A stretch of 64,000 nt of DNA from an uncultured Planctomycetota bacterium (GCA_963719315.1 CAVRBU010000006.1:246801-310800), one strand, 5' to 3'; shown: positions 1 to 64,000, numbered from the stretch's first letter. A program made the numbers and translations. The notes: a model not told the origin generated them from the letters alone.

Positions 1-68
1 ACGCTGCGATCCCGCGGCCGCCCCAGAAAACCGGCGGAGCCGAATTCTGATGTTGGCGCCACGAGCCG

Positions 69-90
69 AAAATGACTCCCGTCGCCTTTA
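69..90 (-). repeat. Module-boundary motif copy A (TAAAGGCGACGGGAGTCATTTT on minus strand)
   Basis: Near-identical to copies at 915-935, 2659-2680, 2909-3930 (IS-split) and 4524-4540. Confidence 0.75.
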
Positions 91-172
91 CTTCATTCAA
101 TTGCAGTTTTATACCCCTCTGTTAGAATGTTCCTCTTGGGACTATAAAGCATCCAAATGTAGGAGCGCGCTA

Positions 173-901
173 ATGAGATTATCACTTCGTGTTTGCACTT
201 CGGTATCCACTTGTGTTGTCGCGTTTATCGGCGTGCGAATGACTCAAGCCACGGAATTTGTCGTTAGTTACAAACAGAATATCTATGGTGCTGGGCTCCC
301 TTACACTCCTGACATAATTGGTGATGGTCTGCCGCCATCCGTGTTTTATTTCACGGCAGGACCTAATCAGGCCGTTACATTTTCACCAGCTAGTGGAACA
401 GTCAATGGTTTTGGCGGAACGAGGCCCAGTACTGACAATCCAGATGGCTATGGCCCAAGTTCAAATCCGTTTCCCCCTGGTCAGTCTCCGACGGCACCGG
501 CTGATTACCCCGGCTTCATGGGTTTGTCGGGACTGCGAGATGTGAACAACTCAGGCTACTTGATTGGTGTATTTCTGACCGACTCGCCGCCAGCCCAGCC
601 GGCACCGCCAACTCTCGACTTTTCCAACAATAAGTCGTTCGCGAGCCTATCACCACTGACTGGTCAATTGTTCTTTATCGGCGACGGACTTACGGGGACA
701 GGGACAGGTGATGTGCAGAAGTTTCTCGTCCCGCCAACCGCGACACGACTTTACATGGGGTTTATAGACTCATTCTTTGTGGACAATCTCGGAGCAATAA
801 CTGCAAACGTCGAGATCAGTATGGTCCCAGAACCTTCTGCCTTGCTGTTGCTCGGCATTGGTGAGGTCGGTCTGCTCGGCTATCGCAAACGCACTCGCTA
901 A
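173..901 (+). CDS. PEP-CTERM sorting domain surface protein
   Basis: AGGAG at 161-165 before ATG 173; signal-like N-terminus; C-terminus VPEPSALLLLGIG...RKRTR. Confidence 0.85.
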   Translation: MRLSLRVCTSVSTCVVAFIGVRMTQATEFVVSYKQNIYGAGLPYTPDIIGDGLPPSVFYFTAGPNQAVTFSPASGTVNGFGGTRPSTDNPDGYGPSSNPFPPGQSPTAPADYPGFMGLSGLRDVNNSGYLIGVFLTDSPPAQPAPPTLDFSNNKSFASLSPLTGQLFFIGDGLTGTGTGDVQKFLVPPTATRLYMGFIDSFFVDNLGAITANVEISMVPEPSALLLLGIGEVGLLGYRKRTR

Positions 902-914
902 TCAGTCTTTAGCC

Positions 915-935
915 AAAAATGACTCCCTCCCCTTG
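915..935 (-). repeat. Module-boundary motif copy B
   Basis: aaaaatgactccctccccttg; reverse complement AAGGGGA-GGGAGTCATTTTT, just after the PEP-CTERM stop. Confidence 0.7.
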
Positions 936-991
936 ATTCCATCCGCGAGGTTGAGCGACTGATTGATTCGTTGTCCTGGCTGGTAGTACCA

Positions 992-1789
992 ATGGCTAGA
1001 CGTAATCCATTTGATGGAGTCATTGTCAAACGAATGTCCACCCAGGAAGGCTACCTCTACACTTTCGATAAGAATGACCGCCTGTGTTGGGATAAAGAAA
1101 ATGCGGAGCGAGTTATTCTCCATCAAGACTTGCGCAGAGATTATGAGGGAATGCGCGTAGGACAACTTGGATGGACGGTGCCGGGCACTACGGACGGATA
1201 CGAGAGGATTGACGTTCAATTCGACTGTGGACAACGCCTGACGCTGAAAACCTGTTTCCTACTCCGCGTCCCACCAGAAAACGCAAGCACACTTGCGCAG
1301 GCGATGATTGACGAGTACCGAGGCACCATGCAGGATGCAGACCCGGAGGCAGCACAAGCAGCGAAAGTCGCCGCGATTAAAGGGTTGTACGACGACAAAA
1401 TCGACTATGCCGACTTAGTGCAAATGGGTGACGGTCCCCAGCAGGTGTATGCGTTCACTTATCCAAGTCTTGTTGAATTGGCGCACCTGAAACAGCAAGA
1501 GTTCTATCCCATCAAGATCGGATATACGGCAGATTGGGACTTCGGTGCTTTCAGTCGTTTGAATATGCTAATCCAGGACGGCACGGCATTGCCTGAAAAA
1601 CTACATCTCCTTTTCGTCATCAAGTGTAAAGACGGTCGGGCCATCGAGACTGCCATACAGCGAATCCTGCGCACCAAGCAACGTTGCGTGAAAACTGCCA
1701 TTGGTCGAGAGTGGTTCCTGAGCAATGTGGAGGAGCTTCACCGTCTCTTTGAACAGTGCATGGAAATGGAGCGCAACCAGGATTGTTGA
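992..1789 (+). CDS. GIY-YIG-like / T5orf172 domain protein
   Basis: C-terminal VYAF...IKIGYT...IETAIQRILR...GREWF motifs typical of T5orf172/MUG113. Confidence 0.7.
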   Translation: MARRNPFDGVIVKRMSTQEGYLYTFDKNDRLCWDKENAERVILHQDLRRDYEGMRVGQLGWTVPGTTDGYERIDVQFDCGQRLTLKTCFLLRVPPENASTLAQAMIDEYRGTMQDADPEAAQAAKVAAIKGLYDDKIDYADLVQMGDGPQQVYAFTYPSLVELAHLKQQEFYPIKIGYTADWDFGAFSRLNMLIQDGTALPEKLHLLFVIKCKDGRAIETAIQRILRTKQRCVKTAIGREWFLSNVEELHRLFEQCMEMERNQDC

Positions 1790-2147
1790 ATTCGCCAACT
1801 ACGATCCAAAATCACCAAAAACACCGACGCTATACATGCCAGTTACCTACCGGTTGTGCCGCGAATTCCTCACCATTGTTTCCCGCCACTGACTCCCACA
1901 AAAAACAGAGAAAACTCACCGACTACAACTATGACACCTGAAAACATGACGACACCGAAGAAAAAGTTCAAAACAGCATGGTTTGTAAGTACCCTCGCTT
2001 CACCAGTCATCCTACGCATCTGGAGGCCGACGTTCGATACGCCCCATGCTCTGCCAAATGGTCTTGCGCCACTCTTCGTGTAACGCTTCGCTTTGTGTGC
2101 GCTTGAACCATTCATCCGACTGTGAGTCCAAAATCTGAATCCCTAGG

Positions 2148-2597
2148 TCAATTCGCATCGCAGTTACCATTATCCGCGATGGCTTGAGTCAGTGCGTCAT
2201 AGTTAGCACGGCTGAACACACCGAATCCATGATCCTCAGCAATGTTGAGCAATTCATGGTTGGCTCGCATTACGATGACGCTGAGAGCAATCACGCGCGC
2301 ACCGCCAAACACTTGTAGACGGCTGTGGGCCGCAACGATTGCTCGATTGCTTTTGTCAAAGTCCTGTACCGATGCGTGGCGTATCGCTTCAGCATTCTCA
2401 TCGACGGCCGCAAGCATCCGCTCATAGACGTTGAATCGTTCCTGCCAAAGCCGCTCCGCCATTGGCTCCCAACGTGATGCGCGGCGGTATGCTTCCGTTT
2501 TCCGAAGTTGCCACCATGCGGCAAACAATGCTAAGGCCGTGCCGCCAAGTGCGCCTAACGCGGATAGTAAGATGGTCTGCCACCAAGGCGCTTGCAT
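2148..2597 (-). CDS. Hypothetical membrane-anchored protein
   Basis: 149-aa ORF with an N-terminal hydrophobic helix followed by a helical domain. Confidence 0.6.
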   Translation of the reverse strand: MQAPWWQTILLSALGALGGTALALFAAWWQLRKTEAYRRASRWEPMAERLWQERFNVYERMLAAVDENAEAIRHASVQDFDKSNRAIVAAHSRLQVFGGARVIALSVIVMRANHELLNIAEDHGFGVFSRANYDALTQAIADNGNCDAN

Positions 2598-2658
2598 TGT
2601 CTATATCCAGTACCAGGCAAGTCCGAAAATCAGCAGCACTAGGAATCAAAGTAAACTC

Positions 2659-2680
2659 TAAAGGTAACGGGAGTCATTTT
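2659..2680 (+). repeat. Module-boundary motif copy C (TAAAGGTAACGGGAGTCATTTT)
   Basis: Direct match to consensus of the other copies. Confidence 0.75.
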
Positions 2681-2890
2681 ATTGAGATCACGAGCACCGT
2701 TGCTATACGGCTCGTCAAAAACTCTCACCTCGCCACAAACGGTCGTGCTCTCCGGACTTTGTTCCCTCCGGGCCTTGGCGCTGGCGTTTTCCACAACAAT
2801 TCTTGAACATCCTTCCGCTCCCACATCGACAACGGCGATTCCCTGCCGGCTTGCTCGATCCGCGCTTAGCGATTGCCCGCCTTTGCAGCG
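2669..2890 (-). pseudogene. Diverged duplicate of the 3' end and downstream flank of the SEC-C gene (4528-4749)
   Basis: Colinear ~220-bp match encoding QRRAIAKRGSSKPAGNRRCRCGSGRMFKNCCGKRQRQG; no 5' part of the gene. Confidence 0.85.
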
Positions 2891-2922
2891 AGGAAAAAAA
2901 GAGGAAAAAAAGGGAACGGGAG

Positions 2923-3914
2923 TGCTCAGTAGAAAACGTCTGAATGCTAGCTAAACATCGGTGTGTGTTGGTTCGTATGACGGTGGATGAAGACGAGCAA
3001 GAGTCCGAAGCGCGTGTTGGTCGAGGCACTGGCCGTGGCCCAGGCTTCGCTGCCGCGGTACTCGCATCGGTTCAGCCCACGGGTCTTCACGCAGCATCAA
3101 CTGTTTGCCTGTCTGGTGCTCAAGGATTTTTACAACCTGACCTATCGGGGCACCGTTGGCCTGTTGGCGGACAGCGATTCGCTGTGCGAAGCGATCGGCC
3201 TGGAAAAGGTGCCCCACTTCACGACGCTGCAAAAGTCGGCCGATCGGTTGTTGGTGAAGAAGTCGTTTCAACGGCTGATCACGGCCACGGTCCAGCGGGC
3301 ACGGAAGGCCAAGCTGCTCCGCCGCTCCGTGCGATTGGCAGCCATCGACACCAGCGGCTTCGAAGCGCGGCACACCAGTCGCTACTATGCCTGGCGTCGA
3401 AAAAAGGTGGGAAAACACGGACGAACGTGCGCCGTCTCCTATCGCCGCTACCCCAAGCTGGGCGTGGTCTGCGACACGACGAGTCATTTCTGCCTGGCGG
3501 CCCGGGCTAGCCAGGGACCGCGGCCCGACTTCGGCGATTTCCGCCCGCTCGTCGTCGAAGCGCAGGCTCGCACCGGAGTGAAGGCGGTCGCGGCGGACGC
3601 CGGCTTCGACAGCGAAGCCAACCACGTGTTGGCCCGCGACGAACTGGGGATTCAGTCCCTGATCCCCGCCGAGCACGGCCGACCGCCGGCCGGGGAACCC
3701 GTGGGCCGCTATCGAAAGCAGATGAAACGTCATTTGCACGAAAGTCGTTATGGACAACGTTGGCAGGTGGAAACCGTCTACTCGATGATCAAACGTCTCT
3801 CGGGAGAAGTCGTCAACGCCCGCACCCACTGGCGCCGCTGCCGACTCCTGCTCCTCAAAACACTCACTCACAACATCTCGATTCTCAGACAACACCTAGG
3901 TTTTCTACTGAGCA
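2923..3914 (+). mobile_element. Insertion sequence, 992 bp, IS5/IS4-superfamily DDE element
   Basis: Perfect 15-bp TIRs TGCTCAGTAGAAAAC (2923-2937) / GTTTTCTACTGAGCA (3900-3914); 9-bp direct repeat GAACGGGAG at 2914-2922 and 3915-3923. Confidence 0.92.
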
Positions 3915-3958
3915 GAACGGGAGTCATTTCTACGGGAAGTGTCGCTCGTCTCCTATAG
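2987..3958 (+). CDS. DDE transposase (DDE_Tnp_1-like)
   Basis: AIDTSG, ADAGFDS and YGQRWQVETVYSMIKR (YREK-type) motifs; ORF runs past the right TIR. Confidence 0.9.
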   Translation: MKTSKSPKRVLVEALAVAQASLPRYSHRFSPRVFTQHQLFACLVLKDFYNLTYRGTVGLLADSDSLCEAIGLEKVPHFTTLQKSADRLLVKKSFQRLITATVQRARKAKLLRRSVRLAAIDTSGFEARHTSRYYAWRRKKVGKHGRTCAVSYRRYPKLGVVCDTTSHFCLAARASQGPRPDFGDFRPLVVEAQARTGVKAVAADAGFDSEANHVLARDELGIQSLIPAEHGRPPAGEPVGRYRKQMKRHLHESRYGQRWQVETVYSMIKRLSGEVVNARTHWRRCRLLLLKTLTHNISILRQHLGFLLSRTGVISTGSVARLL

Positions 3959-3978
3959 CCTCTCCCAATGTCGGAAGA

Positions 3979-4248
3979 TTAGTAGTGATAGCGGCAGGCC
4001 AGGATGCGGATTCTCTCGTTGCTTAATTGGTATACCAAACGATGTTCGTCATCAATCCGCTTGGACCAGCACCCGGCGAGCTCGTGTTTGAGTGGTTCTG
4101 GTTTGCCAACGCCGCCGAACGGATCGGTGGAGGTTTCCTGGACAAGCCGGAGAATGCGCGTCGCCTTCTTGCGATCGTGCTGGATCCACCAGGCCAGATC
4201 GTCGAGCGCGGCGGCGTCAAATTCCAAGCTTCTGGCGGGCTTCGTCAA
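3979..4248 (-). CDS. yoeB: Txe/YoeB family toxin
   Basis: DPFGGVGKPEPLKHELAGCWSKRIDDEHRLVY...CRYHY; probable TTG start overlapping the antitoxin. Confidence 0.9.
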   Translation of the reverse strand: MTKPARSLEFDAAALDDLAWWIQHDRKKATRILRLVQETSTDPFGGVGKPEPLKHELAGCWSKRIDDEHRLVYQLSNERIRILACRYHY

Positions 4249-4429
4249 GCGTAACGCCTCCGATTCGATCCTTGGCTTCGAGAAGACGCTTGCGCATGGC
4301 ATCGCTATTGAGCAGGTAGGCGGTTTCGCGCTCAGATTCGATTTCGCGCCAGACTTCAATTGGCACAATCACGGCGATCGCGTTGCCACTGTCGTCGGAG
4401 ACGTATTGAACGGGCGTGTCGGCGGGCAT
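4217..4429 (-). CDS. Antitoxin (Phd/YefM-like)
   Basis: 70 aa directly upstream of YoeB; ETAYLLNS...RLLEA motif. Confidence 0.8.
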   Translation of the reverse strand: MPADTPVQYVSDDSGNAIAVIVPIEVWREIESERETAYLLNSDAMRKRLLEAKDRIGGVTLDEARQKLGI

Positions 4430-4523
4430 TTTTACAATTGCAAAACCAGTGGTGGGGCGGTTCGAATGCGTATTTTATTATACCCGAATTTACCGGCCGC
4501 ACGTGGGGAAATACACGGTGATA

Positions 4524-4540
4524 TAAAGGGAGTCATTTTC
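4524..4540 (+). repeat. Module-boundary motif copy E (internally shortened, TAAAGGGAGTCATTTTC)
   Basis: Lies between the SEC-C gene and the TA pair. Confidence 0.65.
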
Positions 4541-4615
4541 TTGAGATCACGAGCATGGTTGCTATACGGCTCGCCAAAAATTCTTCCCGCGACGCGGACG
4601 GTCTCCCTCTACGTC

Positions 4616-5479
4616 CTATCTTCCCTCTTGGCCTTGGCGCTGGCGTTTTCCACAACAATTCTTGAACATCTTTCCGCTCCCACATCGGCAACGGCGATTC
4701 CCTGCCGGCTTCGTTGATCCGCGCTTAGCGATTGCCCGCCTTTGCTGCGCCGATATCCCGGCCGGCCGGGAATCTTTCGCATCGTCGCACCATTGTGACG
4801 GGGTCGATCCCTCATAGCGGACATGGGATGAAGCGCCCCGCTCCAGGAAACCACGGATCAATGGGGCCGGGTCCTCGCGTCCGTCATCTACGCCCATGCT
4901 CAGCTTGCGTTGCCATGCCGCCGATTCGTCGCTGCTCAGAACCCCCAAGGGAAGCGCCGCGCCAGTCGTCGTGACGAACGCACCAAAGTCCAGCAGCCGT
5001 GTCGCAAGCAACACGCCGGGCCGTGCCGTTTCGGAGAAACCCATGTCAACCAGCAGTCGCGTCTCGTCTGTAAACAAGTTCTTGATATGACAACCCACGC
5101 CCGGCTCGATGCGAGTCACGATTACCAGCGCATACTTGGCATGGCGCATCGCCTGCAAGCACGCCATCTCGTCGGAGTCAGGATCGGGCGAATGGTCTTG
5201 CAGGTATTGGTCAATCGCATTACGACCGCTGCGATAAACGTCGTAGATGCAGTAATCCATCAGCACCGAGGACTCGTCTTCGTTGTCGAAGACGAATGTT
5301 CCGCGCCGCAGGATGCCAAGTTTCTTGCCCCCTTCCTCGAGCGCATTGCGCGAAAGCCGTCCAACCAGTTCATTGTTCAGACGCAAGCGCAGCGGGCGAA
5401 GTCGCTGGTAGAGAGCAACAATCTCTGCCGTGTCCGTGGGCTGGCTGGGTCCGTGCTTGAGGAATCCGAAGAGACCCAT
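4616..5479 (-). CDS. SEC-C motif (zinc-binding) domain protein
   Basis: C-terminal NRRCRCGSGKMFKNCCG; AGGAGGTGA RBS upstream. Confidence 0.85.
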   Translation of the reverse strand: MGLFGFLKHGPSQPTDTAEIVALYQRLRPLRLRLNNELVGRLSRNALEEGGKKLGILRRGTFVFDNEDESSVLMDYCIYDVYRSGRNAIDQYLQDHSPDPDSDEMACLQAMRHAKYALVIVTRIEPGVGCHIKNLFTDETRLLVDMGFSETARPGVLLATRLLDFGAFVTTTGAALPLGVLSSDESAAWQRKLSMGVDDGREDPAPLIRGFLERGASSHVRYEGSTPSQWCDDAKDSRPAGISAQQRRAIAKRGSTKPAGNRRCRCGSGKMFKNCCGKRQRQGQEGR

Positions 5480-5513
5480 GATTCACCTCCTTGTCGGAAT
5501 AATAAAGGGGACG

Positions 5514-7391
5514 TTAGCGGTCGATGTGATATTGCTCGATCTTTCGATACAGCGTGGCCCTGCCGATGCCCAGCAGCTTGGCCGCTTCGGGGACGTTGTC
5601 GGCCGTGCGGTTGAGGGCTTCGGTGATGAGGCGTTTTTCCCATTCGTCGATCCGGAGCGTTTCCAGCTCGCTGCTGCCGGAGTCGCGAAGGGCCAAGTCC
5701 TGCGGGCGGATCGAGTCTTCGTCGGCCAGCACGACGGCGCTATCCAGCACGTTGCGAAGCTGCCTGACGTTGCCGGGCCAGCGATAGGCGATCAGCTTCG
5801 CGCGGGCCGCGTCGGACAGGCCGAGGTTCGGTCGGCCGTGTAGCCGGCGGAAGTGATCCAGGAAGAAATCCATGAGGAGCGGGAGGTCTTCGCCCCGGTC
5901 ACGGAGCGGCGGCAGGTACAACTCGAAAACGCTGAGTCGATAGTACAAGTCTTCGCGAAAACGCTTGTCGCGAACATAGGTTTGCAAGTTCTGGTTCGTC
6001 GCCGCGATGACGCGGACATCCACGCTGATTTCTTCCGTCGCGCCGACCGGCAGAAACGGATGGCCTTCGAGAATCCGCAGCAGCTTCGCCTGTCCCTCGA
6101 GCGTCAGCTCGCCGACTTCGTCCAGGAAGAGCGTGCCCAGATCGGCCTGTTGGAAGAATCCGATGTGGTCGCGGTCGGCACTAGTAAACGAGCCGGCCTT
6201 GTGGCCAAACAGTTGGCTCTCGATGAGGTCGCCCGGAATGGCGGCGCAATTGACCGAGACCATGGGCCGATCGGCCCGCGGGCTGGTGCGATGGATGGCC
6301 CGCGCCACGAGCTCCTTGCCGGAGCCGCTCTCGCCGCGGACCAGCACGCAACCCGGTGCGCGGGCGACACGATTGATTTTCGATTTGAGATCGCGCATCG
6401 GCGGGCAGTTGCCGATGAGTTCGTCGTGGCCGGGCGATTTTTCGACGAGCCGCTGGTAATCGCTTTGGAGGGTCGTCAGGGCGCGGGCCCGCACGAGCGA
6501 AATGGCCACGATGTTGGCCACCGAGATGATGAAGTCGAAATCCGACTGGCGGAATCGGCCGTCTTCCAAATACACGTGGATCGCACCGAGCGTCGTGCGT
6601 TCGCCGTCTTCGTTGCGGCGGACGAGCGGCGCGCAGACGGCGTCGGCAAAATGGCCCAAGTCTCGGGTACCCTCTGGGTGGCCTTCTTTCGACGCCTGAT
6701 TTGCCACCCACACCGCGTGCCCTTGTCGCGAGACGAGCTCGGTGAGCGATTGATTGAGCGTGACGCGGTTGGCCGCGTCTTTGGGAATCACCAGCTTCGG
6801 TTGCAGGCTGCCCTCATCGCTGACCGATAGGAATCCGACGACCGATGCGCTGGTGCGCTTCCGCAACAAATCGAGTGCGATTTCGAGCACGCGATTCGGA
6901 TCGCCGCAGCCGAGCAGCTTGATGCAAAGTTGGTAGAGCAGCATCAACTCTTTGACTTGCTCGGTACTGGGCAGGCCGGCGAGCGCATCTTCGTGCGATT
7001 CTTGCACGGCGATCGGCAGGTCTTGCACGATCGTCTGCATGAGCTGCGGATCGTCGCCCTTGGCCGTGGGCGGCTCCTCGGATTCGTGGAATTCGAACTC
7101 GGCCGAGCCGACGCGGATCGTGTTGCCGTCGATGACCGTCGCTTCGTCGATCTTCTGGCCATTGACGAGGGTGCCGTTGCGGCTGCCGTCATCGCGAATG
7201 ACCCAGCCGTCGGGAGTGGAGGTGAGCGTGGCGTGAACGCGCGAGCAGAGCGGATCCTGCAATGAAATGTGGCAATCGGTGCCCCGGCCGATGAGCGTGG
7301 TGCGGCGGGAATCGAGCGGAAAATTGGTGCCGGCGCGAGGGCCCGTGAGGATCGTAAGATATGCGTAAAGTCCGCGGCTGGTGACCGTCAT
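5514..7391 (-). CDS. Sigma-54-dependent transcriptional activator (FHA-GAF-AAA+-Fis HTH)
   Basis: FHA (IGR..SRVH..SRNGT), GESGSGKE, GSFTSA (GAFTGA variant), LFLDEVGEL, WPGNVRQL, LGIGRATLYRKI. Confidence 0.92.
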   Translation of the reverse strand: MTVTSRGLYAYLTILTGPRAGTNFPLDSRRTTLIGRGTDCHISLQDPLCSRVHATLTSTPDGWVIRDDGSRNGTLVNGQKIDEATVIDGNTIRVGSAEFEFHESEEPPTAKGDDPQLMQTIVQDLPIAVQESHEDALAGLPSTEQVKELMLLYQLCIKLLGCGDPNRVLEIALDLLRKRTSASVVGFLSVSDEGSLQPKLVIPKDAANRVTLNQSLTELVSRQGHAVWVANQASKEGHPEGTRDLGHFADAVCAPLVRRNEDGERTTLGAIHVYLEDGRFRQSDFDFIISVANIVAISLVRARALTTLQSDYQRLVEKSPGHDELIGNCPPMRDLKSKINRVARAPGCVLVRGESGSGKELVARAIHRTSPRADRPMVSVNCAAIPGDLIESQLFGHKAGSFTSADRDHIGFFQQADLGTLFLDEVGELTLEGQAKLLRILEGHPFLPVGATEEISVDVRVIAATNQNLQTYVRDKRFREDLYYRLSVFELYLPPLRDRGEDLPLLMDFFLDHFRRLHGRPNLGLSDAARAKLIAYRWPGNVRQLRNVLDSAVVLADEDSIRPQDLALRDSGSSELETLRIDEWEKRLITEALNRTADNVPEAAKLLGIGRATLYRKIEQYHIDR

Positions 7392-7550
7392 AGTATCGCC
7401 CGGCGAATTCGGCGGAACGGGAGCGAAACTGCATGGTACACCAGCGCGGGCCGGCTTGGAATTGGCCCGGCGATGCGGATAATGGCGTTGTTCGGTTGGG
7501 GCTCCCGCCACCGACAGCAGTACCAATACTCAAGCATTAAGGAAAGCGAC

Positions 7551-8261
7551 ATGGTCACCGACCCGCGGTTCGATGTGCAACCAGACGAATACACCGACCC
7601 GCAGAAGCGGCGCAGCAAGTGGGCGAGTTGCCTGATCGGGTGCCTCATAATTTTGGGGGTGATGCTGGTGGTGGCGATCCTGGTTGCCGTTTGGGTCAGT
7701 CGAAACTGGCGCGGCTGGACCGCAGACTTTGGGTCGATGGCGATGAACCAGGCAATCGACGATTCCACCATGCCCCCGCAAGAAAAGGGCGAAGTGAAAG
7801 TGCAAGTCGAGCGCGTTGCGACAGCACTGCGAGATGGCCGGATAGGCGCCGCGCAGGCGGGTGCGATCTTCACCAAAGTGATGGATTCGCCACTGATGCC
7901 CACGCTAGTCGTGGCCGCCATCGGCCAGCACTATTTCGAGCAGTCGAAACTGAGCGACGAAGAAAAAACCGAGGGGCGTCAAACGCTCAACCGTTTTGCC
8001 CGCGCGATCATCGACAAGAAAGTCGACAAGAAGGGGATCGATGCCGTGATGATGCATATTGCCGATCGGCGATCGAATGGTCGGTGGCAATTTCGCCCGC
8101 AAGTGAGCGACGAAGAGTTACGTGCGGCGTTGGCTGAAGCAAAATCGCAAGCGGACGCAGCGGGAATCGCCGCCGAGCCGACGGATATTGACTTCTCGGA
8201 AGAATTCAAACGAATTATCGACGAGGAATTGCCGGCTAATTCGCGCTGGTCCGACTACTGA
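7551..8261 (+). CDS. Hypothetical membrane-anchored protein
   Basis: AAGGA RBS, ATG 7551; SCLIGCLIILGVMLVVAILVAVWV transmembrane segment. Confidence 0.7.
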   Translation: MVTDPRFDVQPDEYTDPQKRRSKWASCLIGCLIILGVMLVVAILVAVWVSRNWRGWTADFGSMAMNQAIDDSTMPPQEKGEVKVQVERVATALRDGRIGAAQAGAIFTKVMDSPLMPTLVVAAIGQHYFEQSKLSDEEKTEGRQTLNRFARAIIDKKVDKKGIDAVMMHIADRRSNGRWQFRPQVSDEELRAALAEAKSQADAAGIAAEPTDIDFSEEFKRIIDEELPANSRWSDY

Positions 8262-9428
8262 GTCATTACACCAGGACCACGTGCAGCCACGCGGCCGGGC
8301 GTCGCGCTTTCGTACGCGCTGAACTCGGCCCAGATCGGGTAGTGGTCGGAGACTTGCAGGGCCTGATCGAGCGTGAGGTTGTGGAGGCGCTGGACGTCGT
8401 ACACGCCCCAGCGGCCGCTGAACTCGGTCGTTGAGGGTCGGTGGATGATGATGTTGTCGTACTGGGCGTTCTGGCGAGTGTTCGTGTAGGCGCCGCGGAC
8501 GATGGGCTGCACGCCATCCAGACGGCCGAGGTCGCCGAGGTGTTTGTCGTCGACGTTCAGGTCGCCCAATAGGATGATGTCGTCTTCGCCGCCCGAAGCG
8601 CGGCGGACCGCTTGATACACTTGCGCGAGGGCGTTGAGTTCCGGGCCGGTTTCATCCGGGTCGGTGTGCATGTCGACGAGCACGAACGTGAAAGCTTGCT
8701 CGGGCGGTGGGCCGCGGACGCGAAACATCGCCACCAGCGGCTCGCGGTGAAGCAAATCGTCGGGGTCGTTCACCGTGAATACACTGCGGCGATTGACCTC
8801 GATCGTGGCCGTGTCGTAGATGAACGCGTACTGTTCCTTGCTGACCGTGCGGCCCAGTCGCGGGCCGACTACTTTGTCGTAGACGCGGCCGTTCGTGTTC
8901 ACGTACGTGCGGAGGAAATTATCGATGAAGTAGTCATCCTGTGTGCGGATTTCTTGGATCGCGACGACGGAAAAATTCTGAATGATGGCGGCCAGCGTGG
9001 CCATGACATACGGCTTCGAGGCCTTGGCGTCGCCGAACACCTGAATGTTGAACGAGGCGATGCGGATCGCAGGGCCGCCGAACATGGGTGTGGGCGGCGT
9101 GGGATTCGTAACCACCGATTGCGACGCGTAGCTAGCCGGCACCTGGGCCGACTGCGTTTGGGAATTCGACGTTCTGATAGTTCTGAGCCGGGTAGCTCGG
9201 ATTCTGGTAGCTAGGATACGACGGGGCGTTGCCGTAATTCGAATTGCCGTAGTTGCCAGCAGGCGGGAACGGTCCGCCGAATTGTCCTTGTTGTCCTTGG
9301 GCGCCGAACTGTCCCTGGGTGACTTGGGCCAGGATATCGCCCAACTTTCCCTGCCCGGGGCCCTTGGTGAAATACCACCCGCCCGCGGAAAGCAGGGCCA
9401 CCAGAAATACAGAATAAGAACGAGGCAC
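8255..9428 (-). CDS. DNase I-like endonuclease/exonuclease/phosphatase (one frameshift near 9150)
   Basis: IASFNIQVFG, AIQEIR, EQYAFIYD, LLGDLN, YDNII, SDHYPIW; N-terminus in ORF 9132-9446 with AAGGAG RBS. Confidence 0.88.
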
Positions 9429-9692
9429 GGGCCCCTCCTTGGGCATGCGAATGCGCGCAACGCGACCGCCATTAGCGCAGTCGGCAGAATTCGGGCGGGC
9501 AGGTTAGTGAATCTGAAAACGGCTGATTGGATGAGCCGTTTCAGCAATTCGATTACGATAGCAAGCTGGCAAAATAAGCCCTGATAGGGCTATCGCATGT
9601 GGCCCTTTCAGGGCCGCGCGATTCATTGCAGTCACGCGGAGAAACGATGAATCAAACAGAAGATGTTCGTTGTCCGCTTGGACGGGAGGGTC

Positions 9693-10158
9693 TCACAAAT
9701 CCTTTGCCATGCACACGCTGAGATCGGGGTGCGGCGTGTGCAGGTATTCGCCGTAGAGCGGAATTCGAATGAAGCCGGCGCGTTCGTACAGGGTAATGGC
9801 TTCGGGTTGGCGGGGGCCTGTTTCGAGAACAAGGCGGCGGGCGCCGAGGCGGCGGGCTTCCTCTTCGAGCGTTTCGAGGATCAGCCGGCCGACGCCCTGG
9901 CCGCGGCGCTAGGGGCCACATACATCCGTTTGATCTCGGCCACGCCTGGCTCGGTGCGGCGCACGGCGCCACAGCCGACGGGCTCGCCAGCAAGGTAAGC
10001 GATGAAGAAGCCGCCGCGGCCTTCGGCTACTTCGTCGGCATTGAGTCGGAAGAAATTGGCGCCGTCCTCCGGATAGCGATCCTCTAACTCGGCGTTCAGG
10101 CGCGGATAAGTTGTTGAGCGATTGCGGACATCAGGTCCGCGCGGAGGAGTTCGACCAT
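9693..10158 (-). CDS. GNAT family N-acetyltransferase (frameshifted, not in the ORF track as one piece)
   Basis: Manual translation: EPVGCGAVRR...AEIKRMYV...RGQGVGRLIL...LVLETGPRQPEAITLYERAGF...SVCMAKDL. Confidence 0.8.
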
Positions 10159-10220
10159 GGGATTGTCAAAAGCGTTCGCAGTCAAATGTGTCGATTCTTT
10201 GGTCATCGATCTCGCAGCTT

Positions 10221-11724
10221 TCAAGCGAGTATGTCTCTCACGACATTCCCATGCACGTCGGTCAGCCGGTAGTGTCTGCCCTGGTATTTGAAAGTTAGCT
10301 GGGTGTGATCGACGCCCAAGAGGTACAGGATCGTGGCTTGCAGGTCGTGGACGTGGACCGCGCCGGGCGTGAATTTGTCTTTGGTGGGCGAGATCGGGTT
10401 GCCGCTTGAGTCGGCGATGTTGTAGCCGTAGTCGTCGGTGCGGCCGTAGGTGAGGCCGGGTTTGATGCCGCCGCCGGCGAGCCAGACGGTGAAGCAGCGG
10501 GGGTGATGGTCGCGGCCGTAATCGGTGGCGGTGAGCTTGCCTTGCGAGTAGCAAGTGCGGCCGAATTCGCCGCCCCACACGACGAGCGTGTCGTCCAGCA
10601 TGCCGCGTTGCTTGAGGTCGATCAACAGCGCGGCCGAGGCCTGGTCGGTTTCCCCACACTGGTTGCGGATGCCGGCGGGTAAGTTGTCGTGGTGATCCCA
10701 GCCCTGGTGATAAAGTTGTATGAATCGCACGTCGCGTTCGGCCAGCCGGCGGGCCAGCAGGCAGTTGGCCGCGAACGTGCCGGGCGTCTGGCTATCGGGC
10801 CCGTACAAGTCGAACGTCGATTGCGATTCGGTAGAGAGGTCTGTCACTTCCGGCACGCTGGTTTGCATGCGGAACGCCATTTCATATTGCGCGATTCGCG
10901 ATTCGATTTCTGGATCCAGCTCCTGGGCGAACTGGTGGCGATTCAGTGTGTTGAGTTCGATCGAGCATTGCACTGCGGCCGGAGCGGCAGATGCCATCGG
11001 GGTTGCTTAGGTACAAAACGGGGTCCTTGCCGGGGCGAAGCTGCACGCCCTGATACTTCGAATCCAGGAAGCCGCTGCCCCACAACCGGGAGTACAACGG
11101 CTGGCCGCCCTGGTTGGCGGAGACGAGCACGATGAACGACGGGAGGTCGGCGTTAATCGAGCCCAGACCGTACGAGAGCCACGCGCCCATCGAAGGCCGG
11201 CCGGCAATTTGCGAGCCGGTTTGGAAAAACGTGATCGCCGGGTCGTGGTTGATGGCCTCGGTGAACATCGACTTCACGAAGCAGACATCGTCTACGATCT
11301 GGCGGTGATAGGGGAGCAACTCGCTGAGCCACGCGCCGGACTGTCCGTGCTGCGCGAATTTGAAGATCGAGCCGGCGAGCGGAATCGACGCCTGTTGGGC
11401 CGACATTCCGGTGAGGCGTTGCCCGCCGCGCACGCGGTCGGGCAGTTGCTCTCCGTTCTTCTCGTTGAGGAGCGGCTTGTAATCGAAGAGGTCTTGCTGA
11501 GCGGGGCCGCCGGCTTGGAATAAATAGATGACGCGCTTGACGCGCGGCGGGAATTGCAGGTTCGAGATGCTGCGGGACGACGGCGCGGCGGCAGCTGCGG
11601 CGCCGGTTGCCGATACGCGGAGCATCGCGGCCAGTGCTATCCCGCCAATACCGGCGGCTGAGGAGCCAAAAAAATGGCGGCGGGTGACGCGCTCCAGGTT
11701 TTCGATGGGATGTGGCTCGTGCAT
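10221..11724 (-). CDS. DUF1501 family protein (frameshift near 10950)
   Basis: Tat-like [47 protein letters not shown]. Confidence 0.88.
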
Positions 11725-11739
11725 CGTATTGATTTCCTA

Positions 11740-14700
11740 CTACCGCTCGACGATCGTGGCGTCGAGATTGAGGATCGACTGACAGACGACCGTTAGTGCC
11801 GCGAGGTTTGCCGGCGGCAATTTCGAATCCAGCTTCGCATCGCCGAGATGGAGGAAGTCGGCTACATCTTTCTGTCCGGCTTTCGTAAAAACTTCAACTT
11901 GCTCGGTATACAGGTCGGTCAGCAGGGCAAGTTCGGTAGCATCCGGATGGCGGCCGGTAAGCCGCAAATAGACCTCGTCAATTTGTTGGTCCAGAGCGGA
12001 ATGCGCTTTGGACGTGATGCACGCCAGGGCGCGTGCCGCTTCGACGAATTGCACGTCGTTCAACAGGACGAGCGCTTGGAGCGGCGTGTTCGTGCGGCTA
12101 CGAGAAACCGTGCACACTTCGCGCGTCGGCGCGTCGAACGCCGCCATGTTGGGCAGAGGCGCCGTGCGCTTCCAAACGGAGTACAACGAACGACGATATA
12201 AATCCTTTCCAACCGATTGGTGGTACGCGGGCGACATGCTGTTGGCTTCGCGCCACAGATCCTCGCCCGGCTGATAGGGCGATACGGGCGGGCCGCCCAT
12301 GCGTCGGTCGAGCAGGCCAGAGGCCGCGAGCGCGGCGTCGCGGATTTCTTCCCCTTCCAGGCGACGACTTGGGCCGCGCGCCAGCAGTCGGTTTTCTGGA
12401 TCGCGCGCCCGGAGCTCCGGCGGGCAGCGTGAATCCTGCTGATAGGTTGCCGAGAGCACGATCGTCCGACATAGGCGTTTAATGTCCCAACCGTGGTCAA
12501 TGAAATCGCGGGCTAGCCAATCGAGCAACTCGGGATGCGTCGGCAACGCGCCTTGTTGGCCAAAATTCTCGGGAGTGGATACAATCCCGCGGCCGAAGAA
12601 ATTGGCCCACAAGCGATTCACAAATACTCGAGCGGTGAGCGGATGACGAGGGTCGGTGAGCCATTCCGCCAGGCCAAGTCGATTCCGAGGCGCTTGCGGC
12701 GGAAACGGAATCAGAATTTTAGAGAACGTATCGCGTCCGACGCGGTTCGCGTCCGTCTTCGGCGCATCGTAAGCGCCGCGAGTTAGAATGTACGTCGGCC
12801 GCGGCTCCGGCAGCTCCTGCATCACGGAAACTTCCTGCAAAGTTTCTTCCAGATCGACCAGCTCGTGCCGGGCATCGCGGAGGGTTTGCGTCGCATTGCG
12901 GGCATTCTCGTCAATGGCTGTAAAGTAATAATCGGCGAGAGCATCGCGATGCAACTTTTTATCGGCCAACGCGCCTTTGAGAGAAACTCCATCGTGAAGG
13001 GTTTGGATTTCCAGCAGTGGTAGAGCGCGTCCATAAATTCGAAATTCGTCGAAATCGCCGTTCCTAAAGCCCCGGTCGCGGAAGCGCTCGCCGATCATTA
13101 GTTTGCCTGCGCCGTACGTGGGCACTGAGGCCTTTTTATAGATGTGGTCGCGAAGAACGTCGGTGGGCTGCTGCTTGCCGTCCACGAACAGCTTCAGGCC
13201 GCTGGCGGTGCTTGAGCCGTCGTACGAGACGGCAATGTGTTGCCACTTTTTCGATGCGATGGGCTGCTGAGATCGCACGCCGATGCCGTTGCCGGGCCAA
13301 ATCCGATAGAGCCGAGCTTCGAGGATGCCGCCGTGCAGCATCAGGTCGAAGCCGTTAAAACCAACGTCGGTGCCAAACGTGCGCTGGAGCACTACGACGG
13401 GTTGCTGGTTCACCTCGTTGTCGCGAATCCAGAAGTCGAGCGTGAAGGGGTCCCAGCGATCGGATTCGAAAACGCCCGTGAAGGTCGCTCCTTTATCGCC
13501 GTCAAGGTGAAGTCCTTGCCGGCGAATACCCGCAACGCGTTGGACACCGGCAGCGGAGCCCTTTCCCATTCCGCCAGGCGCCTCGTTGTTGAGTGCCGCT
13601 GATTCTCCGTCGAACGAAAAGTACGCCTGCAAATCGACATCAGCCACCGGCGATGCGGCGGCGAGCCAATCGTCGAAACGCTGCCGACCATCGGCGATTG
13701 TTTTTTGCAGCGTCGCTTCTGCCTGAGTGATCTTTTGACGCACGGCCGCAAGTTGTTTCTCTTGCTCGCCCGTTGGCAAGAGCAGCGATGGAGCGGGCAC
13801 TTTAGACTGGTGATCGTACAAACCGTTTTCGTCGATCGAATTGAAAAACGCGGTCAGCGAATAATAGTCGCGCATCGTCAACGAATCATATTTATGGTCA
13901 TGGCAACGGCAGCATTCGACTGTTAAGCCTAAGATCGCGGTACCCAGCGTGTGGACGCGGTCGGAGACACCTTCGGTGCGAAATTCTTCAGCGATACTGC
14001 CGCCTTCGTTCGTCATCCGGTTGAGGCGGTTGAAGGCAGTGGCCAGAATTTGGTCGCGAGTGGGATTCGCGAGCAAATCGCCCGCCAACTGCCAGGTAAG
14101 AAACTTGTCGTACGGCAAATTGTTGTTGAGCGCACGAACAACCCAATCGCGATACGGCCAAGCGGTGTTGAGTTGATCGGATTGATAGCCGTAGGAATCG
14201 GCGTACCGGGCCGCATCGAGCCAGGCGACCGCCATGTGTTCGCCGAAGGCGGGGCTCGCTAGCAGACGATCGATGACAGCGGCGTACGCGGATTCGACAT
14301 TCGCCGCGGCTGCTCGTTCGAATTCGCGACATTCCTCGGGCGTCGGCGGCAAGCCGGTTAAGTCGAGCGTCACGCGGCGCAGTAAACGCAGCGGCGCTGC
14401 CGCCTTGGCAGGTTGCAGCTTCTTGGATTCCAATCGCGCCAGAACAAGATTATCCAGCGGCTGTCGCGGCCAGGAATCGTCGCCGACCTGCGGAACCGCG
14501 ATCTTTTCGGGCAGCGGTTGAAACGCCCAGTGCTCGGCGAATACCGCGCCCTCGGCAACCCAACGTCGGAGCAGTTCTTTCTGCTCGGGTGAGAGTGAGA
14601 GATTCGAATCGGGCGGCGGCATCCGTTCATCATCATCTTCGCTGAAAATCCGCGTGATGATCTCGCTTTTTTCCGGATTGCCGGGCGCGACGATCTTGCC

Positions 14701-14901
14701 GGTGATCCCTTCTCGCGTGTCGAGCCGCAAATCGGCTTGGCGGGCTTCCGCGTCGGGCCCGTGGCAACGGAAGCACTTATCGGAAAGAATCGGGCGGATG
14801 TCGCGGCCGTACGACACTGGCGGCCGCGTATCGGCGATCGCAAATTGCGTAACTGCAAGGCAGCATACGCCGGCAAACAGAATTGTCGTGCGACTTCTCA
14901 T
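11740..14901 (-). CDS. DUF1549/DUF1553 (PSD1) protein with planctomycete cytochrome c and LamG-like insert
   Basis: [62 protein letters not shown]amG-like segment. Confidence 0.9.
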
Positions 14902-15030
14902 ACGGGCCGCCTGAAGTTCACCAAGGTGACGAAATCTGTAGCCTGTCGTCGGCCAATTTGCTTTGGTTGCCGTCTGATCGCGGAAGGACCTATAATAAAG
15001 GTTCGTCGTGACGCGCAGGTAGGAGACGGC

Positions 15031-16965
15031 ATGCGGGCAGGCTCTTATTATCGCTGGGAATGGGCGTCCAAGGCAACCGTTTGGTTGGCTGCTCTCGGAG
15101 CCGTGAAAACCGCGTGTGGAGCTGAAGTCGCGGCCCCATTCGACTTCGCCCACCGGGCGGTGCCGATCCTTAAACAGCACTGCGTCGAGTGCCACGGTGG
15201 GCATCGCCACGAGGGCGATTTTTCGATTAATACGCGAGAATTAATTCTTGACGCGGGCGCAATCGAGCCCGGCAATTCGGCCGACTCGCACCTGATTGAG
15301 CTCGTTACGTCTGACGACAAGGACGAACGGATGCCCAAGGACAAGCCGCCCCTCTCGGCAAAGGACATTAAGACTCTGCGGGAATGGATCGACGCCGGAG
15401 CGCCGTGGGAATCGGGTTTCACATTTGCCGCGCTGGACTACGATCCGCCGCTCCGGCCGCGTCGTCCAGAGCTGCCGCCCGCAAGCGACGGCCGAACCAA
15501 CCCGGTCGATCGCATTCTGGATGCCTACTTGCAGCAACACAAAGTTGCGCGGCCAGCGCCGCTCGATGATGCGGCGTTCTTGCGACGAGTTTATTTGGAC
15601 ATCGTGGGCCTCCTGCCAACGTCGGACCAATTTCATAAGTTTCTGGAAAATGACAACCCGGCCAAACGCGAACAAGCAATTGATGAGTTGCTTGCCAATA
15701 GGCAAGCGTATGCCGAGCACTGGCTGTCGTTCTGGAACGATCTGTTGCGGAACGATTACCAGGGGACGGGTTACATCGACGGCGGCCGCAAGCAAATCAG
15801 CGCGTGGTTGTATCATGCGCTGTTGGACAACAAACCTTACGATCAGTTTGCCCGCGAGTTGATCGCACCGTCGCCCGAGTCGGAAGGTTTCATCGATGGC
15901 ATCAAGTGGCGCGGCAACGTCAACGCCAGCCAGAAGCGGGAAGTTCAATTTGCACAGAGTGTGGGCCAGGTGTTTCTGGGCCTGAACATGAAGTGTGCTT
16001 CGTGCCACGACAGTTTCATCGATCGTTGGAAGCTGTCGGAAACGTATGGTCTCGCCGCGATCTATGCCGACGCGCCGCTGGAAATGTATCGCTGCGACAA
16101 GCCCACGGGAAAAATGGCCCAGGCGGCGTGGCTGTTCCCCGAGTTGGGGCAAATCGACGCCGCGGCGCCGAAGGAACAGCGTCTGAAGCGTTTGGCCGAA
16201 TTGATGACCGACCGCGAAGATGGCCGCTTCACGCGGACGATCGTCAATCGCATTTGGCACCGGATGATGGGCCGGGGCATTGTGCATCCAGTGGACGCGA
16301 TGCAGACGCCGCCGTGGAGCGCCGACCTGTTGGACTACTTGGCAGTCGATCTTGCAGACAACGGCTACGATCTGAAGCGGACGATTCGCTTGATCGCTAG
16401 CTCCAGTGCGTATCAGTCGCAAGCGCTGTGCGCTCGACGCCCAGCCGACTGGACCTGAATTTGTGTACGCGGGGCCAATCGCGAAGCGGATGACGGCCGA
16501 GGAGTTCATGGACGCGTTGTGGCAAATAACGGCGACGGGGCCCAAAGAACCCAACAAAACCGTGGCTGCGTTTTTGACTGATGACGAAAAGAAAGGTCGC
16601 AAAACCTATCGCGCTTCGTTGGTGTCGTGCGACTTGCTGATGCGGTCGCTGGGTCGGCCGAATCGCGAGCAGGTGGTATCGGACCGTCCATCGATGCTGA
16701 CGACATTGCAGGCGCTCGACCTATCGAACAGCGAGTTGCTGGCGACGACGCTCGAGCGCGGCGCGCCCATGTTCTCAAACGATTTAAGGGAGAAGACGGC
16801 GCGGCGCTTACGACGTGGCTGTACGAATCTGCCCTGTCGCGGCTGCCCACTAGCTCGGAACGGACTATTGCGAATCAAATTCTCGGATCGCCCATAACCG
16901 AGCAGGGAGTCGAGGACTTGTTGTGGGTCGTTATGATGTTGCCGGAATTTCAGATCATTCGATGA
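15031..16965 (+). CDS. DUF1549/DUF1553 protein with cytochrome c domain (frameshifts near 16440 and 16770)
   Basis: CVECHG, FLRRVYLDIVG, CASCHDS, IVNRIWHRMMGRG, TTLQALDL, EDLLWVVMMLPEFQIIR. Confidence 0.85.
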
Positions 16966-17015
16966 ATAAGCGTTTGCGCGAAAATAGCGAACTGATATAT
17001 CGAAAGGTATTCGCC

Positions 17016-18488
17016 ATGAACGACATGAAACTGAAGCGATACCAGAAACAGGTCGAGACGGCCGCGACGCGGCGGGAGTTTTTGCAGGCGATGGCCGCGG
17101 CGGGCGCCGCGGCGCTCGTGGCGGGCGAGTCGCGGCCGCTGCGCGCCGATTCGACCGGCGCGAAGATCGAACATCCGGTCGCGAAAGCCGACTCGTGTAT
17201 CTTGCTGTGGATGGCCGGCGGCATGGCCGCGCCGGAAACGTTCGACCCGAAGCGCTATCAGCCGTTCGAAGTCGGGTTGCCGGTCGAGAAAGTGATGAGC
17301 ACATTTCCCTCGATCGACACGGCGGTGGACAACATCAAGATTTGCCAAGGGCTAGAGAACATCGCGGGCGTGATGGATCGGGCGACGTTGATCCGGACGC
17401 ACGTGCTGCCCGACTTGGGCCACATCCTGCATTCGCGGCACCAGTACCATTGGCACACGGGATACGTGCCGCCGCAAACGGTGGCCGCGCCGCACATTGG
17501 CGCGTGGATGGCCCGCGTGTTGGGGCCACTCAATCCCGTGATGCCGCCGTTCATCAACATTGGTCAGCGGTTGGAGGGTAACGGCGAGTCCGAAGAGCTT
17601 AAGGCGTTCACGACGGGCGGCTTCTTCGGTTCCGAGTACGGCCCGTTCAATCTGCCGGTGGCCGAAGATGCGATGTTGGCAGTGCGTCCGCCGCAGGGGA
17701 TGGACGCGGGCCGGTTCGAGAATCGCTACCGGCTCTACGAAAAGATGGTGAAGGAGAGTCCACAGACGCGATATGCAAGCGACTATCAACAGCAGTCGAT
17801 GCTAAAGTCGATCGACGCGGCGCACCGGTTGTTGAGTTCCAAGGAGAAAACGGCGTTCGATCTCTCGCTGGAGAAGAAGCCGGCGGCCGACAAGTACGGC
17901 GACAGCAGCTTCGGTCGCGGATGCTTGCTGGCGCGGCGATTAGTCGAGTCGGGCGCGCGTTATATCGAAGTCACGACCGAATACATTCCATTCGTGCATT
18001 GGGACACGCACGAAAACGGCCACGCCACGGCCGAGCAAATGAAACGCGATATCGACCGGCCCGTCACCCAGTTGATTCTCGATCTCGAAGACCGCGGCTT
18101 GTTAGATCGTACACTCGTGATCCTGGCCAGCGAATTCAGCCGCGACATGATGATCGAAGGCGTGCCGGGGAGCACGGCCAAAGACCAGTCGCGCGCGAAA
18201 ACGGATGTGCTCAAACTACCAATCCACTACGGATTGCACCGGCACTTTACGGGTTCGTCGTCGGTGCTCATGTTCGGTGGCGGCACAAAGCGCGGGTTCC
18301 TGTACGGCGAAACGGCGGTCGAGCGGCCATGCTTGGTCACTAAAAACCCGGTGTCGCTCGAGGACCTGCATGCGACAATCATGCACCTGATGGGGATCAG
18401 CCCCAAGACGGCGTTCGACGTCGAACGGCGGCCGTTCTACGTGACGAAGGACGGCAAAGGTCAGCCGATTTGGGATATAATGTCATAG
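17016..18488 (+). CDS. DUF1501 family protein
   Basis: TRREFL Tat motif, ILLWMAGGM..ETFDPK, WDTHEN, SEFSR. Confidence 0.88.
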   Translation: MNDMKLKRYQKQVETAATRREFLQAMAAAGAAALVAGESRPLRADSTGAKIEHPVAKADSCILLWMAGGMAAPETFDPKRYQPFEVGLPVEKVMSTFPSIDTAVDNIKICQGLENIAGVMDRATLIRTHVLPDLGHILHSRHQYHWHTGYVPPQTVAAPHIGAWMARVLGPLNPVMPPFINIGQRLEGNGESEELKAFTTGGFFGSEYGPFNLPVAEDAMLAVRPPQGMDAGRFENRYRLYEKMVKESPQTRYASDYQQQSMLKSIDAAHRLLSSKEKTAFDLSLEKKPAADKYGDSSFGRGCLLARRLVESGARYIEVTTEYIPFVHWDTHENGHATAEQMKRDIDRPVTQLILDLEDRGLLDRTLVILASEFSRDMMIEGVPGSTAKDQSRAKTDVLKLPIHYGLHRHFTGSSSVLMFGGGTKRGFLYGETAVERPCLVTKNPVSLEDLHATIMHLMGISPKTAFDVERRPFYVTKDGKGQPIWDIMS

Positions 18489-18536
18489 CGGCGCTTAGAA
18501 CCTCTAGGATAGACGCGTTTGCCGGAAAGAAGGACT

Positions 18537-18722
18537 ATGACAACTAAAGAAAAGATACTTACTACTATCGAGTCACTCGACGACGATGTGTCGATCGAAC
18601 AGGCAATCGATCGTTTATACCTGCTACAAAAAATTGAAATAGGACAGCAACAGATCGCTGCGGGGCAATTCGTCGATCACGATGAATTCATGAATCAACT
18701 TGAAGCTGAAGAATTGGAATGA
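18537..18722 (+). CDS. Putative antitoxin
   Basis: 61 aa, KIEIGQQQIAAGQFVDHDE; ATGA overlap with a RelE/ParE toxin. Confidence 0.7.
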   Translation: MTTKEKILTTIESLDDDVSIEQAIDRLYLLQKIEIGQQQIAAGQFVDHDEFMNQLEAEELE

Positions 18723-19008
18723 AAATCATATGGAGCGTGCAGTCGCGAAATGATTTGTTCGAAATTCGCAGGTTATTGCTCGCGACTCGCCCATCACGGC
18801 GACGAACTTCGTCCGCCGGTTAAGGACATCTGTAGAGCGGTTGCGAACATTTCCGGAATCGGGGCAGGTTGTACGAGAAGCCGGTAGCTCGAAGATCCGC
18901 GAAATCATTTTTGGGCAGTACCGAATTATTTACGAGTGTGGGTTCAATCGCATTGAAATCCTCGGGGTGTTTCATGGTGCGCGGCTCTTGGACGAAACGC
19001 AGTTTTGA
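18719..19008 (+). CDS. RelE/ParE family toxin (frameshift near 18775)
   Basis: Manual translation MKIIWS...FPESGQVV...IREIIFGQYRIIY...IEILGVFHGAR. Confidence 0.8.
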
Positions 19009-19060
19009 AAAATAGCGCCGACCGATGCAACGCTTGTTTAGTCCGTATTCGAGTTACGAC

Positions 19061-22000
19061 ATGTGTATCCGCTCGTTTTTGTTGATCTGCGCGACGGCGA
19101 GTTGGATTTGCGCGCCTTGTCTGCGCCTTTGATGGCAGCCGCTTCGACGTCGATCGATTTCAATCGCGACGTTCGGCCCATTCTGTCGAACAACTGCTTC
19201 CATTGTCACGGGCCCGATTCGACGGATCGCGAGGCGGACTTGCGGCTCGATTTGCGGGCGGGTGAGGGGGACATCCACGGCGCCGAATCGGTGGTGGACG
19301 CCAAGAATCCCGCCGAGAGCGAGTTGATTAAGCGGATCGCGAGCGACGACCCGGACGAGCACATGCCGCCGCCCGATTCGGGAAAGACACTGACGCCCGC
19401 GCAGATCAAGATTTTGCGCCAATGGGTGGACGAGGGGGCGAAATACCAGAAACATTGGGCGTTTGTCGCGCCGCAGCGCCCCGAGATTCCTGCCGTCAAA
19501 AACAAATCGTGGGTTCGCAATCCGATCGATGCGTTCGTGCTCGCGCGATTAGAGCGAGAAGGCCTGGCGCCATCTCCGCCCGCCAGCCGCAACGCGCTGT
19601 TCCGCCGGCTGTCGTTGGACTTGATCGGATTGCCTCCGACGCTGGAGGAACTGGCGGCGTTCGACTCGCAGGCCGGTGAACATCCCTGCGATGAGCAGAT
19701 CGAGCGGCTGCTTGCCTCGCCACATTTCGGCGAACGGTGGGGGCGGCTTTGGCTCGATGTCGCCCGCTACGCCGATTCGGACGGCTATGAAAAGGACAAG
19801 CCGCGGTTCGTCTGGATGTATCGCGACTGGGTGATTAACTCGCTCAACCAGGACCTTCCGTACAACGAGTTCGTGATCGATCAGATCGCCGGCGACGAGC
19901 TGCCGCAGGCAACGCAGGAGGAGAAGGTCGCGACCGGGTTCTTGCGGAACTCGATGATCAATGAGGAGGGCGGAATCGATCCGGAGCAGTTCCGCATGGA
20001 GGCGATGTACGACCGCATGGACGCCATCGGCAAGGGCATTCTGGGACTGACGATTCAGTGCGCCCAATGTCACACCCACAAGTACGATCCTCTGACGCAG
20101 ACCGAATACTACCAGATGTTCGCGTTCCTCAATAACTGCCACGAGGCGCAGATCAGCGCTTATACGCGCGATCAGCAAGCGGAGTGGCAGGCGACCGAAG
20201 CGCGTCATTCGCACGATAGAAGATCGGCTCCGCGCGGCCAACCCCGATTGGCCGCAGCGAATGGCGGCGTGGGAAGAAAGCGTTCGCAGCAATCAGCCCA
20301 AGTGGACGATCATTCGGCCACCCGACGATTCGACGGGAGACCAGAAGCACTACGTGTTGGATGATGATTCGATTTTGGCCGGTGGCTACGCGCCAACAAA
20401 ATTTACTACGGAATTCACGTGCGATACGAAGTTGCCGAAGATTTCGGGCGTGCGGCTGGAATTGCTGAATGATCCCAACTTGCCGCATGGTGGGCCGGGG
20501 CGCTCGATCTATGGAACTTGTGCGTTGACGGAGTTCAACGTGGATGCGGTTCCTCTCGATCATCCGGACAAGGAACTGAAATTGAAGATCGCCAAAGCGA
20601 CTGCCGACGTCAATCCGCCCGAGCGCGTGCTGGAGAAGGCGTTTGATGATCTCAGCGGCAAGCGGCGTGTGACGGGGCCGATCGAATTTGCCAGTGACGG
20701 CAACGATCTGACGGCCTGGGGCATCGATATCGGCCCCGGTCGCAGCAACGTGCCACACCATGCCGTCTTCAAGTTTGAGAAACCGCTCGAAGCCGACGGC
20801 GGCGTGCGGCTTGACGTTCAAGCTCGTGCAGAACCACGGCGGTTGGAACAGCGACGACAATCAAAACAACAACTTGGGCCGGTTCCGCTTTGCCGTAACG
20901 GAGGCCGATAACCCATCGGCTGATCCGCTGCCGGCCGATGTGCGGGCTATCATCGAGACTCGTGCTGGTAAACGGACCGAGAAGCAGACGGCGCGGGTAT
21001 TCGACTATTGGCGGACAACTGTGCCGGAGTGGCAGGAGGAAAATCGCCGCCTCGAAGCATTGTGGCAAAGTCATCCACAAAGTACCACGCAACTCACGCT
21101 CCAAGAGCGAGATAAAGTGCGCCCGACGCACCGCTTGGAACGCGGTAACTTTCTCGCGCCGGCCGAAGAGGTAAAGCCCGGCGTGCCCGCGTTCCTGCAT
21201 CCGCTCGCGAAGCAAGATCCATCAAACCCGATCGCCACCCGGCTCGATTTCGCGCGCTGGCTATCCGATCGGCGTTCTCCGACAACCGCTCGCTCGATCG
21301 TGAACCGCATCTGGCAAGCCTATTTCGGCACGGGGCTGGTGACGACGGCCGAGGACCTCGGCACGCAAGGCGAACCGCCTTCGAATCCGGAACTTTTGGA
21401 TTGGCTGGCGGTCGAACTCATGGACAACAACTGGAGCCTCAAGCACATTCATCGATTGATCGTGGAATCATCCACGTACTGTCAATCCAGCACGGTGACG
21501 CCACAATTGCAGGAGCGCGATCCGGCGAACCGGCTGTTGGCGCGCGGGCCGCGATATCGGGAGGATGCTGAGATCGTGCGCGACACGGCGCTCGCGGCCA
21601 GCGGATTGTTGAACCCGGCGGTGGGCGGCCCGAGCGTATTTCCGCCGGCGCCGGCGTTCTTGTTCAAGCCGCCGGCCAGCTATGGGCCGAAGACCTGGAT
21701 CGTGGCCACCGGGCCCGATCGGTATCGACGGGGGATTTACACGTTCCGTTTCCGGTCGGTTCCGTATCCGGTGCTGCAAAACTTCGATGCGCCCATCGGC
21801 GAAGTGGCGTGCGCTCGCCGGTCGCGCTCGAACACGCCGCTCCAAGCACTGACGACGCTTAACGAGCCGCTGTTTATGGAATGTGCGCGAGCGCTTGCGC
21901 TGAAACTTGTGCGCGACGGTGGTACGACCGATTCCGAACGGCTTACGAACGCGATCAAGCGATGCCTATCGCGCGAGCCCCAAGGCGACGAACTGAAAGT

Positions 22001-22202
22001 ATTGCAACGCTTCTTGGATCGGCAGCGGCAACGATTTGCTAGCGCCGGCGCCGATCCATGGAAGCTGTTGGTCGATGATGAAACGACGAAACAGAAATTG
22101 TCGGCCGAGATACCGACCAAAACCACTCCGGCCGATCTGGCCGCCTGGACGGCAGTCGCGCGGGTTATTTTGAATCTTGATGAGACGATAACGAAGGAGT
22201 GA
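19061..22202 (+). CDS. DUF1549/DUF1553 (PSD1) protein with planctomycete cytochrome c (several frameshifts)
   Basis: Pieces 19063-20364, 20261-20911, 20760-22202 with [46 protein letters not shown]. Confidence 0.87.
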
Positions 22203-22277
22203 CTATTGTCTGTGGTCCGTTGTTGATTGCATCATATAGTAGACTCAGTTAGCAACGGACAACGGATAACAAATAAC

Positions 22278-23708
<1,431 letters not shown>

Positions 23709-23732
23709 AGTATGCTAGATAGAATAGAATAG

Positions 23733-24030
23733 ATGACGCAGCTAATTCGCGAAGTTGATCCGGCGGAATTGCGACTTCCTTCGAGTCGCGCTGCAGGAGT
23801 GGATATGTGGAAGCTGCACCGTCAGATACGGCAGTTCGGCTCTTCAAAAGATGGTATGCCGGCCTTAAGTTGTGTACGAAGACCCTGACGGCTTGTTGGA
23901 AATCTACGACGGCGTTACTCGCGCGACGCGGATTGCGAAATTAGCGCCCGGTATGACGGTACCCATGATGGTTATCGGCCGAAATCGCAAGAGCCACAAT
24001 AGGTCCAAGCGATTGGGAGACACCCTATGA
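23733..24030 (+). CDS. Small ParB/sulfiredoxin-like fold protein (frameshift near 23870)
   Basis: Manual translation MTQLIREVDPAELRLP...GMP...EIYDGVTRATR; ATGA overlap with next gene. Confidence 0.55.
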
Positions 24031-24260
24031 GCGATTCCGACACACGACAGGATTTGTTCGAGGCAATCCACGCCCTTGGGGACGCCGCCCCCGCGATGCG
24101 AGTTGGTCAATTGATGGCCGTCGTCGGCGAGATTTGCAACGATCTGCATGGCCGTGGCCTGTGGGATGCTGACGATCACGAGCTGCTCGAAGCTATCTGG
24201 AAACTCCAAAACGATATCGAGAACAATCTGAGGGTCGAAGAAGTACATCCGACGCCGTGA
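24027..24260 (+). CDS. Small acidic hypothetical protein, partner of upstream ParB-like gene
   Basis: 77 aa with PAMRVGQL and LWDADDHELLEA; translationally coupled. Confidence 0.6.
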   Translation: MSDSDTRQDLFEAIHALGDAAPAMRVGQLMAVVGEICNDLHGRGLWDADDHELLEAIWKLQNDIENNLRVEEVHPTP

Positions 24261-24325
24261 TGCCTTCGTCGAGTTAAATACTCTTTGTACGCCGGATTGA
24301 CCGGCGCTAATCGCCGGTGCGTGCA

Positions 24326-24924
24326 ATGGCTTTGGCAAAATGTCGCGAGTGTGGAAATCGCGTTAGGACGAAGGCAGAAAGCTGCCCATCCTGCGGCGCA
24401 CCTGTCAAGGCGTCGAAGACAATCTCAACCGGCATGGGCTGCCTCATGATGATAGTCGCAGCCATAGTTTTTACAGTTTTCTTCAGTGACATCACGATGA
24501 TAGTCGTCCAGTGAAGGACTCCACGTACAATACTGCCTCGGATTCGCAAAGCGAGGAGCCGACTGCAACCGAGCAAACGATCGGTACCGCGACAGCTAAG
24601 ATTCTAAGCAGTGAGCTTGTGGATTTTACTAACGACGATGGCAAGAAAATGCAAAAAGTTGTCGTCCATTGGAAGAATACAGGAAAGACGCCAGTGAGAG
24701 CCATTGATGCCGAGATTATCCATTGGGACGTTTCGGATAGAATGTTAGGGGATTATAACTACACAATTTTCGCAGTGTCCGATGATGATTCAGGCATAGC
24801 GCCAGGCGAAGTCCAAGTCACCAAGGGTTTTATTCTGCCTGGCTTTCAAGGCATTCCTGGCTATGAGCGTTCAAAGAGGGTTGACGTGCGTATCAGGACT
24901 GTGGACGAGCACTCAGGTTTTTAA
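24326..24924 (+). CDS. Zinc-ribbon membrane protein (frameshift near 24490-24510)
   Basis: MALAKCRECG...CPSCGAP, TM helix, then Ig-like C-terminal ORF 24511-24924. Confidence 0.6.
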
Positions 24925-24968
24925 GAATGGCTCGACAATTAATAGCGTGAATCAGAGGCGCTCGTCGG

Positions 24969-25617
24969 ATGCAAATATCAACCGAGCATTTAATGCGCCA
25001 ACTGGAACTCGCGGACACCCTATTGGCTGGGAGAGACCGGATGCTCGAACCCCAACAGTTGCCGGGGCGCTACGGTCGAGTAGTCCAGGCGCTCGATCAA
25101 GTCCTCAAGGCGTGCGATTGCGAGGCTGTCGTAAGTGGCGGCTGGGCCGTCTGGCGACACGGTTACGTGGGGCGGATTACTCAAGACATCGACATCGCAG
25201 TTCCGCGCGGAGCTATCCAAGATTTTCTACAGGCACTCAGTTAGCGGCTTTGAAGTGCTGAATCAACCCGAGGGTCGATGGCCAAAACTAGTGCATCGCG
25301 AAACAGGAATCGACGTCGATCTCCTACCGGAAGGCGGGCGACCCGGTACCGCGTCGCGACCCGCACCTACGACGATACCACATCCGAAAGCCATGGGCGC
25401 CATTCGCGGCTCGTTAAGGTACGTCTCGCTGCCTTCGCTTATTGAACTGAAACTTGCCGCAGGACGTTTGCGCGATGAGGCCGATATCATCGAGCTTGCT
25501 CGCGAGAACCAAGCTCATTTAGACGAAATCCGCGATCATCTAGAGGCCGTTCACCCCCTGTACGCGAGTCGCTTTGAAGAACTTCTCGACCAACTGAATG
25601 ACGCAGCGAACGGCTAA
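24969..25617 (+). CDS. Nucleotidyltransferase-fold protein (frameshift near 25240)
   Basis: GGWAV...R.TQDIDI motif, VDLL, LIELKLAAGRLRDEADI. Confidence 0.72.
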
Positions 25618-25744
25618 AACTGTGAAAATTGACTGAAGCGTTGGGTGGCGTGCTTTCGCGGCGCAGCCTCGTAAGCATGTGCTTGCTCCGTCAACATGCT
25701 CACGCCGTAAACGCGGCGAGAGCACGGCACCCGCTGCATTGAAT

Positions 25745-27120
25745 TCAAACATAACTCGCCGCCCGCGCTTTGGCCTGTTGTCGCTGGTTGCGCTGCTGAA
25801 TCTTTTTGCGTTGTTTGGGTTTTTCTTTCGGAAACGAAGGCGGAGACTGTTCGGCGTTCCAGGCATCCCACAGCGATTTGAGTTCGCGGACCTTATCCGG
25901 CATGTCAGCCGCGAGGTTTTTGGATTCGCTGATGTCGTCGGCAAGGTTGTATAGTTCACCGTCCGTCTTGTCGCCGCCATTGCCGGCCACGAGTTTCCAA
26001 TCGCCGTGGCGGACGGCCCATTGATCGCCGAATCGCCAATAGAGCGTTTCGTGCGGCCGCTCCGAATTTTTGCCAATGAGGTAGGGCAGCAGGTTCACGC
26101 CGTCGAGCTTCCGTTCGGGTTTGACTTCGACGCCCGCGGCGGCAAGGGCGGTGGGCAGAATGTCGAGTTGAACGATCGGATTTTCGTACGTCTTGCCGGC
26201 AGGCAGTTTGCCTTTCCACTGACAACTGAACGGAACTCGCGTGCCGCCTTCCCAGGTGGTCATTTTGAACCCGCGTAGGGGCAGATTGCTGGAAGTCGTT
26301 TGCCGCGTGGGCCCGCCGTTATCGGAAAAGAAGAATACGAGCGTATTCTCTTCCTCGCCCATTTCGCGAACCTTGCCGAGGATCTTGCCGACGGCCTGGT
26401 CCATGGCATACATCATGGCCGCGAATGTACGACGATTCTCCTCCGGAATATTCTTGAAGCGCTCGATGTATTTCTCGGCGCTTGCAGCGGCGTGTGCTGC
26501 GCGTTGAATGGTACGTAAAGCAGCCAGGGGCGATCCTTCTTCTGCTTGCCAAGCCAATCGACGGCCCGATCGGCGTAGGCATCCGTCGTATAGAAATCCT
26601 GATCCTCGACTTTCCGCACGTCGGGCGAAATTCGTGAATCAACAAACTGTGTGGGATGGTAGTACGGCGTGTTACCAAGCGTGCCGTAGAACTCGTCGAA
26701 GCCACGTTCCATGGGTCGGAAGTCGGGCTTGACGCCCAGGTGCCATTTGCCGACGGCCCCCGTCGCGTAACCGAGTTCGTGAAAACGCTTGGCCATCGTC
26801 GTTTCTTTGAGCGATAGCCCGCCGAGCGCCGCGACGCTGTTGAACTCGTGACCAAAGCGCGTCGGATACCGGCCCGTCATCAGACCGGCCCGCGACGGGC
26901 TGCAATACGTGGCCGCGACATAACCTTGCGTAAACCGCACGCCATTCTTCGCAATCGAGTCGATGTTCGGCGTGGGAATTTGCGGGTTGCCTTGAAACCC
27001 AAATTCGGCCCAGCCGACGTCGTCTGCCAAAAAAATCAAGACATTGGGCTTATTTTCCGCCGCCATCGCAGCCGATGCCATAGTCGCCATCATCAAAACG
27101 AGGCTCGTAGTGATTCGCAT
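25745..27120 (-). CDS. Formylglycine-dependent sulfatase (frameshift near 26490)
   Basis: PNVLIFLADD, CSPSRAGLMTGRY, GKWHLG, FFSDNGG, ELYNLADD. Confidence 0.9.
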
Positions 27121-27250
27121 GATTGTTGCTCCGCCTGGTAGTTGTCAGAATGGAGTGTGCAGATACGCGTCCCATCATATTCGCTTCGATGGTGCCGGCA
27201 ACCACTCAATCCCCTGCGCCCCGATAAATTGTGGCTGAACGGATATTTCG

Positions 27251-29101
27251 ATGCGCAAATCGATTGCAGCGGTTGTTATCCTCTTGATCTGGAGCCACAT
27301 CAGCGCGGCAGAAGTGCCGAATGTCTTGTGGATCACGTGCGAGGACATCAGCCCCAATCTCGGCTGCTATGGCGATGATTATGCCGTATCGCCCAATCTG
27401 AATGCCCTTGCCGCGCGCGGAATGCGCTACACGAATGCGATTTCCAACGCTCCGGTGTGCGCCCCGGCCCGGACGACGATCATTTCCGGCCTGTATCCGC
27501 CATCGACGGGCGCCGAACACATGCGTTCGCTCGTGGCCATGCCGAACGGGCTGCGGATGTTTCCACAATTCTTGCGCGACGCCGGCTACTACGCCACCAA
27601 TAACAGCAAGGAGGATTACAACCTGGAGAAACCAGGCCGGGTGTGGGACGATTCGAGCCAGCGGGCTCATTGGAAGAACCGCAAAAAGGACCAGCCATTC
27701 TTCGCGGTATTTAATTTCACGATTTCGCACGAGTCGCAAATTCGCAACGCGATCGACGCCGCGAATCGCATTCACGATCCGGCCAAGGTCAGCCTGCCGG
27801 CGTATCACCCCGATGCACCCGAAGTGCGGCGCGATTGGGCCCAGTATTACGACCGCATCACGATGATGGACAAGCAAGCGGGAGCTGCGCTGAAGGAAAT
27901 CGAGAAAGCGAATTTGGTGGACGATACGATCGTGTTCTTTTTTGGCGACCACGGCTCGGGGATGCCGCGGAGCAAGCGAACGGTGTGCAACTCGGGACTG
28001 AACGTGCCGTTTATTGTGTATTTCCCGCCCAAGTGGGAGCATCTGGCTCCCAAGGACTATCGGTCGGGCGGAACCTCCGACCGCCTCATCGGCTTCGTCG
28101 ACCTCGCGCCGACAATGCTCAGCTTGGCCGGCATCAAGCCGCCCGATTGGATGCAAGGCGGCGCCTTTTGCGGCAAGTACGCGTCGCCCGAACCTGAATT
28201 CAGTTTCGGATTCCGCGGGCGGGTGGACGAACGGTACGACCTCGTGCGAAGCGTGCGCGACAAGCGTTACATGTACGTCCGTAGCTTCATGCCCCATCTC
28301 CCGCACGGGCAGCACAATGCCTATATGTTCGAAACGCCGACGACCAGGGTCTGGTATCGATTGTTCGAAGAAGGAAAACTTAACGAGACTCAATCGCGTT
28401 TCTGGCAACCGAAATCCGTTGAAGAGTTGTACGATCTGACTTCCGACCGAGATGAAGTCATCAATCTGGCCGATTCTCCCATTGTTCAAGACCAGCTTGC
28501 GCGGATGCGGACGGCATTTCAGGATTGGGAGCACCGAATTCGAGACGTGGGCTTCCTGTCGGAATGGGAAATGAACGCGCGATCGAGAGGCACGACGCCG
28601 TACGACATGGGGCACAACGAACAGAAGTACGATTTTGATGCGGTCTTCGCCGCAGCCAATTTGGCGACATCCCTCAAATCCTCCGACCTGCCGGATATTG
28701 TTCGACTTCTGAAGGATAAAGACAGCGCCGTTCGCTACTGGGGCGCTGTGGGCTTGCTGACGCAGGGCAAAGCGGGGATCGCGGCGGGGCGCGGCGAGCT
28801 TGTTGCCGCCCTGCAAGATAGCTCGCCGATCGTGCGGATCACGGCCGCTGAGGCGCTGGGCCGCTATGGCGATGAGCCGGATGCGGCGGCGTCGCTGAAG
28901 GTGTTGTTGCATTTTGCCCGGCCGGAAGCGAATGCGTTTCTATCGATGGCGGCCTGGAACGCGCTCGACTATCTGGATGAGCGGGTGCGGCCAATCGAAA
29001 AGGCCCTCCGCGAGCTTTCGCCCGATCCAATCCATCCACCGCCGCGGTACGGCGACTATGGACGGCGGCTGAAGCAAAAAACGCTGGCGGATTTGAAATG
29101 A
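27251..29101 (+). CDS. Sulfatase with C-terminal HEAT repeats
   Basis: PNVLWITCED, CAPARTTIISG, GDHG, ELYDL; LKDKDSAVRYWG and LQDSSPIVRITAAEALG. Confidence 0.9.
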   Translation: MRKSIAAVVILLIWSHISAAEVPNVLWITCEDISPNLGCYGDDYAVSPNLNALAARGMRYTNAISNAPVCAPARTTIISGLYPPSTGAEHMRSLVAMPNGLRMFPQFLRDAGYYATNNSKEDYNLEKPGRVWDDSSQRAHWKNRKKDQPFFAVFNFTISHESQIRNAIDAANRIHDPAKVSLPAYHPDAPEVRRDWAQYYDRITMMDKQAGAALKEIEKANLVDDTIVFFFGDHGSGMPRSKRTVCNSGLNVPFIVYFPPKWEHLAPKDYRSGGTSDRLIGFVDLAPTMLSLAGIKPPDWMQGGAFCGKYASPEPEFSFGFRGRVDERYDLVRSVRDKRYMYVRSFMPHLPHGQHNAYMFETPTTRVWYRLFEEGKLNETQSRFWQPKSVEELYDLTSDRDEVINLADSPIVQDQLARMRTAFQDWEHRIRDVGFLSEWEMNARSRGTTPYDMGHNEQKYDFDAVFAAANLATSLKSSDLPDIVRLLKDKDSAVRYWGAVGLLTQGKAGIAAGRGELVAALQDSSPIVRITAAEALGRYGDEPDAAASLKVLLHFARPEANAFLSMAAWNALDYLDERVRPIEKALRELSPDPIHPPPRYGDYGRRLKQKTLADLK

Positions 29102-29187
29102 CGGTTGCTTTTCAAGAGCCGCGGCGTGCCATATGCTGGCCAGTCACGTGGAGTGGCCCTTCCTGAAGCCTATATTGGGATGCCGAC

Positions 29188-30651
29188 ATGATCGACCGAG
29201 TGACTCGTTTCATGCTTCCGATTGCCGTTTTGGGAGTATTCGTGATGTGCCAACTTGGCGCCACGAACGCGACGAGCGACCGGGACGCCACCGTCCAGGG
29301 GCTAGTCGCCAACGGCAATTTCACCGCAGCCGAGAAAATGTTGCGTTCTGAAATCGCGGACGGTAATGCGCCGGTCACCAGCGAGCCGGCCATCCAGTTG
29401 GAAGTTTTGCGGCGGACTCGTCACGATTTCTCCAAGTCGAACGACGAGGTGCTGGCGGAAATCCAGAAAAGAGTGCCAGACGCCACGCAGAAAGACCTCG
29501 ATCGGTGGCGCGAGGCCGGCGATTTACAATTCCGGATGATCGACGGCGAGCGCCGCTACTTCCGCGAGTCGGTGCCGAATTTATTTCGACTCAACAAAGA
29601 AGCCAAACGCCGCCAGGTCGATCCGGCGGCCAAAAAGAAGTTCGACACTACCGCGCTCGTGGAAAAACTCGTAAAGCTTTCGGAGTCATCCGACCAGCCG
29701 CAGATTTACCCGGTCAAGCACAACATCAAATATGAGGTAACCGTTCACGAGAATCATCCGCGCGTGAAGGCCGGCGCCAAAGTGCGTGCCTGGTTGCCGT
29801 TTCCACAGGAATACCGCCAGCAACACGACGTGAAGTTGCTCAGCAGTTCCCCCTCTGAGGCAAAGATTGCCTCGAAGGAAGCGCCTCAGCGGAGCGTGTA
29901 TTTTGAGGAAACTATCACCGATCCCAGCCAGCCGCCGCGATTCGCGGTTGAATTCGAGTTCGTCACCGACGCTTATTGTCCCAAGCTCGATCCGGCCAAG
30001 GTGCAGCCCTACGACGTAAATGGCGATTTGTTTCGTGAGTACACGGCCGAGCGGCGACCCCATATTGCGTTCACGCCGGAAGTGCAGCGGTTGGCCGCGG
30101 AGATAGTGGGCGACGAGACCAACCCGCTCGAAAAGGCACGGCGGATTTTTCGTTGGGTATCGAAGAATATGCCGTGGTGCAATGAGATGGAGTACAGCAT
30201 TATTCCGAGTCTCTCTATTAAGGGCCTCACGGCTCGCCGCGGCGATTGCGGCGTACAAGGCACGAGCTTCATCACGCTCTGCCGGGCAGCCGGCGTGCCC
30301 GCGCGGTGGCAATCGGGTTGGCAAACCAAGCCCGGCGATTGGAACATGCACGACTGGTCGGAGATTTACGTCGAGCCCTGGGGCTGGCTGCCGGCCGACG
30401 CGTCGTACGGCGTGAAGGAAAGCACCGACCCCCGCGTCCGCGATTTTTTTTGTGGCCACATGGACCCGTACCGGCTAATCGTGAACCTCGATTACGGCCG
30501 CACGCTCGAGCCGCCCAAGACGAGTTTTCGCAGCGAGCCGACCGATTTTCAGCGCGGCGAGATCGAAATCGACGGCCACAACCTGTACTTCGACGAGTGG
30601 GATCACAAATTCGAGGTAGTGACCAGGCCATTGGCGGAGACCACGCGCTAG
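29188..30651 (+). CDS. Secreted transglutaminase-like domain protein
   Basis: GDCG, LCRAAGVPAR, HDWSEIY, WLPADAS catalytic triad motifs. Confidence 0.88.
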   Translation: MIDRVTRFMLPIAVLGVFVMCQLGATNATSDRDATVQGLVANGNFTAAEKMLRSEIADGNAPVTSEPAIQLEVLRRTRHDFSKSNDEVLAEIQKRVPDATQKDLDRWREAGDLQFRMIDGERRYFRESVPNLFRLNKEAKRRQVDPAAKKKFDTTALVEKLVKLSESSDQPQIYPVKHNIKYEVTVHENHPRVKAGAKVRAWLPFPQEYRQQHDVKLLSSSPSEAKIASKEAPQRSVYFEETITDPSQPPRFAVEFEFVTDAYCPKLDPAKVQPYDVNGDLFREYTAERRPHIAFTPEVQRLAAEIVGDETNPLEKARRIFRWVSKNMPWCNEMEYSIIPSLSIKGLTARRGDCGVQGTSFITLCRAAGVPARWQSGWQTKPGDWNMHDWSEIYVEPWGWLPADASYGVKESTDPRVRDFFCGHMDPYRLIVNLDYGRTLEPPKTSFRSEPTDFQRGEIEIDGHNLYFDEWDHKFEVVTRPLAETTR

Positions 30652-30680
30652 GGATCGAAGGATCAATCCCCACGATCTCT

Positions 30681-30765
30681 GCAGGTCCCTTCTGCCGGAA
30701 GGGATCTGCGCGAATTCAGAAGGTTGCCAAGCAGGTTCAGGTCCCACTCGGCAAGCGGGACCTAC
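30681..30765. repeat. GTAG-type REP doublet
   Basis: GCAGGTCCCTTCTGCCGGAAGGGATC and inverted CAGGTCCCACTCGGCAAGCGGGACCTAC; second copy at 36777-36861. Confidence 0.75.
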
Positions 30766-30960
30766 TTTTGGGGCAACACCGTTCCATCGCCCTGAACGCC
30801 TTCGCAGAAATCTGCGGCAGCCGGCGTTCAACTTTTCGCAATCGCTACGGTCAGTCGATCGAACACCTCGATTTAGTTGTTTCGTCCGTACGCCGATAGC
30901 ACAGATAGCACCCGACGTTGGGGGTGCATTCCCGCCACAATTCGGCACGGACGCTTACCA

Positions 30961-32358
30961 ATGAAAACTCCCTATCCCGTAGCGAGCTACCGAACAGCCG
31001 GCGTACTCTGCGTTGCAGCCCTTCTGATTCCGCTGGCCACAAGCCGCGGACAAGAATGGCCCAAGGACATCCACTTTGCTTCGTCCACTTCCAACACGGC
31101 GGATAACGCAGACAATTCATCGGCCGACGCCTGCAGTGGAATGACCGCGGAATGCGACCCCTGCCCGTACTGCTCGTACGAGTACGACCCGTGCGGCGAA
31201 CTGAAGGCCCGCCTCACCGCGATGGCGAAGTCCATGGCGCAGCAGGGTATTGTTTACGACGCCGAAGCCACGCAGTTTTACCAAGGCGTCGCGAGCGGCG
31301 GTAACGAACAAGTGTTCGAATACGGCGGCAAGGTAGATCAATTCCTCATCTTGGATAGCGGCAAGTTGGGGCTCTGGCAAGGGATGACGATGACGATGCA
31401 CGCCGAAACGCGATTCGGCGACGATGTCAATTTCGAAGCGGTCGGCTTGGCGACCGTCAACGTGGCGATGCTCTACCCCAAAGAGGGCGAACACACGACG
31501 GCGATCACCGGCCTGTCCTTCGCGCAAGCGCTCGACGAAGATGTTCAAGTCACGTTCGGCAAGTTCAATGGGCTGGACCTGTTTTACATGCTCTACCCCG
31601 AGACGGGCCGCGGGATCAATGGTTTCATGAACGCCTCGATGGTGATCCCGATCTCGGTCGCGCGCGTCGTCCCCTTATCGTTTATGGGGGTGGGCGCACT
31701 CAAGCTTCACGAGAAGCAGGTGCAAGGCGGTATTTTGGTCTACGATACGAACAACGTGGCGACAACCAGCGGCTTCGATGATCTGTTCGACAACGGCGCA
31801 AACATTTTGGGTTTCTGGCGATTCTTCACCGAAGTCGGCGGACTCCCCGGCTCGCAAATGTTCGGCGGCATTTGGTCGACAGGCGAATTCACCGCCCTCG
31901 ACCCAACCGGATTTGTGATCGTCCCCGGCCAGGGGATCGTCGCCCAGAAGCAAGGCGGCGCCTACACGCTGCTCTACATCTTGGAACAGACGTTGTGGAT
32001 GGACTGTTGCGACAAGCAGAAGAACGTCACGTTGCTGAGCCAGTGGGGATTGGCGAATCAGGACACGAGCCCCTTTGGCTGGTCGGCCAACGTCGCGATT
32101 CAGGCCCAAGGTTTCAACGCTTCGCGGCCGCAGGACTCGTTCGGAGTGGGCTATTTCCACACGGGCCTAAGCAATGACTTCAAAGATCTGCTCGCCCCGG
32201 TGCTCAACCTGCACGACATCAACGGCGTTGAGCTCTACTACAACGCGGCCGTCACCGATTGCTTCCATCTGACGGCGGACCTTCAGGTCATCGATCCGGC
32301 CGAGGTCGCGAACGACACCGCGATCGTGTTTGGGCTGCGGGGCACGATCGGGCTGTAG
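30961..32358 (+). CDS. Carbohydrate-selective porin, OprB family
   Basis: TQFYQG, GLWQG, RPQDSFGVGYF, ELYYNAAVT...LTADLQVI, beta-signal C-terminus. Confidence 0.85.
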   Translation: MKTPYPVASYRTAGVLCVAALLIPLATSRGQEWPKDIHFASSTSNTADNADNSSADACSGMTAECDPCPYCSYEYDPCGELKARLTAMAKSMAQQGIVYDAEATQFYQGVASGGNEQVFEYGGKVDQFLILDSGKLGLWQGMTMTMHAETRFGDDVNFEAVGLATVNVAMLYPKEGEHTTAITGLSFAQALDEDVQVTFGKFNGLDLFYMLYPETGRGINGFMNASMVIPISVARVVPLSFMGVGALKLHEKQVQGGILVYDTNNVATTSGFDDLFDNGANILGFWRFFTEVGGLPGSQMFGGIWSTGEFTALDPTGFVIVPGQGIVAQKQGGAYTLLYILEQTLWMDCCDKQKNVTLLSQWGLANQDTSPFGWSANVAIQAQGFNASRPQDSFGVGYFHTGLSNDFKDLLAPVLNLHDINGVELYYNAAVTDCFHLTADLQVIDPAEVANDTAIVFGLRGTIGL

Positions 32359-32653
32359 CATGCTCGTTTTCTTCGTGCGGACGATCGTGCTGCCGGGTAG
32401 TATTGCGCGCGAGTGCCTTACGCGCTGGATTCACAACCTGTTGCGGCCCAAGGGGTTGAATTTTGCTCGCGACGTGGAAAATTTTTTTTCGCGTGCAAAA
32501 GTCCGAGTTTCGCACTCCAGCCGGCGTGAATCGCTCGAATAATCCAGGCTCGGCAAGCTTCGTGGGCGGACAAAAGTCAGGTACTGTACGGTCAGATTGT
32601 TGCTGACATTCTAACCGCTTGAACCCGAATTGCGAGCGTGGCAATATCGGGGC

Positions 32654-33038
32654 ATGGATGGCATAGAACTTCTAAAGTCTCAGGCGCTCGCCAAACGCAA
32701 CGCCGCGATACTGGCCGCCAAGCGGGAAATATAACAAAGCCCTTCGCGAGATAGCCGCCCTGAAGCGCAAGCTGGGAATCCGACCGCCGGGCAGGCCGCC
32801 CAAACCCGTACTGGGTGAGAATCCGATCCTAAGCCCAACAACAGTTGCCAGAGAGGTGCTATCGGAAGGTAAGCCGCTGACGATCGCTGAATTGACACTA
32901 GAGGTTCAACGTCGCGGGTGCCGTCCCCTGGACGATCCAAGAACCGTGGCGCATGCCATCAATAGCGGTCTGCGGTACTATCGGCGGCAATTTCGGAAGG
33001 ATGGGGATGGGCGGTGGAGCGTGGCAAACGGTGCATGA
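32654..33038 (+). CDS. Hypothetical protein, possibly winged-helix, frameshifted
   Basis: ATG 32654 plus C-terminal piece KPLTIAELTLEV...FRKDGDGRW; followed by a terminator. Confidence 0.35.
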
Positions 33039-33070
33039 AAAAGCCCGCACCACCGGCGGGCTTTTTCATG
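33034..33070. terminator. Bidirectional intrinsic terminator
   Basis: CATGAAAAAGCCCGC-accaccg-GCGGGCTTTTTCATG between convergent genes. Confidence 0.85.
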
Positions 33071-33102
33071 CTCAATAAATCAAGTCCTAGACTTTTAGCA
33101 GC

Positions 33103-34083
33103 TTACACGCTGATGCCTTCACTGGCTTCTTTGTCGTTGTCTTGCTTGCTCTCTCCGTCAGGGTGCTGATGATTCGAGCTTGCTGTCTTTGGAATTTCTC
33201 CATTGTTCTTATTGCTTTCTGAGTTGCCATTCCCATATTTCTCCGTGGGCTTAGATAAGCAGCTAATAGAAATACCGTCCGCTTCTGTGGCTCTTTTATA
33301 ACAGACATCTCTTAGTCCATCCAGTAGGGGCTTTTCAGTATGGCTAGGTTCACGAACACGCTGGAATAGCGTTCCTGCCTCCTCGCGATCAATAGCAAAT
33401 GAATGCGAAGGATAATCGGTTACAAGTTTTTCGACGGTTTCCTCCTTAACATTTTCAGTGCAAATCCTATTCCCGTAAGCTACTGCAATCAAGTTAGATC
33501 GCGTATTCTCGCCTAATCTCATTGGATCAAACTGGTCGAAAATAGGCGAGAAAAAACCGACTGTTAATTTGGTTGCGATGTCAGCCGCCATCCTTGTTGA
33601 GATTTGTCCACCGCTGCGCATTCTCAAATCGAGAAAGAATCTCTCAAATGTCTGGAATCCCTGTGCCCTGAGCGTGTCGATAGCCTGAACAGCAGTAAGC
33701 CCAGATATAAACTCTCCCAACTCCTCTGGCTTTGCTAGCTGAATATCCAAAGGTCCGAGTTCGGCGGTGTCAGACATAATGATTTCATCGGCACCAAGAG
33801 CGATCAGTGTGCCAGCGCTTTTGCATAACGACGGAACACACAAACGGAACATTGCGCTGCCATAGTGCCGACGTACGCTCCGAACTATCTGATACGCGGT
33901 GTCGGCTGAGCCACCGAGTGTTGTCAAAATTAACGTCGCATGCTTTCGTTCTTTACAACCGACAATACACTCATTGAATACTCTCTCTTGACCAGTGTTA
34001 ATCGGACCAGCGTATACGTATATGTCCGAATCGGTTTCATCCGCATATTCGCGAAACTTTTCCAATGGGTCTTTCGTCGTCAT
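33103..34083 (-). CDS. SDH family Clp-fold serine protease
   Basis: TTLGGS, CKSAGTLIALGADEIIM, ELGPLDIQ, DYPSHSFAID; AT-richer than flanks. Confidence 0.8.
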   Translation of the reverse strand: MTTKDPLEKFREYADETDSDIYVYAGPINTGQERVFNECIVGCKERKHATLILTTLGGSADTAYQIVRSVRRHYGSAMFRLCVPSLCKSAGTLIALGADEIIMSDTAELGPLDIQLAKPEELGEFISGLTAVQAIDTLRAQGFQTFERFFLDLRMRSGGQISTRMAADIATKLTVGFFSPIFDQFDPMRLGENTRSNLIAVAYGNRICTENVKEETVEKLVTDYPSHSFAIDREEAGTLFQRVREPSHTEKPLLDGLRDVCYKRATEADGISISCLSKPTEKYGNGNSESNKNNGEIPKTASSNHQHPDGESKQDNDKEASEGISV

Positions 34084-34132
34084 AATGCCACTTTCAGACG
34101 GTTATCTTATACCAGAGGCTAGCACCTTGCAA

Positions 34133-35098
34133 TTAAGCTATAGCAGCCTGTTCTAGCAATTCTTTGATCGTCCAAGCGTAGTCCGTCAGTTTGCTCGCCA
34201 TCGCCGGCGTCCGACCTTTCAGCGTTTCATGCTTCCGGCAGAAGTTGTACCACGCGAAATAAAGAGCCTGCATCGCTACGTGGTGACGGGGGCTCTTGCT
34301 GTGGCCGTTGGTCAAGCGGGTGAAACGTCGCATTTGCATCCGCACGCTGAGATTCATCCGCTCGATATGCGAAGTGCTTATCCGGTCTTCCTCCGGCTCG
34401 CCGAAGATCGGCAGCTTTTCAATGCCGGTTATCGTTGCCGGAGAGTAGCGGGTAGTTTCTTGCGTGTTGCTATAGGTTTTTATCAGTTGGGCGAAGTCTA
34501 CTTGCATCCCAAACGCGAACGGCACGTTTTGCGTGTAGGCTTTGAGGCCATCGCGAAGTCAGTTGGAATCGACCATTGCCGATTGCTGCTCTTCAACTTC
34601 AATAGGAATGCCCAACAAGTATTGCTGTCCCGTTGCCCTACTTGATGCGCCAAGATCAATTTCGTTTCGCGCTCAATCGCAATGAATGTCCAGCTATCCC
34701 CCAACCGGCAGAATGGCCGCGAGCAACGCGGGTCTTCTCTTTGCAACCGATGAAGCTCCAAAGCTCATCGACCTGGATGTCCTTGGCATTGACGTTCTGA
34801 ACCTTCGCATCTAGCAGGCGTTGGCAGTTCTCGCCAACAAGCAAAATCAGATTGCAGATCGTTTCGCCGTCCAGGCCTGTGAACCGCTTCGTGGCCCGAA
34901 TGCGACATCCCTTCCAGGATCATTCCTAGCGCCTTGCGTGGCTTGCTTCATGCTGATTCGCATATCGCCCAGGGGGCGAGCGCGTGCGGTCAATCCAAGT
35001 CTTGCCGCAAAGCGTGGCATGCGGAATCGCTGGTTGCCGTTCTTATCTTTGCCGTGTTTGTTGCGTCGATTTCATGGGTGGCAACTTATTACGATCAT
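34133..35098 (-). pseudogene. IS1-family-like transposase, multiply frameshifted
   Basis: N-terminal zinc finger (KHGKDKNGNQRFR), IQVDELWSFI, WTFIAIERETKLIL, ISTSHIERMNLSVRMQMRRFTRLTNG, WYNFCRKH...TPAM. Confidence 0.8.
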
Positions 35099-35247
35099 GG
35101 CGAGCCACTTTGCTGTCTAGTGGCTTTCGCAGTTACAATCGAAGGTCTCTAGGCTGCGAATTGGCGAAAGCCGGTTGTAGTTGGCCCGACCAGTGTTCTA
35201 GCATTGGCCGGGTTTTTTATTGGACTTGCTTGTCCCTTGAATACGAT

Positions 35248-35277
35248 TATGGTATTATCAAGTATGGTATTATCAAG
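35248..35277. promoter_or_regulatory. Perfect 15-bp tandem repeat, candidate RHH operator
   Basis: TATGGTATTATCAAG x2 between divergent transposase and RHH genes. Confidence 0.55.
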
Positions 35278-35324
35278 TCGGCTTGTCAACATGAATTCGA
35301 CAATATATTTTTCAAGGAAGTTTT

Positions 35325-35531
35325 ATGGCCAAAAAGGCAACGCACGGCGGCAAGCGCAAGGGCGCAGGCCGACCACCGAAAACGGATGGCAAGGCTGTAA
35401 CAATCGCGGTAACGGTCCCCGGCGACTTGGCTGGCGACTTAGATAGATTCGCCACGGCTAAGGGCTGGAGTCGCTCTAAGGCTGTCACAGAGGCCCTAAT
35501 GGGCCTGCTTAAGCGCAAGAAGCACGCTTAG
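35325..35531 (+). CDS. Ribbon-helix-helix (CopG-like) DNA-binding protein
   Basis: HGGKRKGAGRP, IAVTVPGDL..DLD....WSRSKAVTEAL; AAGGA RBS. Confidence 0.8.
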   Translation: MAKKATHGGKRKGAGRPPKTDGKAVTIAVTVPGDLAGDLDRFATAKGWSRSKAVTEALMGLLKRKKHA

Positions 35532-35621
35532 CGGAGAGAGGGGGAATCGAACCCAACGGCGCAAGCCGACCCTACGGCGAATCATAAAATCGCTGCGCCA
35601 CCAAGACGCGGGCCGCTCTCC
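35532..35621 (-). tRNA. Non-canonical 9/3 allo-tRNA-like gene or pseudogene, anticodon probably UAU
   Basis: Manual fold: 9-bp acceptor (one mismatch), 5-bp D stem, long variable arm, 3-bp T stem with TTCGATT loop, G discriminator, no encoded CCA. Confidence 0.62.
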
Positions 35622-35696
35622 AGTGAGTTGGCCCGCACGGGTAAGTGTTTTGTGTCATGCAGGAAATGACAGCGTACTGGGTTTATTGTTCGCGCT

Positions 35697-36560
35697 ATGG
35701 GAAAAAGAAAACCAAAGCCGCCAGGGACGTGCATTTTCTGTGGTCGCACTGGCCTCAGTAAGGAGCATATCTGGTCAGACTGGTTGAAAGAACTAATTCC
35801 CAGAAACACCACTCATGGAGAATGGTCGGAGGGCTTTGAATATGATTTTGAAGAAAAGAAGTTCACCGGAATGCGACCCCTGATGGAAATGACGCGGCAG
35901 GGGTGCATGACGCAGTGCAAGATACGGAATGTGTGTGAGGCACATTGCAACAACGGATGGATGGGGCGGGCTGTGGAAGCCGCGAAGCCTATAGCGTCAA
36001 ATCTAATCACAGGTCAGATGTGCAAAGTTGATGAGGGCGGGGTTCGTAGCCTGGCAACGTGGCTTGCAATTACCACCGTAATGCAGGAATTCACGGTAAC
36101 GCGAACAGTAATGATCCCGCCCGAAGACCGTGCGGAACTTATGCACTCCAATGCACCGCCAGAACATTGGAGTATGTGGATTGGATATTATGGTGGCGAA
36201 GACTGGACGCCGATGGGCCACTTGCATGTCCCTGTGACGCTATCGAAGCGAGTGTCAGAAAATGACGGAACTGAAAGTTACGTCCCCAACTGTGACCTTC
36301 AAATCACCTCCTTCGCTATTCGACATCTCCTGACTCACGTGTTTACCGCTACCAACGTCGGCATGGTGAATAAGTACAGGGAGTTTATTCGGGACCAAAA
36401 TTGGAACCTTGTGCAGATTTGGCCGATTATCCCCAGTATTATCTCGTGGCCCCGCTTCCCGATCCTGGACGGTGAGCTGCGACTTATCGCTCACGAATTC
36501 GCCAGAGTTAATTGGAGGGTTCCAACAGGAAATAGTTTTGGTCGTAAGAACGGCGTTTAA
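35697..36560 (+). CDS. Hypothetical protein with zinc-binding HNH-like N-terminus
   Basis: CIFCG...SKEHIWSDW...VCEAHCNNGWM. Confidence 0.65.
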   Translation: MGKRKPKPPGTCIFCGRTGLSKEHIWSDWLKELIPRNTTHGEWSEGFEYDFEEKKFTGMRPLMEMTRQGCMTQCKIRNVCEAHCNNGWMGRAVEAAKPIASNLITGQMCKVDEGGVRSLATWLAITTVMQEFTVTRTVMIPPEDRAELMHSNAPPEHWSMWIGYYGGEDWTPMGHLHVPVTLSKRVSENDGTESYVPNCDLQITSFAIRHLLTHVFTATNVGMVNKYREFIRDQNWNLVQIWPIIPSIISWPRFPILDGELRLIAHEFARVNWRVPTGNSFGRKNGV

Positions 36561-36776
36561 GACCTTGCACGCCTGATCGAAAGGCAGATCATCGACCAAT
36601 TGATAAATTGTCGTCGCAAGCTCAGCAAGTTCGCTGTCAGACTTTGCATGATGGTCATTCACAGCGCACCCCCAGCGGTGCGCCCGCTAAAAAATCCTGC
36701 CAGCAACAATCTGACCGTACAGTACCAAAAGTCAGGGAGTTTACGTTCATTGATGCACTAATCGAGCGCCTTTGAT

Positions 36777-36861
36777 GTAGGTCCCTTCTGCCGGAAGGGA
36801 CCTCCGTGCGGGTGGAGTGCGCGCACAACCGCTGAGGTCCCGCTCGGCAAGCGGGACCTAC
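36777..36861. repeat. GTAG-type REP doublet
   Basis: GTAGGTCCCTTCTGCCGGAAGGGACC and inverted GGTCCCGCTCGGCAAGCGGGACCTAC. Confidence 0.8.
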
Positions 36862-36993
36862 TAGTGCTTTGTCACAGCTAAAAATTGGGGTTGAGCGCAT
36901 CAGCCGCAGGGCGCTAGCCCCCGGTTTGTGCCGCTCCAACCGGGGCTAGCGCCCCGCGGCTAATCCCAAAATCAAGCTGTGACAAAGCACTAG
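36861..36993. mobile_element. MITE-like element, 133 bp
   Basis: Perfect 19-bp terminal inverted repeats CTAGTGCTTTGTCACAGCT with an internal palindrome; related partial copy at 55787-55892. Confidence 0.7.
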
Positions 36994-37069
36994 TTGCTTC
37001 TGGTTGCCAAAGAACGAGCGCCGGGGTTTTCTGCGCGGAGATCGAATGTAGCAGATTGGGCGCTGATTT

Positions 37070-38488
37070 CTAGATTCGATTTTTGGCCGGCGCTCGGCCG
37101 CGGGGAATCGTGAACAACCCCAGAATGGCAGGCAGAACTAATACGAGCGATCCTGGCTCGGGAATGGCGTTTGAGGCACTGGACCCAGAGGGTACCCCGC
37201 CAGTGGCAGCCGAACCGGAGCCGGCGGTTTGGCCGAAGTGGGTGCGCCACGCGTTGTATCCGGTCTGCGTGCCATCGGTCTTCCGCCAGACGATGTAGTC
37301 GGCGGCGTCGACGGTGCCGTTGCCGTTGAAGTCGCCGGGAATTGTGAGAGCGGGCGTGAGCAAATACGCGTGGTACTGGCCGCCGATCAGCCCCTGTCCC
37401 GTGATCTGCCCGGCGTCGTTGATGTCGGATGCGTCCAATAACTCCCAACCGGAGAGCGGGTCGATCCGCGTATTCAGATCCACCATGCCGCTGCCGCTTG
37501 TGTACAGAAATGCGTGCTCGTTGATGGAGATATTGGTTGCTACTTCGGACGCGCCGACCACCTGACCGAGGGCACCGACGTTGTAGCCGTAGCTGTTGAG
37601 CCCGCCCAGCGTTGTCAGGTCCAGCATCGTGCCGCTGGTGCCGTTCGGCGTCGTTGGCGTCCATAGGAAGGCGTGGTAGGCCGCGTCCCCGGCTGTGTAG
37701 GAAAAACCTGCTACCTGACCGTTGGTATTGATGGTTCCTCCATAACTCTCTGTTCCTCCAAGGGTCAAGAGGTCGTGCATCGTGCCGCTGGTGCCGTTCG
37801 GCGTCGTTGGTTTCCACAAAAATGCGTGGTAGGCCGCGTCTCCCGTCGTCAGGGACGATCCAGATACCTGACCGCTGGCATTGATCGCGCCCCCATCACT
37901 TTCGGTTCCGCCGAGCGATCCCAAGTCGTGCATCGTGCCGCTCGTGCCGTTCGGCACCGATGGTTTCCACAGAAATGCGTGCGTCGTGGAGTCTCCGGTC
38001 CTGTCCGAATCGCCTGTGACCTGACCAGTGGCGTTGATGCCGTACCCATGGCTGTCGGTTCCGCCAAGCGTTCCCAGATTGAACATCGTGCCGCTGGCGC
38101 CACCAGGCGTCGTGGGTTTCCACAGAAAAGCGTGCGTGGCCGCGTCTCCGGTCGTGGAGGACTCGCCCGTCACTTGACCGCTGGCGTTGAGGCCATTCCC
38201 AAAGCTTTCGGATCCACCTAACGTTAACAGGTCGGTCTTGGTGCCGCTCGCGCCATTCGGTGTGGCGGGCTTCCATAGAAAAGTGTGGTAGGCGGCGTCT
38301 CCGGTCGCGTAGGAAGCGCCTGCCACCTGACCACTGGCATTGAGGCTCGACCCAAAACTTTCCGACCCTCCCAGCGTTCCCAGGTCGGTAACGGTGTACG
38401 AAGCGGCGTGCGCAGCAGTCGCGACCGATAGGGCGAACGCCCCAAGCACGATGATGCAATCCAAGATTCGATACTTTGTCATGATCAT
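37070..38488 (-). CDS. Extracellular HAF-repeat protein with dockerin-like and PEP-CTERM domains
   Basis: ~50-aa repeats HAFLWKPTTPNGTSGTMHDLGTLGG; PGDFNGNGTVDAADY; IPEPGSLVL. Confidence 0.88.
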   Translation of the reverse strand: MIMTKYRILDCIIVLGAFALSVATAAHAASYTVTDLGTLGGSESFGSSLNASGQVAGASYATGDAAYHTFLWKPATPNGASGTKTDLLTLGGSESFGNGLNASGQVTGESSTTGDAATHAFLWKPTTPGGASGTMFNLGTLGGTDSHGYGINATGQVTGDSDRTGDSTTHAFLWKPSVPNGTSGTMHDLGSLGGTESDGGAINASGQVSGSSLTTGDAAYHAFLWKPTTPNGTSGTMHDLLTLGGTESYGGTINTNGQVAGFSYTAGDAAYHAFLWTPTTPNGTSGTMLDLTTLGGLNSYGYNVGALGQVVGASEVATNISINEHAFLYTSGSGMVDLNTRIDPLSGWELLDASDINDAGQITGQGLIGGQYHAYLLTPALTIPGDFNGNGTVDAADYIVWRKTDGTQTGYNAWRTHFGQTAGSGSAATGGVPSGSSASNAIPEPGSLVLVLPAILGLFTIPRGRAPAKNRI

Positions 38489-38490
38489 GT

Positions 38491-38608
38491 CTCTCGTTTC
38501 TGGTTTGCGGTAAAATCAAAAAGAGTCATCGCCCCCGGCGCGCAAACCGAGCGCCGAGGAGATGCCGGGCCGGTGAGGAGCTTGCTTCGCGGTAAGCCTC
38601 ACCGGCCG
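38491..38608 (-). promoter_or_regulatory. Duplicated structured leader, copy 1
   Basis: ~118-bp near-identical match to 40477-40592; two hairpins then RBS of the HAF gene. Confidence 0.75.
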
Positions 38609-38699
38609 CTTATTCTTATCAAAACCACACCGAACGGGGTCGATGTCTCGCTAAACTCCCCAACGAAGACCCCAGTGGACGGCGATCCGGGCCGCGGTC

Positions 38700-39221
38700 T
38701 CAGCTGCAGCCGATACAGATACCTTCACAGGAGCCCCACGAGCATGCGAATTGCGCGGGGCACACAATGCCGCACCCGCCGCAGTTCCTTGAATCCCATA
38801 AAAAGTCAGTACCCGGCGGGCAATCGCGACATACTCCTTGGTCACAGATCGCAGCCGATGGGGGGCAAACGTTTCCGCAGGCGCCGCAGTTGTGCGGATC
38901 CGAACTCAGCGAGGTGCATGCCCCGTTGCAGCAGGTCGTCCCCGCAGGGCAACAGAAGAAGTTTCCACAACTTCCACAGAGGCGGTTGGTGTTGCCGTTG
39001 CACGCCCGGCAGGCCGCGGCGCATTGGTTCCGCCGCTTCCTGGTGGGACACGACCGGCAGAAGGCGGTACACCGATCCGGCCTGGCGGCCCAGGCGGTTC
39101 CCAGCATCAGTGGGCTGAGTAACGTGCCGGCTAAAATGGACCCGATACTACGCAGCGATTCGCGGCGCGACACCGACACGGCCAGCAACTTCGATAGCTC
39201 ATCGAGACGTTTCATGATCAT
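38700..39221 (-). CDS. Cys-rich secreted protein with Tat-like leader and Stig1-like repeats
   Basis: LDELSKLLA..SRRESL; CCNGACTSLSSDPHNCGACGNVCP; many Cys. Confidence 0.75.
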   Translation of the reverse strand: MIMKRLDELSKLLAVSVSRRESLRSIGSILAGTLLSPLMLGTAWAARPDRCTAFCRSCPTRKRRNQCAAACRACNGNTNRLCGSCGNFFCCPAGTTCCNGACTSLSSDPHNCGACGNVCPPSAAICDQGVCRDCPPGTDFLWDSRNCGGCGIVCPAQFACSWGSCEGICIGCS

Positions 39222-39263
39222 TACCTCGTTTCTTGATTGAATAGTAGATGGTCAATAATCCGT

Positions 39264-40406
39264 TCAGTTTGCCAAGGCTTGCTCTGCTCCGACCGGCCAC
39301 GACTCGCCGGCGTGCGATTCAGACACGCCTTCGCCAGCCAGCGCAAGAATCGGACCAACTCCCACGGCGACGTTGCTCGCCAGGATTCCCTGCTCGTCGA
39401 TCAGGTAGCCGACGGGTGTGGCGAACATCGCGTACTTGAGCGAAACTTCCCACTGCGTCTGCAACACGATGGGATACGTCAGCCCGATCGCGGTCGCCTT
39501 GGCGCGATTCGCCTCGACGCCACGCCGGCTCACCACCAACACCTGGAGCTCCGGCCGCCGCAAGTGAATCGCCTGTAATTGCGGCGCCAGCTCATCACAG
39601 GGGCCGCAGTCGGGATCGGAAAACACGAGCAGCACGCGTTCGCCCCGGAGTTCCGTCAGCGCAAGCTCGCCTTCGTCAATCCGCGGTAACCGGAAATCTG
39701 GCGCCAACGCGCCGGCCTGCAGCCCGCTCCGGTTCAGACGACTGCGGACCAGTGAGGGATCGTCTTTCGCGCCGTGCGGCGCGAATCCGTTCGCTACCGC
39801 GTCTGGTCTGATCGGGTCGGACGCGAGCGTGGTTGCCAGTCGCAGCAGAGGTTCGGCGCCTACGGCCAGCTCACTGGCAATGCGGCCCGCGCCATCGATC
39901 CGATATCCCATCGGAGTTCCCTGGGCGCCGTACTTCGCGGCAACTTCCATGTGCTCCTGCAACAGGACCAGGCAACGAATGCCGTATTGCTCGACCAGCT
40001 TCCGGTTCTCCGCCGCATCGCCGGTGGTGACCACAACCGGGACCGCCCGCCGGTCGCCTCCCTCGGCCGGCAGGGCGGCCAGGTCGGCGGCCATCTGCGT
40101 GCAGTACCCGCATTGCGGATTGAAGAATACGAGTAGCACATTCTTTTCACGAAATTCGGACAGTTTGCGGCGGACCCCCATGAGATCCGGAAGCTCAAAG
40201 TCCGGGGCGATCGTGCCGAGCGGCAGACCACCGGCTTCAGGCCGCTTCGCCCCGGCGCTCGGCCCCGCGCCTGGCCCGATTCGCTGCTCGATCGCCTCAA
40301 GCCGCACCAAGACTCGGCCAGTTTGGCGCACGAACTGGTAGGCAAGCCAGGTTCCCATGGCGATCAACAGCCACGGTAAAATAATTCCGAAAATGATGGT
40401 CATCAT
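39264..40406 (-). CDS. Membrane-anchored double thioredoxin-fold redoxin (AhpC/TSA, MauD-like)
   Basis: N-terminal TM; two GL..G..APDF domains with CGYC and CGPC and TP motifs. Confidence 0.82.
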   Translation of the reverse strand: MMTIIFGIILPWLLIAMGTWLAYQFVRQTGRVLVRLEAIEQRIGPGAGPSAGAKRPEAGGLPLGTIAPDFELPDLMGVRRKLSEFREKNVLLVFFNPQCGYCTQMAADLAALPAEGGDRRAVPVVVTTGDAAENRKLVEQYGIRCLVLLQEHMEVAAKYGAQGTPMGYRIDGAGRIASELAVGAEPLLRLATTLASDPIRPDAVANGFAPHGAKDDPSLVRSRLNRSGLQAGALAPDFRLPRIDEGELALTELRGERVLLVFSDPDCGPCDELAPQLQAIHLRRPELQVLVVSRRGVEANRAKATAIGLTYPIVLQTQWEVSLKYAMFATPVGYLIDEQGILASNVAVGVGPILALAGEGVSESHAGESWPVGAEQALAN

Positions 40407-40476
40407 CGAAGAACTCCCAGCAGGGCCATGATTGCCAGCTCGGAGCCAGCGGCAAAAATGTGGCGTTTCATGGCAG

Positions 40477-40592
40477 CTCTCGTTTTCGGTTTGCCGTACA
40501 ATCAAACAGTCATCGCCCTCAGCGCGCAAACCGAGCGCCGAGGAGATGCCGGGCCGGTGAGGAGCTTGCTTCGCGGTAAGCCTCACCGGCCG
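40477..40592 (-). promoter_or_regulatory. Duplicated structured leader, copy 2
   Basis: Matches 38491-38608; just downstream of the kinase stop. Confidence 0.75.
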
Positions 40593-40629
40593 TTTTTCTA
40601 TTCACAGGCCAGGGATCAAGGGTCAGGAT

Positions 40630-43578
40630 TCAATCAGGGGTTGTGGTTAGCTCCTGTGGTTTTGGATCAGCGTCTTCGTATATTGGTTGCGTCTCGCTCG
40701 TCTTGCGCTCCAATTCCGCGACGATCTCCTGGAAATCCTCCCGCTCGCGCAAGGTGTCAAAGTCTGTGTTCTGCCTAATGTGCTGGACGTCGCTGTACCC
40801 AGCGGCGACGGCTTGCGCCAGCCACGTCATCGCCCGGTCAGCCTCCTCTCTAGCGAGCCGGGAGCCTTCAGCGCCCTTCTTCTGAGGATCGCGTTCGATC
40901 ACCCCGGCGGCAACCGCTCGAAAACGGGCGGCGTCATACAAGCTTCCGGCATCCGTGCGATGGCGATTCTCCCAAGTGTCGGCAGTTTCCCGGCAGCCTG
41001 CGGCGTCATTCGCTTTTTGGAAGAGCCGTAGGCGAACAAATGTCGCGCTCTCAATCATTCTCGGTAGGACAATCTCGCCCTCCGACCTCTCTAGGCACTC
41101 GTCAATGATCGGCAAGGCCTCGGCGCCACGATCGAGGTCGACGAGACTCGTAGCCATGCCCCACATCGACATCAGAGTGTCGGGGTGATCGGGGCCGAGA
41201 TTGGCCTTCTGCAACGCCAGCGCCTCTTCGAAAAGCTTGAGGGCGTCATCATGGCGGCCAAGGTGATAATAGCTACCCGCAAGATTGCCCATAGTCGAGA
41301 GCGTGCGAGGGTGGTCGGGGCCGAGCTTGGCCTTCTCAAGCGCCAGCGTCTCCTCGAAGAGCTTTAGGGCGTCCGCATACCGGCCAAATTGGGAATAGCT
41401 GACGCCAAGGTTCCCCATGGTCATAAGTGTGTCGGGGTGGTCGGGGCCGAGCTTGGCCTTCTCCAACGCCAGCGTCTCCTCGCGGAGCTTGAGAGCGTCC
41501 GCATACCGGCCGAGATGGGAATAGCTGTTGGCCAGATTGTTCATGCTGAGAAGCGTGTCGATATTGTCGGGGCCAAGCTTGTCCTTCTGCAGCGACAACG
41601 TCTCCTCGCGAAGCGTCATGGCTTCGGTGTCGCGACCGAAGGATTCGTAGTTATTGGCCACGTTCATCATTGCCCTTAGCGTTTCGGGGTGGTCGGGGCC
41701 AAGCTTGGACTTACACATCGCCAGCGCCTCCTCGTGAAGCTTGAGGGCGTCGGCGTGGCGTCCAGCTGCCGCGTAGCTGTTAGCTAGGTTGTTCATGCTC
41801 CACAACGTGTCGCGGTGATCGAGGCCGAGCTTGGACTTACACAATGCCAGCGCTTCCTCGCGAAGCTTGAGGGCATCGGCGTACCGGCCAAGGTCAAAGT
41901 AGCAGTTGGCCAAATTGCTCATGCTCTCGAGCGCCTCGGGGCAGTCGGGGCCCAGGCATTCGCTGAACAGCATGCGGGCCTTCCGGTATTGTTCAGCCCC
42001 CTGGCCCGCTTCCCCCAAGTTGGAGAATGCAGTTCCCAACGTCGACCGCAACTGGGCCTCAATCTGCGGATGGTTAAGGAAGCTCGTTTCGACGAACGGC
42101 AGAGCGGCTTCGACGGCCTTGCGGAGAGTCACATCGCGGCCCAGCCCACCTTGCGTGCCTTCCGGCCCGGCGGCAGCAAGCACCTTTACTTGCACGAAAT
42201 CAAGCACTGCGCGCGTTTCCGCTTCGCGCGCCTCCGCAGTTTGGCGAGCCTTCTCCGCACGGATCAAGCCACTCGTGGTCCCGAGCATACCGGCGATCAA
42301 CGTCAGCAAGATCAAAGAGGCGGCAATCAACGGCCGCTTGTTGCGTCGGGTGAACTTGCGGAAGCGGTAGGCGCGCGATGGCGGGCAGGCTTGCACCGTA
42401 TCGTCGTGCAAGTAGCGCTCGATGTCGGCAGCGAAGCCGTTGGCCGTTTCGTAGCGCCGGTTGCGGTCCTTCTCTAGCGATTTCATCACGATCCAGTCCA
42501 GCTCGCCCTGCACTAACCGGTTCAGTTTCAAGGGCTCTAGGCTGCGGTTGGCGGCAATCGAGGGGAGCGCATCGGCCGTGCTGAGCCGCGTGCTGGGGTT
42601 GGGCGGCTCTTCTTCGCGAATGATCCGCAGCATTTCGTCAAACGCCGCCTCCTGCAGGCGCTTCCGTGCGAACGGAGTCGAGCCGGTTAAGAGCTCGTAG
42701 AGCAACACACCGAGAGAATAAATGTCGCTGCGGGTGTCGACGTCGAGTTGGTTGAAGCGGGCCTGTTCAGGACTCATGTACTCCACCGTCCCGACCATCT
42801 GGCCCAACTCGGTGAACATCGTCTTCTCGGTCAGCCGCTGAGCGGTCGCCTTGGCCACGCCGAAGTCGATCACCTTGGGGACCGGTTTTCCGTCGTACTC
42901 GGCGACCAGGACGTTGGTTGGTTTGATGTCGCGGTGGATGATTCCTTTTTGGTGGGCATGCTGGACAGCCTGGCAAACGGTGGCCATCAATTCCAGACGC
43001 TCGCGGACCGGCAGGTGTTGCTGGTCGCAGTAGTCGGTAATCGGCACGCCTTTTACCAGGTCCATGACGAAGTAGGGGCGGCCAGCGAAAAAGTCGCCCG
43101 TCGTTCCTGCGTCGATCACGCGGGCGATGTTCGGGTGGTCCATCATCGCGAGGGCTTGCCGCTCGGCCTCGAAGCGGGCGATCACTTGCCGGGTGTCCAT
43201 GCCGGGCTTAATGATTTTGAGCGCCACGGTCCGCTGGATCGGCTCGGTCTGCTCGGCCATGAAGACGACGCCCATGCCGCCTACGCCGATTTGCTGCAGC
43301 AGCTTGTACGGGCCAATAATGGTGCCGGGCTGCTCGGTAATCGGGCGGTCAATCGTCGGCGAATCGGCCGCGGTGAGCGAAAAAGCGCCCAGTTCGGGCG
43401 GAGGCGATTCGAGAAAACTCTCGCTCTCGTCATACGCCCGCAGAAGTGCTTCAACCCGACGGCGTAATTCAGCATCCTTGCCGCAATGCTGGTCGAGATA
43501 GGCCTTACGCAGCTCGGCCGATTGCGCATTGCGAGCCGCCTCGAAAATCGCTTGTTCGTCCAGCGGGTGCACAGTCAT
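40630..43578 (-). CDS. Hanks-type Ser/Thr protein kinase with 42-aa TPR repeats
   Basis: IGVGGMGVV, ALKIIK, HRDIKPTN, DFG, YMSPEQ, DIYSLG; LGPDHPDTL repeats. Confidence 0.93.
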   Translation of the reverse strand: MTVHPLDEQAIFEAARNAQSAELRKAYLDQHCGKDAELRRRVEALLRAYDESESFLESPPPELGAFSLTAADSPTIDRPITEQPGTIIGPYKLLQQIGVGGMGVVFMAEQTEPIQRTVALKIIKPGMDTRQVIARFEAERQALAMMDHPNIARVIDAGTTGDFFAGRPYFVMDLVKGVPITDYCDQQHLPVRERLELMATVCQAVQHAHQKGIIHRDIKPTNVLVAEYDGKPVPKVIDFGVAKATAQRLTEKTMFTELGQMVGTVEYMSPEQARFNQLDVDTRSDIYSLGVLLYELLTGSTPFARKRLQEAAFDEMLRIIREEEPPNPSTRLSTADALPSIAANRSLEPLKLNRLVQGELDWIVMKSLEKDRNRRYETANGFAADIERYLHDDTVQACPPSRAYRFRKFTRRNKRPLIAASLILLTLIAGMLGTTSGLIRAEKARQTAEAREAETRAVLDFVQVKVLAAAGPEGTQGGLGRDVTLRKAVEAALPFVETSFLNHPQIEAQLRSTLGTAFSNLGEAGQGAEQYRKARMLFSECLGPDCPEALESMSNLANCYFDLGRYADALKLREEALALCKSKLGLDHRDTLWSMNNLANSYAAAGRHADALKLHEEALAMCKSKLGPDHPETLRAMMNVANNYESFGRDTEAMTLREETLSLQKDKLGPDNIDTLLSMNNLANSYSHLGRYADALKLREETLALEKAKLGPDHPDTLMTMGNLGVSYSQFGRYADALKLFEETLALEKAKLGPDHPRTLSTMGNLAGSYYHLGRHDDALKLFEEALALQKANLGPDHPDTLMSMWGMATSLVDLDRGAEALPIIDECLERSEGEIVLPRMIESATFVRLRLFQKANDAAGCRETADTWENRHRTDAGSLYDAARFRAVAAGVIERDPQKKGAEGSRLAREEADRAMTWLAQAVAAGYSDVQHIRQNTDFDTLREREDFQEIVAELERKTSETQPIYEDADPKPQELTTTPD

Positions 43579-43677
43579 AGCCAAGCCTCCAATCGTCAGT
43601 GCGAAATCCCGGGCCGATTGCACCGACAGAAAATCAAAAATTTTTTGGCTTCGTAGTCCTTGCAGCCGACTGCCGGC

Positions 43678-44232
43678 TCAGCCGCCCATTTGCAATTTCA
43701 GCCAACTTTTGGCGTAAGCCCAGTCTGCGCCGGCGGTTGAGTCTGAGATTCCGAGCGCCTTGGCCGCTTGCCCGACAGACAGGCCGGCAAAGAAACGCAG
43801 CTTCACGAGTTCAGCCTTTCGCGGCTCCAGTGCGGCCAACTTGTCGAGGGCCTCGTCCAGGGCGATGAGATCGATGTTCCGGCCGGCGACAGCCAGTTGC
43901 GCATTGTTGAGTTCCACGCGATCGAGCTGGCCCCCGCCTTTGGCGCTTTTCTTGCGCCGTGCACTATCGACGAGTATTCGTCGCATGGCTTCAGCAGCCG
44001 CGGCGAAGAAGTGCCCACGGCTGTTCCAATGCGGGGCATTATTCGCGTCCACCAATCTCAGGTACGCCTCATGCACCAAGGCCGTCGCTTGAAGCGTCTG
44101 TCCGGGCTTCTCTCGGGCCAGCTTTTGCACGGCCAGTTTTCGCAGCTCGTCGTACAGCAGCGGCAAGAGCTGCTCGGCGGCGCTGGGATCACCTCGTTCA
44201 ATGGCGGACAGTATCTGGGTGACTTCGTTCAT
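43678..44232 (-). CDS. ECF sigma factor, TIGR02999 (kinase-associated) family
   Basis: MNEVTQIL...LLPLLYDELRKLA...QTLQATALVHEAYLRL...HFFAAAAEAMRRILVD...DWAYAKSWL. Confidence 0.92.
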   Translation of the reverse strand: MNEVTQILSAIERGDPSAAEQLLPLLYDELRKLAVQKLAREKPGQTLQATALVHEAYLRLVDANNAPHWNSRGHFFAAAAEAMRRILVDSARRKKSAKGGGQLDRVELNNAQLAVAGRNIDLIALDEALDKLAALEPRKAELVKLRFFAGLSVGQAAKALGISDSTAGADWAYAKSWLKLQMGG

Positions 44233-44620
44233 GCGCCCCCACCAATCCGGAACGGCAGACGGTACGCCGACATTATAGACTTGAAGCGATCGCCGCATTG
44301 GAGCGGCAACGAGACGAGATAGCAAAGGAGTTCTGCTCAGCGATAGGATACCACCTTGCTCGGCAGGCGGCTGATGGAACTCAGCCAAACCTGAAAAGAT
44401 CGCCTGGAATATCCAGGCAAAGAAGATTCTCGATGCGGCACATCCCGAGGCCGCAGTGGGGCTCATTCCGCAGAAAAGCCGGGGCGACAGGACGGCAATT
44501 GAACTTTTTGTGAACTAGTCCAGTCCTGGCCGAAGGCTGTAGTCCTGGCCGCCACATCGCTGATCGAAAAACCGGCCGCTCTGTGTGTGGTGGGCGACTT
44601 CGACTACTTCGCCGGCACCG

Positions 44621-44968
44621 TCACTTGCGGCCCTCGAGAATTCTTTTCAGGACCACGGCCTCGTTGTGTTCCTCATCTCGCGCACCGTAGACCAAGGTGA
44701 CGGTGCGTTCCGCGCTCTTTTGCCTCAACAATTCGAGGGCGTCCTGCTTGTCTCGGAGTTCCTTCCGGTAGCGGACCTGAAACTGCTTCCATTTGGCGGG
44801 ATCGTGATCGAACCACTTGCGCAGCTCCGTGCTCGGAGCCAACTCTTTGAGCCACAACTTCACCGCTGCGCGCTCTTTGCTCAACCCGCGCGGCCACAAT
44901 CGGTCGACCAGAACTCGCAGGCCGTCTCTACGAGACGGTTTTTCGTATACTCGCTTAAGTTGGATCAC
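44621..44968 (-). CDS. DUF488 (YeaO-like) protein
   Basis: IQLKRVYE...RVLVDRLWPRGLSKE...APSTELRKWF...HNEAVVL. Confidence 0.88.
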   Translation of the reverse strand: MIQLKRVYEKPSRRDGLRVLVDRLWPRGLSKERAAVKLWLKELAPSTELRKWFDHDPAKWKQFQVRYRKELRDKQDALELLRQKSAERTVTLVYGARDEEHNEAVVLKRILEGRK

Positions 44969-45081
44969 TTCTTTTGGTCTCCTCGCCGCTAGCGCCGAAT
45001 TCGCACCTCGAACTGTTTCCTTTCCGTCGATTCGAGCTTGCGATCCATTCGGCTACCTGTACAGGAACGTGCGAATTGACC

Positions 45082-45324
45082 TCACAGCATGCTGGGGGAC
45101 GGATTGTGTACGACATTCGCGGGGTCTTCGTCGGTCAGTGGTTGGCTGGACTTCTGCCAAGCCTCGTAACTTGCCAGCGGACTGCCTTGCTCGAACTTGC
45201 CGCGATTCTCGCCGAGGTCCTTCAACGTCGCCCAGCGAACTTAGGCCAACAACTGCTGCTCGGAGTTGAACGTGGCTACAAGGCGGCGGTCAACGCCTTT
45301 TTTCGATCCGTAGAGATAATGCAT
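45082..45324 (-). pseudogene. Small hypothetical gene interrupted by one in-frame TAA (45241-45243)
   Basis: AAGGAG RBS; MHYLYGSKKGVDRRLVATFNSEQQLLA*VRWATLKD...NPSPSML; same orientation as neighbours. Confidence 0.55.
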
Positions 45325-45353
45325 CGGTGGTCTCCTTGTTGAGCAAACGCGTC

Positions 45354-45692
45354 TCAGTGTTTCACGGGTTTTAGCAGGATCGTCACCAGCAGCGACGAAT
45401 CCTGTACCGCCCGCAGCGCGTGTTCGTCGCCTCCGCTAAGGTAGAGCAATTGGCCGGGCGTCAACTCCTGCTCTTTCCCGCGGGCGGTGAAGACCGCTTT
45501 CCCTTCGAGGCATTGCACGGTGATTTCGCCGGGCACGGCGTGCGGGTCGATCTGCTTGCCGGCGGGCAGCACGAGGCGGAGCACTTCCAAAGCATCGGTT
45601 TTTACCAGCGTCGTAGTTTGCTCCGCGGGCAGGTTCTCGCCCAATGGGGAAATGTCGATTACTTCGGCCGGATGTGCGTGATGGATGGCCAT
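45354..45692 (-). CDS. Cupin domain protein
   Basis: HAVPGEITVQCLEG...LYLSGGDEHALRA. Confidence 0.85.
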   Translation of the reverse strand: MAIHHAHPAEVIDISPLGENLPAEQTTTLVKTDALEVLRLVLPAGKQIDPHAVPGEITVQCLEGKAVFTARGKEQELTPGQLLYLSGGDEHALRAVQDSSLLVTILLKPVKH

Positions 45693-45817
45693 TAGAACTC
45701 TCTTGTGTCGTGCTTACGGACTTGCGAAACGAATGCCCCGTGCGTAATTGCCTCCGCATGAGGGGCCACAATCGGAGCGGTCGCCTTGACGATGGCGATG
45801 GTCTGTTCGGTGAGCAT
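45692..45817 (-). pseudogene. Truncated flavohaemoglobin/globin N-terminus
   Basis: MLTEQTIAIVKATAPIVAPHAEAIT resembles the Hmp A/B helices, then similarity stops; 41 aa. Confidence 0.65.
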
Positions 45818-45979
45818 GGAAGCCTCGCGATTTTTGTCTTTGGGAGGGGGATGCCAATTACGGCAAATCAATTGAAGGCCGAGAAGCGGCCTGGGTGGGT
45901 GTTTCACCAGTCCAATATAGGGCTTGAATAGTACACGTCAAGATGTAGAATTGGCGGAGTCGCTTGTGAGGAGAACCGC

Positions 45980-46404
45980 ATGCTTCCCAAGACCGCCGAG
46001 TATGCCCTGCGTGCCGCCGTTTGGTTGGGCGCGATCCCGATCAGACACAATCGGCCGACCATCTCGCCGAACGCACGCAAGTGCCGCGGCGATACCTGCA
46101 CAAGGTCTTGCAGGATCTGGTTCGCGCGCAACTCGTGCGTTCACACTCCGGGCCGGGCGGCGGTTATGCGCTCGTCCGTGCGCCGCAAAAGATCACCATT
46201 CTGGATGTCGTAAATGCCGTAGCGCCGCTGGAGCGAATTCGTCGTTGCCCGTTGGGTTTGACGTCGCATACGCGGCTCTGCCCGCTGCACAAGGAATTGG
46301 ATCGCGTTTATGCGGCGACGGAGAAAGCGCTCGCCAATGTAACGCTCGCGCAATTGCTACGATCGACCAGCCAGATTGAGTCGCTCTGCGAGGTGACACG
46401 ATGA
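45980..46404 (+). CDS. Rrf2 family transcriptional regulator (frameshift near 46030)
   Basis: MLPKTAEYALRA, YLHKVLQDL, GPGGGY, ITILDVV, CPLG...LCPLH. Confidence 0.88.
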
Positions 46405-46529
46405 AAGCGTGACACCCACGATCGTCGTAAAAGTAATGTCGAAATCTAGACTCCGATTCAATTCCGTTGACCGGACCATTGGGTAGGTGTCCAATTGGCC
46501 AACACTTTTTCATACTGGGACGGATTTCC

Positions 46530-47600
46530 ATGAGGCGAGAAGTTCTCGTAGCGACGCTGGTGGGCACCCTGGCGACGATCCTCCTCGCGGTCTTGATCGT
46601 CATTGGGTCGCGTCGCCTGGCTCATATCGATGCTGCGCTGGTTGGCTACACCTTCGCCACGTTGTTCAGCGTGTTTGGAATTACCTATCGCTACGCGATG
46701 TGGCTGCAACGCCCGCCGACGTGGATGTATTGGAAGCGCGGTTGGCAGCTGTTCCTCGATCCGCGCCATCTGTCCAGCAATCTTGTGTCCTGGGCACGCC
46801 GTCTGTTTAATGCCTTCGTGATTAATCGGTTCATTTGGCTCCGCGGCGCAACGCGCGGCGCAGCCCATTGGTTGATCATGTGGGGCTGCATTCTGGCGGC
46901 CGCGATTACCTTTCCACTTGTTTTTGGCTGGATCCATTTTGTCATCGTGGGCGACAAATTCGAGCGATACCGTGTCGTGATCTTCGGATTCGAGACGTTT
47001 TCGTTTCCCATCGAGTCGATTCTGGGCGCCGTCATCTTTCATGGTCTGGTGTGGTCCGCCTTCCTGGTCATCGCCGGCGTGATGATCGCCATGCGCCGGC
47101 GAATGCGCGACCGCGACGCCGCTGCGCTGCAAACATTTGGCGAAGACGTTATGCCGCTGGTGCTTTTGTTCGCGATCAGCATCACGGGACTGATGCTCGT
47201 CGTCAGCTATGAATGGATGCGAGGGTACGGTTACGAATTCCTCGCCATTGTGCATGCGGCCGTGGTGATTGGAACGCTGGTCTGGCTACCGTTCGGGAAG
47301 TTCTTTCATGTTTTTCAGCGGCCGGCCCAACTTGGCGTTGCTTTCTATAAGGACGCCGGCCAGCGGGGCGAACAAGCGCGCTGCGCACGGTGCGGCGAGA
47401 GCTACGCCTCGCAAATGCACGTGAACGACCTGATCGAAGTCGAACGCCAGCTCGGCTACCAATACGAAACGACGGATGGAACGATCGAGCACTATCAGCG
47501 CATCTGTCCTCGCTGCCGCCGGCTTTTGCCAGCGTTGGCGCAGGGTCGTCTATGGCAGGCGGTCGAGGATGATGCGACATCGATCATGAATGCGTCCTAA
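46530..47600 (+). CDS. NarI-like multi-pass membrane protein with C-terminal Cys cluster
   Basis: Several TMs, [24 protein letters not shown]...CPRC. Confidence 0.75.
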
Positions 47601-47639
47601 TCCTAGTAATCCTAGTTACGCGATTGGACAATCAATACA

Positions 47640-49886
47640 ATGGCTCAGCCACCAGCGAATCCCCTGGCGATGATCGACGCTTTCGGTCCGCACCTGGCGT
47701 TTTCCAGCGGACAGCGGCTGGATCGCGGAGTCGCGCCGGATCGCCTCGTCAAAACGCACTGTTGCTTTTGCGGCCAGCAATGCGGCCTGCAACTTAAAGT
47801 GAAGGACAATGAAATCATCGGCTTCGAGCCCTGGGAGGAGTTTCCATTCAATCGCGGCATGCTCTGCCCGAAGGGCGTGAAACGCTACCTGCAAGGTTCC
47901 CACCCCGACCGGCTGATTCATGCCTACCGGCGCGATCCATCGTCGGCCAGCGGCTTCAGTTCACTCGAATACGAAGAGGCTATTCGGATCGTCGCCGAAA
48001 ACTTCCACCGCATTCAAACGGCGCACGGACCTTCCTCGATTGCCGTGCTCAGCGGCGCCAGCCTAACCACCGAAAAGACGTACTTGATGGGCAAGTTTGC
48101 CCGCGTCTGCCTTAAGACCGCCAACATAGATTACAATGGCCGGCTGTGCATGGTGAGCGCCGGCGCGGGAAACAAGAAGGCGTTCGGCATCGATCGGGCC
48201 GCGAACCCCTGGTCAGATATTCCCAAGGCGGAGATCGTGTGGATCAGCGGCGCGAATGTCGCCGAGTGCGCACCGATCACCACTAGCTACGTGTGGCAGG
48301 CTCGCGAATTTGGCGCGAAGATCATTGTCGTCGACCCGCGAATTACTCCGATCGCTCGGACGTGCGACTTGTTTCTGCCTGTGAAACCGGGTCGCGATGC
48401 GGCACTCTTCAACGGCATTCTTCAGCTCATGATCGAGCACGACTGGCTGGACCACGAATTCATCGAGCGGCACACCGTCGGCTTCGAGGCTGTCGCCGAG
48501 CACGTAAGAACGTGGACGCCCAAGAAAACGGCCGAGGTGACCGGCATCGCTGAGAAGGCGATCCGTCAGGCTGCCGAATGGTGGGGCACAGCAGGGAGCA
48601 GTTTTCTGTTGCACGCGCGCGGCATCGAACATCAGAGCCACGGCGTGCAGAATGTGCTCGGCGCGATCAACATCGTGCTCGCCTCTGGCCGGATTGGTCG
48701 CGAAGGCTGCGGGTATGCCACGATTACCGGCCAGGCGAACGGCCAGGGTGGACGGGAGCATGGGCAGAAGTGTGACCAGCTTCCCGGTGGGCGCGATCTG
48801 GCCAACCCGGAGCATCGGGCCTTTGTGGCCAAGGTTTGGGAAGTAAATCCGGCCGAACTACCGCAACCTGGCGTGGATGCCTACGAAATCTTCCGCGAAA
48901 TCGACCGAGGCGAAATCCGCGGGTTGCTTTCAATCTGTTTCAATCCGTTGGTATCGCTACCGGACAACAATTTCGTCGCCCGCATGTTGGAGAAGCTCGA
49001 CTTCTATGTGGCGATCGACTTCTTCCTCAACGATACGGCCCGCTACGCGGACATCGTCCTCCCCGGTTCTCTGCAAGAAGAAGATGAAGGCGCGGTCACG
49101 CAGATCGAGGGCCGCGTGATTAAAGTCAACAAGGCGGTCGATCCGCCGGGCGACGCGCGGCAGGATTGGCGGATTATTCAAGACATCGCCGCTGCCCTTG
49201 GCCGGCCGCGGGGTTTTACGTTTCGCGAGCCGCGCGAAATTTTCGACGAGCTGCGCCGCGCCAGCCAGGGCGGCGTCGCCGATTACTCGGGCATCACTTA
49301 CGAAAAGATCGAGCGGCAATTCGGCGTCTGCTGGCCTTGCCCGAGCGACGACCATCCCGGCACGCCGCGACTCTTCGAGCCGGGTTCTTGGAACCCGATT
49401 GCACGAGGCACTGGCGCGTTTTATTTTCCCGACGGCAAAGCGCGGTTCAACGTCGCCGAATACGGTCCGCCCGCGGAAGACGTCGACGACGAGTTTCCTG
49501 TGATCCTGACTACCGGCCGGGTCGTCAGTCAATTCCTTTCGGGTACGCAAACGCGCCGGATCGGTCCGCTCGTCGAGCAGTATCCGGAGCCGCGAATTGA
49601 GATTCATCCGCGGTTGGCGAAGCAATATGCGATTGCCGACGGCCAATGGATGACGGTCGAAAGCCGACGCGGAAAGGTCACGCTGCGTGCGCAGCTCGTG
49701 CGGACGATCCGCCCCGATACCGTGTTCGTTCCTTATCATTGGGCCGGCCCGAAAAGCATCAATCAATTGACTATCTCGGCCCAAGATCCGATCTCGAAGA
49801 TTCCCGAGTACAAAGTTTGCGCCGTCCGCATTCGGCCCGCCGAGGGTGAGCCTGAATACGCAAGCCAGCGCGAGCCACAACAGTAG
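47640..49886 (+). CDS. Molybdopterin oxidoreductase, NasA/NapA/FDH clade
   Basis: [25 protein letters not shown] (Cys ligand), [27 protein letters not shown]; no Tat leader. Confidence 0.9.
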
Positions 49887-49896
49887 GAAACGAAGC

Positions 49897-50553
49897 GTGG
49901 CAAAACCCGGTCAGAAATTCTTTTTCATCGATCCCAACCGCTGCATCGGCTGCAAGGCGTGCGTCGAAGCGTGCAGCGAGTGTGATACGCACAAGGGCCA
50001 TTCGATGATTCACCTCGAATTCGTCGACCGCTCGACCTCTCCGCAAACGGTGCCCGTGGTCTGCATGCATTGCGACACGCCCACGTGCGCCGAAGTCTGC
50101 CCGGCGGACGCGATCAAGCGAACGGCGGACGGCGTGGTGCAAACGGCCCGCAAGCCGCGCTGCGTCGCCTGCAACAACTGCGTACTGGCCTGCCCCTTCG
50201 GCGTGCCGAAGATGAATAGCGGCTTCGAACTCATGATGAAGTGCGACATGTGCTACGACCGCACATCGGTGGGCCGGCAGCCGATGTGTACCACCGTTTG
50301 CCCCAGCCGCGCGTTACACTACGGAACGTGGGAGGAAATCGAACAGATGCGGCCGCGCTCGGCCCCGCACAACAAGTTCCTGTTCGGCAAGCAGGAGGTT
50401 CGCACCAAGGTCTACATGATGGTTCCCCGCGACGCTCAACCCGAATACATCGACGTGCTCTCGGTTCTCGAAGACGGTGCCATTTCTTCGTATGAAGATG
50501 ACGAGGACGATCCGATGCTGTCAAACCTATTCAACATTCTTGAGGGATCTTGA
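49897..50553 (+). CDS. 4Fe-4S dicluster ferredoxin subunit
   Basis: [15 protein letters not shown]...C...[19 protein letters not shown]...CP. Confidence 0.9.
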
Positions 50554-50557
50554 GGCC

Positions 50558-51109
50558 ATGGCGATCGATCTTGATCCAGAACTGCATACGATTCCCCCGG
50601 ACCGGGGCGAGATGGAGGATCAGCCGACGTGGCGGCGCGACTTCCCCATCGATTCGGTCCAGGATGCTTATGTCGCGCGGCGTGATTTCACGAAATTCTT
50701 GGGTCTGACGAGTCTCGCTCTGGCCGTGGGGCAGGTCTGGATCGGTCTCCAAAGTCGTTGGCGCCACGCGCGCGGCAAGTGGCCGATCGTCGCCGTCGGC
50801 GAATTGAATCAAGTCAGCGTTGGCGGCGCGCTCGCGTTTCGCTACCCAACCGACACCGATCCGGCCATCCTGCTGCGCCCGGATGCGGGCCGCCTGCTGG
50901 CGTACAGCAGCCAATGCACGCACCTGCAATGTCCGGTGTTGCCGGAGATCGAGCAGGGGCGGCTCCACTGCCCGTGCCATGCAGGTTATTTCGACATGAA
51001 CTCCGGCCGGCCGATTGCCGGGCCGCCGCGGCGTCCGCTGCCGCGGATTTCCGTCGAAGTGCGTGGCGGCACGATCTATGCAACCGGATTCGAGGAGTTT
51101 GAGACATGA
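50558..51109 (+). CDS. Rieske 2Fe-2S protein with Tat-like anchor
   Basis: ARRDFTK, CTHLQC, CPCHAGYF, GPPRRPL. Confidence 0.9.
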   Translation: MAIDLDPELHTIPPDRGEMEDQPTWRRDFPIDSVQDAYVARRDFTKFLGLTSLALAVGQVWIGLQSRWRHARGKWPIVAVGELNQVSVGGALAFRYPTDTDPAILLRPDAGRLLAYSSQCTHLQCPVLPEIEQGRLHCPCHAGYFDMNSGRPIAGPPRRPLPRISVEVRGGTIYATGFEEFET

Positions 51110-51333
51110 GCGACCGTCGTCCACTTTCGCGTCAGGAGCGCACGATCATCGTCAGTGGTATTTTGTGCGTCGTCCTGACGCTGGTCGTCATGCAGTTGTG
51201 GCTGATTTCCGCCACGATGAACGCCTGGCTGGGCGGCGACGAGTCCATCGTCTGGCCGGCAGCGCTCGCCAGCGGCGGTTGCTTTTTACTGAACGCCGGG
51301 CTGCTGTGGTATCTTTTCCAACTCGATCGCTAA
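51106..51333 (+). CDS. Small two-TM membrane protein (DUF6755-like)
   Basis: QLWLISATMNAWLGG...WPAALASG; ATGA overlap with Rieske gene. Confidence 0.7.
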   Translation: MSDRRPLSRQERTIIVSGILCVVLTLVVMQLWLISATMNAWLGGDESIVWPAALASGGCFLLNAGLLWYLFQLDR

Positions 51334-51337
51334 GCGC

Positions 51338-52387
51338 ATGTCGACAACTCCGCAATATGGGCCGTCGAATTCCGCGATTGCCGAGCTTCACCCGGCATCG
51401 TTCGCGATCGTTATGGCGACCGGGATCGTTTCCGTCGCGGCGCAGCTCCGCGGATTCCATGCCATCGCGCTGCCGCTGCTGTGGCTGAACCTCGTTTTCT
51501 ACGGCGTCCTGTGGGTGCTCACGTCGATTCGTGTTGTTCGTTATCCGCATCGCGTGGTGGCCGATCTATGGGACCACAATCGCTCGGTGGGCTTCTTCAC
51601 GATCTGCGCCGCGACGTGCGTGTTGGGAAATCAATTCGTTGTCGTCCACAGCGTGCCCCGCGTGGCCATTGGACTATGGTTTTTCGGCATCGCGCTGTGG
51701 GCGGTAAGCACGTATGTGATTTTTACGGTCCTGACGGTGAAGGCGATCAAGCCTTCCGTCGAAGAGGGGCTCAACGGCGGGTGGCTCGTGGCCGTCGTGG
51801 CCGCCCAAGCGGTTGCCACGCTCGGCGGTTTATTGGCGCCACAGTTCGGTGCATCGCGCGAGCTAGCCCTGTTCTTCAGTCTGATCGTGTGGCTCGGCGG
51901 CGGCGTGCTCTATGTCTGGATCATTACGCTGATCTTCTATCGCTACACGTTTCTGCCGCTCGATCCTCGCCAGCTCGCGCCGCCCTATTGGATCAACATG
52001 GGCGCGGTGGCGATTTCGACCTTGGCGGGCACCTTGTTAATCAGCAATGCGCCGCAGTCGCCTTTCTTGACGACGCTGTTGCCATTTCTTACTGGGCTGA
52101 CGCTGTTGTTTTGGGCCACCGCGACCTGGTGGATCCCGCTGCTGATTGCCCTCGGGTTCTGGCGGCACGTCTTGCGCCGGGTGCCCTTCCACTACGACGT
52201 CGTCTATTGGAGCGCCGTCTTCCCGCTCGGCATGTACACGGCATGCACTCACCGATTGGTGAACGACACCGGCCAAACTTTTCTTGAATTCATACCGCGG
52301 TATTTTATTTTCATTGCCTTGGCGGCCTGGGTGGTGACCTTTCTGGGACTACTCTCGCACATCGTGCGATGGCTTATGCGAGGTTGA
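51338..52387 (+). CDS. TDT/SLAC1 family anion transporter
   Basis: PASFAIVMATGIVS, PPYWINMGAVAIS, YWSAVFPLGMY. Confidence 0.85.
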   Translation: MSTTPQYGPSNSAIAELHPASFAIVMATGIVSVAAQLRGFHAIALPLLWLNLVFYGVLWVLTSIRVVRYPHRVVADLWDHNRSVGFFTICAATCVLGNQFVVVHSVPRVAIGLWFFGIALWAVSTYVIFTVLTVKAIKPSVEEGLNGGWLVAVVAAQAVATLGGLLAPQFGASRELALFFSLIVWLGGGVLYVWIITLIFYRYTFLPLDPRQLAPPYWINMGAVAISTLAGTLLISNAPQSPFLTTLLPFLTGLTLLFWATATWWIPLLIALGFWRHVLRRVPFHYDVVYWSAVFPLGMYTACTHRLVNDTGQTFLEFIPRYFIFIALAAWVVTFLGLLSHIVRWLMRG

Positions 52388-52394
52388 ACGATAA

Positions 52395-52814
52395 ATGGAC
52401 GCAGCTTTCGATCAAGTGGTTGCAAGTTACCACCGCGCTCGTGAATCCGGTCAGTTGTTCGACACGTTTTATCAAATCTTCCTGACCAAGTCGCCCGAGA
52501 TTCCATCCATGTTCGCGCGGACCGATTTCCCGCATCAGAACCTGATGCTGCGTGAATCGATCTTGGAAATGCTGTTGTTCGCGCAGACCGGTGCTGGCCA
52601 GGCTGAAATCGAGCGGCTGGCCCGCCGACATCGCCAGTTGAATGTGGCGCCGAGGCACTACGAACTGTGGCTTGATGCCCTCTGCGAGGCATTGGCCGCA
52701 CACGATTGTGAGTTCAACTCGACGTTAGAGCGAATGTGGCGCGATGCGATGCGGAAAGGCATCCAGCTAATGTCAGCAATAGCAGAGCTGCCTTCACAGA
52801 ATCATTCAACGTAG
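52395..52814 (+). CDS. Single-domain globin
   Basis: FYQIFLTKSPEIPSMFARTDF..Q, LARRH, HYELWLDAL, W..AM..GI. Confidence 0.82.
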   Translation: MDAAFDQVVASYHRARESGQLFDTFYQIFLTKSPEIPSMFARTDFPHQNLMLRESILEMLLFAQTGAGQAEIERLARRHRQLNVAPRHYELWLDALCEALAAHDCEFNSTLERMWRDAMRKGIQLMSAIAELPSQNHST

Positions 52815-53037
52815 CTGGTATTTCTTCAAGGTTGTATGCCGACGTTGATGCTTCGATGCTTATCGAATCATGAACTCATGTCGTGTCCTGGATGTACCGT
52901 TGTGCGTCCCATCCACAACCGTCACTTCGACTCTACGAGCTGGAACGATCTTTCGATCCGCGACGATGACAACGTAAACGGCATAGCGGTGGTCCAGGCC
53001 GGAGCTCGGTTTGTATAGAACTCAAACTGAACAGCCG

Positions 53038-53182
53038 AACCGCCAAGGTCGCCAAGAATGCCAAGAAAAGCGGAGAGAAATCAACTCGGCATACAGTTTG
53101 TTCGTGAAAGGCCGTTCCGGCAGTCTATCGCGTTCTAATCGCAATAACTGAAGACTTGGTGCTCTTGGCGTGCTTGGCGGTT
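53038..53182. repeat. Inverted pair of 9-bp-period triplets (CGCCAAGnn)
   Basis: AACCGCCAAGGTCGCCAAGAATGCCAAG ... CTTGGTGCTCTTGGCGTGCTTGGCGGTT. Confidence 0.7.
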
Positions 53183-53333
53183 TTCACTTTGAGTATTGAA
53201 CAAAGGTCGTGCGACGCTGATCTCGAGTCCTGGTCTGTCGTCTATTCAAGCGAGAATTCAGGATCGGGCCGTCGTCAAAATCGCAATTCCGAACGGTAAC
53301 ATCTTTAATCGACGAGCAGTTATACTGGTTGAC

Positions 53334-55473
53334 GTGACTGTTCTTCGGGCCAAGGCCGGAAATTTTCTGATCGCGGTATCGCTGTTGACGGTGAGCGGTT
53401 TCCGCTGCGCCGCAGCCCCCAGTTTCACTTCCGGCATCCAGACCGGAAGCATCCAAAACAACTCCGTCCATGAGGCTTCGGGAATCGTTGCCAGCCGGAG
53501 GAACGCCAACGTGCTGTGGACGCACAACGATTCGGGGAACGCGGCCCAGATATTTCCGATGACATCGGCCGGAACGAATTTGGGCACATACACCATCTCC
53601 GGCGCCAGCAACGTCGATTGGGAAGACATAGCCGCCGGCCCAGGTCCGCTGGCCGGGATGCAGTACTTGTACATCGGCGACACCGGAGACAACGATGCGA
53701 AGCGCTCCACGATCGCGGTCTACCGCGTGCCCGAGCCGGTGGTGAGCGACCTCCAATCGCCCGTTACCACGTCCCTTTCCGGGGCGGACAAGTTCACCTT
53801 CAAATACCCCGACGGCCCCCGCGACGCCGAGAGCTTGTTTGTCGATCCGCTCAGCCGAGATATCTACATTGTTTCCAATCGCGAGAACCCCAAGCGGCTT
53901 TATCGAGCCGCGTATCCTCAATCCACAAGTGGGACCACTACGCTCGAACTGATGACCACCTTCCACACCGACTCCAATTTGCTCAGCGCTGTCGACATCT
54001 CCCCAGACGGCAACGAAATCATCGCCCGCTCCACCGAAAATGCCTCCGGGCGGCTGTACCAGCGCCCCGCCGGCGGCTCAATTTCGGATGCCTTCAACGT
54101 CGCGCCGATTACGATTCCGCTATCGAACGAAAGTCAGGGCGAGTCGATCGGCTTCGATCCTTATGGCCGGGGCTACTACACAACCAGCGAGGGCAGCAAC
54201 AAGCCCATCTATTATTTCAACCGACTGCCGGCGCCAGCCGGAACCCTATATTGGGACAACGACGGCGTGGCCGCGGGCAGTTACATTTCCACGGGCGCGG
54301 GAATTGGCGGCAGCGGCACTTGGAACACTACCGCACTGAAATGGTACAACGGCAGCTCGGACATTCCCTGGGTCAACGGCAATGACGCGGTGTTTTGGGG
54401 AACGGCCGGCACCGTCACCCTGGCCGCCGGCCAATCCGTAAACAGCGTGACGTTCAAGCGCAATGGCTATCTCTTAACCGCCTCAACGCTCACTCTCGCG
54501 GGGCCGTCGATCACGGTCGATTCCGGCGTCGCGGCAACCATCAGTTCAACGGTGGCGGGATCCGCAGGAATGGCAAAGAACGGCAGCGGAACGCTCAATC
54601 TCACTCACTCCAACGACTACACCGGAGGCACAACAATCAATGGTGGCACGCTAATGGTGATGAACACCACCGGCAGCGGCACAGGCACGGGGCCGGTGGT
54701 TGTCAATTCGGGCGCCACGCTCGGCGGGACCGGCAAGATCGCAGGCGCTGTCATCGTTGTTGGCGGCGCTCACATTGCGCCGGGCGCGAGCATTGAATCG
54801 CTCGAACGTCGGATCGCTGACGTTAGTCGCCGGCTCGATCCTCGACTTCGAACTGGACACCGTCCTTGGCGTGGATAAGAGCGACCTGATTAACGTCACC
54901 ACGGCGAACGGTCTGACGATCAGTAGCGGCACGCTCAATCTCACAAACGCGGGCAGCATGACCACCGGCAACTACATGCTCATTGACTACTCTGGTTCGC
55001 TTAACGGTAACGTAAACAGTATCGCACTGGGCACCAAGCCGGCCGGCTTCAGCTATAGTCTGGTTAACAACGTGTCCAACAAGTCGATCGATCTCTTGGT
55101 GACGTCGAATGGCGACTTTAACGGCGATGGCACTGTCGATGCCGCCGACTATGTCCTCTGGCGTAAGGGTCTGGGCGCCAAATTCACACCGGCTGACTAC
55201 GATGCGTGGCGGTCCCACTTGGGACAGACAACTTCGTCTGGCGACTTTAACGGCGACGGCACAGTCGATGCCGCCGACTACGTCCTCTGGCGCAAGGGCC
55301 TAGGCACGAAGTTCGCACCGACCGACTACGGTACGTGGCGCGCTCACTTCGGCCAATCCGCGGGCAGCGGCACCGGTGTCAGTGCGAATGCCGCCGTTCC
55401 CGAACCGGTAACATTGGTATTGCTGATGTTTGCGCCGGCTGGTTCGTGTTTCCGCCGACGCCGCGCCACCTAG
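53334..55473 (+). CDS. PEP-CTERM protein with beta-propeller-like N-terminus, autotransporter-associated beta-strand repeat and two dockerin-like repeats (frameshift near 54805)
   Basis: EASG, THNDSG, DWED, GDTGDN; KNGSGTLNL...YTGGTTINGGTL; GDFNGDGTVDAADY x2; VPEP. Confidence 0.85.
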
Positions 55474-55543
55474 AAAGTGTCAAAACCGATTGACGCGTGA
55501 CTTTTAGAATTGGAAGGTGCAGGGGGATCGCAAATATGTCCCT

Positions 55544-55750
55544 CACGCCGAAGGCGTTGAATCTTTCAGCCAGGGTTCTCCGCCACGGCGGACTACCCTG
55601 GGAGCGCGAATCGACATTCAATCTTACCCAGAAGGGGTTGCAGAGAACGATGGAACCCTTTCAAGGTAAACCTATGATTCTTGGCTCCTACCCAGGGTAG
55701 TCCGCCGGAGCGGACAACCCTTGGCTGATCGACGTAATGCCTTCGGCATA
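55544..55750. repeat. Long imperfect palindromic element (REP/MITE-like)
   Basis: ACGCCGAAGGCGT...CAGCCAGGGTT..CCGCC..GGCGGACTACCCTGGG mirrored by CCCAGGGTAGTCCGCC..GCGGACAACCCTTGGCTG...GCCTTCGGCAT. Confidence 0.65.
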
Positions 55751-55786
55751 TTTGAATCCACCAGATTATTGTTGAACCTTTCCTAA

Positions 55787-55892
55787 GGATTAGCCGCAAG
55801 GCGCTAGCCCGCGGTCATCGTCGCTCCAACCGTAAACTAGCGCCTGCGGCTGATCTGTCCAACTCCAATCTTTGATTTTGACAAGGCACTGG
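55787..55892. repeat. Partial inverted copy of the 36861-36993 MITE-like element
   Basis: GGATTAGCCGC..GGCGCTAGCCC...CTAGCGCCTGCGGCTGAT...TGACAAGGCACTGG. Confidence 0.6.
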
Positions 55893-55913
55893 CGCCCTTT
55901 CTTTCACAACTTA

Positions 55914-56382
55914 TCAGTCCGGGGCCAGAAAGCTCATGTGCAATTCCGCATGCCGCAGATTGAATTGATCCCATTCTTCCCGACTGATTCGACCGAAGGC
56001 CGGGTGTAGGCTTCGTCGGGATTCTAACGTCTGTCGCTCGATCGCTCGCATCAAATCAGCGATGGCGTCGTTCAGGGCCGTAGTCTCGTGAGGGATAAAC
56101 TTGGGGGTTGCCTTGAACCCGGCAGGAATGGTCCCGGTGAGGAACTTTTTCTTCATCAGCCGCGCCATGATCCAGCGCATCGGGCGCGGGAAGTAGAAAC
56201 CCGGCGCCGTCGATCGATGAATCGAGCGACAGCGCGAGATGTTCGTAAATCTGAGCCTGCGACCAATTCCCCAGCGTTCTCACGGGTTGCCCTGCGAGAT
56301 GCTCGGCATCGACCAGAAAATCGTTGTAGTCGGCGTACTTGACGACCCGACGGTCGGTCACTTGCTTGGTGTTGATGGTCAT
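55914..56382 (-). CDS. DUF1569 (DinB superfamily) protein (frameshift near 56190)
   Basis: GNWSQAQIYEHLA, HPAFG, LRHAELHMSF. Confidence 0.82.
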
Positions 56383-56431
56383 GGATTGACTCCAGTATGA
56401 ATTTCGGATGTGAACATCGTAATCTGTCCCG

Positions 56432-56929
56432 TCATGCCATCAACGGGGCACGCCCGGCCGCGCGGCGGGCGTCGGCGACTTGACCGGCGTGGAACATGAT
56501 GTGGTTCGCCATCGATGCAAAGCAGCCGCCGACCGTTGCGAATCCGGCCCCAAATTCTTCCGGAGCGTGGCTTCGCTTGTCGAGGTCGGCGTCGGTCAGT
56601 GTCGCGAGGTGGTCCAGCGATGCAGCCCGCATCTTTTCGAAAAGCTCACGCAGTTCGTCCATTTTGGGGTATTGGCCGGCATCGGCGGTCGGGGTCGTCT
56701 GCATCCCGAATCGTGGAGCGAGTTGAGGAAAGCGATTCTCACGGCCCAGAATGAATGCGTCCAGCAACATGCTTTCGCTGTAGGCGATATGCCCGAGTAC
56801 CCACAGCGGATGGTTGCCCCCGTTCGAGGTGGGCTGTGTCGTGGGAGCGTCTTTCATGTCCAGAATGAGCCCCATCGCCCAATCCTTGCTGCTGTCCAGT
56901 GCCAATCGGACAAATTCGGTGGCCTGCAT
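56432..56929 (-). CDS. DinB family protein
   Basis: NHPLWVLGHIA, HIMFHAGQ. Confidence 0.85.
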   Translation of the reverse strand: MQATEFVRLALDSSKDWAMGLILDMKDAPTTQPTSNGGNHPLWVLGHIAYSESMLLDAFILGRENRFPQLAPRFGMQTTPTADAGQYPKMDELRELFEKMRAASLDHLATLTDADLDKRSHAPEEFGAGFATVGGCFASMANHIMFHAGQVADARRAAGRAPLMA

Positions 56930-57131
56930 GTTGAACTCCAAAATTGTTGAATCGGAAACGACAATTATGTGCCTTTACACACACGTGATATATTGGTAAC
57001 ATAATGGCATGGGTTCTCGCCGTCAACCGTGGCGGCAGGAAATATTTTTTGCCGGTCGATCGCAGCTTGGCGTCTAGATCGCTGATGCAGTCAATCGTCC
57101 GAGTCCGGTCCATTTCAGAAAGGAAAACGAC

Positions 57132-57575
57132 ATGGCATTCGTGGATGACGCTCCCTTCGACCTGTCTCAATCCGTGGAGATTCAAGCCGCGATCGGCGAC
57201 GCCTATCTCGCGCTGATTCGCCGGCTCTCCGAGGACAACTCAACGCCCGACAATCGCCCGATGCCGATGGTGCTGGAACAGTGGCCGGGCGGTCGTTGGT
57301 TTCGAGATCTCGGCAACGGGCAAGGTCACCTGTGGGGATTCGTGCAGGTGATCAAGCCACCGACGTTGCTGGAGATCAACGGGCCGATGTTCATGTCGTA
57401 CGCGGTCGCCGGACACCTGCAATTCCGACTGACCACGATCAGCGGCGGAGCGGAACTGTCGCTTCGGCACCGCGTGCTCGGCCCCGTCGAGGAGGATCAC
57501 CGCCGCGGCGTTGTTCCCGGTTGGAATTATCTTCTGCAACAGACTAAACTGCTTGCCGAAAAGGGGAACGCCTGA
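57132..57575 (+). CDS. SRPBCC (Aha1-like) domain protein
   Basis: PGGRWFRD, PPTLLE, LSLRH, GWNYLL; coupled to ArsR. Confidence 0.78.
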   Translation: MAFVDDAPFDLSQSVEIQAAIGDAYLALIRRLSEDNSTPDNRPMPMVLEQWPGGRWFRDLGNGQGHLWGFVQVIKPPTLLEINGPMFMSYAVAGHLQFRLTTISGGAELSLRHRVLGPVEEDHRRGVVPGWNYLLQQTKLLAEKGNA

Positions 57576-57931
57576 TGGCCAATGACTCCGATCTCGTGTG
57601 GAAGGCGCTTTCCGATCCGACTCGAAGGTCGATCCTTGACTTGCTGCGCGACGGGCCGAAACAGACCACGGAGATCGCCGATCGGTTTCCCGATCTGTCC
57701 CGCTTCGGCGTGATGAAACATCTGGAGGTACTGCGTGATGCCGGCCTGGTGCGGACGCGCGCCGAAGGACGTTTGCGAGTCAACTCGCTGAATGTCGCCC
57801 CGATCCGCGAAATCGTCGAACGCTGGATCAGCAAGTACGACGGGTTTTGGGCCAACACGCTGTTGCGAGTGAAGGAAATCGCGGAATCCAGTTCGACGGC
57901 AAAAGTGAAGCGTCGCTCGAGACGGGCCTAA
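57575..57931 (+). CDS. ArsR/SmtB family regulator
   Basis: WKALSDPTRRSILDLL...SRFGVMKHLEVLRDAGLV. Confidence 0.9.
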   Translation: MANDSDLVWKALSDPTRRSILDLLRDGPKQTTEIADRFPDLSRFGVMKHLEVLRDAGLVRTRAEGRLRVNSLNVAPIREIVERWISKYDGFWANTLLRVKEIAESSSTAKVKRRSRRA

Positions 57932-58148
57932 TGACACAGTGGGAGCATACCGATCAACTGCGGCCCAGATCAAAACTCTCTTTTCGTGACCTGCCAGTTC
58001 TATCCGCCGTGCGAGCGAGTCTTCGCGGTTTCAGCAGCGGCAATGCGATGTAGCGGTGGCTCGGACCAGGAACTTGCCGAGTCATTGATGGCAACGTCGA
58101 CTTCCGAGTTGACGGAGACGATCGCTTGCGGTTCAGAAGCCGTGTCCG

Positions 58149-61100
58149 TCACTTTTTCTGCGATTGTGCCGCGGTGTTCGGGAGAGCGGCCTTCAATTGA
58201 CTGAGATACGCCACGAGGTCGCGCAGGTCGCGCGGCGTCATGTGTTCCATGACGTTGTCCGGCATCGCCGACTTGCCCTTCACGCGGTTTTCAACCGAAG
58301 CTGGATCGATGACAATCGTTTTCGCCTCGGCATCGACGAGTTCGATCTTCGATTTGTCTTCATGCCGCACGATTCCGGTGACGACTTTCCCGGAGTCGAG
58401 TTCCAGCACGGCGGTTTCGAAGCCTTCGCAGATTTTCGCGTTGGGCGTGACGATCGATTCGAGAATCTCGGCCGGCTTCCGTTCGACGCCGACACTGGCC
58501 AAACAGGGACCGACTAGCACCTCGCCCGGCTTTACGGAGTGGCAGCGGCGGCAGGCCAGTGTGTCGTTCGTTTCGAATATCTTTTGGCCGCGTTGCGCGT
58601 CTCCACCGCTGAGGCAATTCGCGTGCTGATCCACGGGGCTGGCGCTCGCCAATTGCTCGGTGAAGCGTTTTTTCCGCTCGACGAGTTTCGCATCGGTCGA
58701 TTTGCCGGCCGCTTCGAGCACCTCGATCTGCAACTCGGGCGGGCACTTGCCGCTCTCCAATCGCTCCATCCAGTGGCCGACAACCTCGCGGGCGGCGGGG
58801 CTCGCCAGGCCGGCCAACATATCCATTGCAGCCTGCCGCTCGGGCATGGTTCCCGTGTTCAGCGTGTCGCGAAGTCGTTCGACAACCTGCGTCGGGAACC
58901 GATTGGACCATAACTTTAGCGCCGCGGTGCGCACGCCGGCATTCGTTGACTTCAAGCCCGCGTCGATCGCCTGATGCGTGACATTCTCATTCGCCTTGCC
59001 GTAAGCCGCTATTGCGCGAATCCGCATTTGCTCCGGCTGCGCTTCGTTCGTCACGATCGACATCATGGGCGCAAAGGCTTCATCGACACCCAGCTCAGCC
59101 GCAACGATCAGTCCGGCCGGATTTGATGAGCTGACTTCGACCAGCTTGGGCAGCGAATGCCGCAATGTGGCGACAACCTCTTCGACGGGCCGAGGTTCGA
59201 GCGGCCGCCAATCGCCGTTGACCGAATCGCGCGGCGACGTTTTGGCCCACGTGTGGACCTGCTCCCAAGCCAGATCGCGCAACTTTGGATCGATATCGCT
59301 GCGACACGCCAAATTGATCACTGCCTGCAGATTCCGCGGCGTTCGCCCGGCGACGTTGGCCGCCAGGACGCGGCGCAGCAGCGGATCACTCGTCGATTTT
59401 GTCTTGCCGATGATCCCGGCCAGTCGATCGTTCGCGGCAGGTATCGGCGCGTCCCAAATAACGCGGGCCGCTTCGAGCGCGACGCGCTCATTGGCGTCGG
59501 CCAGGAAATCCGCGACCAGCGGCGACTTCTGTTTTCCGAGCGCAACGACCAGGATCAGCCGCTGCAAATCGCTAGCGCCTGTAGCCGCCTTGACCAATTC
59601 TTCCGACGTGTGCCCGCCGGCGAGCGCCATTGACACGGCATGTCGTAGCGTGGGGTCTTCACCATCTTTTGCGGCCATTTGCAGCAGTTCGGCCAGCGGG
59701 GCCGGATGGCGCAACTTTCCCAGCGCGATGGCCGCCAGGCAGCGCACGCGGGGTGAAGTGTCGGCAAGCAGCGGCGCCAACGCGTTGCCGCACGCCGCGC
59801 GTCGCTGGTCGTTGTCACGCGATGCGTAGGCCAACGTGCGAGCGGCCTGGGCGCGGACTTCCGCATCGGCATCGCTGCAAAGTTGGGCAATGGCATCGAA
59901 TCGTGGAGGGTCGTGCTCGGCCAATTGACCAAGGGCCCAGATGGCATGAATCCTTCCGAGCAGCGGTGCATCGTGCGTAGTTGCCAGTCTATTAAGCGGT
60001 TCTCCCGATTCTGCTCCGATCCCTACCAATCGCCCCTGAGAGCCGAGGCGGACGCGCATATCAGCATGTCCTAACAGAGCAAGCAACTCGCTCGTCGAAG
60101 CGTGCGCGATCTTTTGCTTTGCTGCCTGGGTTTCGGCCCGTTGCTTCGCGGAGTTTGCATCGTCGCATGTGATGCGGTGGATGCGACCCACCCCAGGGCC
60201 GTGCCAGCCCTCTACCCAATCGAGTATGTAAAAGTCGCCGTTCGGGCCGAAGTCGCAATCGGTCGCCAAAACATTCGAGATAAACGGTTTGTAGCTGGCG
60301 AGTTTGTAAGTCGCGCCCCGAGGAGCGATATGAAATTCGCGAATGCCGCTCGTTGCCGGCGCACGCGGAAATCGACCAGGAAGAACGCGCCGTCGTACTT
60401 TGTCGGAAGTCCCGTACCCGGGTAATGAACCAGGCCGGAAGGACCATCGGCAATGTTGGCGAGCGGCGGAACGATGGACGCCGGCTGCTCGCTGTTTTGT
60501 GGATACCAAATCTTTTCGCGATTGAACGGGCCGCGATCCGGCAGATATTGGAACGCCATCCGCCAACCGGCATTCATTCCTTCCACGATATGTACGAGCC
60601 GAGCCTTGTCGCCGGAGTCGGAGTTGTTATCAACCGTGAACAGGTCGCCTAGTTCGTTGAACGCAAGTTCCTGCGGGTTGCGCAAGCCAGTGGCGAAGAG
60701 TTCGAGCTGGCTGCCGTCCGGGTTACACCGCAGCACGGAGCCCGAAACGACGTTCGTCAGCGTCCCTTCGGGCGTCGGGACGTTCAAGCCACGATCGCCC
60801 ACGGAAAAATAGATCTTACCGTCCGGGCCTGAGCACAAGCCGTGCAGATCGTGGCCGAACAACGCGACATGTACGCCGAATCCAGTGGCCAGGGCTCGCT
60901 TCTGTTCCGCTACGCCGTCGCCATTCGCGTCGCGCAGTTCCCAGAGTGAAGGAATGCAAGTGAACAGCAAATGGTCTTTGCTCCACAGCACGCCGGCCGC
61001 GGCCCCGTCTTCGATATTGTTGTATCCGGTCGAGAAAATCGACGAATGCTCGTAAATGCCGTCGGCGTCGCGGTCCTCCAGCAGGCGAACTTGATCGCTG

Positions 61101-61495
61101 TTCGACGTGAACTCATTGATTCGATCGCCCATGCGGCGTTTGAAGTACTCGCGCCGATCGGCAACCGTGCGAGCGGCCAGGTCATCATCCAGCCAATCCA
61201 TTTCCTCGCGATTATCCTGAACGCCGTGCATCACTCGATACGTTTCGGCGACGAAAATCCGCCCGCTGGGATCGAAGCAGAATGCGACGCCGTTGGCCAG
61301 ATTCGGCTCGCTGGCAACCGTTTTCAGCGTAAATCCAGCCGGTACCTGAATCGCCTTTGCCGCCAGGATCGCCTGAGGCGACACGGCCGGCTCTTGCTCC
61401 GGAACATCGGCCGATCGCGCGGGTATTATGTTGGGCTGAATCAAAACGAGCCAAATCGTCAGGCAGCCGGCTAGTTGTTGGAATTGAAACCTCAT
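58149..61495 (-). CDS. PVC-type haem-binding (CxxCH) membrane-bound dehydrogenase-like protein with HEAT repeats (frameshift near 60360)
   Basis: VPAGF...ASEP, HDLHG, GLRNPQE, DNNSD; HEAT repeats; CRRCH...GP.L...SAMP...DLVAYL. Confidence 0.88.
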
Positions 61496-61544
61496 GAAGT
61501 TCCTCTGAGCGTTTTACAATTGCGATGCTGATGTTCGAGTTCAC

Positions 61545-61628
61545 AATCACGGATCACACGGATCAAACGGACAATACGCGGAAACGAGATTCATAAATCC
61601 CATCCGTGAAATCCGCGATATCCGTGGC
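61545..61628. repeat. Inverted pair of 9-bp-period triplets (CACGGATnn)
   Basis: CACGGATCACACGGATCAAACGGA ... ATCCGTGAAATCCGCGATATCCGTGG. Confidence 0.7.
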
Positions 61629-61845
61629 TCCCTTTATTAGATACAAAGATTGAAAGTATGCCACTCATATCCGTCTGGCAACTCCGCGCTAGGCGCGAAC
61701 TCTAGGTGGATGGCGTGCGAGACTGGCAAGGGGTTTTAGTCTTGGCCGGTGAACCACTTATCGCGTGATCGACCGCGTAGGGGTTGGCGACTAACGTGGC
61801 CCGTTCTGCAGGGCTTTTTGCTTATTCAAAATGGAGAAATAAGTA

Positions 61846-61933
61846 TGGGAGGCGTCTCCGACGCCGAAATCGCAAAAGCTTTGATAGCGGCTTGAAGTGC
61901 GTCGCCTCATCGGGGCCGGAGACGCCTCCCACA
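61846..61933. repeat. REP-like doublet
   Basis: TGGGAGGCGTCTCCGACGCCGA ... TCGGGGCCGGAGACGCCTCCCACA. Confidence 0.7.
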
Positions 61934-62015
61934 ACTTTCGCCAGATTCAACAAATGAATGGCCGTGCGACGGCAGTGGGTGGTGTCCTAATTTGGCACTG
62001 TTCGGACCGGAACTT

Positions 62016-62069
62016 TGTAACGCGGACTTCAGTCCGTACGAGAATCACGGACTGAAGTCCGTGCTACAA
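62016..62069. repeat. REP-like doublet
   Basis: TGTAACGCGGACTTCAGTCCGT ... ACGGACTGAAGTCCGTGCTACA. Confidence 0.72.
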
Positions 62070-62470
62070 GGTTGTTGTGCCGCAATTGCGGCACGAGCCA
62101 GAGCGGCACTAAAATCGAGTGGGTACATCCTTGGACAGGAGCAAAGAGCATGCATCGTCGAGCGAGGCTGGCGGCGGAGACGGTCGCTTAGGTCTTCGCA
62201 AGAACCGACGTATCATCGCCCATTCGTTTCACTTCGCAAAACGTAAACGTAGTGCATGGGCCAACACTCAAATCAAGTCGGGGCGACAGGATGCCAATAG
62301 AACTCTTTCTGGACGGCATACAGAGACTCCAGGCGATAATACTCGACATCCTGTGCCAGCCGACGACAGGTTGAGATTTGAGGGCTAACCCATGTCCCGC
62401 ATCGAATTCGCCATCTCACACAATCGTTTGCCGCGTTAGATCGAGCGAATGAGCCGGAGCGACTGAGTCC

Positions 62471-63565
62471 ATGGGGATTCTCACTGCAGACATGAAACGG
62501 GTCGTCGAAGAGCAACGCCTTGGCTTCATCGCCACGGTGTGCGCCGACGGGACGCCGAATGTCTCGCCCAAAGGCACAACCGCCGTCTGGGACGACGATC
62601 ACCTAATCTTCGCGAACATCCGCTCGCCGGGCACGCTTGCGAACCTCAGGCAGAATCTCAACGTCGAAGTGAACGTCGTCGATCCGATTGTCCGAAAAGG
62701 CTACCGCTTTAAGGGCGTCGCGTCCGTCCTCGATTCTGGGACCCTTCATGACCAAGCGATGGCCTTCTACAAGGCGCGCGGTGCTCCGCTGGAGTTGATC
62801 CGCGAGGTTGTATTGATACGAGTGGATAGCGCGCAGCCGGTCACTTCGCCGGCCTATGATCTGGGGCTAAGTGAAGACGAGGTCCGAACGCGCTCGCTCC
62901 GGCGCATGGGCCTTGCTTCGCTTAACGCGCCACCAGTGGCCGCTGCGCTGCACGCGACGACTCATGATGATTCGCTGGAAGCTGTAAAGGCCGAACTGGA
63001 GCGCTTCGGCGAGGCAAATGATGCCGCCACGGACGAACGGCCGCGGCGGATGCTCAACATCACCCGCGACACCGGCGAATTCCTGGCCGTTCTAATCCGC
63101 TCGACCTGCGCCCAGCGAGTGTTAGAGATTGGCACGTCGAACGGGTATTCGACGCTCTGGCTTGCCGAGGCTGTTAGGGCGATAGGCGGCACGGTGACGA
63201 CGATTGAGATCGCTGCGTCCAAAGTGGGTCTCGCCACGGCTAACTTCGGCCACGCCGGACTATCGCAGTTCATCAAGCTGGTGCAAGACGACGCCAAGCA
63301 GTTTCTGGAGCGAAGTGATCCGAGTGCATACGACTTGATTTTCCTCGATGCGGAGCGCAGCGAGTATCCCAGTTGGTGGCCCCACCTGCGTCGCGTTCTA
63401 AGCCCACGAGGCTTATTGATCGTAGATAACGCAACGTCTCACATTGACGAGATGGCGCCTTTCATAGCATTGGTAACCTCTGATGCCGGCTTTGCAACCT
63501 GCCTGGTACCGGTGGGCAAAGGCGAGTTTCTTGCAGTAAAAACTGCGCCGTGTGGATGCTGCTGA
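62471..63565 (+). CDS. Pyridoxamine 5'-phosphate oxidase-like FMN-binding domain plus class I O-methyltransferase (possibly two genes joined by an indel)
   Basis: IATVCADGTPNVSPKG, GYRFKG; VLEIGTSNGYS, DLIFLDA, IVDNA. Confidence 0.8.
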   Translation: MGILTADMKRVVEEQRLGFIATVCADGTPNVSPKGTTAVWDDDHLIFANIRSPGTLANLRQNLNVEVNVVDPIVRKGYRFKGVASVLDSGTLHDQAMAFYKARGAPLELIREVVLIRVDSAQPVTSPAYDLGLSEDEVRTRSLRRMGLASLNAPPVAAALHATTHDDSLEAVKAELERFGEANDAATDERPRRMLNITRDTGEFLAVLIRSTCAQRVLEIGTSNGYSTLWLAEAVRAIGGTVTTIEIAASKVGLATANFGHAGLSQFIKLVQDDAKQFLERSDPSAYDLIFLDAERSEYPSWWPHLRRVLSPRGLLIVDNATSHIDEMAPFIALVTSDAGFATCLVPVGKGEFLAVKTAPCGCC

Positions 63566-63761
63566 GCCGTCTCAATGACAAGATGACGGCGCCGGCTCGC
63601 TCGTTTTCTCCCGACAAGTTCAAATCCCGTCGCCAGTCGCTTCCACAACCGGCGACGGGATTTGAGTTCGCGAAAAAGTCGAGCTGAGAGGTTTTGAACC
63701 TCCGGCCTGTCGCCGCGGCGACCGCTCGATTCAAGCTGCATCCCATTACTACGGAAAAAAA

Positions 63762-63802
63762 CGGGGTGACAAGATTCGAACTTGCGACCTCTTGGTCCCG
63801 AA
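63762..63802 (-). other. 3' half of tRNA-Pro(CGG), probable att site of an integrated element
   Basis: TTCGGGACCAAGAGGTCGCAAGTTCGAATCTTGTCACCCCG = anticodon loop, T arm and 3' acceptor strand; no D arm or 5' acceptor strand upstream. Confidence 0.8.
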
Positions 63803-64000
63803 GCAGTCCAGAAACCCCTTGAAAATAAGTGCTTTTCGCTGTTTTCATCGGTGATAAACGTCATTCTAAGATGCCACTCACACCATTGCAATCAGACACA
63901 CGCAATTGCACTGAATCGCGGAGTATTTGCAATTCGAGAATCGCTAAAACGGAAGATTCCGTTTTGGTTGGCAGCGGATGTCCACGGCCAGAAACGCCTA

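Follow-up and report, generated by a model that had tools for sequence, protein, structure and literature searches.

A short oriented repeat that punctuates a 6.4 kb accessory island in an uncultured Planctomycetota bacterium (genome G000) is best explained as the terminal inverted repeat, the equivalent of a REP, of a single-copy REP-associated Y1/HUH transposase, which has become scattered through the island (probability about 0.85). This REP-associated class of enzymes is known as RAYT or TnpA_REP. The gene and its repeats together correspond to the TIRtron/REPtron of Di Nocera (2013) and Quentin (2018) and so do not represent a new recombination system. Positions are given relative to the 64,000 nt stretch of DNA that was analysed (the window), and negative values lie to the left of it.

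The Y1 transposase gene and its flanking inverted repeats

The gene for a RAYT/TIRYT-like Y1 (HUH) transposase of 229 aa is located mostly to the left of the window (G000:C6:246161–246850, equivalent to L001 13361–14050), with its 3′ end at 1–50 (plus strand) and its last base at position 50. An earlier note on this DNA had stated that no recombinase is present in the window, which is correct in a formal sense only, because the first 50 nt of the window are the last 50 nt of this gene. The protein matches Pfam Y1_Tnp with 37.7 bits (cut-off 23), and NCBIfam REP_Tyr_transpos (NF047646, an equivalog model) with 61.9 bits over residues 5–143, below the cut-off of 80. It carries HWH and YVERNP motifs that are invariant in an alignment of 14 sequences. 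A profile of the transposase and 13 relatives matches E. coli TnpA_REP (4ER8) with an E-value of 6.5e-6 and aligns the HUH and Tyr motifs with those of the solved structure; a single-sequence phmmer search with the transposase matched no solved structure. G000 carries one copy of the gene and one paralogue at 50% identity, the repeat of which is GGGTCAGAAC.

Repeats in inverted orientation lie on either side of the transposase gene. The upstream member, M0 (L001 13304–13325, window −696 to −675, plus strand), is a perfect copy 700 bp to the left of the window and is 35 nt before the ATG, while the downstream member, M1 (69–90, minus strand), is 18 nt after the stop codon. A -35-like hexamer, TTGAC, directly follows the upstream repeat both here and at seven orthologues, and may mean that the repeat doubles as an operator for autoregulation. 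The presence of a HUH/Y1 (RAYT-like) gene in the sequence to the left of the window had been raised by the earlier note, and was borne out by this gene and its inverted motif pair.

Repeat copies and cargo of the accessory island

The motif was searched for as ACGGGAGTCATTTT, allowing up to two mismatches, with 100 shuffles as control. Five matches were found in the window, at 69–82 (−), 916–929 (−), 2667–2680 (+), 3917–3930 (+) and 4526–4539 (+), compared to 0.41 expected, and no shuffle reached five. The exact core, GGAGTCATTT, also occurs five times in the window (0.12 expected), in every case before position 4540. The five copies and an additional half copy are all within 69–5513 and a scan of the remaining 58 kb of the window gave no copy, so the motif described previously is real. 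A search of the entire 5.93 Mb assembly for the core gave 12 matches, where base composition predicts about 6.8, and six of the 12 are within C6:246114–251329, the sixth being that of M0.

The island is an insertion between two core genes, those for a sigma-54-dependent activator (5514–7526, minus strand) and a PQQ beta-propeller protein. Of 24 genus genomes, 23 contain the activator gene (E ≤ 1e-100), and at 13 of 16 related loci examined it is adjacent to the PQQ gene, with a gap of 12–383 bp that does not contain the motif. The transposase gene and the M0/M1 pair would form the left end of the island, followed by genes for a PEP-CTERM protein (173–901, plus strand, 51.6% GC) and a T5orf172/MUG113-domain protein (992–1789, plus strand, 50.9% GC), the latter present in just 2 of 24 genus genomes. 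Between them is the degenerate copy M2 (915–935, minus strand), 13 nt past the PEP-CTERM stop codon. The GC content of cargo in the left half of the island is 49–55%, compared to 58.7% for the genome. A 149-aa ORF (2148–2597, minus strand) has no family match, and the term 'membrane' protein, given to it from its sequence in both the earlier note and the present analysis, is a label only.

On the other side of this ORF are M3 (2659–2680, plus strand) and the relic of a SEC-C gene (2715–2900, minus strand; 89% aa identity over residues 243–286). The relic was noted previously and is confirmed by the finding that 2665–2890 is an ungapped, 226 nt duplicate of 4524–4749, made up of the repeat, the 3′ untranslated region and the final portion of the SEC-C gene. 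The next copy, M4, is split into two parts (2909–2922 and 3917–3930, both plus strand) by an insertion sequence, as had been proposed. The inserted element (2923–3916, plus strand, DDE_Tnp_1) belongs to the IS5 family, although its match to the family model (134 bits) is slightly below the cut-off of 140. It is about 992–994 bp long and carries a 7 bp target duplication, ACGGGAG, so that the restored M4 site reads AAAGGGAACGGGAGTCATTTC. A YefM-YoeB toxin-antitoxin pair (3979–4429, minus strand; YoeB_toxin 108.8 bits, with the PhdYeFM match of YefM, at 23.1 bits, under its cut-off) is followed by M5 (4524–4540, plus strand), which was thought to have an internal deletion but instead lacks its outer 6 nt. 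The gene for a SEC-C-motif protein (4616–5479, minus strand) comes next, and then the half copy M6 (5503–5513, plus strand) at the right edge of the island. M6 abuts the stop codon of the activator gene (5514), as previously observed, and the 12 nt at 5502–5513, ATAAAGGGGACG, match the outer half of M0 exactly. A scan of ORFs that covered the island together with the sequence immediately flanking it found the Y1 transposase and the IS5 DDE transposase as the only recombinases, and no IntI-type tyrosine recombinase gene.

All six copies from M1 to M6 are in one sense, 0–75 nt past a stop codon and 23–94 nt ahead of the next start codon; they would appear as AAAATGACTCCCGT..CCTTTA in a transcript running on from the gene before them. 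The earlier claim that motif orientation tracks transcription of the cargo therefore holds. It was also correct that a single copy is not palindromic, as single copies did not fold better as DNA than their shuffles (z −0.8 to +0.6). No GTAG tag was found in the repeat unit, where GACG/CGTC is internal rather than an end tag, and singlets showed neither significant structure by DNA folding nor a T-run.

Repeats and transposases in related genomes

At 6 of 10 loci with orthologous transposases (75–83% aa identity, L003–L012), the same 20-mer is present on both sides of the gene in inverted orientation; at the other four it is one-sided or variant, and two of these are at contig ends. When longer flanks were included, an inverted pair (up to two mismatches) was seen at 6 of 9 related loci. 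Repeat variant and transposase clade go together: orthologues retain GGGGACGGGAGTC, while paralogues at 53–60% identity are flanked by the variants GGGGTCAGGACTC, GGGGACGCAGCTC or GGGGACGCGACTC. A scan of GTDB genomes added seven distinct MAG loci of Planctomycetota and Acidobacteriota with inverted pairs around a RAYT homologue, spaced about 745–760 bp apart.

G000 contains about 20 repeat copies in total, with 12 copies of AAAGGGGACGGGAG. At five other loci of this genome the repeats form inverted doublets with stems of 12–28 bp (DNA folding z −5 to −10). Exact 13-mers number 0–13 per genome and 84 in total across 24 genus genomes, compared to three matches for a reversed-pattern control in the same genomes. 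Two incomplete MAGs are rich in the 13-mer: one (G006) has 13 exact copies and a best transposase match of only 59%, and the other (G005) has seven and no close transposase orthologue. Additional repeat arrays are found at 2 of 10 transposase loci, those of G000 and G020. The G020 locus has four further sites with small, low-GC3 genes between them: past the gene there are one doublet in inverted orientation and a pair of singlets that share one sense, and on its other side is one copy with two mismatches. The repeats of this array read the opposite way, with respect to transcription, from those of G000.

Known systems and the origin of the island copies

As described in excerpts of two published accounts, RAYT-like genes can be flanked by TIRs that share GGGGWSAS, and these TIR families are moderately abundant, occurring in dimers or clusters, with many in R. 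baltica (PMC3733652, PMC6006769). The same excerpts apply the name 'TIRYT' to the long C-terminal form with inverted repeats on both sides and 'TIRtron' to gene plus repeats (Di Nocera 2013, PMC3733652), and equate TIRYTs with TnpA_REP subclass 2.1, which has a Y---NP signature (Quentin et al. 2018, PMC6006769). Judged by these descriptions, the present system resembles a TIRtron in its RAYT-like Y1 protein of about 230 aa with HUH and Y---NP motifs, the flanking inverted repeats of about 20 bp in which GGGG is followed by a W-S-A-S-like run, the moderate abundance of the same repeat as singlets, dimers and clusters, and the planctomycete host, R. baltica being reported to have many such genes. 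The likeness to subclass 2.1 follows the published description of that subclass. The repeat, GGGGACGG, agrees with the excerpted consensus at 7 of 8 positions, whereas sister repeat families in the same genomes, GGGGTCAG, agree at all eight. A difference from the TIRtrons described there is the presence, next to the transposase gene, of five degenerate singlets interspersed among accessory genes.

Likenesses to the classical REPtron, a RAYT with GTAG-tagged REP/REPIN/BIME sequences (Nunvar 2010; Bertels & Rainey 2011; Ton-Hoang 2012, PMC3333891), include a single-copy, domesticated Y1 transposase with its own flanking repeats, the co-variation of the two, the profile match to the E. coli TnpA_REP structure, and doublets that fold into long hairpins (compare REPINs). 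However, the unit is neither a stem-loop nor GTAG-tagged, as would be a classical REP (a stem-loop of 20–40 bp that leaves a GTAG or CGTC tag unpaired), copies number in the tens rather than hundreds, and the protein scores below the NCBIfam equivalog cut-off. A classical GTAG-tagged REP was rejected, given the unstructured singlets and lack of GTAG. The catalytic Y1/HUH fold is shared with IS200/IS605 elements, but these have multiple identical copies and distinct left and right subterminal hairpins; membership was rejected on account of the single copy with its 50% identical paralogue, and the inverted-repeat ends. Integron cassette arrays are similar in having short, oriented sites between single, unrelated and variably present genes. 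They differ in having an IntI tyrosine recombinase, palindromic attC sites and one array behind a common promoter, whereas here there are two converging arrays and degenerate sites, and most homologues of the cargo elsewhere lack sites. An integron cassette array was rejected, as the ORFs scanned included no IntI-type gene and the sites are not palindromic.

The earlier note had proposed a recombination or capture site of a non-integron cassette system. Its guess of a DNA-recombination site stands, but the repeat belongs to a RAYT/TIRYT family rather than a novel cassette system, and the overall interpretation is partly supported. A capture role is still conceivable if segments of one gene each, with same-sense repeats at their ends, are excised by the Y1 transposase as single-stranded circles with one repeat and then re-inserted, an integron-like logic run by a HUH enzyme that would make the island an array of captured modules. 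The evidence for gene capture is mixed, and this explanation is considered unlikely. Motif-mediated shuffling is possible, as the ends of some homology blocks coincide with the motif and a block of motif plus SEC-C recurs elsewhere. Same-sense repeats do bound modules, and three homology blocks break at a motif or within 13 nt of one. The SEC-C duplicate starts inside M3/M5 and ends arbitrarily within the gene, with M4 next to it. Repeat and SEC-C gene are common to G000 and G014 (92–93% nt identity), the homology extending from M5 (4528) to 5496, 7 nt short of M6; in G014 the block is in a different core context, with different ORFs in between, and adjoins a RAYT-like gene that has decayed and has an M1-like repeat. 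This common structure could equally represent one larger block that was moved or recombined once. Islands of G004 and G009 at the same hotspot keep repeat-plus-flank remnants with differing cargo, but that of G009 is mostly IS elements. The small genes between the G020 sites would also fit, as does the recombination of BIMEs in vitro by E. coli TnpA_REP, but arrays at just two of ten loci, the reversed sense in G020, and the degeneracy of the G000 copies (1–2 mismatches, a deletion, truncations) do not. Nor was the repeat found in 3.7–5.5 kb examined at each of three loci with PEP-CTERM homologues (G007, G008, G009), or at any of 33 metagenomic loci with distant SEC-C homologues, where a single match with two mismatches was 2 kb away.

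Somewhat less probable again is that the extra copies are passive remnants of segmental duplication or rearrangement of the transposase flanks, the enzyme being uninvolved. M3 and M5 are within one 226 nt duplication, their flank (CATTTT.TTGAGA) resembles that of M0 (CATTTCTTGACA), and M1-type flanks recur with 3′ remnants of the transposase in G004 and G014. Against this, M2, M4 and the transposase flanks have only the repeat in common, doublets at unrelated loci show that the repeat moves independently, and a sister-family doublet is inserted inside the SEC-C gene of G014. A role at the 3′ ends of genes (terminator or mRNA stabiliser), or as promoter or operator of the next gene, for which the repeat was retained, is very improbable. 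It would account for the uniform placement of the six island copies between stop and start codons and for the TTGAC hexamer, and REPs in general are mostly downstream of genes, as stated in the excerpt of PMC3733652. However, singlets lack significant structure or a T-run, the core occurs just 12 times in the genome with half in this region, copies elsewhere are doublets reading both ways, and those of the G020 array run the other way relative to transcription. A general promoter or transcription factor site, which the earlier note saw as a refuting case, is likewise at odds with a motif that is rare, confined to variable regions and reversed in G020.

Under the preferred explanation, a TIRtron/REPtron, the repeats would be sites at which the enzyme binds single-stranded DNA, cuts it and rejoins it, by analogy with E. 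coli TnpA_REP, which cleaves and recombines BIMEs in vitro and is the only such protein for which repeat binding and cleavage are demonstrated in the literature excerpts. Such cutting and rejoining could spread the repeats as singlets and hairpin doublets, and M2 to M6 are probably old, degenerate singlets that were seeded, or left, near the transposase gene. Counting against this explanation are the NCBIfam score under its cut-off, the lack of a solved structure among the phmmer matches, agreement with GGGGWSAS at only 7 of 8 positions, a unit unlike the classical GTAG-tagged hairpin, the low copy number, and the two MAGs rich in the 13-mer. Local seeding alone leaves unexplained the position of the six island copies just past stop codons in one sense, and the homology blocks that break at repeats. 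The setting would be a spacer-rich, recombination-prone hotspot, in which an IS, a toxin-antitoxin pair and accessory genes of low GC content have collected.

The repeat and the neighbouring transposase gene

The window spans C6:246801–310800 of the assembly. Five matches to ACGGGAGTCATTTT at up to two mismatches are found in the window, all within nt 69–4539, compared to 0.41 expected, and five were reached in none of 100 shuffles. The positions read earlier from the sequence alone were reproduced: M1 (69–90) and M2 (915–935) on the minus strand, and M3 (2659–2680), M4 (2909–2922/3917–3930) and M5 (4524–4540) on the plus strand. The exact core, GGAGTCATTT, occurs five times in the window (0.12 expected) and 12 times in the whole 5.93 Mb assembly (G000), where six copies are clustered within 5.2 kb (C6:246114–251329). 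The sixth clustered copy (M0) is perfect, and lies 700 bp left of the window. Three further features were established. All six copies from M1 to M6 lie 0–75 nt past a stop codon, in the same sense relative to the gene that ends there; the half copy M6 (5503–5513, plus strand) adjoins the stop codon of the sigma-54 activator gene; and the SEC-C relic (2665–2890) is an ungapped, 226 nt duplicate of nt 4524–4749 that starts inside the repeat. Elsewhere in G000, and in related genomes, the repeat is mostly found as inverted doublets. Doublets form long hairpins (z −5 to −10), and singlet copies are unstructured (z −0.8 to +0.6).

The earlier note had suggested a search for a transposase left of the window, and a Y1/HUH transposase gene was found there (L001 13361–14050, L001 being the G000 locus that spans the left window edge). 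It encodes 229 aa, and the ORF ends at window base 50. The protein matches Pfam Y1_Tnp above the cut-off (37.7 bits) and the NCBIfam model 'REP-associated tyrosine transposase' under it (61.9 bits; cut-off 80), and carries HWH and YVERNP motifs. Both motifs were aligned when a profile of the transposase and 13 relatives was compared to E. coli TnpA_REP (4ER8; E 6.5e-6), while phmmer with the transposase as a single sequence gave no hits in PDB. M0 lies 35 nt 5′ of the transposase ATG, directly followed by a TTGACA hexamer, and M1 is inverted, 18 nt 3′ of the stop codon. The M0/M1 pair gives the layout by which REPtrons and TIRtrons are defined, a transposase gene enclosed by a short repeat in inverted orientation. 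At 530 aa, the longest ORF of the neighbouring PQQ beta-propeller gene (L001 11813–13405) extends over M0 and the beginning of the transposase gene. Relatives align from residue ~100 onward only, so the ATG at L001 13108 is the probable true start of the PQQ gene.

RAYT-like genes flanked by inverted repeats rather than REP hairpins have been described as TIRYTs (locus, 'TIRtron'), with moderately abundant repeat families that occur as dimers or clusters, many of them sharing GGGGWSAS; many such genes and repeats are present in R. baltica (Di Nocera et al. 2013, PMC3733652). The repeat studied here, GGGGACGG, fits this consensus at 7 of 8 positions; sister families that share these genomes match all 8. 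Most TIRYTs belong to TnpA_REP subclass 2.1, whose members are long, extended at the C-terminus, and marked by the class 2 signature Y---NP (Quentin et al. 2018, PMC6006769). The motif is very probably (about 0.85) the repeat family of a RAYT/TIRYT transposase situated in a variable hotspot. The earlier proposal of a new cassette system gives way to a system already described, a RAYT/TIRYT transposase plus its repeat family.

Promoter functions were considered by eye and rejected. The ATGACT of the motif has no consistent −10 element at 17 nt in M1–M3, as a sigma-70 promoter would have, and the motif is unlike the sigma-54 consensus, TGGCAC-N5-TTGC.

Occurrence in related genomes and as an IS target

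Matches to the transposase (E ≤ 1e-20) are present in 28 of 41 related genomes, including 20 of 23 of the genus. At six of ten loci with 75–83% identical orthologues, the same 20-mer is found inverted on both sides; the other four have a repeat on one side or a variant, and two are at contig ends. With longer flanks fetched, an inverted pair is seen at six of nine related loci. Paralogues of 53–60% identity are flanked by repeat variants. The exact 13-mer occurs 0–13 times per genome (84 in total across 24 genus genomes), against a total of three for the reversed control. The tie between repeat copies and a close orthologue is imperfect, as G006 (13 copies) and G005 (seven) do not carry one, these assemblies being incomplete. 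Among GTDB genomes, the exact 16-mer forms inverted pairs ~745–760 bp apart around a RAYT homologue at no fewer than seven distinct loci, in MAGs labelled Planctomycetota and Acidobacteriota, figures drawn from the 80 loci examined out of at least 123. By our own arithmetic, 596 Gb should yield about 280 hits by chance, and isolated hits in unrelated phyla were left out for this reason. The locus is a well-resolved planctomycete example, and shows that repeat and transposase co-vary across the genus.

A second RAYT-like gene of G000 (C2:1311322–1311933, minus strand; 50% identity) has a GGGTCAGAAC-type repeat upstream, followed by TTGACA.

M4 is split by an IS5-family element (2923–3916) with a 7 bp target duplication. 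G000 carries 18 complete copies of this IS and one partial copy, and a perfect 7 bp target duplication accompanies 12 of the 18. By a strict pattern, 14 of the 18 lie exactly 7 nt inside a repeat of AAA(N)GGG type (the GGGGWSAS kind), and the remaining four sites come close to it by eye. RAYT/TIRYT repeats are thus the target of the IS. IS1397, ISPpu9 and others insert likewise into REPs (PMC1525189, PMC12288879). One IS copy directly follows the stop codon of the C2 paralogue, apparently within its downstream repeat.

A variable site between two core genes

The sigma-54 activator and PQQ genes are found in 23 and 22, respectively, of 24 genus genomes. Their spacing is 12–383 bp, without a motif copy, in 13 of 16 fetched loci, compared to 6.4 kb in G000. 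The same site carries other insertions in G004 (4.2 kb) and G009 (13 kb, for the most part IS elements), both with remnants of repeat plus flank. Both retain a repeat together with the beginning of the SEC-C 3′ flank, and the G004 island also has the final ~180 nt of the transposase gene along with an M1-like repeat. The left-half cargo of the G000 island has a GC content of 49–55%, compared to 58.7% for the genome. Two other G000 repeat loci that were examined likewise have no matching stretch in relatives, with conserved blocks on either side; the repeat therefore marks variable hotspots. The final 119 nt of the activator gene are present a second time, inverted, within the G004 island (L022 3287–3405), a sign of rearrangement at the hotspot.

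The same 12 nt occur in direct orientation at the two ends of the island (M0/M6), and were considered as a target-site duplication or att site; the corresponding empty sites in relatives have diverged too far for alignment. A reading of the whole island as a single composite transposon was rejected, since the repeats at its ends are direct rather than inverted and the G014 copy lacks a repeat on the SEC-C side. Parts of the stretch are present in four soil-metagenome runs of one study, as low-depth contigs only, which showed neither joints nor circles nor empty sites. One X1 contig shows 39 differing letters just outside M5, where the repeat is fuller; being a single low-depth contig, this is a lead only. 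M5 plus flank, as an exact 28-mer, gave no matches in the metagenome scan.

Other repeats were seen in these regions. A short repeat, TCTCACGCAAAGGCGCAAAG, and its variants occupy the activator–PQQ spacer of several relatives (L024, L025, L032, L034, L037, L022, L033), and one of this type lies within the 5′ coding part of the G000 PQQ gene (L001 ~13047–13070). Two further families are ~470–540 bp long (L176 9983–10470; L177 9389–9925). One has many copies of ~80% identity in G014, G009 and G015, and the other has at least ten in G000, several adjoining IS copies or the RAYT paralogue.

Possible movement of genes at the repeats

For E. coli TnpA_REP, cleavage and recombination of BIMEs have been demonstrated in vitro (Ton-Hoang et al. 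2012, PMC3333891). If the repeats do belong to the transposase, the enzyme might also cut and join at same-sense copies, and so excise, duplicate and re-insert single-gene segments, although this is improbable. Among the papers listed in a literature search, judged by title and abstract opening, none describes RAYT-driven gene cassettes. In favour of such movement, blocks of homology end at the repeat, and the relic duplicate begins inside M3/M5. The repeat and SEC-C gene are common to G000 and G014 (92–93% nt identity) from 4528, in M5, to 5496, 7 nt short of M6; in G014 they have different core surroundings, where a decayed RAYT-like gene accompanied by an M1-like repeat lies 1.5 kb away and other ORFs intervene. 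However, no repeat is near the PEP-CTERM homologues of three genomes or at any of 33 metagenomic SEC-C homologue loci, and the G000 copies are degenerate. Near its transposase gene, G020 has four extra repeat sites, with small low-GC3 genes between (one DUF4304). Beyond the gene these are one inverted doublet plus two singlets of the same sense; the fourth, on the other side, is a two-mismatch copy. In G002, G004 and G006, doublets 0.5–1.1 kb apart surround small genes, one of them SUKH-1/SMI1-KNR4. Yet extra arrays occur at only two of ten transposase loci, and the G020 repeats have the opposite sense relative to transcription.

Among the small low-GC3 genes between doublets in relatives are those for a SUKH-1/SMI1-KNR4 (L039 3958–4497) and a DUF4304 (L038 9269–9748) protein. 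Both families resemble immunity proteins, a hint of orphan immunity-gene arrays. In G014 (C5), the SEC-C coding sequence, which has one internal TGA, is interrupted by a hairpin-forming doublet of GGGGTCAGG-family repeats (L048 10237–10359); the repeat seems to have entered the gene fairly recently.

The reading of the motif as a RAYT/TIRYT repeat family is useful for annotation, since the 21 bp motif flags both a TIRtron and, between two core genes, a hypervariable hotspot. The main points of interest are the targeting of these repeats by the IS and the repeat-bounded homology breaks, which provide a concrete, testable case for a local gene-shuffling role of domesticated transposases. If such shuffling did occur, RAYT loci would be small gene-shuffling platforms in planctomycetes, an HUH-enzyme analogue of the integron.
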